From Candidatus Bathyarchaeota archaeon (GTDB lineage: Archaea; Thermoproteota; Bathyarchaeia; Bathyarchaeales; Bathycorpusculaceae): 64,000 nt of DNA. The DNA is taken from positions 2,144,001 through 2,208,000 of the forward strand of contig OY970176.1 in assembly GCA_963707955.1 (NCBI GenBank), in the 5' to 3' direction. The notes below the pieces were generated by a model. It ran no database searches and had not been told where the DNA came from. It saw only the letters and a list, made by a program, of their open reading frames with translations. A program made the position numbers and the translations under genes. This document shows positions 1 through 64,000 of the stretch, one piece after another. Position 1 is the stretch's first letter. The number at the start of each line of letters is the position of its first letter.

Positions 1-56
1 CACTGAAAGCTGAAGAGATAATCAAGAAGCTTCAATGCGAAATCCGCGAAGTATAG
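1..56 (+). CDS. 3' end of an unidentified CDS entering the window (LKAEEIIKKLQCEIREV*)
   Basis: Open frame from position 3 to TAG at 54-56 with protein-like composition; too short to identify. Confidence 0.35.
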   Translation, partial: LKAEEIIKKLQCEIREV

Positions 57-424
57 GGACATTTTGAAGAAATTCTCATGCGTTTTCTACTCCATTTCCC
101 AAGATACGCTAATCCATCTGTGCTGTCCACCCAATCAAATCCGACTTTGGCCAGTCCTTCAGTTCATTCCTCGACTGTGCAGCTTTGTCACACAAAGTCA
201 CGCGCAAATTAATACGTAGAGATAGGCTCTATGCACGCGTTGAATAGTAGATTAATCTATTTCGCCATATTGGAACCAACGTTTTCTTTTGGGTTTGGGG
301 ATAAAACTTTATCCAACAACAACCAACAGGCTGGAAAGCAGGTCTACCTGTCTTGTTCCAGTCATGTCCAAGTCATTAACGTATATTAGGTAATGATGCA
401 GTTCATGCAATACTGTTCGTTTCG

Positions 425-793
425 TCAATCCTCTTTAGCGCCCGCGCTGGACCTTAGCGGGGATCCGCAGAAAGGACAAAAAGCAAACTCCCCTTCCGGC
501 AAAGGCTTCGCGCAGTGCGGACATGGAATTGCACTTTTTGATGTCATTGATGCCAACTGTCCCACGAACCTCAGATATACACGCGCGTAATATAGATATA
601 CGACAAAACCTATCGCGGCGATCACTATCCCGAGAATCCCTAGATTGAACCCGTTTGGAGCAAGCGAAATAGTTGAGAATCCCGCAACAGCCAATACAAC
701 GCCAACAATGCAGATTAAGAAACCGCCTCTTTCGTTTCGTTTCGCTTCCCTCATCACTTCTTGAAGAAGAGCAATCTTCGCTGCTTCGGACAA
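425..793 (-). CDS. Two-TM membrane protein with C-terminal zinc ribbon
   Basis: Two hydrophobic helices followed by CPHC...CPFCG. Likely TTG start at 793 after a GGAGG SD; the ORF track start is 853. Confidence 0.75.
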   Translation of the reverse strand: MSEAAKIALLQEVMREAKRNERGGFLICIVGVVLAVAGFSTISLAPNGFNLGILGIVIAAIGFVVYLYYARVYLRFVGQLASMTSKSAIPCPHCAKPLPEGEFAFCPFCGSPLRSSAGAKED

Positions 794-906
794 CTTCAGA
801 ACCTCCAGTGCCACTATAGCAAATTTGAAAATTAAGCGTTTCGCATAAGGCATGCTCTGCTGTGCACGCAGCCAAATCGCGCGCGCGCCAAAACTCCATG
901 TCCTAA

Positions 907-2334
907 CTAAGAACCTGCTGCTAATCGTTTCCTAAGGTATTCGTCTATGGCCTTTGCCGCTTTCTTACCGGCGCCCATGGCACTTATCACGGTTGCTTCG
1001 CCCGTGACTATGTCGCCGCCAGCATAGACGCCTTCAAGGCTGGTCTTGCCATTTTCATCTGCCACTATTGTTCCCCATTTGGTGACTGCTAATCCTTCGG
1101 TTGTGCTCTGAACGATGGGGTTCGGCGTTCTTCCAACGGCAACTATCACCGTGTCAGTGTCCATGATGAACTCTGAACCTTTTACTGGAACTGGTCTTCT
1201 TCTGCCAGATTCGTCTGGGGGGCCGAGTTGCATGCAGATGCACTCCATGGATTTGACCCAGCCTTTCTCATCGCCGAAGAACCTAGTCGGGTTAGCTAAG
1301 AACTTGCACACTATGCCCTCTTCCTCAGCGTTCTCCACCTCCTCGTGCCTAGCGGGCATCTCTTCTCTTGAACGTCGATAGACAATGCACACTTCTTCGG
1401 CGCCGAGGCGCAGTGCAGAGCGCGCAGAGTCCATGGCCACGTTGCCTCCGCCGATGACAACGACGTGTTTTCCGATCCTTATCGGCGTATCATACTCTGG
1501 AAACGCGTAAGCCTTCATCAGGTTCACTCGAATCAAAAACTCATTAGCAGAGTAGATTCCGCCAAGGCCCTCTCCGGGCACGCCTAGAAAGGCAGGCAAA
1601 CCGGCGCCCGTACCTATGAAGACCGCTTCAAACCCCTTCTCCTTGAGAAGCTCTGGAATCGTGTAGACCCTGCCGACGAGGTATCCTAGGCGAAGCTCGA
1701 CACCCAATTTCTGAACGTAATCAGCTTCTGCCTGAACTATTCTTTTCGGCAATCGGAACTCGGGAATGCCATAGACAAGCACACCCCCTGGCAAGTGGAG
1801 CGCCTCAAAAACAACGACCTCGTGCCCAAGCTTTGCCAAGTCAGCGGCAGCGGTAAGCCCAGCCGGGCCAGCACCGACTACGGCGACTTTCTTGCCCGTT
1901 GCCCTCGTTTTCTCTGGAACTTTGACATTACCTGTTTCTCTTTCCCAATCTGCCAACCAACGTTCTAGCCTGCCGATGCTCACGGGTTCACCAACCTTCC
2001 CGAGGACACAGAATTTCTGACACTGGTCTTCCTGTGGGCACACGCGCCCGCAGACCGCTGGCAGACTGTTTTTTTCCTTGAGCTTCTTTGCAGCCTCTTC
2101 GCATTTTCCTTCTCTGAGTAGCCTGATGAAGTCTGGAATGTCTATTTCCACAGGGCAGCCTGCGACGCACTGCGGTTTTGCGCATTGCAGGCACCGATTC
2201 GCTTCAGCTCTGGCCTGCTCCTCCGTATAGCCCAGAGCAACCTCGTTGAAGTTTTTCCTACGAACTTCCGGCTTCTGCTTGGGCATCGGCTCGGCTTCTT
2301 TCTTCACTCTTAGTTTCGGTTTACTTTCCGCCAC
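907..2334 (-). CDS. nfnB: NfnB/SudA-type (GltD-like) FAD/[4Fe-4S] large subunit of NADH-dependent ferredoxin:NADP+ oxidoreductase
   Basis: RCLQC..CVAGCP and CGRVCPQEDQC Fe-S motifs; GAGPAG and GGGNVAMD Rossmann motifs; AGGD; adjacent to a PyrK-like subunit. Confidence 0.9.
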   Translation of the reverse strand: MAESKPKLRVKKEAEPMPKQKPEVRRKNFNEVALGYTEEQARAEANRCLQCAKPQCVAGCPVEIDIPDFIRLLREGKCEEAAKKLKEKNSLPAVCGRVCPQEDQCQKFCVLGKVGEPVSIGRLERWLADWERETGNVKVPEKTRATGKKVAVVGAGPAGLTAAADLAKLGHEVVVFEALHLPGGVLVYGIPEFRLPKRIVQAEADYVQKLGVELRLGYLVGRVYTIPELLKEKGFEAVFIGTGAGLPAFLGVPGEGLGGIYSANEFLIRVNLMKAYAFPEYDTPIRIGKHVVVIGGGNVAMDSARSALRLGAEEVCIVYRRSREEMPARHEEVENAEEEGIVCKFLANPTRFFGDEKGWVKSMECICMQLGPPDESGRRRPVPVKGSEFIMDTDTVIVAVGRTPNPIVQSTTEGLAVTKWGTIVADENGKTSLEGVYAGGDIVTGEATVISAMGAGKKAAKAIDEYLRKRLAAGS

Positions 2335-3160
2335 ATGCGCAGTTTCCTTGCATTTCCCACACGCGTGAGCTTAGCCTCTCTTCTGGCAGGAACATCCTCT
2401 GCCTGTTTATCAGCTGGTCAAAATCAACCATGTGGCCGTCGAATTCTGGCCCGTCAAAGCATCCGAATTTCATTTTTCCGTTCACTGTAACGCGGCACAC
2501 TCCGCACATGCCCATCCCATCAATCATTATCGGCGACAAGGTTACAATCGTGGGCAGGCAGTGGGGTTTCGTCATTTCCGACACGTTTTTCATCATCACA
2601 ACAGGTCCCCAAGCCACACAGCGGTCAAACTTCTCCTTTTCAAGAACACGCTTGAGAAAATCGAAGCCCTTGAAGCCCTTTGAGCCATCATCGGTCGCAA
2701 CGTAAGACTTGACGCTGAGGCTCTTCATCTCTTCCTCATAAAAGAGTAGGTCCTTGATTCTCGCACCGACGACCGTGGTCACGCTGTTACTCGCTTCGCG
2801 AAGGGCTTGAACCAGCAACAGCATCGGTGCGACCATCACGCCTCCCGCGACGCAAAGAACGTTGCCGAACTTTCTTATTTCTGAGGGGTTCCCGAGCGGT
2901 CCGGTTATGCTCAGTATGCGGTCACCTGTTTTCAGGCATCCGAGCTGTTTTGTCGTTTTACCGACCTCGTTGAAAGCGATGTTAATCATTCCCTTCTTTG
3001 TGTTGTAGCCAGCTATGTTTAGCGGTATTCGTTCGCCTTTTTCATGTATCATGAGCATTATGAATTGTCCAGGGCGGGTCTTTTCAGCAATTTCTGGGGC
3101 GTGAACTTCGAAGAGCTTGATTTTCGGGGCAAGCTCTTTCTCTGATATGATTTCATACAT
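2321..3160 (-). CDS. nfnA: NfnA/SudB-type (PyrK-like) FAD/[2Fe-2S] small subunit
   Basis: PGQF, ERIPL and GPLG motifs; [2Fe-2S] motif DGMGMCGVCR..C.DGPEF with the Asp ligand typical of NfnA; overlaps nfnB. Confidence 0.9.
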   Translation of the reverse strand: MYEIISEKELAPKIKLFEVHAPEIAEKTRPGQFIMLMIHEKGERIPLNIAGYNTKKGMINIAFNEVGKTTKQLGCLKTGDRILSITGPLGNPSEIRKFGNVLCVAGGVMVAPMLLLVQALREASNSVTTVVGARIKDLLFYEEEMKSLSVKSYVATDDGSKGFKGFDFLKRVLEKEKFDRCVAWGPVVMMKNVSEMTKPHCLPTIVTLSPIMIDGMGMCGVCRVTVNGKMKFGCFDGPEFDGHMVDFDQLINRQRMFLPEERLSSRVWEMQGNCACGGK

Positions 3161-4373
3161 GGGCTTTTGCCTCTACCGCTTCTAACCTCAGAGGCGGCAT
3201 CGCAGCTATCTTCTCGTAGAACTCGTCGAGTTTCTTGTTGAATTCGCCGACGCATCGCGGAGAAGTAGTGAAAAGCTCAAAGCGTTCGAGCAGGCCCATC
3301 TTCTTTAAAGCGTCTTTTAAGACAGTGACGTTTCTTTCGGCAGTGTCCTTTCCTTCCTGAAGCTTGCAGTCTTCTGGTGGACACACGGCGGCGATTACTC
3401 CGTCGAAACCGTTCTGCAACGCGTTGATAACGTGGACCGGGTCGAGTGCTTTGAAGCAGGGAATCTCCATAGTTACCGTTTTTTTCTTGAATAGTTGGTT
3501 TTCAAGACCATCCAACGCTTGGAACTCTGACCATTGGCACGCAAAGACTAGGACCAGGGGCGTTATGCCCGCTTCTTTCAGCTTCTTGGCCGATTCTGTG
3601 TAGCGTTTCAGAACGTTTTCAAACTCGAAACCCTTGATTTCAATCGCCTCGTGGGGACAGACTAGAGCACATGCTCCACAGCCCGTGCAGTATTCCTCAA
3701 GTATCCTCGGTGTTGCGAATGGTTCTGCCTCTATTGCTTTGTAAGGGCAAATGAACACGCACTTGTCGCAACCAACACATTTTGTCGTGTCGTAAACCGC
3801 TTTCCTAGAGTGCCTAATGACTGTGAAGGCGTCCTTGGGCAAGCCGAGCTGTTCAAGAACCCCCTTGCCCAGGAGCAGCTTTCTGGTGCTTGTCTTGGTG
3901 CCCTCTTTGAAACGGCAGAAACTGTCCTCACACTGAATGGAAACTACTTTCTTTATGCCACTGTTCAAGACTTTAAATACGAACTCGGCGGGGATGCGTC
4001 CCGCACAGGGCAGGCGCAAAGGGATGTATTTTTTCGTTTTCAACCCTTGTTCTTTAAGGATTTCTTCAACCTCGCACGTTGCTGGCGAGTTTCCCCTGCA
4101 CATCAACACGAGCGTGTCGCTTCTGCATTTTTCCCTCATGTCCTTCACGTATTTGACGAGGCTGTCATAGTCATAGTAGACAATTTGTATCGCCATAACG
4201 GGACAGGCGCTGTAGCATATGCCGCAGACCTGACACTTTTGCAGGTCTATTTCCACCTTGCCCGTCTCCAAGTCTCGCTTTATGGCTTCGTAAGGACAGA
4301 CGGAATGGCAAATGGAACACTTGCTACAGTAGTCTTGGTTGATCGTTACGGCAGACACGCATTCTTCGCTCAT
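3153..4373 (-). CDS. Fe-S protein with two tandem (2x[4Fe-4S] ferredoxin + MvhD/FlpD-like) modules
   Basis: Four CxxCxxCxxxCP motifs in two pairs. Each pair is followed by an MvhD-like domain (LMCRG..PCAGRI..QCEDSFC; FACQWS..PCFKALDP..GFDGV..CPPEDC). Confidence 0.8.
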   Translation of the reverse strand: MSEECVSAVTINQDYCSKCSICHSVCPYEAIKRDLETGKVEIDLQKCQVCGICYSACPVMAIQIVYYDYDSLVKYVKDMREKCRSDTLVLMCRGNSPATCEVEEILKEQGLKTKKYIPLRLPCAGRIPAEFVFKVLNSGIKKVVSIQCEDSFCRFKEGTKTSTRKLLLGKGVLEQLGLPKDAFTVIRHSRKAVYDTTKCVGCDKCVFICPYKAIEAEPFATPRILEEYCTGCGACALVCPHEAIEIKGFEFENVLKRYTESAKKLKEAGITPLVLVFACQWSEFQALDGLENQLFKKKTVTMEIPCFKALDPVHVINALQNGFDGVIAAVCPPEDCKLQEGKDTAERNVTVLKDALKKMGLLERFELFTTSPRCVGEFNKKLDEFYEKIAAMPPLRLEAVEAKAHV

Positions 4374-4485
4374 TTCAATGTTTCTCCAGCATTTGCCAGC
4401 GGTCCTTTACGGTGGAGCTGGGAATGAAAGACCCTAGAAAGTTTGGAAAGGAGTTCGGGGCGATATATTAGTTTTGGAGCATTCT

Positions 4486-5418
4486 TTACCTTTTGTAATA
4501 TGGTCTGCGGATGAAAGAATAAGCTTCAAGCGCGGCGGTTATGCCCTGTCCCACTGCTGTCCCAACCTGTTTAACAGGATGGTTTGTAACGTCACCTGCC
4601 GCATAAACCCCTTCAATGTTCGTGTGCTGCAACCCATCGATTATAATGTAGCCGTCTTCGTCAACTGATACACCCGCCTCTCCGGCCCGCTGACTGTTCG
4701 GGGCTTCACCGACTTGGACGAAGACACCGTCAACGGGCAACTCCTCGGTTTCACCGCTCTGCTTGTTGACCAGGCTGACTTTTTTGACCATTTTTTCGCC
4801 GATGATCTCCTTGACCTCAGTGTTCATGAAGACTTCAATGCTCTTGACGTTTTTCAGTCCCTGAACTAGGGCATCCTCAGCGCGGAAGGCATCCCTGCGA
4901 TGTGCAACCTTGACCCCGCAGCCGATATGAGCGAGATAAAGAGCCGTTATCAGGGCCGAGTTGCCGCCTCCTACGACTAAGACTGTTTTTCCCTTGAAGA
5001 ACGGGCCGTCACAGAGTCCACAGTAACTTACTCCTCTTCCTCGAAACTCTTTTTCACCTGGAATGCCGAGCTGGCGATAATAGCTTCCAGAAGCGATTAT
5101 CACCGCATTGGCTTCGTAACTCGCCTTTTCGGTCTCAACGGTCTTCTTTTCAGGGTTAAGGCTCAGTCTCACGACTCTTTCAAACTCGTTGATCTTCGCA
5201 CCTGAACTCTTGGCATGAGCTGCCATTCTCTGTGCAAGTTCGGTTCCGCTTATGCTTTGAAAGCCCGGGTAGTTCTCTACCCATGGAGCGTCTACAGTCG
5301 TGCCGCCGGCGATTTTCTCCTCCAGAATGAGAGTCTTAAGACCGCTTCTTGCCCCGTAGATCCCCGCTGACAAACCAGCAGCACCTGCACCGATGATTAT
5401 CAAATCATAGCTTTCCAT
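4486..5418 (-). CDS. trxB: Thioredoxin-disulfide reductase
   Basis: GAGAAG, ENYPG, GRGVSYCGLCDG (CxxC), GGGNSA, HRRD and GVYAAGD motifs. Confidence 0.93.
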   Translation of the reverse strand: MESYDLIIIGAGAAGLSAGIYGARSGLKTLILEEKIAGGTTVDAPWVENYPGFQSISGTELAQRMAAHAKSSGAKINEFERVVRLSLNPEKKTVETEKASYEANAVIIASGSYYRQLGIPGEKEFRGRGVSYCGLCDGPFFKGKTVLVVGGGNSALITALYLAHIGCGVKVAHRRDAFRAEDALVQGLKNVKSIEVFMNTEVKEIIGEKMVKKVSLVNKQSGETEELPVDGVFVQVGEAPNSQRAGEAGVSVDEDGYIIIDGLQHTNIEGVYAAGDVTNHPVKQVGTAVGQGITAALEAYSFIRRPYYKR

Positions 5419-5789
5419 GCCGAAACCCCTCCAAGACAGGCTGATCTGCTTGTTGCATGTTTATGAAGCATTCGCATCCTTAGCGTGTGCCCGTTTCACT
5501 TGATCACTAACGTTTCTTCATGGATGCACGGCTGCCCTTTCCTCTAGTCTCTGAGCAGCAGCTTGATTCCTATTTTCCGCGGGCGTCATCGTTGCAGCGT
5601 TCAATTGAGAAGTGAGGTGTCTTGGAGAAACCCTTAGCATTCCATGTTTCGTGTCTTGCCTCGCCTAGCACGTCTGCCCGTTCGGTTTTTCATGTTTCTA
5701 ACAGTTAGAGTGGCGGAATCCTACAAATCAGGAGAGATAAAATGCTAAATAGTGGCTCGTAAAGGTAGACAAGACGGTAGAGGGTTGAC

Positions 5790-6023
5790 ATGAAGCTCAA
5801 TGCTTTTGTGTTGATAAACGTGAACTTGGGCTGTGAAAATGACGTGTTGAAAGCTCTGAAGAGCGTCCAAGGTTTTGATGAAGCCTTCGTTGTTCTGGGT
5901 GACTATGATATAGTTGCAAAATTCACCGGAAGAACGATGGACGAGCTTAACCAGAGCGTAACGCACATCAGAAAACTTCAGAATGTCAGGTCGACAGCGA
6001 CGATGATTACGCGTGAGCCCTGA
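5790..6023 (+). CDS. Stand-alone Lrp/AsnC ligand-binding (RAM) domain protein
   Basis: AFVLIN...V.GDYDIVAK...IRKL.NVRST.TMI pattern; 77 aa. Confidence 0.85.
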   Translation: MKLNAFVLINVNLGCENDVLKALKSVQGFDEAFVVLGDYDIVAKFTGRTMDELNQSVTHIRKLQNVRSTATMITREP

Positions 6024-6121
6024 TTTGCTCGCGTGGAGCAGACGGGTCGCACCTGGTTCAGTCTCGACGTAACTGATTGATTTTGAAAGTAGTCGTCACA
6101 GGAAGCGAAATAGACGCCTCG

Positions 6122-7240
6122 CTACAGGGCAAGTGTGAGAAGCTCTGCTATGTCCATGATCTGAATTTTGCCCTCGACGCCCGTAGTCTTTACGGCGTCT
6201 TCAAAGGTTAGTAGGCAGTAGGGACAGGCCACGGCTAGGATGTCTGCTCCAGCTTCAACGGCATCTTTCACGCGTGTTTCCGCTAAACGTTGGCCTGGAA
6301 TGTCAACCCACATTCTTCCACCTCCGCCCTCGCAGCAGACGCTTCTGGCTCTGGAACGGTCAAACTCCAGCAGTTTGACGCCTGGAACGCTCTCAATGAC
6401 TTTTCTCGGCTCGTCGTAGATGCCGTTTTGCTTGCCCAAGAAGCACGGGTCATGGTAAATGACCTTCTTGTCGACTTCTTTACAGAAGGTCAACTTCTTT
6501 TCGTCGATCAGCTTGGCGAGAAGTTGAGAGTGGTGAAGAGGTTCGAAGCTTGTCTGGTTGTATCTCTTCTTGAAAGCGTGATATCCGTGAGGACAGCTTG
6601 TTACAACTTGCTTCACGTTGTACTTGTTGAACGCTTTCATGTTCTCCTCAACTAGAAATTCGAAGAGCCCTTTCTCACCCATGCCATAAACTTCGCTTCC
6701 GCAGCAGTTCTCCTCGTCGCCGAGGATTCCAAAGTTCAGTTCTGCCTTTTCAAAGCATTTTGCGAGGCTTTTTGGCACGTTTTGGACGCGTGGATCGTAG
6801 GCTGATGTGCAGCCGACAAAGAAAAGGATTTCTGCACCCTGTGAGATGGGTTTGATGTTTAGTCCTTGCATCCATTCAGAGCGTTTGTTGCGCATTCTTC
6901 CCCAAGGGTTGCCGTTCTTGAATATGCTCTCTAAAGCGTCTCGAATCGTAGGAGCAATTTGACCCTCTTCAACCGCCATGCCGCGGATGTCGATCAAGAA
7001 CTCGTACGGGTTGAGTTCCTTGGGGCAGCGAACACCGCACGTGCTGCATGTTGTGCAGCTCCACAATTCATTCTGTGGGTGCTGGGTCAACTTGCCCAGC
7101 GTGGCGACTTCGCGCATGTACTTTCTGACGTTCAAGTTGGCCTTCTTCGCAACAGGACAGCTTCCTGTGCACGTTCCACACTGGATACATTCAAGAAGTT
7201 TATGTTTCTGAGTGAGCTCTTTAGCGTTCATGTCGTCCAT
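6122..7240 (-). CDS. HdrD/GlpC/FadF-like Fe-S oxidoreductase (2x[4Fe-4S] plus two CCG domains), soluble
   Basis: CIQCGTCTGSCP and CTTCSTCGVRCP, followed by FVGC, CCG, SCPH, YHDPC, CCEGGGG and ACPYC; no TM segments. Confidence 0.88.
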   Translation of the reverse strand: MDDMNAKELTQKHKLLECIQCGTCTGSCPVAKKANLNVRKYMREVATLGKLTQHPQNELWSCTTCSTCGVRCPKELNPYEFLIDIRGMAVEEGQIAPTIRDALESIFKNGNPWGRMRNKRSEWMQGLNIKPISQGAEILFFVGCTSAYDPRVQNVPKSLAKCFEKAELNFGILGDEENCCGSEVYGMGEKGLFEFLVEENMKAFNKYNVKQVVTSCPHGYHAFKKRYNQTSFEPLHHSQLLAKLIDEKKLTFCKEVDKKVIYHDPCFLGKQNGIYDEPRKVIESVPGVKLLEFDRSRARSVCCEGGGGRMWVDIPGQRLAETRVKDAVEAGADILAVACPYCLLTFEDAVKTTGVEGKIQIMDIAELLTLAL

Positions 7241-7330
7241 CGCTTTTTGTTGAAACGGGAGCATAAGGTTATTAAAGCGTTTTCCCGTGAATCATCTAAA
7301 ATCGTTCATGAACGAGGTAGATTTCCGCCG

Positions 7331-9698
7331 ATGGAGAAGAAATCGCCTAGAATCGGCATTTTCGTGTGTGAATGCGGCGGCAACATAGGCGACGTTGTAG
7401 ACGTAAAGTCTGTCGTTGACACTGTTAAGAGTTGGCCTGACGTTGCAGTGGCCAAGTATCAAAAGTATCTCTGCTCCAAGCCAGCTCAGGAACTGATACT
7501 TGACTCTGTGAAGAGGGAGAACTTGGACAGAGTTGTGGTTGCAAGTTGTACACCGAGGATGCATCTTGCAACTTTCCAAGCTGTCATGGAGAGGGCCGGA
7601 TTGAACCCGTTCATGCTCGAATTTGTGAACATCAGGGAACAGGACTCCTGGGTTCACGGTCCTCACCCTTCAGCCGAGGCCACGAGAAAAGCCATAAGCC
7701 TAATTAGAGGCGGCTACGAGCGAAGCCAGCAGCTTGAAGCGTTGAAGACTATCAGCGAGAAGGGTTCTAGGGAGATTCTCATCGTTGGCGGCGGCATAGC
7801 AGGCATTACAGACCGCTCTTGAGCTTGGTTATCTCGGCTACAAGGTTCATCTAGTCGAACGGAAGCCGAGCATCGGCGGCAACATGGCGAAGCTGACGAA
7901 GGTCTTCCCAACACTGGACTGTGCGCAGTGCATCTTGACGCCGAGGATGGCGGAAGTGGGCAGAAACCCCAACGTTGCCCTGTACACGTATTCTGAAGTG
8001 CAAGAGGTCAGCGGCCGCCCAGGAAACTATGATGTCAAGGTTTTCATGAAACCTCGAGGCGTGGACTTGCAGAAGTGCAGAAGCTGCGGTGTCTGCGCCA
8101 AGGTTTGTCCTGTTTCGTGTCCAGACGAGTTCAACGAAGGCCTCTCGCAGAGGAAATCAGCTTACATCGAGTTCCCACAGGCTGTGCCCTCAGCCTATAC
8201 CATTGACTTTGAAACATGCACAAAGTGTGGAAAGTGTGAGCAGCTTTGCCCAGCCAAGGCAATAAGCCTGACAGACAAAGGGTGCACGGTCGACTTGCAC
8301 GTGGGAGGCATCATCATGGCAACTGGCTACCAGCTGTATGATGCCAAGAAGCTTGAGACTTACGGTTACGGCAACTACAAAGATGTCATCACCATGATGG
8401 ATCTGGAAAGATTCGTGTCGGCAACAGGCCCGACGGGCGGCTACGTCAAGAGGGCAGACGGCAGCGATGTCAAGAAAATCGGCATAGTGCTCTGCGCGGG
8501 CTCCAGGGATAAGAAATACATCCCATACTGCAGTCGCATCTGCTGCATGTACGCGCTAAAACAGGCTTTCGTGCTGAAGAAAATGCTCGGAATCGATGTT
8601 ACCATTTACTACACAGACATCAGGGCCACAGGCAAGGGTTACGAAGACCTCTACTGGCGTGACGAAGAGGCAGGAGTCAGTTTCATACGAGGCAAAGTGG
8701 CAGAAGTCTACAAAGATAACAAGAGCGGCAAGCTCGTTGCAGTGGCGGAAGACACGATAACCGGCGAAACGACCGAGGAGCAGTTTGACATGATCGCGCT
8801 GGCAACGCCGATGGTTCCGCCAGCAGGACTGAAGGAACTGGCCGAAAAAATGAAGGTCTCAATCGGTGAGGACGGTTTCATCACGGAGAAGCATCCGAAG
8901 CTTGACCCAGTGGATTCGCTTGTAACCGGAATTTTTGCTTGCGGCTGCGCTCTAAGCCCGAAAGACGTCCGTGACACGGTCTCAGACGGTTTAGCCGCGT
9001 CTGCCAAAGCGGCCCTGTTCTTGAAGAGTGATTATGTCACGACTTCTCCTGAGAAAGCCTTCGTGATCTCTGACCTGTGCAATGGCTGCGGCGGCTGCGT
9101 GCCCATTTGTCCAGTGAAAGCGATCAGCATGCAGAACGGCAAGGCCAAGGTCGACGCGTTCCAGTGCACAGGTTGCGGTGCATGCATACCTGTTTGCCCG
9201 CAAGAAGCCATAGACTTCAAGAACGCCACTGCGAAGCAGATAATTGCCAGTCTCAGAGGAGTTTTGGAAGAAAAGCAGTCTGGCGAAGTCAGAGTGGTCG
9301 CTTTTGTCGACAAGAATGTTGGCTACACCGGTATGGACTTCCTTGGACTGGACCGTACAAGTTATCCAGAAAACGTCAGGATCATTCCAGTTCCAACAAC
9401 TGCCATACTAGGCTTGAAACACCTGCTTTATGCTTTCGCATACGGTGCTGACGGTGTTCTGGTCGTTGAAGGAACGCAGGAGATCGACGAGAAGTTCACA
9501 AAGAAAAGAATGATAGATCTCGGAAAAGAACTGGCAAAATACGGAGTCGAAAACATGCGAGTACGCTACAGCTACGTGCCGTTGCCAGTCTACAAGAAAG
9601 CTGCCGAACTGTTCAGCATGTTCACTGACAGGATTAAGAAGTTCGGTCCGCTGCCAGAGGAGAAGCGCATCGCCATAAGAGAGAAGTTGTCTGCCTAA
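7331..9698 (+). CDS. hdrA: HdrA-type flavin/Fe-S protein fused to a C-terminal MvhD-like domain; +1 frameshift at 7812 (probable assembly error)
   Basis: IGIFVCECGGNI, VVASCTPR, NIREQ, GGGIAG. Removing A7812 restores GITAALELGYLGYKVHLVE..IGG. Then FPTLDCAQC, CSRICCMY, ferredoxin motifs and an MvhD-like tail. Confidence 0.9.
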
Positions 9699-10651
9699 CT
9701 GTGCCGGTCTTCCATTTGTAAGCCAATTTCTGGTGCCTGCGCGGCGCAGACTTGCGCAGTTTCTCTTGCTTCGGCCATTCTGTAGAACAGCGCCAGCATA
9801 CTTGCGACAAGAGCGTTAGAATTGGTCCAGAGGGCCGCAGTTCTGCTTCTCTTCTTCCTCGCTCTGCCCTCGTCTTGGGATTTTTTACTATAAACAATAA
9901 GAAGTTCTTCTCTGTCTGAGATGATGAAACAGGGCAGTTTGCTTACATCGCCAACGCAACATGAATGGTTTGACCAACCGATCCGTTCACAGAAGAATCT
10001 GCTCTTCAACGAGTCTTCAGTCAGCAGATTGATGCTCACATCGTAAGAGCGCTGCTCGAGATTATCCATGAAATCGCTGCGGTACAGTTGAGCTAGGTAC
10101 TCTTCAGGAGCAAAAATCCGCAGTTCCGTCCGAGTTTTCCCAAGAAGATCGTTGGCTTTTAGAATTACTTGAGATTCGCCTTCGAGTATTTGGAACACTT
10201 CCTTTTTGCTTTTATCGTTTCTTGGCTTTGGCATCGACGACCAAAGCTGGATCAAGTCGGCCTTTTCCTTTTCAAGAAGTTTGAGCCTCGTTTTTTCAGT
10301 TTCCATCAGTCGTTCGATTGCTTTATCAAGAGGCACCGCTGTGAACCTCAACGGTTTTTCGAAAGTTGAGAGCACGATGCCTCTTTTTTCCAAGTCCCGA
10401 AGTGTTCTGTAGGCTTCGGTTCGATGAAGTGATATAGCTTCAGCAATTTCTGCAGCTTTCTTTTCGTCGGCCTTTGCAAGGTAAACGTATGCTCTTATTT
10501 CGTTCTGCGACAGCCCATATCTTGCCAAGGCGTTATGCATAATCTCCAGCTGCTTGTTAGGACCCTTCTCTCTACACACGATCCTCCAAGGGTCTGCCTT
10601 TTCATCATGCACTCTGATGAGGTCGCGCGGTTTCATCATCGATAATGCCAA
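9695..10651 (-). CDS. TrmB-family transcriptional regulator
   Basis: YGLSQNEIRAYVYL..A.EIAEAISLHRTEAYRTLRDLEKRG wHTH, coiled coil and PLD-like effector domain; true start may be downstream, near 10548. Confidence 0.85.
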   Translation of the reverse strand: MALSMMKPRDLIRVHDEKADPWRIVCREKGPNKQLEIMHNALARYGLSQNEIRAYVYLAKADEKKAAEIAEAISLHRTEAYRTLRDLEKRGIVLSTFEKPLRFTAVPLDKAIERLMETEKTRLKLLEKEKADLIQLWSSMPKPRNDKSKKEVFQILEGESQVILKANDLLGKTRTELRIFAPEEYLAQLYRSDFMDNLEQRSYDVSINLLTEDSLKSRFFCERIGWSNHSCCVGDVSKLPCFIISDREELLIVYSKKSQDEGRARKKRSRTAALWTNSNALVASMLALFYRMAEARETAQVCAAQAPEIGLQMEDRHS

Positions 10652-10922
10652 GTTTTCACTTTGCCGTTTTTGAACCGGTTACGAGTTCTGATATACAACA
10701 TACTTTACGCTTATGAATACTGAATCTGAATTGAAGGTTCAGATTGATGAGGGCCCAACATGACCTCTTGATTTGTTGAGTCTTTTTCTGTCTGAATGTA
10801 CATTAACTGTCTGTCACAATGTCTACGCGCGTGTGGTTAAGTCCATTTCCTGTGCATATCTGTGATTTTGCGGCGAAAAAAGGCGGGCGCCTTTCACCGT
10901 TAAGAATATGGAGGGATCTAGC

Positions 10923-10982
10923 ATGAACTGGAAACTAGTTGTCTTGAGAATCTTGCCCTTCGTGTTTTTCATCTTTCCATGA
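10923..10982 (+). CDS. Putative 19-aa hydrophobic micro-peptide (MNWKLVVLRILPFVFFIFP)
   Basis: ATG preceded by GGAGGGA; single hydrophobic stretch; below the ORF-track cutoff. Confidence 0.25.
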   Translation: MNWKLVVLRILPFVFFIFP

Positions 10983-11031
10983 TGTCTTAAACACTAGCGA
11001 AAATGCACCATCATATGGGGAGGTGAACAGG

Positions 11032-11127
11032 ATGAGAAAAGCAAAAAACTGGCTTTATCTGTGCATGATAGTGATGTTTCTTCTGACGTTCCTATCAACC
11101 ACAGGTCTGTTCCTCGGCCAACAGTAG
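11032..11127 (+). CDS. Putative 31-aa single-TM or signal-like peptide (MRKAKNWLYLCMIVMFLLTFLSTTGLFLGQQ)
   Basis: Near-perfect archaeal SD GGGGAGGTGA 5 nt upstream of the ATG; basic N-terminus plus hydrophobic helix. Confidence 0.45.
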   Translation: MRKAKNWLYLCMIVMFLLTFLSTTGLFLGQQ

Positions 11128-11426
11128 CTTGCAGTCGAGTACTGTCCACAATTCCGAGAAAACTGAAAGCTTGGTATGACTCCGAAGCTGTGAGATTCTT
11201 CTTCTTCAGGGAGGAGAATCCAGTTCACCGCGTTGCAGGAGCGATTGGCTTAGGGGAAGCGGTGGCATTGATTAGTGCTGTCGGCATAGGATCAATGGTT
11301 CTTGCGCGGTTTGGACTTGAGATCGTCGGCTACTACAACTTCGCGGGCGGAATACTGTTCTTGACTGCACTCGCCTTCGGCACGCTTGAACTGGCCCACT
11401 ACGTCTTTGATAGACCCGAATTTTAG
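11061..11426 (+). CDS. Hypothetical membrane protein (2 TM); start uncertain
   Basis: The C-terminal ~90 aa carry two hydrophobic helices; the N-terminal part overlaps the 31-aa ORF and is probably not translated. Confidence 0.45.
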   Translation: MHDSDVSSDVPINHRSVPRPTVACSRVLSTIPRKLKAWYDSEAVRFFFFREENPVHRVAGAIGLGEAVALISAVGIGSMVLARFGLEIVGYYNFAGGILFLTALAFGTLELAHYVFDRPEF

Positions 11427-11863
11427 TCTAATTCCCCCGTTTTTTCTAATTTTCGGGCCAAATTTTTTTTCGGCATCGTCATTATCCGTGTTGACCCGTC
11501 TCCTCTGGCAGCAGCCACGGACGGCAAAACACATGCGGAACCGTTCCATTTGTTACCAGAATTACACGTATAGTAAAAGGTGCGTGACGTGCATTTTGAA
11601 TTGTTGCAGCAGTAGCATACTAAAGTGGAATTTGGGACTGGGCTGCTCACGGTTCCGCATGTAGAGTAATCATAGTATTGTCCTGAACAATTCCCCACGA
11701 TTGAACATGGATTTGGCGCGTACGGGTCTTCACTCCGTTGGCGTGCTTCGACGCATTCAACAGCCCTTTCTGCAAGCTCATACGCCCTGATTAGGTCAAG
11801 ATGTCTCCTATGGTTTTCGATGAGGTTGAGGACGAGTTTCTGTACGCAGTCGCCGCAGGCCAA
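11423..11863 (-). CDS. Cys-rich hypothetical protein, possibly of viral origin
   Basis: 146 aa with 12 Cys: N-terminal CxxC plus an amphipathic helix, then a Cys/Ser/Asn/Tyr-rich region ending C..G..WNGS.C. Confidence 0.55.
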   Translation of the reverse strand: MACGDCVQKLVLNLIENHRRHLDLIRAYELAERAVECVEARQRSEDPYAPNPCSIVGNCSGQYYDYSTCGTVSSPVPNSTLVCYCCNNSKCTSRTFYYTCNSGNKWNGSACVLPSVAAARGDGSTRIMTMPKKNLARKLEKTGELD

Positions 11864-12108
11864 GGTTTATGGAACACTACTCCTGAGCATATTCAACGTC
11901 CACGAGCATGTTTGATTCGGCGCTTGCGCTGTAGCAGTCTATTTCTTTTGGCTGACGCCTTATGGCAAGTGTCCCGGTATCTGCTAGAGGATGAGAATAT
12001 GAGACCCCCGGACGTCTTTCTTTTTTTAAGGATGTAAGGAAGCACCTTTCGGAAAACGAACCGTTGAGGTTTCTCTTGTTCATAGAAAAAGTGCCAAAAC
12101 ACAGAGTC

Positions 12109-12279
12109 ATGGAAGACATCAACATCTTGTTTCTTGCATTCTTGCGTGTTGCATGTTTTGCTGTAGGACTAGCAGGTTTCGTCGTCTTGATACAGTACGC
12201 TTTCTTTGGATTTCTGTTATACTACGTTGGAGTACTTTTCGTTCTGCTTGAGTTGCAGCACTGCCTCTTCAACAGGTAA
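12109..12279 (+). CDS. Small two-TM hypothetical protein (MEDINILFLAF...)
   Basis: 56 aa, almost entirely hydrophobic; ATG lies within ORF 12064..12279. Confidence 0.45.
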   Translation: MEDINILFLAFLRVACFAVGLAGFVVLIQYAFFGFLLYYVGVLFVLLELQHCLFNR

Positions 12280-12364
12280 CTACGTTAGCTGATTGCGAAG
12301 CAGAAGAGTTGAAAAGTTCTTTTATACTGTGAGCGGTAGAATACTATCCAGTGAGGTATGCGAG

Positions 12365-12748
12365 TTGAAGACTGTGCAATGTCCTCTGTGCAGACTTGAT
12401 TTGAAAAAGGAGAAAATCTACTACGATGACAACTCATTCTTAGTCTTGAGAACCAAGAATTTGAAGGGACACAAGGAGAGAATTATGATAGTGTACAAGC
12501 AGCATGAACACACCATACCCTACAAGGCTTTTGAACGTGCTCTGGACCTGCTTTCTGACATAGGGAAGAAAGTCTTCAGCTATACTCCAAAGTTTGTGAT
12601 AATGGACACGACGTTTGCGACGATAAACGATCATTGGCACCTTGTCGGAACAGATCTCGACCCCAAGAGCAAGGATTTTGACCAGATTCTGGCGACCAAA
12701 TGGATCAAAGTTGTAGACAACACGGTGGAGAAAGAAAGCGAAGCCTAG
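12365..12748 (+). CDS. HIT-like fold protein with Zn-binding CxxC
   Basis: CPLC at the N-terminus, IYYDDN.FLVL, KQH and DHWHLV (HxH); TTG start after GTGAGGT SD. Confidence 0.6.
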   Translation: MKTVQCPLCRLDLKKEKIYYDDNSFLVLRTKNLKGHKERIMIVYKQHEHTIPYKAFERALDLLSDIGKKVFSYTPKFVIMDTTFATINDHWHLVGTDLDPKSKDFDQILATKWIKVVDNTVEKESEA

Positions 12749-13037
12749 CCTGTGAATTGCAAAGATTAAGGTTTAGTCTCCATAAAGCGCGCGAAAACGG
12801 CTTGCTCAGACTGTAAGGGCTAAAAGAACTGCGCGGGCATAATCTCTCCATTGGCCGGAGTTTCTTTCGGAACCATTCACGCCTAATGCCCGCTAAAGCC
12901 ATTAAAGCAAACTAATGTTCAAAGGCGAAGCTAAGCGCGATCCATGATTGCAAGGTATCCGAAGTGCGCTCTGTCAGGCAAAAGTTATATGAAAACGAGT
13001 GTGAAACAGACTCACCATCTAGGAGAGTCAAGTTGAC

Positions 13038-13826
13038 ATGGACATAATTGTATGCGCCAAACATGTTCCAGAGACAGCTGAAGCAGAATTGAAAATCGAC
13101 ACCACAGGAAAAAGCATAGACAAGACGGGCTTGGTCTTCGACATCAACGAGTGGGACGACTACGCACTGGAAGAAGCCGTGCGGATAAAGGAGAAACAGG
13201 GGGGAACGGTCACTGCGATAACACTAGGCGGCGACGACTCTGACAGTACGCTTCGAAAATGCATGGCTCGTGGAGCGGACAAGGCGATAAGGATGACCGA
13301 CCCGAAGTTCAACGGCTCCGACGGCTATGCGGTCGCGAGGATTCTGCACAGCGCAATAAAGAACCTGCATTACGACTTGATCCTGACTGGAATGCAGGCA
13401 GGTGATGACGGAAGCGCAACAGTTGGACCGATACTCGCAGAACTGCTCAATATCCCACACGCGACGATGGTGAAGAAAATCGAGATAGGCACAGGTGTGG
13501 CTAAAGTCAATCGTGAACTTGAAGGAGGCTTGGAAGAGCAGGTTGAAGTTAAACTACCCGCGCTTTTCTCCGTGCAGACGGGGATAAACGAACCCAGGTA
13601 TGTCTCGATAATGGGAATCCGAAAAGCCATGCAGAAAGAGATCAAGGTGATGGCGCTTGCCGACACGGGCTTAACTGAAAACGACGTTGGTCCAGCGGGT
13701 TCATGGACAACTATAGAAAGGATGTATGTTCCACTAGCGGCGAAACAGGCTGAGTTTCTGAAGGGAAGCCCAGAGGAAGTTGCAGCTAAGATTGCTGAGA
13801 TCCTCAAGGCAAGGGGGTTAATTTAA
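13038..13826 (+). CDS. etfB: Electron transfer flavoprotein beta subunit
   Basis: IIVCAKHVPET, INEWDDYALEEA, GMQAGD, RELEGG and NEPRY motifs. Confidence 0.95.
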   Translation: MDIIVCAKHVPETAEAELKIDTTGKSIDKTGLVFDINEWDDYALEEAVRIKEKQGGTVTAITLGGDDSDSTLRKCMARGADKAIRMTDPKFNGSDGYAVARILHSAIKNLHYDLILTGMQAGDDGSATVGPILAELLNIPHATMVKKIEIGTGVAKVNRELEGGLEEQVEVKLPALFSVQTGINEPRYVSIMGIRKAMQKEIKVMALADTGLTENDVGPAGSWTTIERMYVPLAAKQAEFLKGSPEEVAAKIAEILKARGLI

Positions 13827-13827
13827 C

Positions 13828-14823
13828 ATGACAGAGATCTTCGTTTTAGCCGAGCACAGACAGGGACAGATAAGAGACATAACCTTCGAAATGCTCACAA
13901 AAGCCAGAGAACTCTCAGAAAAGACTGGTGCAGAGCTCAACGCCGTTCTGCTGGGAAAAACCGTAAAGGAACACGTCAAAAGTCTGGCAGAATACGCAAA
14001 GAACGTGTTGCTCATTGAAGATTCCAAACTTGAGAACTTCAACTCCGAAGCTTACAGGAAAATCCTCACAACCCTGATCACCGCGCATAAGCCATTACTG
14101 TTGCTAATGGGACACACCTCATATGGCGTCGAACTAGCTCCAAGATTAGCGGCCGGCTTGAACCTACCCCTGGCCACAGACTGCATAGACATAGCTTTTG
14201 AAGGCGGAGGGTTCATGATCACTAGACAGATGTACGGTGGCAAGGTGAACGTCCAGGCCAACATCCGCAAAGCCGAAACTTACATTGCGACCATCCGTCA
14301 GGCAACCTTTACCCCTCAGAAACCGATGCCTCCTGCAAATGGACGAATAACGGAAATTCCCTCAACGCTCACGGAAGAAATACGAGAAAAACGGTTCCTA
14401 CAATACGTTTTGCCGCCTCCAGGCGGAGTTGACATCACAGCTGCAGACAAACTGGTCGGCATCGGCAGGGGAATAAAGGATGCGGCCAACTTGCCAATAA
14501 TGGAAGAGCTTGCAAAAACCCTGGGTGCGGTGCTCTCGTGCTCTCGTCCAATCGTGGACAAAGGTTGGCTACCTACCGGCCGCCAAGTCGGCACGTCTGG
14601 AAAAACTGTGAAGCCCAAGCTCTACATCGCCGTAGGCATAAGCGGCGCCTTCCAACATGTTCTAGGGATGAAAAGCTCAGACCTCATCATAGCCATAAAC
14701 AAGGACCCCAAAGCACCCATCTTCAGCTTCTCGGACTACGGCGTTGTCGACGACCTTTTCAAAGTGGTACCTGCATTGAAAAGCAAAGTATATGAGCTTC
14801 AAACGAAGAAAAAAGGCTCCTAA
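13828..14823 (+). CDS. etfA: Electron transfer flavoprotein alpha subunit
   Basis: RQMYGGK, GRG, CSRPIVD, QVGTSGK, PKLYIAVGISGAFQH and AINKD motifs. Confidence 0.95.
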   Translation: MTEIFVLAEHRQGQIRDITFEMLTKARELSEKTGAELNAVLLGKTVKEHVKSLAEYAKNVLLIEDSKLENFNSEAYRKILTTLITAHKPLLLLMGHTSYGVELAPRLAAGLNLPLATDCIDIAFEGGGFMITRQMYGGKVNVQANIRKAETYIATIRQATFTPQKPMPPANGRITEIPSTLTEEIREKRFLQYVLPPPGGVDITAADKLVGIGRGIKDAANLPIMEELAKTLGAVLSCSRPIVDKGWLPTGRQVGTSGKTVKPKLYIAVGISGAFQHVLGMKSSDLIIAINKDPKAPIFSFSDYGVVDDLFKVVPALKSKVYELQTKKKGS

Positions 14824-14840
14824 ACGGGAGAAAGAGGATT

Positions 14841-15996
14841 ATGGACTTCAGATTGAACGATGAGCAAAAGGAAATTGTGAAGGCTGTCCGAGAATTCTGT
14901 GCGAAGGAGTTCACTCCGGAACTTGCATTGGAGTTGGACCAGAAAGAAGAGTTCCCAATGGCCCTCTATAAGAAGGCTGCGCAGTCTCGGTTTCACTAGC
15001 ATGCGAATACCCCAAGAATATTGTGGACAGGGGTACGGAGTTTTCGAAGATTGCCTCGTGGTTGAGGAGATGTGCCGTGCAGATCCAGGCCTCGGAGTCG
15101 CTGTCTCGCTTGGAAACCTAATGATCCCGGACGTGCTGCTGAAACACGGGAATGAAGAGCAAAAGAAGAAATACATTACGCCCTTGGCAACAGGTGAACA
15201 CATAGCTGCAGCAGCCTTCACAGAACCCGAACATGGCAGTGACATTACACGCATGGATTCAACAGCTATGAAGACAGGCAGCGAGTGGACAATAAACGGT
15301 GCGAAGGAGTTCATAACAAACGCCACAACAGCAGACACTTTCATAATACTGTGCCAGTCAGATCCCAACGTACAACCGTCGCACAGAGGACAAAGCCTAT
15401 TCCTTGCGGAAAAAGGGATGTGTGGCTTGGAGGCAACGAAGCTGCACGGCAAGATGGGCATCAAACCATGCGTCACCGGTTCGCTTTCCATGGCTGAGTT
15501 AAAGGTTCCAGAAGCTAACGTCGTAGGAGAACTGTGCAAGGGCTTCTACTACACTCTTGAACTTTTCGACGGAACCAGAATCACCGTTGCCGCTCAAGCA
15601 GTCGGCATGGCGCAAGGTGCTTTCGAACGGGCCCTAACTTACGCGAAAACGAGGAAACAGTTCGGTCAACCAATAATAAATTTCCAAGGAATAGGCTTCA
15701 AGCTTGCAGAGATGGCGATGAAAATAGAGTCAGCGCGGCTGATGATGTACAAGGCAGCTTGGCTCTACGACAAAGAGAAACCGAACGCTGTAGCAACCTC
15801 AATGGCCAAAGCGTTTGCAAGCAGGGCCGCCATGGAAGTCACAGACGACGCGATCCAGATCTTCGGAGGCTACGGCTACCTAGCCGACTATCACGTCGAA
15901 CGCTATCACAGATGTGCCAAGATAACCGAGATCTACGAAGGAACGAGTGAAATGCAGAAGTACACGATAACGAACTATTTGATGAAACAGCAGTAG
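14841..15996 (+). CDS. Acyl-CoA dehydrogenase; +1 frameshift at 14985 (probable assembly error)
   Basis: MDFRLNDEQ..VREFC joins LGFTS.. when T14985 is removed; FTEPEHGSD, NGAKEFITN, QIFGGYGY and IYEGTSE motifs. Confidence 0.92.
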
Positions 15997-16008
15997 CAAA
16001 CTCACGTT

Positions 16009-16025
16009 CTTTTTGTTCTTTTTCT
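16009..16025 (+). terminator. Oligo-T archaeal terminator after the acyl-CoA dehydrogenase
   Basis: TTCTTTTTGTTCTTTTTCT immediately after the stop codon. Confidence 0.45.
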
Positions 16026-16097
16026 AAACATGGATCACACATTCAAAAGTTTTATTACCCTTCTTCGAGCAATTCATTAAACGTTGGGAGGACCATT

Positions 16098-17288
16098 TTG
16101 GCAGCTGAGAAACTGAAGAAAATGGCAATTATAGGCTCGGGAGCAATGGGCCACGGCATCGCCGAAATGCTTGCAATGACAGGATACGAGGTGACAATGG
16201 TAGACGTAAGCGACGACCTTCTCCAGAAAGGAAAAGAAAAAATCAAGTGGAGCTTGGACAAATTCGTTGAGAAAAAAAGAATAAGACGAGAAGACATCGA
16301 CGCTGCACTGGCAAGAATAAAAACGACGACCAGTTATGAACAAGCCGCTAAGGACATAGACCTAGCCATCGAAGCAGTACCAGAAAAAATGGAACTCAAG
16401 AGGAAAGTCTTTGCCACATTGGACTCAACAGCACCTGCGCATGCAATACTCGCCTCCAACACATCAACGCTGAGCATAACAGAAATGGGCAAGGCAACGA
16501 AGCGCCCGGACAAAGTCGCAGGAATGCACTTCTTTAATCCACCAATGATGATGACACTGATCGAAGTCATCAAAGGAGAAAACACGAGCCAAGAAACGAT
16601 TACCACGCTTTCCGAACTCGCAAAGAAACTCGGAAAAACTCCTATAGTGGTAAGAAAGGACGTGCGAGGCTTCATAGTGAACCGTGTGCTCGGAGCCGTG
16701 TTCAACGAGGCGTTCTGGGCCTACAAGCGGGGAGAAGCGACCAAGGAAGGAATAGACTCTTCGGTCAAGTATACGGGCGGTTTTCCAATGGGGTGGTTTG
16801 AACTGGCAGACTTTGTCGGTCTAGACATAGCCTATGAAGTCGGCAACATTCTGTACGAGGCCTACGGCGAACGCTTCAAGCCATGCTCAGAAGTCGTCGA
16901 CCCCCTCATAAAGGAAAAGAAGTTCGGCCAGAAAACGGGTGTAGGATTCTATGACTGGACGAAGGGCCGACCGGGAATACCCTTCAACCTGTTGGACGAG
17001 TATGACGTGGAAAGGTCCTGGGCAGTTGCTGCAAACGAGGCCGCATGGATCATTCACGATGATGCTGCCAACCCAGAAGACATTGACGCTGGAATGAAAC
17101 TGGGCACGTTCTGGCCTTCAGGTCCATGTGAATACGCAGACCGTATTGGTCTAGACACAGTTGTCAACAAGCTTAAAGAGCTTCATGGCAAGTACAACAT
17201 GGAAATGTACAAGCCGTGTCCACTTCTTGAAGAGTACGTGGGCAAAGGCTGGACTGGGAAGAAAGTTGGAAGGGGGTTCTACAAATGA
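16098..17288 (+). CDS. 3-hydroxyacyl-CoA dehydrogenase (NAD-binding domain plus two C-terminal domains)
   Basis: IGSGAMGHGIA, EAVPE, ASNTS, GMHFFNP and GFIVNR motifs; two PMG/PSGP..AD..GLD repeats ending in GFY. Confidence 0.93.
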   Translation: MAAEKLKKMAIIGSGAMGHGIAEMLAMTGYEVTMVDVSDDLLQKGKEKIKWSLDKFVEKKRIRREDIDAALARIKTTTSYEQAAKDIDLAIEAVPEKMELKRKVFATLDSTAPAHAILASNTSTLSITEMGKATKRPDKVAGMHFFNPPMMMTLIEVIKGENTSQETITTLSELAKKLGKTPIVVRKDVRGFIVNRVLGAVFNEAFWAYKRGEATKEGIDSSVKYTGGFPMGWFELADFVGLDIAYEVGNILYEAYGERFKPCSEVVDPLIKEKKFGQKTGVGFYDWTKGRPGIPFNLLDEYDVERSWAVAANEAAWIIHDDAANPEDIDAGMKLGTFWPSGPCEYADRIGLDTVVNKLKELHGKYNMEMYKPCPLLEEYVGKGWTGKKVGRGFYK

Positions 17289-18439
17289 AGTTTGATTTGA
17301 CAGAAGAACAGTTGCACATCAAAAACGCAGTACGAGAGTTCTGCCAGAAAGAATTCAAACCGGAATTAGCGTTGGAACTCGACAAGAAAGAAGAGTTCCC
17401 AATGGAACTGTACAAGCAAGCAGCCAAACTGGGTTTTACGAGCATGATGTTCCCAGAAGAATACGGTGGACAAGGCTTCGGACTACTTGAAACCTGCATA
17501 GCAATTGAGGAAATGTGCCGCGGAGACTCATCGCTTGGCGTTGCCATCTCAAGCGGAAACTTCGGCAGCGAACTCGTCATGACTCACGGAAGCAAAGAGC
17601 AGAAGGAAAAGTATCTGCCTCCGATATGCAGAGGCGACTTCATGTCTGCAGCGGCGTTCACCGAACCGAACGTCAGCGGAAGCGACATAAACCACATGGA
17701 AACCACAGCCACCAAGTATGGAAACGAATGGTGGATAAACGGACCGAAAACCTTCATCACAAACGCCACGGTTGCAGATTTCATAGTCGTTCTTACACAA
17801 ACAGACACTAAGATCAGGCCTACACACCGTGGCGAAACACTGTTTGTTGTTGACAAGGGAACACCCGGCCTTGAAGCCACGAAACTGCATAACAAGATGG
17901 GAATCAGAGCATCCATAACCGGGGAGCTAAACTTCAGCAACGTCAAAGTGACAGACTGGAACATAATAGGAGAACTGAACAAGGGATTCTACTATTCCAT
18001 GGAGTTCTTCGACAAGACCAGAGTGGGCGTTGCTGCACAAGCCGTTGGCATGGCGCAGGGAGCATGGGAAATCGCCTTCAAGTACGCTAAACAGCGAGAA
18101 GCTTTCGGTATGCCCATAATGCAGCACGAGGCAATAGGAGTCACCTTAGCAGAAATGGCAACAAAGATCGAAGCTGCAAGGTTACTCACCTACAAGGCTG
18201 CAGTTTCGGTTGACGAAGGAAAACTAGATGCTATGGCAACGGCTATGGCCAAGTACTACGCAAGCCACGTTGCAATGGAAGCTACGGACTCCGCAATTCA
18301 AACCTTGGGAGGCTATGGATACTTCGGTGAATACCGCGTTGAAAAATACCACAGAGACGCAAAAATAACTGAAATTTACGAGGGCACAAGCGAGATCCAA
18401 AAGCTGCAAGTACTCAAGTATCTTCTGAGCAAGTATTAG
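17285..18439 (+). CDS. Acyl-CoA dehydrogenase (paralogue of 14841..15996)
   Basis: FTEP..GSD, NGPKTFITN, KMGIRAS, QTLGGYGY and IYEGTSEIQ motifs. Confidence 0.95.
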   Translation: MKFDLTEEQLHIKNAVREFCQKEFKPELALELDKKEEFPMELYKQAAKLGFTSMMFPEEYGGQGFGLLETCIAIEEMCRGDSSLGVAISSGNFGSELVMTHGSKEQKEKYLPPICRGDFMSAAAFTEPNVSGSDINHMETTATKYGNEWWINGPKTFITNATVADFIVVLTQTDTKIRPTHRGETLFVVDKGTPGLEATKLHNKMGIRASITGELNFSNVKVTDWNIIGELNKGFYYSMEFFDKTRVGVAAQAVGMAQGAWEIAFKYAKQREAFGMPIMQHEAIGVTLAEMATKIEAARLLTYKAAVSVDEGKLDAMATAMAKYYASHVAMEATDSAIQTLGGYGYFGEYRVEKYHRDAKITEIYEGTSEIQKLQVLKYLLSKY

Positions 18440-18489
18440 AGGGTTAAGTGAAAAAATCATATATGCAAATGAAACAAACAAGGAAATAG

Positions 18490-19285
18490 GTGAAAAGTGT
18501 GAGCAAAGCATACGAGACCCTCAAAATAGAAAGAGAAGAAAGCACACTGTGGATCATACTGAACAGACCTCAACGCCTCAACGCCTTCAACGCTGTCATG
18601 ATCGAAGAGCTCTTGGACATGCTCAACACGGCAGAAAGCGATCCAAGCATCAAATGCGTCGTGATAACGGGCGAAGGCGACCGCGCCTTCAGCGCGGGCG
18701 CAGACTTAACCATGATGAAAGGAACTCCTGTCTACGCCGAAGAAGCTGCGAGGAAAGGGCAGAAGACTTTTGGAAAGGTTGAAGAAATGTCCAAACCAGT
18801 CATCGCTGCTATAAACGGTTACGCTCTTGGCGGTGGCCTCGAACTTGCAATGGCGTGCGACCTCAGGATAGCGGCCGAACATGCCGAGCTTGGAAATACA
18901 GAGATCAGGTCTGGGCTTGATCCCCGGATGGGGTGGAACGCAGAGACTCGTCAGGATAGTGGGTCTAGCGAGGGCTAAAGAAATGGTGATGCTTGGAAAC
19001 AGGATCAAAGCCGATGAAGCACTGAGAATAGGTCTAGTGCACAAGGTTGTCCACTACGAGAAGCTTAAAGACGAGGTCAGGGCAACAGCTAAGGAGCTTG
19101 CTGAAAGACCCCCGATAGCCATGAAATATGTGAAGCACGCAATGAACTTTGGAACGCAAGTGCCTCTGGAAGCTGGGTTGCGACTGGAAGCAGCACTGTT
19201 CGCCTTGTCATCCTCAACCGAAGATCTCAAAGAAGGCGTAGAAGCTTTCTTCTCCAAACGAAAGGCCGAGTTCAAAGGCAAATAG
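18490..19285 (+). CDS. Enoyl-CoA hydratase (crotonase); +1 frameshift at 18910 (probable assembly error)
   Basis: LNRPQRLNA, AFSAGADL and GGGLELAMACD; removing T18910 restores EIRLGLIPGWGGTQRL; ends KRKAEFKGK. Confidence 0.92.
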
Positions 19286-19345
19286 CTTAAACATCCTTTT
19301 TCTTTCACTTTTGTGCATCGAGTTAGCAAGAAGGGTGTGTTTGGA

Positions 19346-20515
19346 ATGAAAAATGTGGCTGTCATAGGAATTGGCAACTCAAAGTTTGGAGCAAGAAACG
19401 ATGTGACCATTTCCGAGCTTGCTTTTGAAGCTGTAAGGCCGTCTCTAGAAGACGCAGGCTTAGGTGCAATTGACATTCAGTTTGTCGCTCTTGGGTCTGT
19501 TGGGGCAGGAGCTTGGTATGAAGAGCTGCTTCCAGCAGTGGTTGTTTCAGAATACTGTGGGATGACAAAGGCAGGGCTCGTGCGATGTGAAGCAGCATGT
19601 GCAAGCGGCAGCGCAGCTTTCTTCACGGCATATTCAGCCATTGCCAGTGGCCAGGCAGATATAGCGGTGGCGATGGGCGTCGAGAAGATGAGGGAAATCG
19701 ACTCCGCAACGGCCATGGAATGGATAGGTCGAGCAGGCTACTATCTCTGGGAGTTCCATAACTTCGGAGTAACCTTCCCAGCGTACTATGCATTGTATGC
19801 AAACGCCCACATGGCCAAGTACGGAACAACCGAAGAAGACTTGGCGCTTGTAGCCGTGAAAAACCACAAATACGGTTCTATGAACCCGATTGCCCACCTT
19901 CAAAACAAGATCACAGTTGACGACGTTCTAAACTCAATGGTCATCGCTTCACCCTTAAAGCTCTTCGACTGTTGCCCCTTGACGGATGGGGCGGCAGCGC
20001 TTGTTCTTGCGTCTGAAGAAAAAGTCAAAGAATTGAAAGTTGACACGCCAATATGGGTCGCCGGAATCGGCTATTCTTCAGGAACCGCAAACCTTAGCAA
20101 ACGATCAAACTTCGTCGGTTTGGAAGCAAGCGTACTAGCTTCACAAAGAGCTTACAAAGCCGCAGGCATAACACCAACCCAGGTTGACTTCGCAGATGTG
20201 CACGACTGTTTCACCATTGCAGAAATAATGGCATATGAGGACATTGGATTCTGTGCAAAAGGCGAAGGAGTAAAGCTTTTGCGAGACGGACAGACTGAAA
20301 TCGGCGGAAAAATCCCTGTGAACATGGACGGCGGGCTGAAATCTAAAGGTCATCCCATCGGCACAACAGGTTGCTCAATGATGTACGAGCTTACAAAACA
20401 GTTGAGAGGAGAAGCTGAAAAAGGCAGGCAGGTGCCGCTGAAAAACAACATCGGCCTTGCACACAACGTAGGCGGAACCGGACACTACTGCTACGTGACT
20501 ATCCTGCGGAGGTGA
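19346..20515 (+). CDS. Thiolase (SCP2/archaeal acetyl-CoA acetyltransferase type)
   Basis: CEAACASG (catalytic Cys), GVEKM, KNH, DGAAA, HDCF, GHPIG and HNVGG motifs. Confidence 0.93.
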   Translation: MKNVAVIGIGNSKFGARNDVTISELAFEAVRPSLEDAGLGAIDIQFVALGSVGAGAWYEELLPAVVVSEYCGMTKAGLVRCEAACASGSAAFFTAYSAIASGQADIAVAMGVEKMREIDSATAMEWIGRAGYYLWEFHNFGVTFPAYYALYANAHMAKYGTTEEDLALVAVKNHKYGSMNPIAHLQNKITVDDVLNSMVIASPLKLFDCCPLTDGAAALVLASEEKVKELKVDTPIWVAGIGYSSGTANLSKRSNFVGLEASVLASQRAYKAAGITPTQVDFADVHDCFTIAEIMAYEDIGFCAKGEGVKLLRDGQTEIGGKIPVNMDGGLKSKGHPIGTTGCSMMYELTKQLRGEAEKGRQVPLKNNIGLAHNVGGTGHYCYVTILRR

Positions 20516-20958
20516 ACAGAATGTCCTCGATGCCATCGATAAAATCAAGGGAAATAAAGATTGTTCATGAGATACCGATAAGCAAGAATCTGAAGTTTTA
20601 CGAGGGCCTAAGAGAGGGAAAAGTCTACGCGACCAGATGCAAAAACTGCAGAAAAATCTATTTCCCGCCAAACGTCGACTGCGCTGAATGCTTATCTACG
20701 GGTCTAGAGTGGGTTGAGCTTAGCAACGAAGCAGAAATTGAAACATTCACATATGTAGTGGTAAGACCGACCACTTTCCAGCAAAACAAGCCGTACACCG
20801 TCGCTATCGGAAGGTTGAAGGAAGGTGTGAAAGTGCTTGCGTGGCTAACAGGATTCAAGCTTTCAGAAGTAAAAGTTGGCATGAGAGCAAAACTAGCGGC
20901 CAAAGTCACAACCGAAGGAAACGTAACCTACGAGTTTGTGCCTCTTCAACCGAGATAA
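20512..20958 (+). CDS. DUF35-family Zn-ribbon/OB-fold protein (thiolase partner)
   Basis: CKNC..YFPP..DCAEC followed by an OB-fold (ETFT..V..P..F..PY); overlaps the thiolase stop codon. Confidence 0.9.
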   Translation: MNRMSSMPSIKSREIKIVHEIPISKNLKFYEGLREGKVYATRCKNCRKIYFPPNVDCAECLSTGLEWVELSNEAEIETFTYVVVRPTTFQQNKPYTVAIGRLKEGVKVLAWLTGFKLSEVKVGMRAKLAAKVTTEGNVTYEFVPLQPR

Positions 20959-21782
20959 CCGTTGCACTTGAGACTTCCAGCTTCCACGTTTCTTATCCAC
21001 TCCAATGTCTTGGCTACCAATTCATCCTCTTTACCTTCATAACCGTGATTCGCCCCTTTTATCACTAAGAGCGCCTTAGGATCCTGCGCACATGAATAAA
21101 CCTCTTGAGCCTCATCTAAGCCGTGAATGTTGTCCGCATCGCCAATGACAATCAGCACAGGCAAATTCTTCAGCTTCTGAATCACCTCACACTCATCTAG
21201 TTTCATGAGTTTTCCACGGACATCTCTCAAACGCAGATCTATTCCGAAAACTTCCATCTTAAATACTCGTGAAACGTTGAAAACTCGGTCAAGCTGAGAG
21301 AAGAGAAGAAACGCGTAAAGACCCCCTCTGCCTCTTGTGCGTCTTATGAACTTCTTAACATTGTAATCGTGGTTCTTGGGCGGAGACCACAATGCGAGTC
21401 CCTTGATTCGCGCATCGTTCTGAACAGCGTAGAGCGACACTGCCGCGCCCAAGCTGTGCCCAACGACAAAGATGCTGTTAGGTAAAACTTCTTTTTTCGA
21501 GGCTAGATAACTCAAAGCGCATTTCACGTCCTGCTGCTCTCCCAAACCGTAATCAAACTGCCCAGTGCTCTTCCCGACTCCGCGAAAATCGAAATTCAGA
21601 GATACAAACCCAGCTTGACAAGCAGCCTCAGCTAAGCGAGTGTAGATGCCGAGGCCGTGATAGCCTCGCGCATCCATGAAGTGGCAAACAAGCACGGCAG
21701 GAGCTGGAACAATGTCAGGAATGTGCAATTGAGCGTATAGCCTCGCGTTTTGACACAATATTGATACTTGCTCGGTCTGCAC
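20946..21782 (-). CDS. Alpha/beta-fold hydrolase
   Basis: FDFRGVGKSTG, GHSLG nucleophile elbow, GDAD and GANHGY. Confidence 0.88.
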   Translation of the reverse strand: MQTEQVSILCQNARLYAQLHIPDIVPAPAVLVCHFMDARGYHGLGIYTRLAEAACQAGFVSLNFDFRGVGKSTGQFDYGLGEQQDVKCALSYLASKKEVLPNSIFVVGHSLGAAVSLYAVQNDARIKGLALWSPPKNHDYNVKKFIRRTRGRGGLYAFLLFSQLDRVFNVSRVFKMEVFGIDLRLRDVRGKLMKLDECEVIQKLKNLPVLIVIGDADNIHGLDEAQEVYSCAQDPKALLVIKGANHGYEGKEDELVAKTLEWIRNVEAGSLKCNGYLG

Positions 21783-21864
21783 ACACTTTCCTTCCGCAGG
21801 ATTGTCTCTGTGAGCTTAGATATTTCACGCACTTTCCCTTTTTTCCTTTTCCATGTTTATCCTT

Positions 21865-21982
21865 GCGCACGGCTTGAGCGATCTTGAGCACTCGCGGTGA
21901 AGGGTGTTCAGCTCAAACCCCTGTATCATCGGGGAGTGTACCTAGGCAAAACGGCAAATGTCTCATTGTGCAGGCCGTACGC
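21865..21982 (+). ncRNA. Candidate multi-branched structured RNA or DNA element (unassigned)
   Basis: Outer stem 21865-73/21974-82 encloses three hairpins with several G-U pairs; see findings. Confidence 0.3.
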
Positions 21983-22202
21983 TTGGCTCAGTTTAAGCTC
22001 ATTGTGGGTTAGTCTTGCCACATTCGTGCTAAGATTAATTGTTAAGGTCTATTCTTACTTTAGATAACATGGATAACCCAACCATCCCGTCAGTCTCCTC
22101 TTCAGAAATGAAGGCCATGGGAAAAGGTGTAATAGTGATAAGCCAGTCGTGGAAAATATTATTACTTCCTAACGTAGCCAATATGTAAGGGTGGGGCTAG
22201 TT

Positions 22203-23933
22203 ATGTCCGCAAAGAAAAAGAAGGAAAGAGAAAAGCCAATCAGAGAAGAACCGGCTGAGAAGCCATGGTTCAAGTTTTGGCCTGAGGGAGTTCGGAAGCA
22301 CATAGATTTTCCCGAGATTCCGCTTCACGGCCTGCTTGCCGAGACAGCCGGAAAATTCCCCGAGCACACAGCCATAGTTTATTTCAACAAGACCATGACT
22401 TACCGAGATCTCAAACAATTTTCAGACAGGTTTGCGACCGCGCTGGACGGTTTAGGCGTGAAGAAGGGCGACAAGGTTGCCATTTTCTTGCCGAACATAC
22501 CTCAATTCATCATCTCCTATTACGGCATCTCAGAAATCGGGGCTATCGAGACCGCCATAAGCCCGTTATACAAAGAGCGAGAAGTGGAACATCAGCTGAA
22601 CGATTCTGAAGCAGAAACAGTAGTAGTCCTAGATGCACTCTACCCAATGTTAGAAAAAGGTTTGGCAAGCACCAAGGTCAAAAGAGTGATTGTAACAAGT
22701 TTCAAAGAGTACATGCCTGCGGGCACAGCTTTTCTGGGGTCGCTACTAAAGAAGATTCCTTCACACAGGGTTGAACGTGGACCTAATATTTACTTCTTCC
22801 AGGAATTGTTGAGCAAGTATGATGCAAACCCGCCGAAGGTCGACATCAACCCGAAGGAGGACCTCGCAGTCCTTCAATACACCGGCGGAACCACTGGTAT
22901 CCCGAAGGGAGCAATGCTAACTCACATGAACCTTGTGTCGAACGCGCTGTGCTGTGTCGAGTGGCTTAGGGGAACAAGGGGCGAGGACACCTACTTGGTC
23001 GTCGTGCCATTGTTTCACATCTATGGAATGACAACTAGCATGAACACTCCAATCTGTATGGCGGGAAGAATGGTCTTGCTTCCAGGCCATGATGCAACAA
23101 GCACGTTCCAAGCAATCCAACGGCACAAGGTTACAGTCTTCTGTGGAGCACCAACGATGTACTCAATGCTTCTTGCTCATCCAGACTGCAAGAAGTATGA
23201 TTTGGGGTCAATACGGTTCTGCATTTCAGGCTCGGCTCCGCTTCCCCCTGAGGTCCAGAAGAATTGGATGGAAGCGACAGGTGGCGTTCTCGTTGAAGGC
23301 TACGGACTGACAGAATCCTCGCCAGTCACGCATTGCAACCCACTAGATAAATCAATGAAAACCGTAAAAGTAGGTTCAATAGGCTTGCCATGGCCGGATA
23401 CGGAGGCGAAGGTGATGGACATAGAAACGGGAGAAAAAGAGCTTAGTCCAAGCGAAACTGGGGAACTGGTGGTTAAGGGTCCGCAGGTCATGAAGGGTTA
23501 CTGGAAAATGCCTGAAGAAACTGCTGCCGTCCTTCGAAACGGATGGCTCTACACAGGCGACGTAGGAAATGTGGATGAAGATGGCTACTTCTACATAACC
23601 GATCGCAAGAAGGCCCTGATCAAGTACAAGGGCTACAGCGTCTACCCAAGAGAGGTTGAAGACGTAATCTATGAGCATCCTGCAGTGAAACTCTGCGCAG
23701 TCGTAGGCAAACCAGACCCTGTTGCTGGCGAGATCCCGAAAGCCTTCGTCGTGCTGAAAGAGGGAAAAACTGCAACAGCAGAAGAGATCAAGGAGTTCGT
23801 CAACAGCAAAGTGGCATCATACAAGGCTGTCAGAGAGGTTGAATTCAGAACCGAGCTGCCAATGACCCTCGTTGGCAAAGTGCTTAGAAGGGTACTTCAA
23901 GAAGAGGAAAAGAAGAAACTTGAGAAAACCTGA
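22203..23933 (+). CDS. fadD: Long-chain-fatty-acid--CoA ligase
   Basis: QYTGGTTGIPKG, PLFHIYG, EGYGLTE, GPQVMKGYW, TGD and VGKVLR motifs. Confidence 0.92.
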   Translation: MSAKKKKEREKPIREEPAEKPWFKFWPEGVRKHIDFPEIPLHGLLAETAGKFPEHTAIVYFNKTMTYRDLKQFSDRFATALDGLGVKKGDKVAIFLPNIPQFIISYYGISEIGAIETAISPLYKEREVEHQLNDSEAETVVVLDALYPMLEKGLASTKVKRVIVTSFKEYMPAGTAFLGSLLKKIPSHRVERGPNIYFFQELLSKYDANPPKVDINPKEDLAVLQYTGGTTGIPKGAMLTHMNLVSNALCCVEWLRGTRGEDTYLVVVPLFHIYGMTTSMNTPICMAGRMVLLPGHDATSTFQAIQRHKVTVFCGAPTMYSMLLAHPDCKKYDLGSIRFCISGSAPLPPEVQKNWMEATGGVLVEGYGLTESSPVTHCNPLDKSMKTVKVGSIGLPWPDTEAKVMDIETGEKELSPSETGELVVKGPQVMKGYWKMPEETAAVLRNGWLYTGDVGNVDEDGYFYITDRKKALIKYKGYSVYPREVEDVIYEHPAVKLCAVVGKPDPVAGEIPKAFVVLKEGKTATAEEIKEFVNSKVASYKAVREVEFRTELPMTLVGKVLRRVLQEEEKKKLEKT

Positions 23934-23956
23934 AAGCCCGTGCTAGCTCAGCTCTG

Positions 23957-25486
23957 CTATACTGGCTCATTGATTTTCTTTCCTGTTTTCTTTGTCCATT
24001 CAGCGATGGGCACTGCAAATTGTTTCTCCACTTCAGGTCTGTGAATGCTGTTGTACGTGCAGAAGCACCGTATTTTCCCGTCAGGAGTTACATAGTGGAT
24101 CCCGCATTTCTGGACGCGGTCCAGGTCAATGTTCCACACGTCTTGAAAATGCATTATTCCGATCATGACGATGCGCCGCATCAATTCTCCCAATGCCTTG
24201 TAACTTCCTTTCGTCACAACATTCCTGATCAAACCTCTGACAAAGTCAGATCTGGCCATGGGTAGCAACTTGACCATCTTCATCTTAGCCATCGTCTTCT
24301 TGCCCTTAGCTCCAGAATAGTAAACATCCCAGAACACGTCGGCAAACTTGTCAACATCCACGTAATGCATGATAGGCTTGTAAGAGCCGTCCTTGTCCAC
24401 GACCAAGAATGTTGCCGCTCCGCACATAGGATGCATCGTAAACTCTGGATAAGGCCTGTTTTTCACTTGGCCCATTCCCTTGGAGATTGGGACAGGCCAG
24501 TTCACCGGTCTCCAATCAAAACGACCTACTTCACCTTTCGTCTGCTTCTCAATCTCGTTAATGGTGTCAGGAATCGTTATCCTCATCTTTCGCATTTCCT
24601 CTTTCCTAGCCTTTCCTGCCATCGAAACAGGCTGAATGTTGACGCACCTGACAACATCATGGTTCTTGACGGCGAAATCGATGATCTCGCCAATGTCCTT
24701 GTCGTTCACGCCTTTCGCATAAGTAACAACCAGGACAATAGAGTGTAACCCGATTTTCCGGGCGTTCTCTAGGACCTTCAGCTTTATCGGAATCATGTCA
24801 CCTCTAGCCCGAGTTTTCTTGTAAATGTCCTCCCTTAACCCGTCAAACTGAAGGTACAGCGTACTCAACCCGGCGTCGAGCAACTTCTTGAAATAGTCAA
24901 CGTCTTCTGCGATGCGGATACCGTTTGTGTTGACTTCAACGTGATCTATTCCGGCCTTCTGAGCCTCCCGAATCAAGTCGGGCAAATCATTCCTCAAAGT
25001 TGGCTCCCCGCCGCTGAACTGCAGAGCGTTACACGCCCAAGGGCTGTTGGCTCTAAGCAGCTTGATCATGTCCACGATCTGGTCGTACGAAGGCTCATAA
25101 ACGTAGTTTGTCACCCCAACATAGGCAAAACAGACCGGGCAAGCCATGTTGCACCTGTTCGTTACGTCTATGATGCCCAAGATCGTTGGCGTTTTGTGCT
25201 GAGGGCAGATTCCGCAGTCAAACGGGCATCCTTTGGCTGTCTTGGTGTGCGGGTTTTCCAGGCCGCCACCCCAGTACCGCGCGTTGTACCAATTGTCATA
25301 AAAATACTTGAACAGTTCAGCGTCTCCCCAGTAAACGTCCTCAAACTTTCCATGCTCAGGGCAGGTCTTCTCGAGGTAGATGACTCCGCCTTCCTCGTAA
25401 ATCCTCATTGAAATCCTCTGGAGACACTCTGGACACAAGTTTGTTGAGATAGTCTCAAACTTCTCAGATCCCTGAGTGTTCATCAT
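23957..25486 (-). CDS. tes: Tetraether lipid synthase (Tes/GDGT-MAS family radical SAM enzyme)
   Basis: N-terminal CPEC..CPEH metal site, GCPFDCGICPQH, NRCNMACPVCFA (CX3CX2C), SGGEPT, YLQFDG, HPMCG, MHFQD and CGIHY.TPDG..CFCTYN match the MJ0619/Tes architecture. Confidence 0.87.
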   Translation of the reverse strand: MMNTQGSEKFETISTNLCPECLQRISMRIYEEGGVIYLEKTCPEHGKFEDVYWGDAELFKYFYDNWYNARYWGGGLENPHTKTAKGCPFDCGICPQHKTPTILGIIDVTNRCNMACPVCFAYVGVTNYVYEPSYDQIVDMIKLLRANSPWACNALQFSGGEPTLRNDLPDLIREAQKAGIDHVEVNTNGIRIAEDVDYFKKLLDAGLSTLYLQFDGLREDIYKKTRARGDMIPIKLKVLENARKIGLHSIVLVVTYAKGVNDKDIGEIIDFAVKNHDVVRCVNIQPVSMAGKARKEEMRKMRITIPDTINEIEKQTKGEVGRFDWRPVNWPVPISKGMGQVKNRPYPEFTMHPMCGAATFLVVDKDGSYKPIMHYVDVDKFADVFWDVYYSGAKGKKTMAKMKMVKLLPMARSDFVRGLIRNVVTKGSYKALGELMRRIVMIGIMHFQDVWNIDLDRVQKCGIHYVTPDGKIRCFCTYNSIHRPEVEKQFAVPIAEWTKKTGKKINEPV

Positions 25487-25581
25487 GTGATCTCTCCTTC
25501 AAATTTCGACTAGTACGTAAGCATGCAAGCCGTTTATAAAGCATGAAGTGAGCGATTACACACCTAGTGAGAGCCAGCGAA

Positions 25582-26833
25582 CTAGGAAAGAGTCTGAGAT
25601 GAACCACCAGTCTGCGAGGAGCTATTCTTGGGCTCTCCCAGCATCAAATAAAAGGGCAAAGACGCAACAAACAGTAACGCTGCGACCCCACACGACACTA
25701 TCGCGTCAGAATTGGTGGAATTCCAGACATAACTTCCAGCGCTAGGTCCGATTGTCAAACCGACTCCGTTGAGCGTCTGAGTCAATCCCGAGGCACTTGC
25801 CCGTCTATGCTCTGGAACTAGATCCATGAGCCATGCTGAAATCGCAGGTGAGCTAATGTTTCCAACGGCGCTTATTCCTCCCATTATCAAGGAAAAGTCC
25901 AGAAGTGATGTGCTGAAACCCAAGAGCACGGCCAAAGGGGCACCCAAAAAACTGAACAACACGAGAGGTTTTCTTCCAAACTTGTCGGCAAGTTTCCCGC
26001 CTGGGAGTTGGACAAGCCCCGTAACAAGGCTGGATGACAACGACAAGACTAGACCGTACTCTGCAGGAGCAGCCTCAAGCTTGAACAGAAGCATGCCATT
26101 CAACACTGGATTGATGAAACCATTCAACAGACCATTCAGAAGATTTGTTATGCTGAAGATGAAGATCACACGTCTAAAAGGTAAGCTCAGTTTTGAGCTG
26201 GCTTTTTCCACTTCTCCGCCGTTTTTCTCAATTTTCTGCCTCTCGACTTTTTTTCCTTTCAGAAATGAGGCCAAGAACAAACCGATGATGCTTACGAGCA
26301 CTGCAACGATGAAGGGCGTCTGCAACTTCACAAACTGGGCTGTGAATCCAGCCAGCAATGGCCCAGCTATTCCAGCCGACACCCATGAAAGGTTGAACAC
26401 GCCATACGCCATCCCTCTAGATGACTGTTCACTGCAGTCAGCAACTAAGGCCGAAATGGCCGGACTGGAGAATCCAGCTGCAAAAAATTCGACAAAGTTG
26501 GCGGCGAACAGAAAGTACAGGTTCGGAGCAATAACAAACATTCCGCATCCAGCGGCCAGAACTCCGAAGGACATGATCACATGTTCTTTTGCCCAATGAA
26601 TCTGCTGCAAAGCCTCCGACAAAATATCCCACAGTGGTCGCCGCAAATCCAAGCGAAAGCATTATGCCCAAAGCTTCCATGGTTGCCGTTTCAAAACCTC
26701 CCACGAACAATTTCGTCAAATAGGCCCTCGGTGTAGGAATCAAATTGGTAGAAAAAGTGAACAGAAAGTTCACAGTCCATAAAATCAGAAAAACCCGAGA
26801 CCTATAGTCAAAACCGCCGTTCAAATCATGCAA
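25582..26833 (-). CDS. MFS transporter; frameshift near 26582 (error or pseudogene)
   Basis: GGFAADSLGKR motif A in the upstream frame and GGKLADKFGRKP in the downstream frame; ~12 TM when the two are joined. Confidence 0.8.
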
Positions 26834-27036
26834 GCTCCTTGGATATTTCCATTGCTTCTGTTTGCCTAAAGACGAAGCACTGACTGTTTTTCATTTCTAA
26901 GCCTTCGCTTTGCAATGAACGAATATAATCCTAAAAAAGGAAACTCACCCGGCGTAATCACAACTTGTTATTGAAGTTGTCTTGTCAAAATGTATATGAA
27001 CGGTAGTCTCGCAATAGACTGAAGAGATGTGCCATA

Positions 27037-29316
27037 GTGCGGCTGAGGGTTAAAGTTACAGGCATCGTTCAAGGCGTAGGTTTCCGCCCCTTCATCTACC
27101 GAACAGCAGTTCATCACGGCCTCACCGGATACGTTAGAAACCGAGGTGACGCTGGCGTAGAAATATTCCTAGAAGGCAAAGAACAGGACATCAACGACTT
27201 CTTAACAAATCTGAACGTGAAGAAGCCACCTCTCGCCCAAATCCATGAAATCGTAACAACGAAAATCGAAGGCAACAACGAATACCTGGGATTTACAGTC
27301 AAGAAAAGCTCTAACGAAACTGAACTTTCGGGTTCAGTCATACCGCCTGACGTAGCAATCTGTGACGACTGCCTGGGAGAGCTTCGAAACCCCGAAGACC
27401 CAAGATTCGATTACTTCTTTATCACGTGCACCAACTGCGGTCCAAGGTTCACGATAATCGAAAAACTGCCGTACGATCGAGAGAACACAACGATGCGCGA
27501 GTTTCCTATGTGCGGCTTTTGCCTGAAAGAATACAATGACCCGCTGAACAGGAGGTTTCACGCCCAAACCATAGCGTGTCCCGAATGCGGACCTAGAGCC
27601 TACCTAACGACACGGAACGGTAAATTCGTTGAACACAAGGACCCAGTCCGCGAAGCAGGCAGACTCTTGTCTGAGGGCAACGTCCTGGCAATCAAAGGTT
27701 ATGGTGGCTTCCACGTTGCAGCGTCGACAACCGAAGACAAACCCTTGGCCAGGCTTAGAGTGGTAAAGCATAGAAGTCAAAAACCCTTCGCCATAATGGC
27801 GAGAAGCTTAGACGCAATAAAAACCTTTGCCGAAGTAAGCAAGAAAGAAGCCGAACTCCTAACATCGTACTCCCGTCCAATAGTGCTTCTCAACAAGAAA
27901 AATGATTTCCATCTTTCTGACATGGTTGCTCCTGGACTGCACAACGTCGGCGTGATGCTGCCCTACACGGGCCTTCACTACATGCTTTTCGATAACGTGA
28001 AAGATTTTGCGTTCGTGATGACAAGCGCGAACCCACCTAACCAACCTATGATCAAAGACAATGAAGAAGCCCTGAAAGGTCTATGCGGCACAGTCGACTA
28101 TTTCCTGTTTCACAACCGACAGATAGCCCACAGATGCGACGACTCAGTACTGCGTACCCACGGTCAAAACACTGTTTTCATAAGACGCTCAAGAGGCTAC
28201 GCCCCAGTTCCCTTAATGCTAAAAGAAAAAGCAAAGCACTGCGTGCTGGCGTTGGGCGGAGAACTGAGCAACACCGCATGCGTGCTCAACGGGAACAAAG
28301 CTTTCATTTCACAACACATAGGCGATGTGGAAAACGTGGAAACAAGACACTTCCTAGAGACAGCGGCCGAACATTTGATCCGCCTCACGAACAGCAAAGT
28401 CGATACTGTTGCCTGTGACTTGCACCCAAAGTTCACGACGACTACCCTTGCTCACGGATTAGCTGCGGAAAAGGGTTGGAGGCTGCTTCAGGTTCAGCAT
28501 CACCACTCTCACATCGCCGCATTGATGGTTGAACGCAACGTAGAGGAAATGGTGGGCGTATGCTGTGACGGATACGGATACGGTTCCGACGGCGAAGCAT
28601 GGGGAGGCGAGATCCTGCTGTGCACCAAAGAAGCCCCAGGGTTCAAACGTCTAGCCCACCTTGAAAAACAACCCCTAATCGGAGGAGACTTAGCCACTCA
28701 TTACCCGCTGAGAGTTGCTGCAGGAATACTCCATGGCAAAGCGCATATTGAAGATTGGCTCCTACAGCGCAAGCAGCACTTCCCACACGGAGAAAAGGAA
28801 ATAGAAATAATCCTTCAACAACTCAAGAATCGAAAAGGTATAATCGAAACCACGAGCTGTGGCCGAGTGCTAGATGCTGTCTCAGCCGTCCTCGGCATAT
28901 GCCACGAGCGCACTTATGAAGCAGAACCGTCCATGAAACTTGAGTCCGCTGCAATGAAAGGGAAAGACGTGTTAAACCTGAACCCAATAATTGAAGGCGA
29001 CACCCTGAACACGACACAAATTCTTGAGGAGATATTCGAAAACATAAGAAAACATTCCAGACGAGATTTGGCTTACTCCACACACGCCTACATAGCGAAA
29101 GGCTTGGCCGCGCTCGCTATAAAACAGGCAGACGAGAACGACGTGAAAACTATAGGTTTTTCAGGGGGAGTCGCATGCAACCAGATATTGACGAGGGCGA
29201 TGCGAAAACAAGTCGAAGATGCACACTTGCTTTTTCTTGTACATGAAATCGTTCCTCCAGGCGACGGGGGCCTGTCTTTCGGTCAAGCCGCTGTATCTAG
29301 CTTTTTTCAACCATGA
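27037..29316 (+). CDS. hypF: Carbamoyltransferase HypF
   Basis: VTGIVQGVGFRPF acylphosphatase domain, two Zn fingers, KGYGGFH, QHHHSH and PPGDGG. Confidence 0.97.
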   Translation: MRLRVKVTGIVQGVGFRPFIYRTAVHHGLTGYVRNRGDAGVEIFLEGKEQDINDFLTNLNVKKPPLAQIHEIVTTKIEGNNEYLGFTVKKSSNETELSGSVIPPDVAICDDCLGELRNPEDPRFDYFFITCTNCGPRFTIIEKLPYDRENTTMREFPMCGFCLKEYNDPLNRRFHAQTIACPECGPRAYLTTRNGKFVEHKDPVREAGRLLSEGNVLAIKGYGGFHVAASTTEDKPLARLRVVKHRSQKPFAIMARSLDAIKTFAEVSKKEAELLTSYSRPIVLLNKKNDFHLSDMVAPGLHNVGVMLPYTGLHYMLFDNVKDFAFVMTSANPPNQPMIKDNEEALKGLCGTVDYFLFHNRQIAHRCDDSVLRTHGQNTVFIRRSRGYAPVPLMLKEKAKHCVLALGGELSNTACVLNGNKAFISQHIGDVENVETRHFLETAAEHLIRLTNSKVDTVACDLHPKFTTTTLAHGLAAEKGWRLLQVQHHHSHIAALMVERNVEEMVGVCCDGYGYGSDGEAWGGEILLCTKEAPGFKRLAHLEKQPLIGGDLATHYPLRVAAGILHGKAHIEDWLLQRKQHFPHGEKEIEIILQQLKNRKGIIETTSCGRVLDAVSAVLGICHERTYEAEPSMKLESAAMKGKDVLNLNPIIEGDTLNTTQILEEIFENIRKHSRRDLAYSTHAYIAKGLAALAIKQADENDVKTIGFSGGVACNQILTRAMRKQVEDAHLLFLVHEIVPPGDGGLSFGQAAVSSFFQP

Positions 29317-29555
29317 ACCACAACCGATGGCGCATAGACAGAACCGAAGATCGCGAACAACTACACCCAGACTCGCGTGTACCTTGGAAGGTTTCCGCAT
29401 TGGCAATCACGTCAGTAACGTTGACCCTCTTTGTGGGAACGATTTTCACCTCACAAAGAATAGACTTAAAGGTAGAAAATCCTTCTCCAATGTCACTAAC
29501 TTTATCAGCCTGCTTCTTCCAACATCCATTGGAACAAAAGTCTGAGAATCAAGAT

Positions 29556-29792
29556 ATGTGTTTGGCCATACCAGCTAAGGTTGTAAGCCGCAAAGAAGAC
29601 AAAGCCGAAGTTGACTTTGGTGAAGGAGTTCTGAGGGAAGTCAACGTTACCCTGGTAGAAGCAAAAGTAGGTGACTACGTTTTGGTACATGCTGGCTATG
29701 CAATTCAGGTTTTGGATGAGAAAGAGGCTTTGGAGACACTGCGCCTGTGGAATGAGATTCTTGGAGCCGAAGCCGCGACTGGGCGACGATGA
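29556..29792 (+). CDS. hypC: Hydrogenase maturation chaperone HypC
   Basis: MCLAIPAKV...VGDYVLVHAGYAI. Confidence 0.95.
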   Translation: MCLAIPAKVVSRKEDKAEVDFGEGVLREVNVTLVEAKVGDYVLVHAGYAIQVLDEKEALETLRLWNEILGAEAATGRR

Positions 29793-29811
29793 GAAGCAAG
29801 TTGGAAAGACA

Positions 29812-30891
29812 ATGGCTCAAAAGTCAAGATTCAGGGATCCAGAACTTGCGAAACTAGTTTCAGAAAAGATAAGTGAAATCGCGCCAAAAAAAGACGTAGT
29901 CAAAATCTGCCACGTCTGCGGTACACATGAGTGGACAATTACTCACTACGGACTGCGGAGTCTCCTACCCAAAAACGTGGAAGTCATAGCTGGTCCAGGC
30001 TGTCCGGTTTGCATCGTTCCAGCTTCAGAGATAGATGAAGCAATCCAGCTGGCCTTGAAAGGAATAGTTATCGCATGCTTCGGTGACCTTTTCCGTGTTC
30101 CAGGCTCAAACATGTCGCTTCTGGATGCCAAAGCGAGAGGTGCAGACGTTCGAGTGGTTTACGGCGTCGGCGACGCAGTGCAGATGGCTAGAAACGAGCC
30201 TGACAAGGAGTTTGTGTTTTTTGCCGTAGGTTTTGAAACCACGTCCCCATCCACAGCGGTCGAAATAGCTGGAAAACCCCTGAAAAACATCAGCTTCTTG
30301 ATTTCTCACCGCACAATCCCGCCGGCCATGAAATTACTGGTCGAAATGAAAGACCTGAGCCTGAACGGTTTCATCGCCCCAGGCCACGTCAGCACGATAA
30401 TCGGACTGAAACCTTACGAGATTTTCCCAGAAGACTATGCTATGCCTGTTGTGGTTGCTGGGTTTGAACCCTTAGACCTCATGTTTGGAGTGTACATGGT
30501 GCTAAAACAGTTGGACGAAGGCAAGCCGAAGCTGGAAAACGAGTACCTGCGGGCTGTGAACAGAGAAGGAAACGTAAGAGCGCAGGAAGCAATGCGCAAG
30601 GTTTTCTCCATAGTGGACGGCGCATGGCGGGGACTCGGCACAATTCCCCTTTCTAAGTATACACTCAAAAACGAATATTCGAAGTATGACGCGCACCTGA
30701 AGTATGGCGTGCGCGTGGAGAAGGGCGTTGACGTGCAGCACGGCTGCAGATGCCACCTCGTCGTGATCGGAAAGATAAAGCCGACTGAATGTCCACTGTT
30801 CATGAAGGCTTGCACTCCTCAAAGACCCGTGGGCGCCTGCATGGTTAGCGTCGAGGGAACGTGCAGGATATGGGCGAGAGCAGAACACTGA
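29812..30891 (+). CDS. hypD: Hydrogenase maturation protein HypD
   Basis: HVCGTHE, GPGCPVC, GFETT, PGHVS and GACMVSVEGTC motifs. Confidence 0.96.
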   Translation: MAQKSRFRDPELAKLVSEKISEIAPKKDVVKICHVCGTHEWTITHYGLRSLLPKNVEVIAGPGCPVCIVPASEIDEAIQLALKGIVIACFGDLFRVPGSNMSLLDAKARGADVRVVYGVGDAVQMARNEPDKEFVFFAVGFETTSPSTAVEIAGKPLKNISFLISHRTIPPAMKLLVEMKDLSLNGFIAPGHVSTIIGLKPYEIFPEDYAMPVVVAGFEPLDLMFGVYMVLKQLDEGKPKLENEYLRAVNREGNVRAQEAMRKVFSIVDGAWRGLGTIPLSKYTLKNEYSKYDAHLKYGVRVEKGVDVQHGCRCHLVVIGKIKPTECPLFMKACTPQRPVGACMVSVEGTCRIWARAEH

Positions 30892-30907
30892 TCTCCCAGC
30901 GCGCGCG

Positions 30908-31060
30908 CTGATAGGAGCTGTCTTGACAATTGTCTTAGTCGGTTTCATACTCCTCTGGGTTGCCATGATACTGCTGGCGGTTGCATTCTTCTCGATCAGA
31001 ACTCAGACCTGCGTAGCCACCTCCACCCCCACCGACTCAAACCCAACGCTAAACAACCTA
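30908..31060 (+). pseudogene. C-terminal remnant of a DUF996-like membrane protein
   Basis: LIGAVLTIVLVGFILLWVAMILLAVAFFSIRT resembles the last helices of DUF996 (recognised from memory). No N-terminus; it begins exactly at a (GC)5 palindrome. Confidence 0.5.
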
Positions 31061-31112
31061 TTGACCTATCTTTTCCCCATTTTTAAAACGCGACTTATGT
31101 ATACGTTTCACA

Positions 31113-32192
31113 CTAACATATTCTGGGGACAGGGTCTCCCACAGGGCGGGGTATGATTCTCTTGCCTCCGACTGCTGTCTGCATTGCCACGCCTTTTATG
31201 TCGGCGACGACGCTGCCAATTATCTCAGCGTCTTTTCCTTCCTCAGTTTCCTTCAACAAATGCAGGATCTCCAGGGCTTTTTCCTTCACAGCACCAATGA
31301 TCATCTTTCCCTCGTTCCCAACCTCGAGCGGGTCCAACCCCAACATTTCACAGGCCACTTTCACATCTTCTCTGATGGGAACTTTGTCTTCGTCAACAAG
31401 GATGCCGACATGCGATTTTTCGCTAAATTCGTTGAGCGCGTCGGCCAAACCTCCTCTGGTCGGGTCTTTCATCGCCACCACTCCGCCCACGTCCTTGAGC
31501 ATACGCTGGACCAAGCGGTTCAGTGGCTTAACATCAGACCTTATCCCGCTGCCGAAGCTCAAGCCTTCTTGAGCAGACAACACAGCCAAGCCATGGTCTC
31601 CGATTGTTCCTGACAAGATTATCTTATTGCCAGCAGCAAGGTTTCCGTCAAGAACCCAACGGGACTTGAAACCATTCCTAAACTGTTTCACAACCCTCAG
31701 GTTCTCGTCCAGCGCCGCGGTTCTTCGACCGATCCCCGAAGTGCTTATGACACAGCCCCCCAAGCTTCCCTTCTCAACAACCTTTGTGTCACCTGTAACG
31801 ATGCTCACTCCAGCCTCCATGCACGCCTGCCGCATGCTGATCAAGATTCTTTCAAAATCAGCTATAGCCAATCCTTCTTCCAAGATGAAACCACAAGCCA
31901 ACGCAAACGGTTCACCGCCCAGCATCGCAATGTCGTTGACTGTGCCACATACTGACAAACGTCCGATGTCGCCTCCGGGAAAGAATATCGGCTTCACAGC
32001 ATGAGAATCAAGCTTGAAAACTAAACCGTCTACAACAGCAGCGTCGTCCAAGGCCTCAAGCGGCACCTCAGCACCGCTTGCACCGCCAAAGTACTTGACA
32101 ACATAATTTCTGACCAAATCGTGCATGACTGTTCCGCCGGCACCATGCAACATAGTGATGTACTCATTATTGTCTGACAAGCTTCCGCCCAC
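31113..32192 (-). CDS. hypE: Carbamoyl dehydratase HypE
   Basis: HGAGG, PIFFPGGDIG.L.V.GTVND, GDTKVVE, DPTRGG, NEGK and C-terminal PRIC; start may be TTG at 32180. Confidence 0.96.
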   Translation of the reverse strand: MGGSLSDNNEYITMLHGAGGTVMHDLVRNYVVKYFGGASGAEVPLEALDDAAVVDGLVFKLDSHAVKPIFFPGGDIGRLSVCGTVNDIAMLGGEPFALACGFILEEGLAIADFERILISMRQACMEAGVSIVTGDTKVVEKGSLGGCVISTSGIGRRTAALDENLRVVKQFRNGFKSRWVLDGNLAAGNKIILSGTIGDHGLAVLSAQEGLSFGSGIRSDVKPLNRLVQRMLKDVGGVVAMKDPTRGGLADALNEFSEKSHVGILVDEDKVPIREDVKVACEMLGLDPLEVGNEGKMIIGAVKEKALEILHLLKETEEGKDAEIIGSVVADIKGVAMQTAVGGKRIIPRPVGDPVPRIC

Positions 32193-32295
32193 ACTGAATT
32201 ATGACTTAGGTAACCTTAAGAGCCAAACATAAACGCATCGTAGGAAACGTCATCAAATAGGGCGTTTCGGAACGGGCTAAAGAAGGTAAGGCCAA

Positions 32296-32928
32296 ATGAA
32301 GGCGACCTTTAACGTGAAGATCATCGACATCACGGCAAGAAAGGGTACGATTAGTACCTCCACAAGTGTCTGGCTCGGATGCCCTTCAGAAAATACAGAT
32401 AGAGACAAGAATATCCCCAAAAGGCCGTTCCGAGAAGGTTGCACAAGAAGCTACTGATCGTTGATGGAGCAGTTGTCGCCACGATGGAGTATGGAACTGC
32501 CGAATCATGCGGCTATCCATAAGTGGCGAGCATGTCATTGTCATGAATTGTGTCTCGGTTCTGAGAAAGGCAAAGATGCATGGTTTCGGGAGATTACTCG
32601 TGGAACACATGGTCAAGAGCAAGAGAAATGTGTATGGTTTCGCAACAATAGCTTTGGAAAACCATTGGGGTCCGTGGTTCACTAAAGATCAGATAGAAAG
32701 GTTAGGCTTCAGGTCAGTAGATTCGATCGATTTAGTCCACAAGACGAAACGCGGGCGGTCGCATTTTCAAGGTTCATCTCATGTGGATCCCAACAGCCGA
32801 GAGAGCCAAGGCGCCGAATTGGGACAAACAAGAACTCTTGCAGGGTGAGACTTTCTGCATGGCTCATCCGCTGTGCTGTCCCCAGAAGTGGAAAGGAAAA
32901 ATCCTTGAGGCAAAACAAAAGGGTCTAG
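32296..32928 (+). pseudogene. Degraded GNAT-family acetyltransferase
   Basis: Fragments KIIDIT, YLHKCLARMPFRKY, VMNC.SVLRKAK.HGFGRLL and FATIALENHW lie in several frames, with two in-frame TAG stops and multiple indels. Confidence 0.65.
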
Positions 32929-32963
32929 CGGGCTTAATTTGATTTTGAACCGTTTTTGTTAAA

Positions 32964-32980
32964 GGAAAACCATATAAATC
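32964..32980 (+). promoter_or_regulatory. BRE/TATA promoter of the ribosomal operon starting at rpl22
   Basis: GGAAAACCATATAAATC about 45 nt upstream of the GTG start. Confidence 0.5.
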
Positions 32981-33021
32981 ACCATACCGCTGTTCAATTG
33001 CACAACTGGAGAGAATATGAA

Positions 33022-33510
33022 GTGCCAAAATGGGGATACTCGATAGCAGAAGAAGAGCTGGATCCCGAGAAGACGGTAAAAGCAAGCGCACGAGAGATCA
33101 GAGTATCCCACAAATCGGCCCGCGAAGTATGTAGGACAATCAAGGGAATGATGCTGACTCAGGCCAAGCAGTACCTCAGAGATGTTATTGCCAAGAAGAA
33201 GCCTGTTCCCTACAGGAGGTTCACGAAGAAACTGGGTCACCGCCACGGCTTGGAAAAAGCTTTTGCAGGCAGGTACCCCGTGAAAACAGCATCACAAATT
33301 CTCAAGTTACTTGAAGGGGCTGAGGCAAATGCCGAAAACAAGGGACTAGACACGGACAGGTTGCGCATCATCCATGCAGCTACAAGTCAAGGGATGAAAG
33401 TGAAGCGGTTTCAGCCAAGAGCCCAGGGAAGAACGACGCCAGACTTTGACACTCCATCACACGTTGAAATAGCCCTTGAAGAGCAAGCGGAGAGGAGAGA
33501 AGAAGCCTAG
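33022..33510 (+). CDS. rpl22: 50S ribosomal protein L22 (uL22)
   Basis: PKWGYS, RVSHK, GRYPVK, NAENKGLD and PRAQGR. Confidence 0.96.
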   Translation: MPKWGYSIAEEELDPEKTVKASAREIRVSHKSAREVCRTIKGMMLTQAKQYLRDVIAKKKPVPYRRFTKKLGHRHGLEKAFAGRYPVKTASQILKLLEGAEANAENKGLDTDRLRIIHAATSQGMKVKRFQPRAQGRTTPDFDTPSHVEIALEEQAERREEA

Positions 33511-34253
33511 TGTCCGTTGTCAAACACTTTATAACAGAGTCTATAAAGAAAACAGAAATCGACGAGTACCTGCAGAAGAAACTCGACAGAGCAGGATACG
33601 GCGGCGTAACAATATCCAAGACTCCGCTTGGAACCCACATAGTTATTTACGCAATGCGCCCGGGCCTTGTTATAGGCAGAGGTGGAGAAACAATAAGAGA
33701 GCTTGCATCTTTCTTGGAAGAGAAGTTCAACGTTTCAAACCCGCAGATTTCTGTGTCTGAGATCGAGGTTCCTGAGTTAAATGCTTACGTTGTTGCTTCT
33801 CGCGTCGCCTCAGCCTTGCAGAGGGGCGTGCACTTTAGACGCGCCGGTTTCTGGTCTCTGAACCAGGTCATGGAAGCAGGAGCCCTTGGCGCAGAGATAG
33901 TAATCAGCGGCAAACTTAGGACCGAAAGAGCGAGATTTGAAAAATTCCGAGCTGGCTATCTGGTGAAGTGCGGAGAACCGTCGCTGAAGTACATGCAGAG
34001 GGCGGAGGTTCATGTTCAACTGAAACCAGGCGTGTTCGGCGTGAGAGTCAGAATAATGCCTCCAGATGCAGTGTTTCCGGATAAGCTTCACATAATTGAA
34101 AATCTCCCACCAGAAGAGGAAACGACAGAAAAAGAGGGCGAGCAGGAAACCGAGGTTGAAGAAGCGAAACCTGAAGAGGCGAAGACTGAAGAAGCAGGGG
34201 CCGAAGAAGCAGGGGCGAGAGAGGTAGGAGAAGAAGGGGAGGCAGTTGAATAA
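33510..34253 (+). CDS. rps3: 30S ribosomal protein S3 (uS3) with acidic tail
   Basis: KH domain RPGLVIGRGG; GAEIVISGKL. Confidence 0.97.
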   Translation: MSVVKHFITESIKKTEIDEYLQKKLDRAGYGGVTISKTPLGTHIVIYAMRPGLVIGRGGETIRELASFLEEKFNVSNPQISVSEIEVPELNAYVVASRVASALQRGVHFRRAGFWSLNQVMEAGALGAEIVISGKLRTERARFEKFRAGYLVKCGEPSLKYMQRAEVHVQLKPGVFGVRVRIMPPDAVFPDKLHIIENLPPEEETTEKEGEQETEVEEAKPEEAKTEEAGAEEAGAREVGEEGEAVE

Positions 34254-34492
34254 TGCCTTTGATCCGAGTCAAAGAAATACGGGACATGTCCTCAGAAGGC
34301 AGGTCTAAGAGACTTGGTGAGTTCAGGACAGAGCTTCTTAGGTTGAGAATTATGATCATGGCGGGTGGCACGATCGAAAACCCCGCCCGAGTGAAAGAAT
34401 TGCGCAAAGCGATTGCTAAGATACTCACGATAGAACAAGAACAAAAGCTTGGGATAAGAAAAACAGAGCCTGAGAGGAAGAAAAAGAAATGA
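34253..34492 (+). CDS. rpl29: 50S ribosomal protein L29 (uL29)
   Basis: EIRDMS...ENPARVKELRKAIAKILT. Confidence 0.93.
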   Translation: MPLIRVKEIRDMSSEGRSKRLGEFRTELLRLRIMIMAGGTIENPARVKELRKAIAKILTIEQEQKLGIRKTEPERKKKK

Positions 34493-34770
34493 AGGTGGCG
34501 CCAGATATCATCCGATGCGAGTTCATCGGAACTGAAGCCGGGGTTAGCAAGAGCAGCCATAACGGATACGTCGGAATATCTGGCTACGTAATTGACGAAA
34601 CCCGGAACACCTTCACGATCGCGTGTCATGGAAAAAGAAAGGCTGTTCCAAAAGGCTCAAGCACCTTCAGATTTGAGTTTCCTGACGGTACGGTTGTTGA
34701 AATCGAAGGAAGAATCCTTGTCGGAAGACCTGAGGACCGGTTGAAGAAACGCGTTAGGAGACTATGGTAA
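34489..34770 (+). CDS. rnp1: Ribonuclease P protein component 1 (Rpp29/Pop4)
   Basis: EFIG, GISG.VIDETRNT and GRPEDRLK; conserved operon position. Confidence 0.92.
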   Translation: MKVAPDIIRCEFIGTEAGVSKSSHNGYVGISGYVIDETRNTFTIACHGKRKAVPKGSSTFRFEFPDGTVVEIEGRILVGRPEDRLKKRVRRLW

Positions 34771-35087
34771 TGTCACTGACTTTTAAGAAGCCTAAGAAGA
34801 CCTGCGACGACATAAACTGTCCGTTCCATGGAGAACTGCCGATAAGAGGCCACGTTCTGGAAGGAGTCGTGGTCAGCGCAAGAATGGACAAGACAGTTGT
34901 CGTGGAACGCGATTACCTTTTATACGTGCCGAAGTTCAAGAGGTACGAAAGAAGACACAGTCGCATTCCGTCACACAAACCACCGTGCATCGACGTAAAA
35001 GAAGGAGACCACGTGATCATAGCAGAAAGCCGCCCGATAAGCAAGACAGTTGGGTTTGTGGTCGTTGAAAAAACGGAGGAGAAGTAG
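34764..35087 (+). CDS. rps17: 30S ribosomal protein S17 (uS17)
   Basis: [23 protein letters not shown] and RPISKT. Confidence 0.96.
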
Positions 35088-35089
35088 GG

Positions 35090-35530
35090 ATGGCGGCAAA
35101 GGCAAAGCAAAGGGCGCTCGTCGCAAGAGGAATGATCGGGCACGGGCCCAAGCTGTCAAGAGGGCTTCAACCCCCGGCGATGTTGAGGTGCGCTGACAAT
35201 ACAGGGGCAAGAACGCTTCGGCTGGTTCAGGTCTTCGGCTACAAGGGCACGATTAGGCGTTACCCATCCGCGACAGTGGGAGACAAGATAACCGTTTCTG
35301 TGAGACACGGGACTCCGGATATGAGGAAGAAGATCTTCCAAGCAGTGATTGTGAGACAGAGGAAGCCATTCCGAAGGGTTGACGGTGTCTGGGTCCAGTT
35401 TGAAGATAATGCAGCGGTTATAATAACTCCTGAGGGGGAAATGAAAGGTTCAGAGATTCGCGGTCCCGTAGCAAAAGAGGCTGCTGAGAGGTGGCCACGG
35501 ATTGCCAGCGCCTCCAGCATAATAGCCTAG
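35090..35530 (+). CDS. rpl14: 50S ribosomal protein L14 (uL14)
   Basis: CADNTGA, FEDNAAV and [12 protein letters not shown]. Confidence 0.97.
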
Positions 35531-35541
35531 GAGCGTAGAAC

Positions 35542-36210
35542 ATGCAGGCACCAAAACCATTGACAAAACCAACAAAGCAAAGAAAAATGCTATACGACGC
35601 GCCGGCTCACGTACGGCACAGGTTTCTTGCGGCGCATCTTTCCAAGGGCCTCAGGGCTTCACATGACGTGAAGAGCCTTCCAGTGAGGAGCGGAGACACA
35701 GTTCGCGTTATGAGAGGAGACCATCGAGGAGTCGAAGGAAAGGTCACTCGCGTCGACTTGGCAAAATACAGGGTCTACGTTGAAGGGTTGACACGCGAAA
35801 AAGTTGACGGAACAACAGTGTTCCTTCCAGTGCACCCGTCTAAAGTTGTAATCACAGGTCTGAACCTCGACGACAAGTGGCGAAAGAAAATCTTAGAGAG
35901 AAAGAAGGAAAGACGAAAGAAGCCAGAAAAGGCCGTGGAGAAGCCAGAGGTTAGACCTGTAGAAAAGCCGAAAGAAGTTGCTGAAGTGGAGGGAGCGGTG
36001 GAAGCGGTGGAAGAGAAGCCGGCTCCTGAGGAGAAAGCTTCTAGGAAGAGAATCACGAGGACAGAGAGGAAAACACCTGCAAAGAAGGTTTCAAAAAAGA
36101 CGAAGCCCGAAGCCAGAGTGACTGAAAAAGAAGAGAAGCCGAGACCAAAGAGGAGAACCAGACGCAGCCCCCGCAGGACCGCCAAGAAAACTGAAGAAGA
36201 GGGACAATGA
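35542..36210 (+). CDS. rpl24: 50S ribosomal protein L24 (uL24) with ~100-aa charged C-terminal extension
   Basis: PTKQRK, GDTVRVMRGD..G.EGKV and HPSKV. Confidence 0.95.
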   Translation: MQAPKPLTKPTKQRKMLYDAPAHVRHRFLAAHLSKGLRASHDVKSLPVRSGDTVRVMRGDHRGVEGKVTRVDLAKYRVYVEGLTREKVDGTTVFLPVHPSKVVITGLNLDDKWRKKILERKKERRKKPEKAVEKPEVRPVEKPKEVAEVEGAVEAVEEKPAPEEKASRKRITRTERKTPAKKVSKKTKPEARVTEKEEKPRPKRRTRRSPRRTAKKTEEEGQ

Positions 36211-36971
36211 GCATGGGCGGAAAGGAGAAATCTTCAGGACTGAAACGTAAGCCGGCCCCAAGATTCTGGCCGATTCACAGGAAAGAGTTTGTATGGGCCG
36301 TGAAGCCCGCGTCAGGGCCTCACTCACTCGAAGAATGCATGCCCCTAGCAATTGTTTTGCGTGATGTCCTAGGATTCGCCGAAACGAGGAAAGAGGCGAA
36401 GACGATTGTCGCTCAAGGGAAGGTCTACGTAGACGGAAAAGTAAGGCGAAGAGACGATTTCCCCGTCGGCCTGATGGACGTTATTTCAGTACCTGAAATG
36501 GGCAAGAGCTTCTGCACTCTGCCTTCTTATAAAGGCCTGATCCTGAACCCGATCAGCGATGAAGAGGCGAAGTTCAAGCTTTTCAGGATAGAAGACAAAA
36601 CGGTTGTCAAAAGAGGGCAGGTGCAGCTTCACCTTCATGATGGCTCAAACCTGATGATCCAAGTTGCTGACCAAAAAAACCCGAAGGAAGACGTTTTCGG
36701 TGCACTTGACACGCTGAAGTTGAGCCTTCCAGAGAAGCAGATACTTGAACACACAAGGATGAAAGAAAAAGCGTACGCGATCATAACTGGTGGAAAAAAC
36801 GTTGGAAAGTTCGGGAGAATAGTTGAGATCGAAAAGGCAGAAGGAAAAAAGCGCAGGAATGCACTGGTGACGATCGAGAATGAGAAAGGGGCGCGCTACC
36901 AAACAACGCTGGATTTCGTCTTTGCGGTAGGGGAGGCACAGCCTCTCGTCTCGTTGCCGGAGGCAGACTGA
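36207..36971 (+). CDS. rps4e: 30S ribosomal protein S4e (eS4)
   Basis: KRKPAP..WPI, GPH, FPVGLMD, LHDG and ITGGKN.G. Confidence 0.96.
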   Translation: MSMGGKEKSSGLKRKPAPRFWPIHRKEFVWAVKPASGPHSLEECMPLAIVLRDVLGFAETRKEAKTIVAQGKVYVDGKVRRRDDFPVGLMDVISVPEMGKSFCTLPSYKGLILNPISDEEAKFKLFRIEDKTVVKRGQVQLHLHDGSNLMIQVADQKNPKEDVFGALDTLKLSLPEKQILEHTRMKEKAYAIITGGKNVGKFGRIVEIEKAEGKKRRNALVTIENEKGARYQTTLDFVFAVGEAQPLVSLPEAD

Positions 36972-36972
36972 C

Positions 36973-37515
36973 TTGTCCGAAGACCAGATCCGCAAGAAAT
37001 GGGAAACGCAGCCAATGCTCAGACCAAGGATAGAAAAAGTCGTGGTCAACATCAGCGTTGGAAAGTCTGGTGAACCTCTGGAGAAAGCCGCAAGAGTCTT
37101 GAAGGAAATAACGGGTCAAACTCCGTGCAAGAGAAGGGCGAAGGACACTGTAAGAGATTTTGGCATCAGAAAAGGAGAATCGATAGCTTGCATCGCAACG
37201 CTGAGAAAAGAAAAAGCGATTGAATTCTTGAACAAGGTTCTGCCGGTCGTTGACAAGAGGCTTTCCAGCAAGAGTTTCGACAGACAGGGCAACTTTTCCT
37301 TCGGCTTAAAAGAACACATTGAGCTGCCAGGAGTAAAATACGACCCCGACGTCGGAATATTCGGTATGGACATATGCGTGTCGGTCATTCGGCCAGGCTA
37401 CCGGGTTAAGACAAGAAGGAAAGAAAGGAGCAAGATTGGCACCAGGCACGTTCTGACACCCGAGGACTCTATCGTGTTCGTCAAGGACACCTTGGGTGTG
37501 GAAATCACTGAATAG
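36973..37515 (+). CDS. rpl5: 50S ribosomal protein L5 (uL5)
   Basis: [23 protein letters not shown] and [11 protein letters not shown]. Confidence 0.97.
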
Positions 37516-37526
37516 GTGGACGGCAA

Positions 37527-37691
37527 ATGGGAAAACAGAAACCTAAGAAGGAAAAAAAGTACGGCAAAGGTGCAAGGCCGTGCAGCAGATGCGGGTCTTA
37601 TGGTCCAATCATCCGACGTTACAATTTATATCTGTGCCGGCAATGTTTTAGGGAAGTAGCCAAAAAACTCGGCTTCAAAAAATACGAGTGA
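37527..37691 (+). CDS. rps14: 30S ribosomal protein S14 type Z (uS14); not in the ORF track
   Basis: Read manually: [54 protein letters not shown]. Confidence 0.95.
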
Positions 37692-38090
37692 ATGAGGAAA
37701 AGCATGATGGACACCTTGGCAAACGGGTTGATAACAGTCATCAACAACGAAATGCGAAACAAGCACGAATGCATAATCAGCCCAGCCTCTAAGCTCTTGG
37801 GCCGAGTCCTGAGAATCATGCAACTGAACGGTTACATCGGTGAATTCGAGTTCATAGACGATGGCCGTTCTGGAAAATTCAAGGTTCAGCTGCTTGGAAG
37901 AATAAACAGGTGTGGAGCCATCAGGCCACGGTTTTCACTCAAAGCAGACCAGTTTGAAGAATGGGAAAAAGAGTTCCTCCCGTCGAGAGAGGTGGGCTTG
38001 CTCGTTGTCTCAACTCCTGCTGGCGTGCTGTCACACAAGGACGCGAAGGAAAAACGCGCTGGAGGTAAACTGCTAGCCTTCGTTTACTAA
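37692..38090 (+). CDS. rps8: 30S ribosomal protein S8 (uS8)
   Basis: DTLANGL, GYIGEFEFIDDGR.G and VVSTPAG. Confidence 0.96.
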   Translation: MRKSMMDTLANGLITVINNEMRNKHECIISPASKLLGRVLRIMQLNGYIGEFEFIDDGRSGKFKVQLLGRINRCGAIRPRFSLKADQFEEWEKEFLPSREVGLLVVSTPAGVLSHKDAKEKRAGGKLLAFVY

Positions 38091-38103
38091 GAGATGTTCA
38101 AAA

Positions 38104-38652
38104 ATGCGAGCCCCAGAAAAGTCCGAAACCATTCAAGTCCCAGAGGATGTTGAAGTAGGCCTTGAAGGAAGAAGAATCACAGTGAAAGGTTCGAAAGGAA
38201 CATTGACACGTGACTTTTCTCACGAGCCTGTTTCAATCGAACTTGACGGCAAAACGGTGCGAGTGTCGGCTGAATGGCCTCGAAAAAGGGAAGCGGCACT
38301 CGTTGGCACCGTTCGTTCGCACATTCAGAACATGATCACAGGCGTCAGGAAGGGTTTTACGTACAAGCTTAAAATCGTCTTCTCACACTTCCCAGTCTCA
38401 GCCAAGCTCAAGGAAAGGACAGTTCTTATTGAAAACTTCACTGGCGAGCGAAACCCAAGAAAGGCCAAAATAATCGGCAACGTTGAAGTCAGCATCCAAG
38501 GAGAGGACATCGTCGTTCGGGGCATAAACCTGGAAGACGTGAGCCAGACGGCAGCAAACATTGAACAAGCTACGAAGGTGAGGAGAAAAGACCCGCGCAT
38601 CTTCTTAGACGGGCTTTACGTTTACGAACAAGCCGAGGGGATGGAAGGATGA
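38104..38652 (+). CDS. rpl6: 50S ribosomal protein L6 (uL6)
   Basis: HIQNMITGV, SHFP, ENFTGE and DPRIFLDGLY. Confidence 0.96.
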   Translation: MRAPEKSETIQVPEDVEVGLEGRRITVKGSKGTLTRDFSHEPVSIELDGKTVRVSAEWPRKREAALVGTVRSHIQNMITGVRKGFTYKLKIVFSHFPVSAKLKERTVLIENFTGERNPRKAKIIGNVEVSIQGEDIVVRGINLEDVSQTAANIEQATKVRRKDPRIFLDGLYVYEQAEGMEG

Positions 38653-39212
38653 CAGAGCCAAACGCGATCACACGTAAAAGAGCTTTGAAGCTGAGGGAGC
38701 GCCTTAAGGAAGGAAAGCCAAAGTTTGCGAGGCCAGAGAGCTGGCGATACGTGCGTCTGAAGGAAAACTGGCGCAACCCACGAGGCTTGGACAACAAGGT
38801 CAGAATGTACATCAAAGGCTGGCCTCCACCAGTGAGTTCTGGATACGGAGGGCCGCGGGTTTCCAGGGGTCTTCACCCCTCAGGCTATGAGGAGGTCCTG
38901 GTTTACAACGTTGAACAGGTCAGCAAAGTAACACCGAACACTCAGGCTCTGCGCATCGCCCACACGGTTGGCAAAAGAAAGCGGACCAAAATCCTTGCAG
39001 AAGCAACAAAAAAGAAAATAGTTGTTCTCAACCTGAGGCAGGCCAGAGAAGCAGCTGGAGAGAAGTCCGCAGAAGAGAAGGAAGAGAAAGAAGAGGAAGG
39101 AGCAAAAGAAACGCAAGGACAACCCAAAGAAGCGGAAGAAGCCCGTGCAACAGAGAAAGCGCAGCCAGAAAAAAAGACCAAGAGACGTAAAGGGAGAGCG
39201 AAGGAGCAATGA
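38649..39212 (+). CDS. rpl32e: 50S ribosomal protein L32e with charged tail
   Basis: F.RPESWRY, WRNPRGLDNK, GLHPSG and IAHTVG.RKR. Confidence 0.95.
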   Translation: MTEPNAITRKRALKLRERLKEGKPKFARPESWRYVRLKENWRNPRGLDNKVRMYIKGWPPPVSSGYGGPRVSRGLHPSGYEEVLVYNVEQVSKVTPNTQALRIAHTVGKRKRTKILAEATKKKIVVLNLRQAREAAGEKSAEEKEEKEEEGAKETQGQPKEAEEARATEKAQPEKKTKRRKGRAKEQ

Positions 39213-39664
39213 CAGGCCTCCGAAATCAGCGTCGTCTTGCAGCTCAAATAATGAAGGTTGGGCGAAACCGCGTCTGGATAGACCCTGAAAGAACGGTTGA
39301 CGTGGAAACCGCGATGACTCGTGACGAAATCAGAAGACTCGTCCATGAAGGCACCATAAAGTCACTGCCCGTAACGGGTGTGAGCCGCGCGAGAGCCCGA
39401 ATCCTGCACGATAAGAAAAAGAAGGGAAGACGAAGAGGTCCTGGGAGCAGAACCGGCTCTGCGAAGGCAAGAGTTTCAAAGAAAGAGGCTTGGATGAGCA
39501 AGATCAGGGCTTTAAGAAAGAGGCTTCAAGAATTAAAAGCGAAAAAGGTCTTCCCTGAAAGTGCCTACCAAAAACTGTACAGGATGGCAGGCAGCGGCAG
39601 GTTTGAATCGGTTGCTGACCTGGAGCGCTACCTGAAGGCGCATGAGCTCTGGAGGAAACGTTAG
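39209..39664 (+). CDS. rpl19e: 50S ribosomal protein L19e
   Basis: QRRLAA, VG.NRVWIDP, GPGSRTG and WM.KIRALR. Confidence 0.96.
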   Translation: MTGLRNQRRLAAQIMKVGRNRVWIDPERTVDVETAMTRDEIRRLVHEGTIKSLPVTGVSRARARILHDKKKKGRRRGPGSRTGSAKARVSKKEAWMSKIRALRKRLQELKAKKVFPESAYQKLYRMAGSGRFESVADLERYLKAHELWRKR

Positions 39665-40272
39665 TGGCGAAAAACTCACGCTACTGCACGAAATTCCGTC
39701 GCAGAAGAGAGGGAAAAACGGACTACAGGGCTAGAAAAGCCTTCATACTTTCTGGCAAGCCTAGGTTGGTGACTCGCACAAGCATCAACAACACAACTGC
39801 CCAGATAGTCGTGGCCAAGCCGAGAGGAGACCAAGTTCTCGTCTCTGCTCACAGCAGGGAATTAGCCAAGAAGTACGGATGGAAGGCCCCTCGGGGAAAC
39901 ATCCCAGCAGCATATCTCACCGGTTTCTTGTGCGGCCTGAAAGCCAAGGCTCACGGGATAGGAGAAGCAATCCTAGACATAGGACTCTATCCGCCTTCAA
40001 AGGGAGCAAGAGTCTTCGCCGTGCTCAGGGGAGTCCTAGACGCAAAGGTGAACGTGCCCCACAGCGAGGAAAAATTGCCTGATGAAAAGAGAATCGGAGG
40101 CGAACACATCGCCAAGTACGCAGAAGGCCTTGCGTCCAACGCTGAAGAGTATCAGACAAAGTTCTCAAAATACTTGGAGCAGAAAATTCGACCAGAAACT
40201 CTTCCCAAACACTTCGCAAAAGTCAAGTCGGACATGGTTGCAGCATTCAAAAGCAGAGGTAAGAAGAATTGA
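39664..40272 (+). CDS. rpl18: 50S ribosomal protein L18 (uL18)
   Basis: FRRRREGKTDY, N.PAAYLTG and ILDIGL. Confidence 0.96.
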   Translation: MAKNSRYCTKFRRRREGKTDYRARKAFILSGKPRLVTRTSINNTTAQIVVAKPRGDQVLVSAHSRELAKKYGWKAPRGNIPAAYLTGFLCGLKAKAHGIGEAILDIGLYPPSKGARVFAVLRGVLDAKVNVPHSEEKLPDEKRIGGEHIAKYAEGLASNAEEYQTKFSKYLEQKIRPETLPKHFAKVKSDMVAAFKSRGKKN

Positions 40273-40967
40273 CGTTCAGAGGCCGTAGGAGAGACAGTAG
40301 GAGAGACAGTAGGAGAGACAGTAGGAGAGACCGTGCGAGAGAATCGTCAGAAAGGATGGAGCAGTGGGTTCCAAAAACTCGCTTAGGAAAGATGATTCAA
40401 GAAGGCAGAATCACCTCGATCGAAGAAGTTTTTATGGCAGGTCTGCAGGTGCGCGAGTCTCAGATCATTGATGCTCTGATACCGGACCTGCAAGAAGAAG
40501 TCATAAACATAAACTTGGTTCAAAAACAGACAGATGCCGGCGAAAAATCCAGGTTCAAGGCAATAGTTGCCGTTGGAAACAGAGACGGTTACATAGGCTT
40601 GGGCTCCGGAAAAGCCAGCCAAGTGCGGAATGCCATAGAGAAAGCGGCCACAGACGCCCGGTTGAAGATCGTTCCGGTCAGACGCGGATGCGGAAGTTGG
40701 GAATGTGGGTGCGGAAGGCCACACTCGATACCCTTTCAGATTGAGGGTAAAACCGGCGGGGTGAGAGTGGTTTTTGTCCCAGGCCCCAGAGGCTTAGGTA
40801 TCGTGGCAAGCGAAGTGTCAAAGGTGATACTCGGCCTATCGGGCGTGAAAGACTGTTGGACCCGAACCTACGGTTCAACAAGAACCATTCCTTCCTTTGC
40901 ATACGCGGTTTTTGACGCGTTGAAGCAGACCTATGGTCTCATAACTCCGACAGACTGGGTGAGATAG
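40269..40967 (+). CDS. rps5: 30S ribosomal protein S5 (uS5)
   Basis: WVPKTRLG, QKQTDAGE, RRGCGSWECGC and PRGLG. Confidence 0.97.
   Translation: MTFRGRRRDSRRDSRRDSRRDRARESSERMEQWVPKTRLGKMIQEGRITSIEEVFMAGLQVRESQIIDALIPDLQEEVININLVQKQTDAGEKSRFKAIVAVGNRDGYIGLGSGKASQVRNAIEKAATDARLKIVPVRRGCGSWECGCGRPHSIPFQIEGKTGGVRVVFVPGPRGLGIVASEVSKVILGLSGVKDCWTRTYGSTRTIPSFAYAVFDALKQTYGLITPTDWVR
40285..40331 (+). repeat. 12-bp tandem repeat (GTAGGAGAGACA) x~4 encoding RRDS repeats in the S5 N-terminus
   Basis: Three perfect units plus a fourth matching 11 of 12 nt. Confidence 0.9.
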
Positions 40968-41456
40968 TTGGCTCAAGAAACCAAGGAACGAAAGTGCATC
41001 GCAGTTGTGAGAATTCGCGGAACCGTTAGTGCTACGATGCAGGCTAGAGAAACCCTGCAGATGTTGCATTTGACGAGGAACAACTATGCCGTGCTGATCG
41101 ATGACAGACCGTCATATCTTGGGATGCTGAAAGCCGCTCGGGACTACATAACGTACGGCGAAGCTTCGAAGGAAATTGTCACCATGATGATAAGGGAGAA
41201 GGGAAGAATCGCCGGTGACAAGAAACTGACGGATGAATACGCACAAAAAGCTCGTTTCAACTCGCTTGATGATCTGGCAGAAGCAACTCACACCTGCCGC
41301 ATCGAATACTGGAAACTGCCCAGCATACAGCCCGTCTTCAGGCTCCACCCACCATCCAAGGGTTTCAAGGGAAAGATCAAAAGAGGATACGGCTCAGGCG
41401 GGGAGCTGGGATACCGCGGAGAGAAAATCAACGAACTCCTGAGAAGAATGCTCTAG
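40968..41456 (+). CDS. rpl30: 50S ribosomal protein L30 (uL30, archaeal long form)
   Basis: AVVRIRG, FRLHPP.KGF and GELGYRG..INELL.RM. Confidence 0.96.
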   Translation: MAQETKERKCIAVVRIRGTVSATMQARETLQMLHLTRNNYAVLIDDRPSYLGMLKAARDYITYGEASKEIVTMMIREKGRIAGDKKLTDEYAQKARFNSLDDLAEATHTCRIEYWKLPSIQPVFRLHPPSKGFKGKIKRGYGSGGELGYRGEKINELLRRML

Positions 41457-41467
41457 GGCTCAGCGGC

Positions 41468-41508
41468 TTTTCTCGTTTTTTGCGTTTTGTTTGCGATACG
41501 TTTTATAG
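41468..41508 (+). promoter_or_regulatory. T-rich terminator after rpl30 followed by a TATA box (TTTTATA) for hsp20
   Basis: TTTTCTCGTTTTTTGCGTTTTGTTT, then TTTTATA at 41501-41507 and a GGGGGAGG SD before TTG 41547. Confidence 0.45.
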
Positions 41509-41546
41509 TTGCTTTTCAGATGCCATGTATGCGGGGGAGGACAGAG

Positions 41547-42002
41547 TTGAGCGCGAGATGGCGGAGAAACAAAAAAAGCTTGAGAAAATTCAACATTTTC
41601 AAGGTTTTCAACAAGGTTAAAGAGAGAAGTCCTCCTAGAACGTTTCGCGTCAAGAGTTCAACTTCCAAGCGGCGCGCAGTTGCGTCCAGATACAAGGTTG
41701 AAAAGATACCTGAGGAAAAGTTGAAGGACCCCAAGCCGCTGATCGACATCGTTGAAGAAAACGACGAGATAGCAGTTTTCGCAGAGTTCGCGGGTTTCAA
41801 CAGAGAAAACCTGAGAATCAACGTTAAAAACCAGAAGCTAACCCTGTCTGCCAGGACTTCGGACCGCAAGTACTACAAAAGCTTAAATCTTCCAAAAAGA
41901 GTGATTCCCGACACTATATGCACAACGTATAAGAATGGCGTTCTCGAAATACGATTAAAAAAGGCTGTTGAAGAGAAGGCCATGAACAAAATGGCTGGTT
42001 AG
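41547..42002 (+). CDS. Hsp20/alpha-crystallin family protein with basic N-terminus
   Basis: PLIDIVEE.DEI.VFAEFAG..RENLRIN...YYKSLNLP...TYKNGVLEIRLKK. Confidence 0.85.
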   Translation: MSARWRRNKKSLRKFNIFKVFNKVKERSPPRTFRVKSSTSKRRAVASRYKVEKIPEEKLKDPKPLIDIVEENDEIAVFAEFAGFNRENLRINVKNQKLTLSARTSDRKYYKSLNLPKRVIPDTICTTYKNGVLEIRLKKAVEEKAMNKMAG

Positions 42003-42005
42003 ACG

Positions 42006-42446
42006 ATGCCGCACAAGCTCAGAAAGACTAGGAAGAGACGGGGTTCAAGAACTCAAGGGTGGGGTAGGGTAGGTCAGCACAGGAGAACAGGATCGAAGGG
42101 CGGACGGAACCCTGGTCGACACAAGGCGTTGTGGTCCTACATCATTAAGTACGAGCCAGATTATTATGGGAAAGACGGCTTCACTTCTGCGAAGAGTCTC
42201 AGGGAAAAAGTGAATGTAATAAACGTTGGGAGTCTCGACGGAATGGCTGAAAAGTTCGCCGTGGAGAAGGAGGAAGGCAAGTCTTTCATCGATTTGGAAA
42301 GCCTCGGTTACACGAAGCTTCTTGGCACGGGTAAGATAAGCAAGGCCCTCGTCGTGAAAGTGCCAGCGTTTTCAAAGTCCGCGGCTGAAAAAATAAAGGA
42401 TGCAGGCGGGCAAGTCTTGGAAGAGAAACAGGAAACTGGAGCGTAG
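42006..42446 (+). CDS. rpl15: 50S ribosomal protein L15 (uL15)
   Basis: RGSRTQGWG..GQHR, YGKDGF, INVG, KLLGTG and AAEKIKDAGG. Confidence 0.96.
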   Translation: MPHKLRKTRKRRGSRTQGWGRVGQHRRTGSKGGRNPGRHKALWSYIIKYEPDYYGKDGFTSAKSLREKVNVINVGSLDGMAEKFAVEKEEGKSFIDLESLGYTKLLGTGKISKALVVKVPAFSKSAAEKIKDAGGQVLEEKQETGA

Positions 42447-42456
42447 CGGTTAGCCC

Positions 42457-43932
42457 ATGGCCGGTAGGTTTCTCTCGTTATTCAAGCCTATTGCAAGAGT
42501 CTTGCCAGAAGTGAAACTTCCAGAGCGCAGGGTTCGGTTCAACGAAAAAATCTTCTGGACTGGGCTCGTCCTGATAATCTTCCTAGTCATGTCAGAGGTT
42601 CCTCTCTATGGAATTCAGGCGAGCGCGCTGGGGCAGCTTGCAGCTCTGAGGATCATTTTTGCCTCGAGTCGCGGCACCCTCATGGAGCTTGGAATAGGCC
42701 CTATAGTGACTGCAGGGTTGATACTGCAGCTCCTCGCTGGCTCAAACATGATTGAATGCGACATGGGCAACGCTGAAGATAGGAGTCTGTTTACGTCAGC
42801 AAGCAAAGCGTTCACCATTGCTCTCACAGGAGTTCAAGCAGCAGCTTACATAGTCGGCGGCATGTACGGCATCTTACCTGGAACCACGGCTGTAATCGTC
42901 TTCTTGCAACTAATCTCGGCGGGAGTTGTCGTGCTATTAATGGATGAACTTGTCCAGAAAGGTTGGGGGTTCGGCAGCGGAGTAAGCCTGTTCATCATGG
43001 CCGGCGTTGCCAAGACAATTTTCTGGCAGTCCTTCTCACCTGCACCTGCCGTCGGTCAGTCGGGAGCCTACGGATTATTCGTCCAAATAGGTGCATCCCT
43101 GTCTTCAGGTCAATCGCTATCGAACCTTTGGCTTAGACAATACGTGGACACCACGGGCGCGCTAGTCTCATCAAACCCGACGCTGCTCGGCTTCGCGGTC
43201 ACGATCATCGCTTTCTTGGTGATAATCTACATGGAAGGCGTAAGAATCGAACTGCCTTTATCCTATGCTGGCTACAAGGGTTACCGTAGCAGATACCCGA
43301 TAAAGCTCTTGTACGTGTCGAACCTGCCAGTTATTTTCGCTTCCGCCTTGTTCGCTAACGTTTACTTCTTCTCGCAACTCTTCTGGAGCATGAGCGGTCA
43401 GCCAGCTGCCGGCCAAAACCCATGGCTTGACATATTAGCACAGTTCAAGGTCGTGCAACCTGCCACCGGGTCAACTGCGGCGCCAACGATAACCCCCATA
43501 GGAGGCATCGTCTACTACGTGCTGGCACCGAGCAGCTGGACAAGCGTTATGCAAGCCCCGTGGAAGGCCCTTGGTTACCTTGGAATTCTCATCGTCTTTT
43601 GCGTCATCTTCTCGCTCACCTGGCTTGAGGTCGGCGGTATAGGGCCGTCTAACGTTGCACAACAGCTCATGGATGCTGGCATGCAGATTCCAGGATACAG
43701 ACGATCAGGAAGAGCCATAGAATCGATCCTCAAGCGTTACATTCCAGCCGTCACTGTTGTCGGCGGAATACTGGTCGGACTTCTCGCAGGGCTCTCAGAC
43801 TTCTTCGGAGTCTTCGGTTCAGGGATCGGCATTCTACTTTCCGTAGGAATAATCTACCAGTACTACGAAACGCTGATGCAGGAAAGAGCAGCTGAAATGT
43901 ATCCGGCGTTCAGGCGCATATTTGGAGAATAG
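42457..43932 (+). CDS. secY: Protein translocase subunit SecY
   Basis: GTLMELGIGPIVTAG, KGWGFGSG.SLFI, YPIKLLYVSNLPVI and GMQIPG.R. Confidence 0.97.
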   Translation: MAGRFLSLFKPIARVLPEVKLPERRVRFNEKIFWTGLVLIIFLVMSEVPLYGIQASALGQLAALRIIFASSRGTLMELGIGPIVTAGLILQLLAGSNMIECDMGNAEDRSLFTSASKAFTIALTGVQAAAYIVGGMYGILPGTTAVIVFLQLISAGVVVLLMDELVQKGWGFGSGVSLFIMAGVAKTIFWQSFSPAPAVGQSGAYGLFVQIGASLSSGQSLSNLWLRQYVDTTGALVSSNPTLLGFAVTIIAFLVIIYMEGVRIELPLSYAGYKGYRSRYPIKLLYVSNLPVIFASALFANVYFFSQLFWSMSGQPAAGQNPWLDILAQFKVVQPATGSTAAPTITPIGGIVYYVLAPSSWTSVMQAPWKALGYLGILIVFCVIFSLTWLEVGGIGPSNVAQQLMDAGMQIPGYRRSGRAIESILKRYIPAVTVVGGILVGLLAGLSDFFGVFGSGIGILLSVGIIYQYYETLMQERAAEMYPAFRRIFGE

Positions 43933-43935
43933 CCC

Positions 43936-44523
43936 ATGAACAAGACGATAATCGTGACTGGAATACCTGGAACTGGAAAGACCACGATTTGCAGTTTCAT
44001 CGAGAAGCTTGCAGAAGAAGCTGGCGTTGAAGTCAGCGTGATAAACTATGGAACAGTTATGATGGAGATCCTTCACAAATCTGGGAGACCCATGGAAAGA
44101 GACGCGATGAGGATGGACAGCGTAGAAACTCAACGCAAACTGCAGAGACAAGTCGCCGAAGCAGTCGCAAAGAGAACAAGAACGTTTAACGGCCTAACAG
44201 TCATCGACACACACACGTCGATAAAGACTCCTGAAGGATATTTTCCCGGTCTCTCATGCAACAACCTGCAGCTATTGAAGCCTGAAATGCTCGTGCTCGT
44301 TGAAGTCCACCCAGGTGAAATATCTTCAAGAAGAATGAAGGATGCTGGCAGAAAAAGAGACACTTCATTAGAAGACTCTGTTAAGGAAGAGCTCACTTTT
44401 TCGCGGGCAATTGCTGGTGCATGTGCCGTTCTCATGAGTGCCCCCGTAAAAATAGTCGTCAACGCTGAGGGAAAACCTGAAGAAGCCGCGAAAGACATAC
44501 TCAGAGCTATGGGAGTTGTGTAG
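43936..44523 (+). CDS. adkA: Archaeal adenylate kinase
   Basis: TGIPGTGKTT, NYG, RD.MR, DTH and TPEGYFPGL; directly after secY. Confidence 0.93.
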   Translation: MNKTIIVTGIPGTGKTTICSFIEKLAEEAGVEVSVINYGTVMMEILHKSGRPMERDAMRMDSVETQRKLQRQVAEAVAKRTRTFNGLTVIDTHTSIKTPEGYFPGLSCNNLQLLKPEMLVLVEVHPGEISSRRMKDAGRKRDTSLEDSVKEELTFSRAIAGACAVLMSAPVKIVVNAEGKPEEAAKDILRAMGVV

Positions 44524-44525
44524 AT

Positions 44526-44732
44526 ATGATGCAAGTGTTGTTGGCGGTACTTGTTCCGACATGTCTAAATATGACCGAAGGATACAGCATTACAAACGGA
44601 GCCTTTTCTATTACATCTTCGACATCAACTTCAAATTACTATTGCTATTTTGAGACTTGCGTATGGAATACTACAGGATATCCGGCAATAGGACAAATAT
44701 ACAACGTGGCGATATCATACTATGCATATTAA
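44526..44732 (+). CDS. 68-aa hypothetical; AT-rich, probably a chimera of the original DUF106 start and a foreign gene 3' end
   Basis: Starts 2 nt after the adk stop, where DUF106 normally starts; Ser/Thr/Tyr/Asn-rich; overlaps the next ATG. Confidence 0.45.
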   Translation: MMQVLLAVLVPTCLNMTEGYSITNGAFSITSSTSTSNYYCYFETCVWNTTGYPAIGQIYNVAISYYAY

Positions 44733-45400
44733 TAAAGGAATATCAACTATCCTAATAATCTCAATTCTTGTCTTATCTTTCCTTATATATCTTGTTTCCG
44801 TATCACAAGTTAAGGCTGCTAGTGTTAATGAGGGAATATTACAAGACACAGCAGTAAACTATGGAAATCCAGCAACAAATTATGGGGATTCAGATCCATC
44901 TACTGGAGCTCTGGGGAACTTCACAATGACAGCCAATGGTACAGTATCTTTTTCTAGACTTCTATTGGATCTAAACTTTTCTGAGATAAGCCCATCATAT
45001 ACATTAGGTAATGTGACTTTGAACGTATATCAATGTTCAGATGATCCAACCACTTCTCCAGATTACTTTGACATAACTGCATATGATTTACTATCTTCAT
45101 TCAATGAAGGTACTGTTGCATGGAATACTATGCCTTCTTATAATGCAAGTCTTTATTCAAACACGATTACAATTAATGATTCCACGTCTGGATGGCAGAC
45201 TCTAAATATAACTAGTATATGCTCAGCTGTACGGACAGCAAATCCATTTAAGACTTCACAATTCACTGATATATACATAGTCTTGATTCCGTTTAACAGT
45301 AATGCTTCAGTTAGCTATATGGACAGTTTCTTGATTTATGGTCAAGACATTTCCAATTCATCACTAGCTCCATACGTTACTATAACATATACCATTCAGC
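44540..45400. mobile_element. AT-rich foreign insertion (~30-35% GC) inside the ribosomal superoperon
   Basis: Hand counts of sample 60-mers give 28-30% GC against ~50% or more in the flanks; no transposase or terminal repeats seen; boundaries approximate. Confidence 0.55.
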
Positions 45401-45870
45401 CCATATTGAAGGAGATTCCTTATTCGGCACTTTTAATACTCGGTTTAGCTTCATTGATATCGTTATTGACCACCGCTGTGAACCGTTTGCTGACAAACCC
45501 AGAGCAGACAAAATCTGTGCGAAGAGAGGTTACTGAATGGAGCAAAGAACTGCGCCAAGCGCAACGCGACAAAGACAAAAAAGCCATCGAAAAACTTATG
45601 AAAAAGCAAAGTTACATGATGCAGATTCAAACCAAGATGATGTGGCAATCGATGAAAGTGACACTGCTGTTTATTGTTCCCCTGCTCCTCATGTGGCAAG
45701 TTCTGGGTGGGTTCTACGGCGGGCGTGCCGTAGCCTATCTTCCAGGAATCGGCGCTAATCTTCCATTACCGATTTTCAGCTCTTCTCTCATCTGGTTTTA
45801 TTTGCTGTGTTCACTCCTTTTCGGTACAACTTTTTCACACGTCCTTGGTATAATTGAGGTGAGCGAGTAG
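44722..45870 (+). CDS. DUF106/EMC3/TMCO1 (Oxa1-superfamily, Ylp1-like) membrane insertase with an N-terminal signal peptide and extracellular DNRLRE/CBM96-like domain
   Basis: The C-terminal ~150 aa (TM1, coiled coil, MMWQSMK, TM2, WFYLLCS) occupy the secY-adk-DUF106-L34e-cmk slot. The N-terminal part has a signal peptide, P.TNYG, R.LL.LNFS and F.EGTV.WNT.P. Confidence 0.85.
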   Translation: MHINKGISTILIISILVLSFLIYLVSVSQVKAASVNEGILQDTAVNYGNPATNYGDSDPSTGALGNFTMTANGTVSFSRLLLDLNFSEISPSYTLGNVTLNVYQCSDDPTTSPDYFDITAYDLLSSFNEGTVAWNTMPSYNASLYSNTITINDSTSGWQTLNITSICSAVRTANPFKTSQFTDIYIVLIPFNSNASVSYMDSFLIYGQDISNSSLAPYVTITYTIQPILKEIPYSALLILGLASLISLLTTAVNRLLTNPEQTKSVRREVTEWSKELRQAQRDKDKKAIEKLMKKQSYMMQIQTKMMWQSMKVTLLFIVPLLLMWQVLGGFYGGRAVAYLPGIGANLPLPIFSSSLIWFYLLCSLLFGTTFSHVLGIIEVSE

Positions 45871-45871
45871 C

Positions 45872-46139
45872 ATGCCGAGACCTAGCGAGCGCACGCGGAG
45901 CAGAAAACGCACAACCAAACCCCTACCAGGCGGAAGAACTGGCACACAGTTCAAGTATGAGATCGCTGCTCAGTCAACCTGCAGCCGCTGCGGCCGGCAG
46001 CTAGCAGGCGTTTCAAACAGCTCTCCGAAAGCCCGGAAACTAAACCGAAGCGGAAGGAGAGTTCAGCGTGTCCACGGAGGACAGTCTCTGCCACGACTGC
46101 ATCAAGACTGCTTTGAGACAGGCTGCCAGGGCACTTTAA
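45872..46139 (+). CDS. rpl34e: 50S ribosomal protein L34e; +1 frameshift at 46085 (probable assembly error)
   Basis: MPRP..R.RS, PGG, CSRCG..L.GV; removing T46085 restores HGGQLCHDCIK..LRQAARAL*. Confidence 0.9.
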
Positions 46140-46162
46140 GCTCGAGTTTTTGAGGTAAGCAG

Positions 46163-46762
46163 ATGGCTCGGTCAAAGAAGACTGAGAGAGGGCACTCGCA
46201 GCATGTGACGATATGCGTAGGCGGAATGGCAGGAAGTGGAAAAAGCACACTGGCAAAGAAAATCGCCGAGAAATATGGGCTCAAGTATTTCTCCGGTGGA
46301 GCTGCGTTGATGGCGCTGGCTGTTGAAGAGGGGTATAGGCCTATTGAACATGGCTGGTGGGAAAGTGAAGAGGGGATGCGGTTTCTGGAAAAGAGAGGCA
46401 GAGATCCTTGGTTCGACCAGGCTGTTGACAAGAAACTCTTGCGAATAGCACAGCAGGGTAACGTGGTCCTAGACAGTTGGACCATGCCGTGGCTTCTCAA
46501 GAAGGGCTTCAAGATTTGGCTTGAGGCGTCAGCAGAAAAGAGGGCTGAAAGAGTAGCTGAAAGGGACAAGATAGGCTTCAAAGAGGCTCTTGAAGCGGTG
46601 AAACGTAAAGAGAGGCAGACAAAGATCATCTACAAGAAAATGTATGGCTTCAGTTTGGGAGACGATTATGCTCCTTTCAATTTCATCCTAGACACGGACA
46701 TTCTGAACGAGGAAGAAGTGTTTCAGATTTTGTGCATGGTATTAGAGAGTCTGGTTCTGTGA
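46163..46762 (+). CDS. cmk: Cytidylate kinase (archaeal)
   Basis: GGMAGSGKST, SGG, KIWLEAS..RAERV..RD and YG; conserved position after L34e. Confidence 0.9.
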   Translation: MARSKKTERGHSQHVTICVGGMAGSGKSTLAKKIAEKYGLKYFSGGAALMALAVEEGYRPIEHGWWESEEGMRFLEKRGRDPWFDQAVDKKLLRIAQQGNVVLDSWTMPWLLKKGFKIWLEASAEKRAERVAERDKIGFKEALEAVKRKERQTKIIYKKMYGFSLGDDYAPFNFILDTDILNEEEVFQILCMVLESLVL

Positions 46763-46893
46763 ACGTCATCAGAAAGAGAGACGCCGAATTTTGACTTCAG
46801 ACAGGTTAGAAGGGTTTTCTCGCGCATTAAGACTTAAGTCGCCCCGCAAAACATTTAAACAAACCAAAACTTAGAACAGTAACGATCTACTAG

Positions 46894-47019
46894 ATGGGCG
46901 ATCACGAACTATTTCAGCTCGAAGACATTGACATCAAACAAACATCTAGAGACTTGGTGCTCGTGTGGAGACAGTTTGATCGCTTGATTGACATCGAAGC
47001 AACTGCCGAAAAGAAATAG
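46894..47019 (+). CDS. Putative 41-aa small protein (MGDHELFQLEDIDIKQTSRDLVLVWRQFDRLIDIEATAEKK)
   Basis: ATG about 35 nt after CAAAACATTTAAAC (BRE/TATA-like); fills an otherwise empty gap. Confidence 0.35.
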   Translation: MGDHELFQLEDIDIKQTSRDLVLVWRQFDRLIDIEATAEKK

Positions 47020-47050
47020 AAGGCTGATTTTCTATCGCTGTCCGGTCCCA

Positions 47051-48106
47051 TCAGAGGGATGCAAGCGGCGTTTTCTTCAGGAACAGTCTCGCGTTCTTCC
47101 ATTGTTCTTGCGCGATCTGAAGGTTGGCGAGAACGCTTCCCTGGAGAGAATAGAAAATGTAGCACATGTACGTGCATTGGGTACACTCGCTGTATTTCCT
47201 GCGCAGGGCCTTGAGTTGTGGAGTGTTCCACATTCTGGGAAGATCAAATATCGTGGTTGTCGGGTCGTGTACGTGACATCCAGCCACCCTGCCAACATGG
47301 TCGATGACGAAGAAGTTCTGAAGTGCACGGCACTTCCATGGTCTTTCACCGGTCAAGTAGAGGTTCTTTATTGCCTTCAACAACTTCGTGGTCATAATGA
47401 TGTTGCTGTTTTTCTTCCTCATCGCTATCAACGAGTCACACGTTTTGACCATTGCGTTCCTGTCAACGATCGTGAACTCATCATTCTTCTTCCCTATTGT
47501 GAAAAGGTGGCTTTGTTCGTCGGCTGAGTCGTATGAGTAAAGACTGTACCACACTGGAATGTCCCTATTCGTGAAGTATCTCGTGAGGTCCAAGATTTCG
47601 TAGAGGTTAAACTGCGATATCGTCGGAGCTACACCGACTGAGATGCCGTTTTTGTGAAGTTCTTCAACAGCCTTCATCGCAGCGCTCCACGCGCCTCTAA
47701 CACCCCTTATGTAGTCGTTCTTCTCAGGGTTCAAGCTGTCAATCGAGATTGCAACAAAGTCTGCATGGCGCAGGGCTTCAATTTTCTCAACGGCCATACT
47801 GCCGTTGTCGTAGACCGTTGTTATGAAGGATTCCGAAGCGTGTCTTATGATTTTGCCTATGTCGTCTCTCAGGAGAGGGTTACCACCAGAGAGCACAAGG
47901 TCTACTACGCCAAGTTCCCGAAGGATGTTCAAGCCTTTCTTCACTTGTTCTGTTGACAGCTCGCGGGGGTCTTGCTGCTGCCAGACGGTGCATCCTCTGC
48001 AACGGAAGTTACATTTTCTGGTGAGCATCCATTGAGCATGGCGGGGTCTGTTAGGCGTAAAGCTTCGAATTGCAATGCTGCGAGCTTTCTTAAGAGACAT
48101 GACCAA
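47051..48106 (-). CDS. Radical SAM protein with SPASM/Twitch-like C-terminal Cys cluster
   Basis: CNFRCRGC (CX3CX2C), SGGNPLLR and ISIDS; C-terminal CRA...G.V.GC...CTQCTYMC. Confidence 0.88.
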   Translation of the reverse strand: MVMSLKKARSIAIRSFTPNRPRHAQWMLTRKCNFRCRGCTVWQQQDPRELSTEQVKKGLNILRELGVVDLVLSGGNPLLRDDIGKIIRHASESFITTVYDNGSMAVEKIEALRHADFVAISIDSLNPEKNDYIRGVRGAWSAAMKAVEELHKNGISVGVAPTISQFNLYEILDLTRYFTNRDIPVWYSLYSYDSADEQSHLFTIGKKNDEFTIVDRNAMVKTCDSLIAMRKKNSNIIMTTKLLKAIKNLYLTGERPWKCRALQNFFVIDHVGRVAGCHVHDPTTTIFDLPRMWNTPQLKALRRKYSECTQCTYMCYIFYSLQGSVLANLQIAQEQWKNARLFLKKTPLASL

Positions 48107-48258
48107 ATGCGCGGGCGCCTCGTCTTTCTTCCTTGTTTACGTAAACCACTGTCTTTTTTGGCATGAGCGAAATATGAGGAAACCCTATATAAAGGTAGAC
48201 TCCTTTGGAACACGAGTTGTTCAGCGACTTCGAGACTTCAAAATGTGATGGCCCGCCT

Positions 48259-49029
48259 ATGATTCGAACGAACTCGAACCAGGTCGACGTCGTAGTCCTC
48301 ACAAAAAACAGCGAAAGAGTCCTGGAAAGATGCTTCAACTCGATTTTCGCAAACGTGCCCGTGAACCGCTTGATAGTGGTGGATGGGTACTCAACTGATT
48401 CCACTCTGGAGATAGTGCGGAAATTCAGCGACAAACACGGCAACGTGGTTTTGATCAAGGACGGCGGCACAAGGGGCAGCGCAAGGATGAGAGGATTAGG
48501 CGAAGTAAAAACAGAGTGGTTCCTGTTCGTCGACAGTGATGTCACTCTGAGCGACAACTGGTATGAAAAAGCGAAGAACTACGTGGACGATGACGTGGGC
48601 GCGGTTTGGGGAACGGAAGTATGGGCTGGGATGCGCGCTCAGAAGGTCTTGAAACTTTTCCTGATTGTTACCAGAAGAATTTTCGGATTGAGAGGCGGAA
48701 CCCATGACCTACTCGTGCGCAATGAAGCGGTCAAGGACATAGATATTCCCAAGAACCTGCATGTTTTCGAGGACGCACTTATCAAAGAATGGATAATCAA
48801 GAAAGGGTACAGAGTAGTTCCCACTTATGATCCTTTCTGCATACATTACAGACCCCAGTCTGTTTGGACGTTGAAAGGAAACCGAGACCTGGTAGTTGAG
48901 ACCTTGAGATACGGTTCGCTCAAAAAGATGCCGCGCTATTTTCTTGCATATGCGTTCTATACCGTCTACGTCGTGTACAGAAGTCTCACTCGAAAACTAA
49001 AGGGACCAAGCGAAAGGATAGAAGTGTGA
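48259..49029 (+). CDS. Glycosyltransferase family 2
   Basis: VVVLTKNS, IVVDGYSTDST, FVDSD and FED motifs. Confidence 0.9.
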   Translation: MIRTNSNQVDVVVLTKNSERVLERCFNSIFANVPVNRLIVVDGYSTDSTLEIVRKFSDKHGNVVLIKDGGTRGSARMRGLGEVKTEWFLFVDSDVTLSDNWYEKAKNYVDDDVGAVWGTEVWAGMRAQKVLKLFLIVTRRIFGLRGGTHDLLVRNEAVKDIDIPKNLHVFEDALIKEWIIKKGYRVVPTYDPFCIHYRPQSVWTLKGNRDLVVETLRYGSLKKMPRYFLAYAFYTVYVVYRSLTRKLKGPSERIEV

Positions 49030-49038
49030 GACGAGGCT

Positions 49039-49854
49039 TTGAACATATCAGTTGTCATTCGAACGAGAGACAAGGAAAGATATTTTGATTCTCTACTGGA
49101 AAGTCTGGCCTCGCAGACGGTTCAGGCATCAGAACTTGTTGTGGTTGACAACTTCTCGAGTGAAGAAAAAAGGCGGAGCTTGAAAAGCGATCTGAGCGAA
49201 ACGGTGAGAAGCGGCTTCTGGAAAGGGAAAGTCAGCGTCAAACTTATCGCTCTCTCAGATGATGAGTTCTCTCATGCATACTCTACTAACGTAGGCGTAG
49301 CCGCCGCTGAGAATCAATTAGTCTGCATAACGAACGCACATTCTCTTCCGTCGTCCCGGTGCTGGCTACAAGAGGGGACAAAGCATTTTGAAGACCGCAA
49401 CGTTGCTGGTGTCAGCGGGTTTTTCATCCCTCATCGGGAAGGAACTGCTATCCGAGGATTTGACAAGGCTGTTTATCAGTTCACTCAAAGAGCGATCTTG
49501 CGTCAAGACTGGTGCTCCACCATAAACTGTATAATCAGAAAGTCTCTATGGCGGGTTTATCCTTTTGACGAGAACCTGCCCAAAATCATTCCTGAAACCA
49601 AGAAATATGGTCTTGAAGATTATGATTGGAGCAAAGAAATGTTGGCCCGCGGCTTCAGGATTATAGTGGATCCAATGTTCAGCGTTTTTCACTCTCACGG
49701 AAGGGTTCTTAGCGAAACTGCAAGAAACCTGAAAGGTTATTTCGTTTACAGGCAGATTCAGCAAAAAATAGACCTGCTCAATAGGCCGCGAGTGTCTTTC
49801 AGCAGGCTTTCCCAAGCCGACCCGAGTGAGTTTGCCATAGAATTACTTTCTTAG
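49039..49854 (+). CDS. Glycosyltransferase family 2 (rhamnosyltransferase-like)
   Basis: ISVVIRT, VVVDNFS, N.GV, PFDE, EDYDW and V.HSH motifs. Confidence 0.85.
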   Translation: MNISVVIRTRDKERYFDSLLESLASQTVQASELVVVDNFSSEEKRRSLKSDLSETVRSGFWKGKVSVKLIALSDDEFSHAYSTNVGVAAAENQLVCITNAHSLPSSRCWLQEGTKHFEDRNVAGVSGFFIPHREGTAIRGFDKAVYQFTQRAILRQDWCSTINCIIRKSLWRVYPFDENLPKIIPETKKYGLEDYDWSKEMLARGFRIIVDPMFSVFHSHGRVLSETARNLKGYFVYRQIQQKIDLLNRPRVSFSRLSQADPSEFAIELLS

Positions 49855-49855
49855 C

Positions 49856-50866
49856 CTACTGTTTTGCGAGAGCAATCCATAAGTGGTCGCAAGTGGGCCT
49901 TGGCAGTTCTGTTTCAAAACCGTTTTTTCGTTTTACAATTCGGTCTTCTGGGGACGGCAAGAATTCGCCAAGGACACTTGCGCTGATTCCGCTTTTGATC
50001 AAGGTTTTCTTAATATCGTCTGCGACGTCTTTTCTAGCTGCTATCAGCATGCTTCCTGAAGCGATTAAATAAGCCGGGTCAATTTCAAATGCCTCGCATA
50101 TCTCTGAAGTCTCTTTCGCTACCGGAATTCTGTCCTCGAAGATTTTGAAGCCTAGGTTTGATGCGTCTGCAACCTCGTGTATTCCCCCGGCTATTCCCCC
50201 CTCTGTCGGGTCATGCATAGCGTGAACACCGCCTGTCTTGAAGGCTATTGCCGCCTCTTTCGCCACGCTTATCATGCTGAAGAATTCCTTAGCCCTCTTC
50301 AACGTTGAGGAACTGACGGTTTTCCTCAGTTTTTCCTCCCTGTCTGCCGCCAGAATGGCGGTGCCTTCTATGCCCGCGGTTTTGGTTATCATAATCTTAT
50401 CTCCTGCTTTGGCTCCCGCTGCTGTCACGTAATTTCCCTTTTCTGCCGTACCCATAGCACAACCCACAACTATCGGGTTTGTCAGTCCGGGAGTAGATTC
50501 GCAATGTCCTCCGACGATAGCCATTCCCAAACCCTTCGCAGCCTTGCCCATCTGGGAGCTGATGGTTTCAACGGTGCTTCTGTCCGCCTTTTCTGGGAGT
50601 AGAATACACGACAAGAAGAAGGCTGGCTCGACACCAAACGTGGAGACATCGTTTGCATTAACGTTGACTGCAAGCCAGCCTATTCTCTCCAAGGCTCCAG
50701 TGATCGGATCCATAGATACTATGAGCGATTTACTTCCAACGTTTATCACGGCACCATCGACTCCTGCCGCGGGGCCTAATGCAACCTCATTACGTTTAGC
50801 ACCCAGATTCTTGAATATGACCTCTTTCAAGATTTCGACGGGGATCTTTCCAGAAGGCAACGCCAT
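49856..50866 (-). CDS. AIR synthase-related (HypE/ThiL-like) protein
   Basis: GKIP, GP..GVD, DPITGA, VNAND, GGHCE and MHDPTEGG; lacks the C-terminal PRIC of true HypE. Confidence 0.85.
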   Translation of the reverse strand: MALPSGKIPVEILKEVIFKNLGAKRNEVALGPAAGVDGAVINVGSKSLIVSMDPITGALERIGWLAVNVNANDVSTFGVEPAFFLSCILLPEKADRSTVETISSQMGKAAKGLGMAIVGGHCESTPGLTNPIVVGCAMGTAEKGNYVTAAGAKAGDKIMITKTAGIEGTAILAADREEKLRKTVSSSTLKRAKEFFSMISVAKEAAIAFKTGGVHAMHDPTEGGIAGGIHEVADASNLGFKIFEDRIPVAKETSEICEAFEIDPAYLIASGSMLIAARKDVADDIKKTLIKSGISASVLGEFLPSPEDRIVKRKNGFETELPRPTCDHLWIALAKQ

Positions 50867-51048
50867 TTTGATCAGCCTCTCCGACGTATAATCGTGAAAG
50901 AAGCTTTTAAGCTGTAACAAGACTGGAATAGAAGCTGCTTGTCTCTAAGAGACAGAATTCCGTTAAATTGAGCTGGGTTGGTGTAATGGAGAATCAATTT
51001 GAGAAGCAAAGGTAAGTGAGGCTCATGCATGGTGTAACGGAAAATATG

Positions 51049-51678
51049 CTATGCAGACGCGTTTTGTGGAGAAAGAGCGTTATCTACTGCCATTCTGAGA
51101 AAGTATTTGTGAATTCTGAGATCGTCACTTAGCTCGGGATGAAAAGTCAAGGCCAATATATTTCCTTTTTTTGCTCCTATTATCATACCTTTATATTCAG
51201 TCCACGCTCTGGTGTCGTTCCAAACCCTTTCTATCGTCGGTGAACGGATAAACACTGCCCTGAAAAGTTTGTCTCCAATCTCAGGTATCTTTACATCCGC
51301 CTCGAAGGAATCTACTTGTCTGCCATAAGCATTTCTAAGGACTTTCATTTCTAACAAGCCCAGCAATTGTGTATTGGTCTGTTTGACTTGTTCATCGCCT
51401 TCCTTCGCCAACAGAATCGTGCCAGCACAAGTTCCAAGGACTGGTAGCCCTTTTTTTGCGAGTTCAACAATTCTTTCGTGCATTCCTGTGGTCAGCATGA
51501 GTCTGCTTATTGTGGTTGATTCACCGCCAGGTATAACAATGCCTGAAACATTATTTAGATCTCTCAAGTTTCTTGCGTACGCAACAGTACCATTGATTTT
51601 TGAATCTACCATCGCTTTTCTTAAAACTTCAACATGTTCAGAAACAGCGCCTTGTACAGCTACAACTCCAATCTTCAA
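51049..51678 (-). CDS. pdxT: Pyridoxal 5'-phosphate synthase glutaminase subunit
   Basis: QGAVSEH, PGGEST, GTCAG, RNAYGRQ and FHPEL motifs. Confidence 0.95.
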
Positions 51679-52582
51679 CTGGTTCCCCGTGTTTGCATCT
51701 TCTGTTTTTCATCCATTCTTGAAGTGTCGATACCTTCCATCGGTTCACCTAAACCTTCAGAAACTCTTGCCAGAGTCTTCGGATCGTCATAATGCATCGT
51801 AGCTTCAACTATTGCCTTCGCATATCCTCTTGGATTCTTGGATTTGAACACTCCTGAACCGACAAATATGCCATCTGCCCCTAGCTGCATCATGAGAGCA
51901 GCATCAGACGGTGTTGAAATGCCTCCTGCAGCGAAATTCACTACAGGCAACCTTCCTAAATCCCTCGTCTCTATAACCGATTTCACCGGCACACGATACT
52001 CTTCTGCTTTTTCCTTCAATTGTGATTCTGACATCTTTCTCAGCTCAACTATCTCTCGATTCACAAGTTTCATGTGCCTCACAGCTTCAACGACATTTCC
52101 AGTCCCGGGTTCACCTTTGGTCCTTATCATCGCCGCGCCCTCGTCTATTCTTCTCAAGTTTCACCCAAGTTTCTTGCTCCGCAAACAAACGGAATTGTAA
52201 ACTTATTCTTGTCGATATGATCTTCTTCATCTGCAGGAGTTAACACTTCGCTCTCGTCAGCCATGTCCACTCCTAAAGCTTCGAGTACTTGTGCTTCTGC
52301 AAAATGGCCTATCCTACACTTGGCCATAACAGGAATCGTAACAGCTTTTATTATTTCTTTGATTTTTTGCGGGTCGGCCATCCTTGCCACTCCGCCTTTG
52401 GCCCTTATGTCTGCCGGCACTGCCTCCAAAGCCATAACAGAGACAGCTCCAGCATCTTCGGCAATCTTTGCCTGCTCTCCGTTTACGACGTCCATTATCA
52501 CTCCACCCTTGCACATCTTGGCGAATCCTCTCTTCAACCTATCAGTTCCTTTCTCTTCAATGATCTCCTTAGTTACTCTCAT
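51675..52582 (-). CDS. pdxS: Pyridoxal 5'-phosphate synthase lyase subunit; -1 frameshift near 52158 (probable assembly error)
   Basis: [13 protein letters not shown] and [10 protein letters not shown]; CGARNLGE joins [16 protein letters not shown]; FAAGG. Confidence 0.93.
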
Positions 52583-52881
52583 ATCATCACGGCAAACAGG
52601 ATAACGAACACAACGAATGGGCAGATTTAAGTTTTTTCTCTCGCGGCGTTCCTAACAGTGCTGTGATTTCCAATGAGACCTTGAAGTCTCTCTGGAACCC
52701 TCTTGTTCAAGAACCCGACGATCCTGCCTTCAGAATACTTTATGATTAGTGTTCTAAAGTCAACTGGCTTTCCTCCGCATACATGTATGGTTGTCCTCTG
52801 CAAATTTCAGTCTAGGCCTCGTAATGGGAAAACCTAAATGTGAGTGTAAAACTGATAGATAGAAGTCAAGAGTTGAAAGCT

Positions 52882-53259
52882 ATGAGCGAAGTGAAAGAAG
52901 ATCCGGTCAAGTTACATAAGGAAGCAGGGACGCTTTACGATGCTGGCAAGTATAAGGAAGCTGAAGAGATCTTCTTGAAGACCGCTGAGTTATATCATAA
53001 GGTGCAGAACTTTTTCGATTCGACGTCGATGATCTACAAGGCTGGCGAGTGTGCCTACGCGCTGAAGGAATATGAGAAAGCAGTTGAGCATTTCACGAAG
53101 TCTGCAGAGTTGTCCTTCCAGAAGGGGTTTGACCGGTTCGGAGTCAGCGCCCTAGAGTATGAGAGAGACAGTTACAAGGCTTTACGCAAGAATACAAAGG
53201 TCAAGGAGTTGGACAAGAAAATTCAAGAAGTGAAGAAGAAACTGGAGACTACATTCTAA
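52882..53259 (+). CDS. TPR/alpha-SNAP-like helical repeat protein
   Basis: Repeated A.E.F.K.AELY/AGEC..A.EHF.KSAEL helical hairpins. Confidence 0.7.
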   Translation: MSEVKEDPVKLHKEAGTLYDAGKYKEAEEIFLKTAELYHKVQNFFDSTSMIYKAGECAYALKEYEKAVEHFTKSAELSFQKGFDRFGVSALEYERDSYKALRKNTKVKELDKKIQEVKKKLETTF

Positions 53260-53369
53260 AAACCCCGCCGACATTACGCTGTTCTTCTTGGACTGAACAG
53301 GCCTGAAACAACGTTTATCTTTTTAAGCTGACAGATGAGAAGCTGAACATGTTTTAAGGGTCAACGACT

Positions 53370-55064
53370 ATGCCGAATCCTTTCAAGGCTCTTGCAGAAT
53401 TAGGGGAAAGGCTGGAAGCGACGACTAAACGTCTTTTGATGGTGGACCTTGCAGCAAGTTTCCTGATGAACGTAGAGTCTGATGAGACAGAACCCGCGGT
53501 TTCGATGATTCTCGGGAGGCCTTTCCCAAGATGGGATCAGCGAACTCTCGAAGTGAGCTGGGCTACTCTCAGCGAAATCATAAAGCGCATCACGGGCGTT
53601 GAATGGGACGTCTTCACAGAAGTCTTCAGCAAAACGGGCGACATCGGCGCGGCCACCAAGACGATTTTTGAAAACAGCAAAATTAGAAAACAAACCGCCC
53701 TTTTTCAGAAAGCCCTAACCATAACTGAAGTCAGGCGTAACCTGCAGACCATAGCAGAAACTTCTGGGTCAGGTTCCAGAGAGAGAAAAGAACGCCTGAT
53801 TGAAGCACTTCTGAGTCAAGCCTCGCCGGTTGAGGCCAAGTATCTGGTCAAGATCTTCATAGGCGAGATGCGCACCGGTTTTCACGAAGGGTTGATGGAA
53901 CAAGCAGTTTCTAAGGCCTTTCAAGTTCCACTGCGAGCCGTTCAAGAGGCAAGCATGATCACAGGCGACATCGGAGAGGTAGCGTCCATCGCCAAGAGTG
54001 AGGGTAAGACAGGCCTGTTCAAGATAGGCTTCAAGGTTTTCAGGCCAGTGGGCCCTATGCTGGCCCAGACGGCTGACAGCGTGGCGCAGGCGTTGGAAGA
54101 GCATGATGGCAAGACGGCGTTTGAGTACAAGTATGACGGTGCCAGAGTTCAAATCCACAAGTCAGGCGACGACATCAAGATTTTCAGCCGCAGACTAACA
54201 GACGTGACGGACAGCTTGCCAGAGATAGTGGACTTGGCTAGAAGGAACTTGAAGGCAGAGGAAGCTATCTTGGAGGGCGAGGTTGTGGCCGTCGACAGTC
54301 AGGGTTACCCAATTCCTTTCCAGCATCTGATGCGGAGGTTCAGAAGAGTTCATGGAATAGCGGGCGTGGCCGAAAGAATTCCTCTGAGGCTTTACCTTTT
54401 CGACGTATTGTATCTCAACGGGCAAAACCTGATTTCCACGTCATACGTCCAACGGAGGCGAGTACTTGCCGCAAACGCTGGCGGAATACCTATGACTTCG
54501 CAGCTGGTAACGAACGATGTTCAGGAGGCGGAGAAGTTCTTGAAACAGGCCATGGACGCGGGGCATGAAGGTTTGATGGCCAAGAGGCTTGACAGCCCGT
54601 ACACGCCTGGAATCCGCGGAAAACGTTGGCTGAAAATAAAGCCAATCCTCGAACCCTTAGACCTTGTTATAGTAGGGGCTGAGTATGGCTATGGACGCAG
54701 GCACGAGTGGCTCTCAGACTATTACTTGGCGGCGCTTGATGCTGACACTGGCAAATTTCTCATGGTGGGTAAGACCTTCAAGGGGTTGACAGACGCCGAA
54801 ATCATCGGAATGACAAAGCGTCTAAAAGAACTGACGATAAAGCGGTCACCCAGAAGGGTCAGTGTGGTTCCGAGAATAGTTGTTGAAGTCGCATACAACG
54901 AAATTCAGAGAAGCCCGAAATATGAATGCCATATGGCTCTGCGGTTCGCGAGGATCACGCGTATCAGAGAAGATAAAGCACCGGGGGAAGCGGACACGAT
55001 TCAACGGGTCAGGCAAATCTATGAGGGCCAGTTCGAGAAAAAAGGCAGATATACAAGCGATTGA
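53370..55064 (+). CDS. lig: ATP-dependent DNA ligase
   Basis: PMLA, EYKYDGARVQIH (active-site Lys), EGLMAK, W.KIK and LRFAR motifs. Confidence 0.96.
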   Translation: MPNPFKALAELGERLEATTKRLLMVDLAASFLMNVESDETEPAVSMILGRPFPRWDQRTLEVSWATLSEIIKRITGVEWDVFTEVFSKTGDIGAATKTIFENSKIRKQTALFQKALTITEVRRNLQTIAETSGSGSRERKERLIEALLSQASPVEAKYLVKIFIGEMRTGFHEGLMEQAVSKAFQVPLRAVQEASMITGDIGEVASIAKSEGKTGLFKIGFKVFRPVGPMLAQTADSVAQALEEHDGKTAFEYKYDGARVQIHKSGDDIKIFSRRLTDVTDSLPEIVDLARRNLKAEEAILEGEVVAVDSQGYPIPFQHLMRRFRRVHGIAGVAERIPLRLYLFDVLYLNGQNLISTSYVQRRRVLAANAGGIPMTSQLVTNDVQEAEKFLKQAMDAGHEGLMAKRLDSPYTPGIRGKRWLKIKPILEPLDLVIVGAEYGYGRRHEWLSDYYLAALDADTGKFLMVGKTFKGLTDAEIIGMTKRLKELTIKRSPRRVSVVPRIVVEVAYNEIQRSPKYECHMALRFARITRIREDKAPGEADTIQRVRQIYEGQFEKKGRYTSD

Positions 55065-55075
55065 CAGCAGAATAG

Positions 55076-56134
55076 ATGAGTGACGTGTGCATGCCTAGAA
55101 CGAGCAAGCTTCCCTCATTCGACGAGTACTACAGTCGTCAAACCGTGTTGAAGGAGCTCGGGAAAAAGGGGCAGAGAAAACTTGCCCAGTCAAAGGTAGC
55201 TGTCGTTGGACTAGGCGGCTTGGGAACAGTTTCATCACTTTATCTGGGGCTCGCGGGGGTTGGCCACCTGCGTCTGATAGACCAGGATACGGTTGAGTTG
55301 GCTAACTTGCACAGGCAGATCCTTTACGGCATGGAAGATCTGCATTATCCGAAGGCTGAGGTCTCGGCCAAAAGACTGCGCAAGATGAATCCGCTCGTGA
55401 AAGTCGAGCCTGTTTCAGAGAATCTGAACGTCAACAACGTTGAAAAGCTCTTAGCTGGCATGGACTGCGTCGTTGACGGCTTGGACAACATGCGCACACG
55501 TTACTTGGTCAACTGCGCATGCGCAAAGCTTGAGATTCCGTATGTGTTCGGGGCGGCCATAGGGATTGAAGGCAACCTTTCAGTCTTCGCCGTGCCTGAA
55601 ACACCATGCTTGGAGTGCGTCTTGCCAGATGTCAACGATGACAATTTGCAGACGTGCGACCTGAGAGGCGTACTCGGCGCCACGGCCGGCATAATTGGCA
55701 CGATGCAAGCTATGGAAGCGATAAAGGTGTTGACAGGCATAGGCTCGCCGCTTAAGGGTAAGCTGATGATCTGCGATTTCGCCGACATGTACTTTACTAC
55801 GATAGACATTTTCAGAAGAGACGGTTGCCCAGCGTGCCAGGGCAACGTCGGCATCCCAAAAAGGAAGGAAAAACTTGCCTGGCTATGTGGAAGAGACACG
55901 GCGAACATAAACCCTGAAGAACCGTTGAAGATGGGCCTCAGCGAAGCCTATCAGCTCATCAAGCAGCATTTTAAAGTGCGAATAAAGTCCAAACTTGCAA
56001 TAATATTCAATTACAGAACCTTTGAAATCACTTTGTTCAACGGGGGACGGATGTTAATAAAAAACGTCAAGAGTGAAAAGTCAGCCCTAGACGTTTACAG
56101 AGACGTAAGAAAGAAGCTCGATGAGGGCCGATAA
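55076..56134 (+). CDS. MoeB/ThiF (E1-like) adenylyltransferase
   Basis: YSRQ, VGLGGLG, NLHRQ, DGLDN, CLEC and C-terminal CPAC. Confidence 0.9.
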   Translation: MSDVCMPRTSKLPSFDEYYSRQTVLKELGKKGQRKLAQSKVAVVGLGGLGTVSSLYLGLAGVGHLRLIDQDTVELANLHRQILYGMEDLHYPKAEVSAKRLRKMNPLVKVEPVSENLNVNNVEKLLAGMDCVVDGLDNMRTRYLVNCACAKLEIPYVFGAAIGIEGNLSVFAVPETPCLECVLPDVNDDNLQTCDLRGVLGATAGIIGTMQAMEAIKVLTGIGSPLKGKLMICDFADMYFTTIDIFRRDGCPACQGNVGIPKRKEKLAWLCGRDTANINPEEPLKMGLSEAYQLIKQHFKVRIKSKLAIIFNYRTFEITLFNGGRMLIKNVKSEKSALDVYRDVRKKLDEGR

Positions 56135-56168
56135 ACCTATTTATCCGAGTCTCAGCGATCTGTAGACT

Positions 56169-56241
56169 GCCGGGGTGGCCGAACGGTTCAGGCGGTTGCC
56201 TGCAGAGCAGCTACATATGGGTTCAACTCCCATCCCCGGCT
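56169..56241 (+). tRNA. tRNA-Cys(GCA), intronless, CCA not encoded
   Basis: Acceptor stem GCCGGGG/CCCCGGC with U73; D arm GCC/GGC; anticodon arm GTTGC-CTGCAGA-GCAGC; T arm ATGGG-TTCAACT-CCCAT. Confidence 0.95.
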
Positions 56242-56415
56242 CTTAGATTTCGGTGGGATGAGAAGTCTTATCAGGTGGGCTGAGGAACCTACCCCTCCTC
56301 GGTTTCAACGTACCATGAATATTTGGATCCAAATATGCCCACATCAAAAAGAGCGCGACAACCTCATGACGCGCGCGCCTGAGTGCATGAATGGTTCAGC
56401 TTTTGTCGATCCAAT

Positions 56416-58353
56416 TTATGGGATGATACTGTACGCGCTCTTGGCCAGAGGCTTTGGCTTGCTCAGCAACAGCAAAGCGGAATTGATTACTACTGATATG
56501 CATCCGGCTTCTGCAAGAACAACGGCTAAGACTGGATTTAAGATGCCAAAAGCGGCTAAACTCAATGCGACTATGTTCCAGATAAACGCGTAAACTATGT
56601 TCCCCTTCATTCTGTTGAACGCCTTCCGACTCAGGCTAATCGCATATTCAACCTTTGTCAAGTCATCCCCAAGCAGAGCAACATCAGCCGTCTCGATTGC
56701 TACGTCGCTGCCAGCCGCACCCATCGCAAACCCAACATCCGAATTAGCCAACGCAGGAGCATCATTCACACCGTCACCAACCATCGCAACAACATTCCCT
56801 TTTTTCATTTCCCCAATGACCGCAACTTTCTGTTCAGGCAAAAGCTCAGCATGGTACTCATCAACCCCGATCTGCTCAGCGATAGATTTGGCAGTCCGCA
56901 TGTTATCGCCAGTTATCATAGCAGTTTTGACTCCTAAACGCTTAAGCCTCTGTATAGCTTCCAAAGAATTCTCTCTAACTGTGTCAGCCACAACAATGAC
57001 TCCAATGACATTTTTGTCAAGTGCTACAGGAATGGCTGTTTTACCCTCGCTTTCAACCCGATTCATCAACTGATTCGCTTCTTCTGAAATCTCCGTTTCC
57101 ATCATCTTTCTTCCAATTAGGATATGCTTGTTTCCGTAATGGGCGTCCACGCCATGTCCCGGAATGGTTTTGAAGTCTGTGGGGTCAGGAATCTTCATGC
57201 CCATCTCAGTTGCCTTAGCGATGATGGCTTTGGACAGGGGATGTTCTGAGAATTTCTCAGCGACTGCTGCATACTTGATTATGTCCGCTTCAGAGCAATT
57301 ACCGAAGATTTTTATCTCAACAACCTTAGGTTCGCCGATGGTTAACGTGCCAGTTTTGTCGAATGCGACCAGCTTAACGTCCTTCAGCTTTTCGATGTGT
57401 GTGCCGCCCTTGATTATTATGCCGTTCATGCTGGCATTACCGATAGTACCGGCAACTGCGACGGGAACAGCTATCGAAAGAGCGCAAGGACATGCGACTA
57501 AGAGAACAGTCACGGTTCTAGCCAGTGCCACATCAAAACCAAGTGCGAAATAACTGACGGCAAAGACAGAAGATGCCAAAACTGCCATGATTGGCAAGAA
57601 GTAAGTGGTAAACCTGTCTGCAACGTTCTGTATTGGTGCTTTTTTCTCTTGAGCTTCTTCGACTAGTTGGATGAGGTGAGCAAGCGTAGTGTCCTCAGCG
57701 ATTTTTTCAACTTTAATTTCTAATGCTCCATACTCATTGAGTGTACCCGCAAATGTGCGGTCCCCCACTGTCTTTTCCGCAGGGATTGATTCGCCAGTTA
57801 TGGTTGCTTGGTTAACTGTGCTGTGTCCAGAAATCACTGTTCCGTCAACGGGTATTTTGTCGCCTGGTTTGACCAAGACGATTTCGCCTAACTTGACCTC
57901 GTCTACGGGTACTTCAACTTCTGCGCCGTCTCGACGTATGCGAGCTGTGGTGGGGCTCATGTTTATGAGCTTCTCAAGCGCGCCTCTTGTTCTGTGGATG
58001 ATGTATCCTTCAAGTGTCATGCCTGCAAGTATTATGAACGCCACTATTGCTGATGCTGTAAGGTAACCAACTGCTTCTACTGTGCCAGTGGCTGATACTG
58101 AAGGTAGTACGAGACCAGCTACTACTGAAATGAAGATTGCAATTGTTGCAAACAATTGGGCAGTAACGTTCCCATGCCGAAGGGATCGAATGCCATGCAC
58201 ATAGATGCGATAGCCTAAGACAACGGCGATCAAAGTCAAAACAATGCTAATTTCATGCGCGTAAGTTACTTGAGTTCCAGAAATTAGGGCGCCTGCTAAA
58301 GCGAATAGCCCAAGTGAAGCGACCAGAATTACGCCTTGAACATATTCCCTCAT
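56416..58353 (-). CDS. Heavy-metal P1B-type ATPase lacking an N-terminal metal-binding domain
   Basis: TGES, ACPC, DKTGT, SEHPL, TGDN and GDGVNDAP motifs. Confidence 0.93.
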   Translation of the reverse strand: MREYVQGVILVASLGLFALAGALISGTQVTYAHEISIVLTLIAVVLGYRIYVHGIRSLRHGNVTAQLFATIAIFISVVAGLVLPSVSATGTVEAVGYLTASAIVAFIILAGMTLEGYIIHRTRGALEKLINMSPTTARIRRDGAEVEVPVDEVKLGEIVLVKPGDKIPVDGTVISGHSTVNQATITGESIPAEKTVGDRTFAGTLNEYGALEIKVEKIAEDTTLAHLIQLVEEAQEKKAPIQNVADRFTTYFLPIMAVLASSVFAVSYFALGFDVALARTVTVLLVACPCALSIAVPVAVAGTIGNASMNGIIIKGGTHIEKLKDVKLVAFDKTGTLTIGEPKVVEIKIFGNCSEADIIKYAAVAEKFSEHPLSKAIIAKATEMGMKIPDPTDFKTIPGHGVDAHYGNKHILIGRKMMETEISEEANQLMNRVESEGKTAIPVALDKNVIGVIVVADTVRENSLEAIQRLKRLGVKTAMITGDNMRTAKSIAEQIGVDEYHAELLPEQKVAVIGEMKKGNVVAMVGDGVNDAPALANSDVGFAMGAAGSDVAIETADVALLGDDLTKVEYAISLSRKAFNRMKGNIVYAFIWNIVALSLAAFGILNPVLAVVLAEAGCISVVINSALLLLSKPKPLAKSAYSIIP

Positions 58354-58640
58354 GGAATCCCTCTGGATTCAATCTCGACTTGGTAGCCTAGTCTTACCAA
58401 GCGCTCAGTAAATTTGGAGTAGCTGATTTTTCGTGAATCGTATTCTATTGTAACTTTGCCGGTTACTTCATCAACCTTGACTTTTGATACTCCATTCAAC
58501 CTTGAAAGTGCATGCCTCAGGTTTTCCGCTGCATAATCAGCTGCGCATGTTTTGCATCCAGTGCACTCCATTTTTTGAGTCTTTAGAACTATTTTTTCAA
58601 TGGCCATGTTCGGTATCTCCTTTTTTTCTTCATGAGGCAA
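58350..58640 (-). CDS. HMA-domain metallochaperone
   Basis: MECTGCKTC, L..L.GV..V.VD...GKVTIEYD and LGY; stop overlaps the ATPase start. Confidence 0.8.
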   Translation of the reverse strand: MPHEEKKEIPNMAIEKIVLKTQKMECTGCKTCAADYAAENLRHALSRLNGVSKVKVDEVTGKVTIEYDSRKISYSKFTERLVRLGYQVEIESRGIP

Positions 58641-58685
58641 TTGCGAGCCTATTCTTAATATTCGCTACCTGCAGTTAAGTGCTAG

Positions 58686-58714
58686 AACATATTCAGATAT
58701 TTAAATCTGTTGTT
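58686..58714 (-). promoter_or_regulatory. Putative ArsR/SmtB 12-2-12 operator overlapping BRE/TATA of the HMA-ATPase operon
   Basis: AACATATTCAGA-TA-TTTAAATCTGTT (9 of 12 symmetric); shares ATATTTAAATnnGTTGTT with the arsR promoter. Confidence 0.5.
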
Positions 58715-58760
58715 ACGACTTTACCTTACTTTGCGAGAAACTAAAGGTTTCTTATGAACG

Positions 58761-59147
58761 TCAAAGAATGTTCAGTTTCCGCATGCCCTTGATAAGTTCG
58801 AGATTGGCTATGCTGTAAAAAACCCATTTGCCTTGTTTTCTATTCTTCACCAGTTCAGCATTTTCCAATATTCCCAGATGATGAGATGCTGTCGGCTGCG
58901 TAAGATTCAAAGCAGCCATGACCTCGCAAACGCACATTTCTCGAACCAACAATAACCCCAGAATCCTCAGCCTTGTCGAATCTGCAAGAGCTTTGAAGAC
59001 TTTGCTATTTCTCGAGGCGTTTTCTTTGCTCATGTTTTTGTTAGCTAGTTTCTCTAGTTCGGCAGCATATTCTGAAGCACTTTCACTGGAACAGATGCCT
59101 GACTCGGCTAGTCGTTGTAGTCTTCGCTCTGTTTTTGATGTTGGCAT
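58761..59147 (-). CDS. ArsR/SmtB-family metalloregulator
   Basis: FKALAD.TRLRIL, MCVCE, QPTASHHL..L and GKWVFY motifs. Confidence 0.92.
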   Translation of the reverse strand: MPTSKTERRLQRLAESGICSSESASEYAAELEKLANKNMSKENASRNSKVFKALADSTRLRILGLLLVREMCVCEVMAALNLTQPTASHHLGILENAELVKNRKQGKWVFYSIANLELIKGMRKLNIL

Positions 59148-59173
59148 GAGACTTCAATTGAGTGATGGCAAAT

Positions 59174-59194
59174 AACATATTTAAATGCGTTGTT
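59174..59194. promoter_or_regulatory. Divergent arsR/arsC promoter (AACATATTTAAATGCGTTGTT)
   Basis: TATA-like ATTTAAAT about 30 nt from both starts; motif shared with 58697-58714. Confidence 0.5.
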
Positions 59195-59211
59195 CTATGC
59201 TTCAATGAGAG

Positions 59212-59616
59212 ATGGATGAAGTGAAGAGAGTACTTTTCGTGTGTGTCGAAAACGCTGGCAGGAGCCAGATGGCAGAAACCTTTGCCAATCATTATGGAAA
59301 GGGAAAGGTCACAGCCTCAAGCGCAGGTATCAAGTTAGCCGACAAGGTGAATCCTGTAGTTGTTGAAGCCATGAAAGAGAAGGGCATAGACATCTCGATG
59401 AACCTGCCGAAACTGCTGACCCCCAAGATGTTGGAAGAAGCAGATCTGATCGTAACTATGGGCTGTGGCGCGGCAGACCTGTGTCCAGGTCCTTTTTTCA
59501 AAACAACTGTGGATTGGGGACTCGAAGATCCAAAGGACAAACCGATAGAGAAAGTTCGGGAAATCAGAGACGAAATAGAAAGAAAAGTAAGAACACTGCT
59601 TGACCAAAGCATCTGA
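59212..59616 (+). CDS. arsC: Arsenate reductase ArsC (LMW-PTPase fold)
   Basis: CVENAGRSQMAE P-loop, SAG, TMGC...CP and W.LEDP motifs. Confidence 0.88.
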   Translation: MDEVKRVLFVCVENAGRSQMAETFANHYGKGKVTASSAGIKLADKVNPVVVEAMKEKGIDISMNLPKLLTPKMLEEADLIVTMGCGAADLCPGPFFKTTVDWGLEDPKDKPIEKVREIRDEIERKVRTLLDQSI

Positions 59617-59714
59617 TAGCGCGCGCATACTGACCTATCACTTTTTTATGAAGAAAAGATCTCTACTTTTGAATGGCATGATCTGGGAGTGAACGTCCGA
59701 CAGAAGGTTCAGAA

Positions 59715-62147
59715 TTGGCCGAGAAGACCGTAGACTACAGTCAGACGACGACAGAGAATACAATCAAATCTCTGCAGTCGAATCCAAGCCTTGGACTTGC
59801 ATCGGGCGAGGTTGCGACCCGACTAAGGCAATATGGACACAATGAAATCCCAGAGAAAAAACCTAACCCACTGAGGATGTTTGCAAGCAAGTTCTGGGGT
59901 CTCACCGCATGGATGCTTGAGATCATAATAGTTCTTTCATGGTTCCTCCACAGATACTCAGACCTGTATATCGTAACAGGGCTTCTTGTCTTCAATTCGA
60001 TACTGGGTTTTGAGGAAGAACAGAGAGCATCAGGCGCAGTGGAATCACTAAAACTGAAGCTGCAAGTTAACGCGAGAGTCCTCAGAGACGGTTCTTGGAC
60101 AAACGTGACCGCGAGAGAATTGGTTCCTGGCGACATAATCAGAACGCGGTCCGGAGACTTCGTGCCAGCCGACGTGAAGATAATAGATGGCGAGCTAGGC
60201 GTCGACCAATCAGCCTTGACAGGTGAGTCAATGACAATAGACAAGAAGCCAAGTGACGTTCTGTATTCTGGCTCCGTTGTCAAGAGAGGCGAATCGGACG
60301 GCATCGTCGTATCAACAGGGTTGAAAACGTATTTTGGAAGAACTGCCCAGTTGGTGCAGCTTGCAAGGCCAAAACTTCACATGGAAGAAGTCGTTTCGAA
60401 CGTCGTTAAGTGGCTTTTGATCATAGTTGCTTCGTTGATCATCGTGGCTGTCGCCGTTTCAGCGTTTGACGGAATCAGTCTTTTGGATGTGCTGCCAATA
60501 GTCCTAGTCTTGTTATTGTCTGCGATACCTGTTGCCTTGCCGGCGATGTTCACTGTCAGCATGGCGTTGGGCTCTATGGAGTTGGCCAAAAAAGGCGTAC
60601 TTGTGACTAGACTGAGCGCTTCTGAAGATGCGGCAACGATGAGTGTGCTCTGCGCCGACAAGACTGGCACGATAACAGTGAACAAGCTTTCAGTGGCAAA
60701 CGTAATCCCTCTGAATGGGTTTACTGAGAAAGATGTAATACTGTACGGTGCCTTGGCTTCTCAAGAGGCTAACCAAGATCCTATAGACAGTGCCTTCATT
60801 GCCAAGGCCAAACTGGAGAATTTGCCAGTTTCTTCGTTTGTACAAAGAGATTTTGTTCCTTTTGACGCGAAAACACGGAGAACTGAAGCCTTGGTGCAAG
60901 GAGATAATAGTGAATTCAAGGTTATGAAGGGAGCTGTTAGCGTCATAGCCAAAACATGTGGGCTTCAAGAGGACTCTGTAAGAGACTTAGAATCGCGGAT
61001 GAGCATGTTTGCCGAAAAAGGGTACAGAACTCTGGCAGTCGCGAGAGCACACGATCACAAGTCTCAGGATATCGTCGGTCTAGTGGCTCTTTACGACATG
61101 CCTAGGGCTGATTCAAAACAGCTGATACAAGAGCTCAAGCACCTAGGGATATCAGTGAAAATGTTGACAGGAGACGCTCTTGCAATAGCGAAAGAAGTTG
61201 CAGCTGAAGTGGGACTCGGCGAACGGGTGATTAGAACTGCGGACCTGAAAGAATTCGTAAAAGAAAACGCGATAGAGGCGGCACAGGCGGCCGAAAAAAG
61301 CGATGGGTTCGCGGAGATATATCCCGAGGACAAATACGCGATTGTCAAAAGCCTTCAGGCCATGGGGCAGGTTGTGGGCATGACAGGTGACGGAGTGAAT
61401 GATGCACCAGCGCTGAGACAGGCGGAAGTGGGTATAGCCGTGAACACTGCAACAGACGTGGCCAAGGGCGCAGCCAGCGTCGTGCTGACGAGTGAAGGTC
61501 TGACCAGCATTGTCGATTTGGTCCGAAATGGAAGAGTAATCTATGAAAGGATATCTGCATGGGTACTGAGCAAGATAGTGAGAACTCTGCAGACTGCCAT
61601 TTTCGTAGTCTTGTCCTTTATCTTAACAGGTAGTTATGTCGTGTCGGCGTTCGCCATAGTGCTCCTCTTCTTCATGACTGACTTCGTCAAAATAGCATTG
61701 TCCACAGACGATCTGAAATGGTCACAGAAACCTAACACGTGGAACATAGCTGGCATAGTAAAAACATCGCTGGTGCTTAGCACGCTGATCGTTATCGAAT
61801 CATTCGGGCTGCTTTACGCTGGACTCAACGTGTTCCATCTGACTGCAGCCAACGAAACCCTATACACGTTCAGCTTTGAAATATTGTTCTATTTCGCCAT
61901 GTTCTTGATATTCAACGTAAGAGAAAGAGGGCATTTTTGGGAGTCGAGACCAAGCAAGACCCTGCTAATAGCAACAATACTGAGCATGATTGCTGCAACA
62001 ATAGTGACGACAACGGGAATCCCAGGCCTCAAGCCTCTACCATTGACTGAGACTCTGTTTGTGGCGTTCTGTGCTGCTGCGTTCTCGTTTACAATCAATG
62101 ATCTAGCAAAGTTTCTCTTTGTAAGGAGGACAGAAACGGGATGGTAA
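59715..62147 (+). CDS. Plasma-membrane-type proton-efflux P-type ATPase (P3A)
   Basis: DQSALTGES, IPVALP, CADKTGT, DPID, PFD, MKGA, TGDGVNDAPAL and TM6 Asp (MTDF). Confidence 0.9.
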   Translation: MAEKTVDYSQTTTENTIKSLQSNPSLGLASGEVATRLRQYGHNEIPEKKPNPLRMFASKFWGLTAWMLEIIIVLSWFLHRYSDLYIVTGLLVFNSILGFEEEQRASGAVESLKLKLQVNARVLRDGSWTNVTARELVPGDIIRTRSGDFVPADVKIIDGELGVDQSALTGESMTIDKKPSDVLYSGSVVKRGESDGIVVSTGLKTYFGRTAQLVQLARPKLHMEEVVSNVVKWLLIIVASLIIVAVAVSAFDGISLLDVLPIVLVLLLSAIPVALPAMFTVSMALGSMELAKKGVLVTRLSASEDAATMSVLCADKTGTITVNKLSVANVIPLNGFTEKDVILYGALASQEANQDPIDSAFIAKAKLENLPVSSFVQRDFVPFDAKTRRTEALVQGDNSEFKVMKGAVSVIAKTCGLQEDSVRDLESRMSMFAEKGYRTLAVARAHDHKSQDIVGLVALYDMPRADSKQLIQELKHLGISVKMLTGDALAIAKEVAAEVGLGERVIRTADLKEFVKENAIEAAQAAEKSDGFAEIYPEDKYAIVKSLQAMGQVVGMTGDGVNDAPALRQAEVGIAVNTATDVAKGAASVVLTSEGLTSIVDLVRNGRVIYERISAWVLSKIVRTLQTAIFVVLSFILTGSYVVSAFAIVLLFFMTDFVKIALSTDDLKWSQKPNTWNIAGIVKTSLVLSTLIVIESFGLLYAGLNVFHLTAANETLYTFSFEILFYFAMFLIFNVRERGHFWESRPSKTLLIATILSMIAATIVTTTGIPGLKPLPLTETLFVAFCAAAFSFTINDLAKFLFVRRTETGW

Positions 62148-62174
62148 CAACTCATTGTGCGTTAAACTTGAAAA

Positions 62175-62393
62175 ATGACAGCGCCGATTGAGAAAAATGA
62201 AAACGGTGAGTGGAGCGCCCTCCGATCGATTAGCGAAAAGCTAGGCATAACAGCAATTATTGATCTTTTGCGCAAGTCCAGTTGGGCGTTGGATCATCCT
62301 TTCAAGACTATCGAAATAGGCGACAAACAGGCTGTTCTAAGCATTGATAGATGTAGAACTCCGCGCGCGGAGAATGCTTGCTCAGCACCATAA
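62175..62393 (+). pseudogene. Probable gene fragment (DUF6125-like; SSWALD..K.IEI....A......CR)
   Basis: Family resemblance recalled from memory only; the similarity ends at the CCGCGCGCGG tract. Confidence 0.3.
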
Positions 62394-62459
62394 GCGTTAT
62401 GAACGCGCGTATTTGCTTAATAAGAGTGTTATTTCGAGCACGCCATAGGAGCGGCAATC

Positions 62460-64000
62460 TTGGCTCGTGATCCCGTTTGTGGAATGTATGTTGATGAGGA
62501 CACTGCGGCCTTCAAGACTGTGGTTGATGGAAAAACCTATTATTTCTGCAGTGAACAATGTTTGCGCACATTCACCCAACCTGAGGTTGAGAGACGCAAC
62601 CTAAGGCGTTTAATCATTCTGAGTTTCACTTTGGGCTTGTTGACTTTCCTGTTTGGCTTCTTCGTCGTTCCATTACCATTCTTGTCCCTGAACGTTTGGC
62701 TTTTTCTGCTTGCGACACCCGTCCAGTTCATTGCGGGCTACAGGTACTATCGAGGTGCTTATGGTGCGGCCCGAGCCAAAACGGTAAATATGGACACGCT
62801 GATCGTGGTTGGAACAACCACTGCTTGGGGCTATAGCACGCTGGTGACTTTCTTGCCCAAGCTGATGCCGAGCCAAGATGTTTACTTTGACACTGCAGCG
62901 TTGATCATAGCGCTAATTCTAATTGGAAAATACTTGGAGGAGGCCGCCAAAGGCCGGGCTTCTGAGGCAGTTCGTAAACTAGTTGACCTTCAGCCCGTGC
63001 TTGCGAATTTACTAAAAGAAGACGGAACAGAGGAGAAGGTGCCGGTCGAGAAGGTAATGCCTGGGGAAGTACTTCTGATTAGGCCAGGAGAAAAGATACC
63101 ATTAGATGGTGTGGTGATAGATGGTTTATCTTCTGTAGATGAAAGCATGATCACTGGTGAAAGTATGCCTGTGACAAAGGAAAAAGGAGCACAGGTCATC
63201 GGCGGGACCGTGAACAAGGAAGGTGCCCTGAAAATTGAAGTCACCCGCATAGGCATGAACACGACCCTGAACCAGATCGTGCAAATGGTAAATGATGCTC
63301 AATTGAGCAGGGCTCCTATTCAGAGGCTGGCCGACACAATATCCGCATATTTCGTGCCTGCCATACTCTCCATCGGAGTCATCACCTTCTTGCTGTGGAG
63401 GTTTGTGGTTGGTGCGAGCTTCGGCTTTGGCTTAACGGCTTTCATAGCTGTGGTCATAGTTGCCTGTCCCTGCGCTATGGGTATTGCTACCCCTACTGCG
63501 ATACTGGTCGGGGCGGCAAAGGGTGCCCAGAACGGGATTCTAATAAAAGGCGGCGACTACCTCGAAAAAACCAGAGAACTAGAAGCAATAGTCTTCGACA
63601 AAACTGGCACATTAACCAAGGGCAAACTCGCTGTTACCGACATCATCGGAGACAATCAAGAATCACTACTGGCTTCGGCGGCTTCGCTTGAAAACCTGTC
63701 AGAGCATTCAGTGGGTCAAGCAATCGTTAGTGAAGCAAAAAGCCGAAACGTCGCCTTGGAACAACCGGAAGATTTTGAAGTTCTTCCAGGAAAAGGATTG
63801 AAGGGCAAGGTCAAAGGCAAAAAGGTAGTCATAGGCACCCAAAGACTAATCGAAGAATCAAACATAACGATAAGCAAAACAAACCAAACAAACGCTGAAA
63901 ACCTGTTCAGCGAAGGAAAAAGCGTCATCTACGTAGCGGTAGACACTAAAGTCACCGGTTTAATCGCCGTTGCGGATGAACTCAAAGACAACGCCGCAGA
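62460..64000 (+). CDS. copA: Copper-translocating P1B ATPase with N-terminal YHS/TRASH domain (runs off the window end)
   Basis: Read manually from TTG 62460 (AGGAG SD): [40 protein letters not shown] in frame and SEH. Confidence 0.9.

Follow-up and report, generated by a model that had tools for sequence, protein, structure and literature searches.

Why should a gene of the secY operon whose product is treated as a minimal membrane insertase begin with a secreted domain written in DNA of foreign composition, and what might such a domain do there? The archaeal DUF106 (Ylp1) protein is regarded as a minimal, ancestral-like Oxa1 insertase, and the described archaeal members are, in the available text of PMC6098224, minimal three-TM proteins; the form examined here has in addition a signal peptide and a 192-aa, sequon-rich folded ectodomain. 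In the open literature searched, including the accessible parts of PMC8675477, its preprint and PMC6393860, with subscription papers and supplements outside that scope, we found no description of an ectodomain-bearing archaeal DUF106, and yet a fifth of the genomes of one family break the minimal picture. The window is the whole stretch of DNA analysed, 64,000 nucleotides of a Candidatus Bathyarchaeota genome (G000) that is a single contig of 2.35 Mb, and all coordinates are positions within it.

An earlier note on this DNA had read the gene order secY-adk-DUF106-L34e-cmk from the letters alone, and Pfam bears this order out. On the forward strand, secY (42457..43932; open reading frame list and Pfam) and adk (43936..44523) are followed by a leader ORF of 68 aa (44526..44732), which starts 2 nt after the adk stop, and by the fused gene of 382 aa (44722..45870), both frames being as the note gave them, with an overlap of 11 nt; rpl34e (45872..46153; Pfam) and cmk (46163..46762; open reading frame list and Pfam) come next, also on the forward strand. 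The fused gene, likewise read on the forward strand throughout, encodes a Sec-type signal peptide (aa 1-32, 44722..44817), a complete CBM96/DNRLRE beta-sandwich (aa 33-224, 44818..45393) and the native DUF106 body (45394..45870), an EMC3/TMCO1-like core of the Oxa1 superfamily. The signal peptide that had been claimed is supported by a hydrophobic stretch at aa 7-25 in the hydropathy profile and by a small-x-small motif after the h-region, the predicted cleavage falling after V-K-A, a motif that our script finds in common among the alleles of this type.

The DUF106 body is orthodox. PF01956 (EMC3_TMCO1) matches aa 237-377 at 47.6 bits against a curated cut-off of 27.1, and it has no other match in the genome. 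Hydrophobic segments at about aa 235-253, 313-331 and 349-378 give three TMs, TM1 and TM2 being separated by a charged helical hairpin, the cytoplasmic coiled coil, in an alignment with 30 relatives. The protein thus shares with DUF106/Ylp1 (MJ0480, PDB 5C8J) the Pfam match, the three TMs, the coiled coil after TM1, the position in the secY operon, the single detected copy and the core residues, and the form in another species (G007) is labelled 'EMC3/TMCO1 family protein' by NCBI. At the 16 conserved core columns the fused protein of this genome departs from the short-form consensus twice (T236A and W359F), and E269, A280, D285, K287, W325, P341 and Y360 are retained in 59-62 of the 62 long forms of our survey; the Thr that caps TM1 is found in 100 of 105 short forms and 15 of the 62 long ones, a loss that mostly reflects a replacement in a single clade (type C, below). 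The usual length had been put at about 170-200 aa; the plain form is 166-172 aa in the nearest relatives (G001 and G010, of the same genus), though the contrast with 382 aa stands.

Alignment with these two relatives places about 844 nt between codon 7 of DUF106 and the next conserved codons, and the insert covers about 844-847 nt (44547..45393, forward strand, GC 35.3%). The earlier note was right that the change in composition is abrupt, whereas its figure of about 30% GC was too low, the insert having 35% in a genome of 47.9%. Windows of 850 nt with GC as low as this are rare (3 of 2760), and the GC3 of the ectodomain, 0.245, is lower than in any of the genome's 1322 long ORFs (minimum 0.29, median 0.55). 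Amino-acid bias does not explain this value, since 52 native ORFs rich in Ser, Thr and Asn have a median GC3 of 0.55. The proposal that foreign DNA landed in the first codons of DUF106 is therefore supported by the alignment to unfused kin and by GC and GC3. No second copy of the insert was found in the genome, and the 5-nt repeat seen at the junctions was disregarded because of its shortness. Narrow searches for a mobile element, a provirus or an archaeal intron gave no viral relatives, no genome repeats and no evident bulge-helix-bulge, and these candidates were put aside. A further AT-rich island of the same genome (G000:C1, about 1355600-1361000) also encodes secreted proteins (GC3 0.29-0.34), one of them with a PEF-type tail.

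The fusion is real. One Logan contig, from a run (X1) that is possibly the source of this DNA, spans 3.4 kb of the locus, differing by two substitutions and a single gap, and both junctions are bridged by contigs from two further samples of the study to which that run belongs, so that the chimeric assembly against which the earlier note had cautioned is not what we see. The same fusion occurs at 78-87% identity in G007, in the JGI contigs L031 and L032 and in the proteins P0003 and P0004. Comparison of the locus among related genomes accordingly gives a divided answer: the long form is found elsewhere, but it is not common to all kin, G001 and G010 being unfused.

The DNRLRE/CBM96-like motifs that had been noticed correspond to profile matches above cut-off, with CBM96 (PF24517) on aa 41-168 at 30.4 bits (cut-off 26) and the NCBIfam DNRLRE profile (NF033679) at 45.8 (cut-off 34), and the nine N-x-S/T sequons are confirmed, all within aa 66-212. 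The ectodomain comprises an entire domain, its end coinciding exactly with the junction to DUF106. Modelled from a 22-row alignment it reaches pLDDT 81, and Foldseek matches the beta-sandwich to the CBM96 structures 8WAB (TM 0.69) and 7VBO (TM 0.60); phmmer against PDB with the ectodomain gave nothing under E 0.3, and a full-length AlphaFold model from a 5-row alignment was unusable (pLDDT 39.6). Three pairs of alleles, which share sequences, give dN/dS of 0.24-0.37 for the ectodomain (Fisher p <= 1.1e-3 in all three), similar to the 0.19-0.33 of the DUF106 core, and these substitution patterns show purifying selection on the ectodomain. As there is no stop in the fused frame between ectodomain and DUF106, translation of the former would yield the fused chain. 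The founding member of CBM96 binds alginate through a Lys/Arg groove, according to the accessible part of PMC9971899; the present domain is instead acidic, with 3 Lys+Arg against 16 Asp+Glu in 192 aa, and is joined to an insertase rather than an enzyme. From this composition, binding of a polyanion seems unlikely.

The 68-aa ORF had been taken for a possible second foreign gene. It consists of the old DUF106 start and the first seven codons, reading on into the insert in a frame that differs from that of DUF106 (offset 3n+1 in all three alleles), and runs for 68, 49 and 67 aa in these alleles, which differ by indels of 60 and 3 nt; a contig from a soil run shows two further losses of 3 nt. The leader frame is open in all three variants and the other two frames are stopped, an event that shuffling assigns a chance of 0.02-0.08 per allele, the alleles not being independent. 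Its dN/dS is 0.29-0.68 (p 0.04-0.25), it belongs to no Pfam or NCBIfam family and it has no second copy in the genome. With its varying length and weak selection signal it resembles a coupling leader more than it does a real second gene. Overlaps of the -4/-1 type are common in translational coupling, and the -11/-14 overlap found here, where the leader stop lies 11 nt past the new ATG, is atypical. The old and new starts are 196 nt apart, whereas neighbouring ORFs of the operon are spaced by less than 10 nt in 10 of 13 cases, and an intergenic distance of about 20 nt nearly abolishes coupling in the part of PMC10666635 available; for these two reasons we read the leader as probably a translational-coupling bridge. 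A sigma-70 promoter scan stayed at chance level, with a model unsuited to archaea.

How often has this happened, a point that the earlier note had not raised? In the family surveyed (332 genomes, of which 315 have a DUF106 match, with all 315 open-frame lengths read and the long ones fetched), in 62 genomes DUF106 bears both a signal peptide and an ectodomain, the latter of three types, and 253 genomes do without the add-on. Type A, the CBM96 form, is found in 2 genomes; type B, IPT/TIG-like with Pfam scores under cut-off, in 16 genomes of four genera, one case (G066, where the genome has two matches and the fusion lies on a contig of 3.3 kb) being possibly contamination; and type C, of about 135 aa and no named family (best Atlas score 0.84), in 44 of the 113 genomes of one genus, where the replacement extends into the first turn of TM1. 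A metagenomic protein (P0005) supplies a fourth, Ig-like-looking domain, type D. Between the four profiles there is no detectable homology (hhalign probability below 2% in all six pairs). The signal-peptide script passes 61 of the 62 long forms, the miss lying at a contig end. The ectodomain has a median dN/dS of 0.24 in type B (2 usable pairs) and 0.30 in type C (51 usable pairs), the pairs being related and every one of them below 1. In the protein database, 56 long forms of 280-388 aa were present among 8000 scored candidates, every one of them belonging to types A-D; two of type B (P0062 and P0068) have the ectodomain in tandem duplicate (379 aa).

Trees of the core, built by a quick method, place the long forms in several positions. 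A single clade for all of them is rejected (p-AU 2e-7, 54 rows with G400 left out), as is a single clade for type B, which is patchy even within one genus (11 of 25 genomes of g69) and whose ectodomain in G207 is 66% identical to that of genus g11 while the cores are 61% identical; the type C rows tested, 20 of 20, form a single clade with support 85. Going by these trees and profiles, a single origin of the fusions is rejected, and unrelated domains have been joined to DUF106 repeatedly in this family. Some long frames were discarded: that of G311 (L035, G311:C9:1-2319) has a GC-rich DnaE-like fragment in frame with the C-terminal part of DUF106 and looks like a chimeric assembly, and those of G234, G141 and G054 are read-through without a signal.

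Outside the family, the same class offered 139 matched genomes (126 + 13) with 20 frames of at least 200 aa, all of which were read. One of them, from another order of the class (G462, L183:3057-3740), is a DUF106 with a signal peptide and a linker rich in Ser, Thr and Asn, with no evident folded domain; 18 of 19 further frames of that length, like all four frames fetched from the rest of the phylum, are read-through without a signal. Those four belong to the five frames above 230 aa in 92 matched genomes of other classes, and none of them is a fusion, the frames read excluding G568 and, in family f37, those of 206-226 aa. A profile of 20 other Thermoproteota, used as the query for long forms, retrieved none, which is weak evidence. 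In most family members examined (L005, L007-L015, L038, L040-L047, L050-L129) adk is absent between secY and DUF106, and in genera g17, g11, g23 and g88 varied genes, flavodoxin-like ones and surface proteins among them, often lie between secY and DUF106-cmk; to judge from gene order, the slot is a rearrangement hotspot. One genome (G009, L016/L144) has frameshifts in adk and DUF106 that are possibly sequencing errors.

In the trees of secY and of L34e-cmk each of the two genomes with a type A fusion groups with an unfused one, the present genome with G010 (100%) and G007 with G001 (71-80%), and unfused alleles persist in sister species. Against this flanking phylogeny stands a haplotype block without strand, reaching from the 3' end of adk to the start of TM1 (44487..45453), in which the fused alleles are set apart from the unfused ones at 17 of 23 informative sites, compared with 3 of 180 outside it, the limits having been chosen post hoc. 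Fused and unfused alleles diverge by 22-30% in the block against 7-16% in the flanks, whereas fused-fused and unfused-unfused divergence in the block is at the level of the flanks. Because the block splits the alleles against the flanking trees, both are no younger than these species and have been either sorted or exchanged through recombination. A recent sweep, suggested by the lower dS in the insert, was rejected since the ectodomains of types B and C also have low dS and GC3 and fused-fused divergence equals that of the flanks; so was the origin of G001 and G010 by clean deletion, as both keep codons shared with the outgroup G002.

We favour, at a probability of roughly one half and ahead of the four alternatives considered below, a working insertase that is routed through SecY by its new signal and carries an interchangeable glycosylated domain. 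A fragment of a foreign surface-protein locus would have landed after codon 7 of DUF106/Ylp1 and been retained. Ribosomes leaving adk would restart at the old start, translate the leader ORF of 68 aa and initiate anew at the ATG that overlaps it; the signal peptide would route the chain via SRP and SecY and be cleaved after residue 32; the CBM96 domain would fold outside and be N-glycosylated by AglB, which is present in all five genomes inspected; and TM1 would act as a stop-transfer segment, giving the normal N-out/C-in insertase of three TMs with the domain tethered to TM1. The family topology is N-out/C-in in the accessible part of PMC5868721, and with it the order of signal, domain and TM1 is coherent, as the earlier note had argued. 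What selection kept would then be generic, the signal making export of the insertase N-terminus SecY-driven and any compact glycosylated beta-domain serving as spacer or stabiliser, and such a role would explain why unrelated domains occupy the same slot in kin. The signal is the element common to all five cases (A, B, C, D and the bare linker of G462). Against a generic role, 253 of the 315 genomes do without the add-on, sister species retain unfused alleles and the bare-linker case is one genome; for archaeal DUF106 itself, direct proof of substrate insertion was lacking as of 2018 according to the text of PMC6098224 available. Tolerance and opportunity could account for part of the recurrence. 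If the domain merely rides along, the locus still documents clearly how a core housekeeping gene took up foreign DNA with operon coupling retained.

The alternative that survives best, which we hold possible though clearly the lesser prospect, is surface display: DUF106 would simply be handy as an N-out anchor within an operon that is highly expressed, selection would act on the exposed domain (in adhesion, as a glycan shield or in interaction with viruses or predators), and the fused/unfused split of the block would be a long-lived polymorphism. That split fits it, as do the patchiness of type B and the closer match of the G207 and g11 ectodomains than of their cores, and for types A, B and D the surface proteins of this genome include free-standing, C-terminally anchored relatives. 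These relatives also support a donor of surface-protein type, one of the two sources that had been suggested; for the other, a virus, a narrow search with two patterns of 7-8 residues found no relative in viral contigs. Type C has no free-standing relative in three of three genomes without the fusion, nor elsewhere in two of two with it. The best relatives of ectodomain A among 50%-cluster representatives are 25-34% identical, and a search of genome contigs with it returned only the G007 record itself; the free CBM96 protein of this genome (L033) is 23% identical and was rejected as direct donor on that ground. It has the build of the PEF-CTERM-like surface proteins of Bathyarchaeia, archaeosortase substrates that likewise combine a signal peptide, a beta-domain and a TM; here, however, TM1 of DUF106 serves as the anchor and a PEF motif is absent. 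Display is also opposed by the conservation of each type, which is not diversifying (dN/dS 0.24-0.39), by the confinement of type C to one clade within its genus, and by the presence in this genome of about 11 ordinary PEF-type anchored proteins that could show such domains.

A more specific role would rest on the likeness to YidC. Gram-negative YidC has an N-terminal signal, an extracytoplasmic beta-domain and an Oxa1 core in the same order, and to this extent the YidC-like architecture that had been proposed holds; but its domain is of the P1 fold and its core of five TMs, against CBM96 and three TMs here, and the signal of the fused protein, by its small-x-small motif, looks cleavable rather than an anchor. 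The fused protein has no match to the YidC family in Pfam and NCBIfam scans, and no YidC appears among the Foldseek matches listed. As judged from these comparisons, the likeness is loose, one of analogy and not descent, and the layout emerged several times within archaea. Lumenal beta-sandwiches also occur in EMC and NOMO and are possible counterparts of the ectodomain. We consider it unlikely that the domain is an extracytoplasmic chaperone or docking module, a convergent counterpart of P1 replacing SecDF or an EMC6-like partner. The same gene has gained domains repeatedly, SecDF was not found in any of the five genomes and EMC6_arch (PF19094, Elp1-like) has no match over cut-off in any of them; but unfused kin likewise lack matches (G001 both, G106 SecDF), one specific interface common to four unrelated domains is improbable, and P1 is absent among the Foldseek matches listed. 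The EMC6_arch profile stays under cut-off in fused and unfused genomes together (G000, G007, G001, G130 and G248) and may miss divergent members; an EMC6-like partner, described as general in archaea in the accessible part of PMC8675477, may be divergent or absent here. A correlated loss of SecDF or Elp1 with the fusion was rejected, as unfused kin look the same.

In E. coli, P1 contacts SecF and possibly substrates (PMC7618853), and the extra TM of YidC is dispensable and much of P1 deletable (PMC6098224, PMC7618853), as far as the available portions of these papers go. The role of this periplasmic domain is still unsettled, and near-identical cores with no domain, a bare signal or types A, B, C and D make it testable. 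The repeated gain of unrelated domains shows a YidC-type layout to be easy to reach and apparently worth keeping. A bolder statement, still improbable, is that a YidC/EMC-like insertase has been rebuilt in Bathyarchaeia no fewer than four times, an extracytoplasmic glycosylated beta-domain acting together with the Oxa1 core (it might serve as chaperone or ratchet, or form a link with SecY or the S-layer) in cells in which no SecDF was found; if this is true, the fused and unfused sister alleles are a natural experiment on why Oxa1 insertases across life gain lumenal domains.

It is very unlikely that the main product is short, either a normal DUF106 made from an internal start (TTG 45409) or one from which the ectodomain is cut off. 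That TTG is present in all three fused DNA alleles, with CTG in the unfused ones and, in P0004, a Met one codon earlier, and an exosortase-family gene (the 350-400-aa form) is present in this genome; however, no purine-rich motif precedes the TTG, the conserved ectodomain, once translated, necessarily continues into DUF106, and in type C the start of TM1 is itself replaced. A PEF/PGF motif at the junction is found in neither of the two type A cases nor in any of the 16 of type B, and the ectodomain thus probably remains uncut and attached to DUF106, to go by these motifs. Of the 44 type C forms, 8 show a PEF/PEL-like triplet no further than 25 aa away, and in those that were read it precedes TM1 by about 15 aa. 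Exosortase-family domains also occur in longer frames of 677-701 aa, and in one of 1802 aa (L149-L151; G007, G130 and G248).

That the insert is an artefact or an intron-like element removed from RNA is scarcely credible, for although its length of 3n+1 means that precise removal restores the old gene and at least one probable assembly indel lies nearby, independent assemblies carry the same fusion at the identities given above, the secreted domain is under purifying selection, the co-folded junctions have no evident bulge-helix-bulge, and a contig of run X5 in which the insert is skipped is consistent with an unfused relative in a run of soil DNA.

Two minor features of the operon may be added. 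Near 46085, in rpl34e, contigs of three runs are without one base that the window has, and relatives have a normal L34e end, so that the odd C-terminus of rpl34e in the window is probably an assembly indel of 1 nt. Upstream of secY, an ORF that by eye is Hsp20-like (41487-42002) interrupts the ribosomal protein operon between L30-like and L15-like genes.
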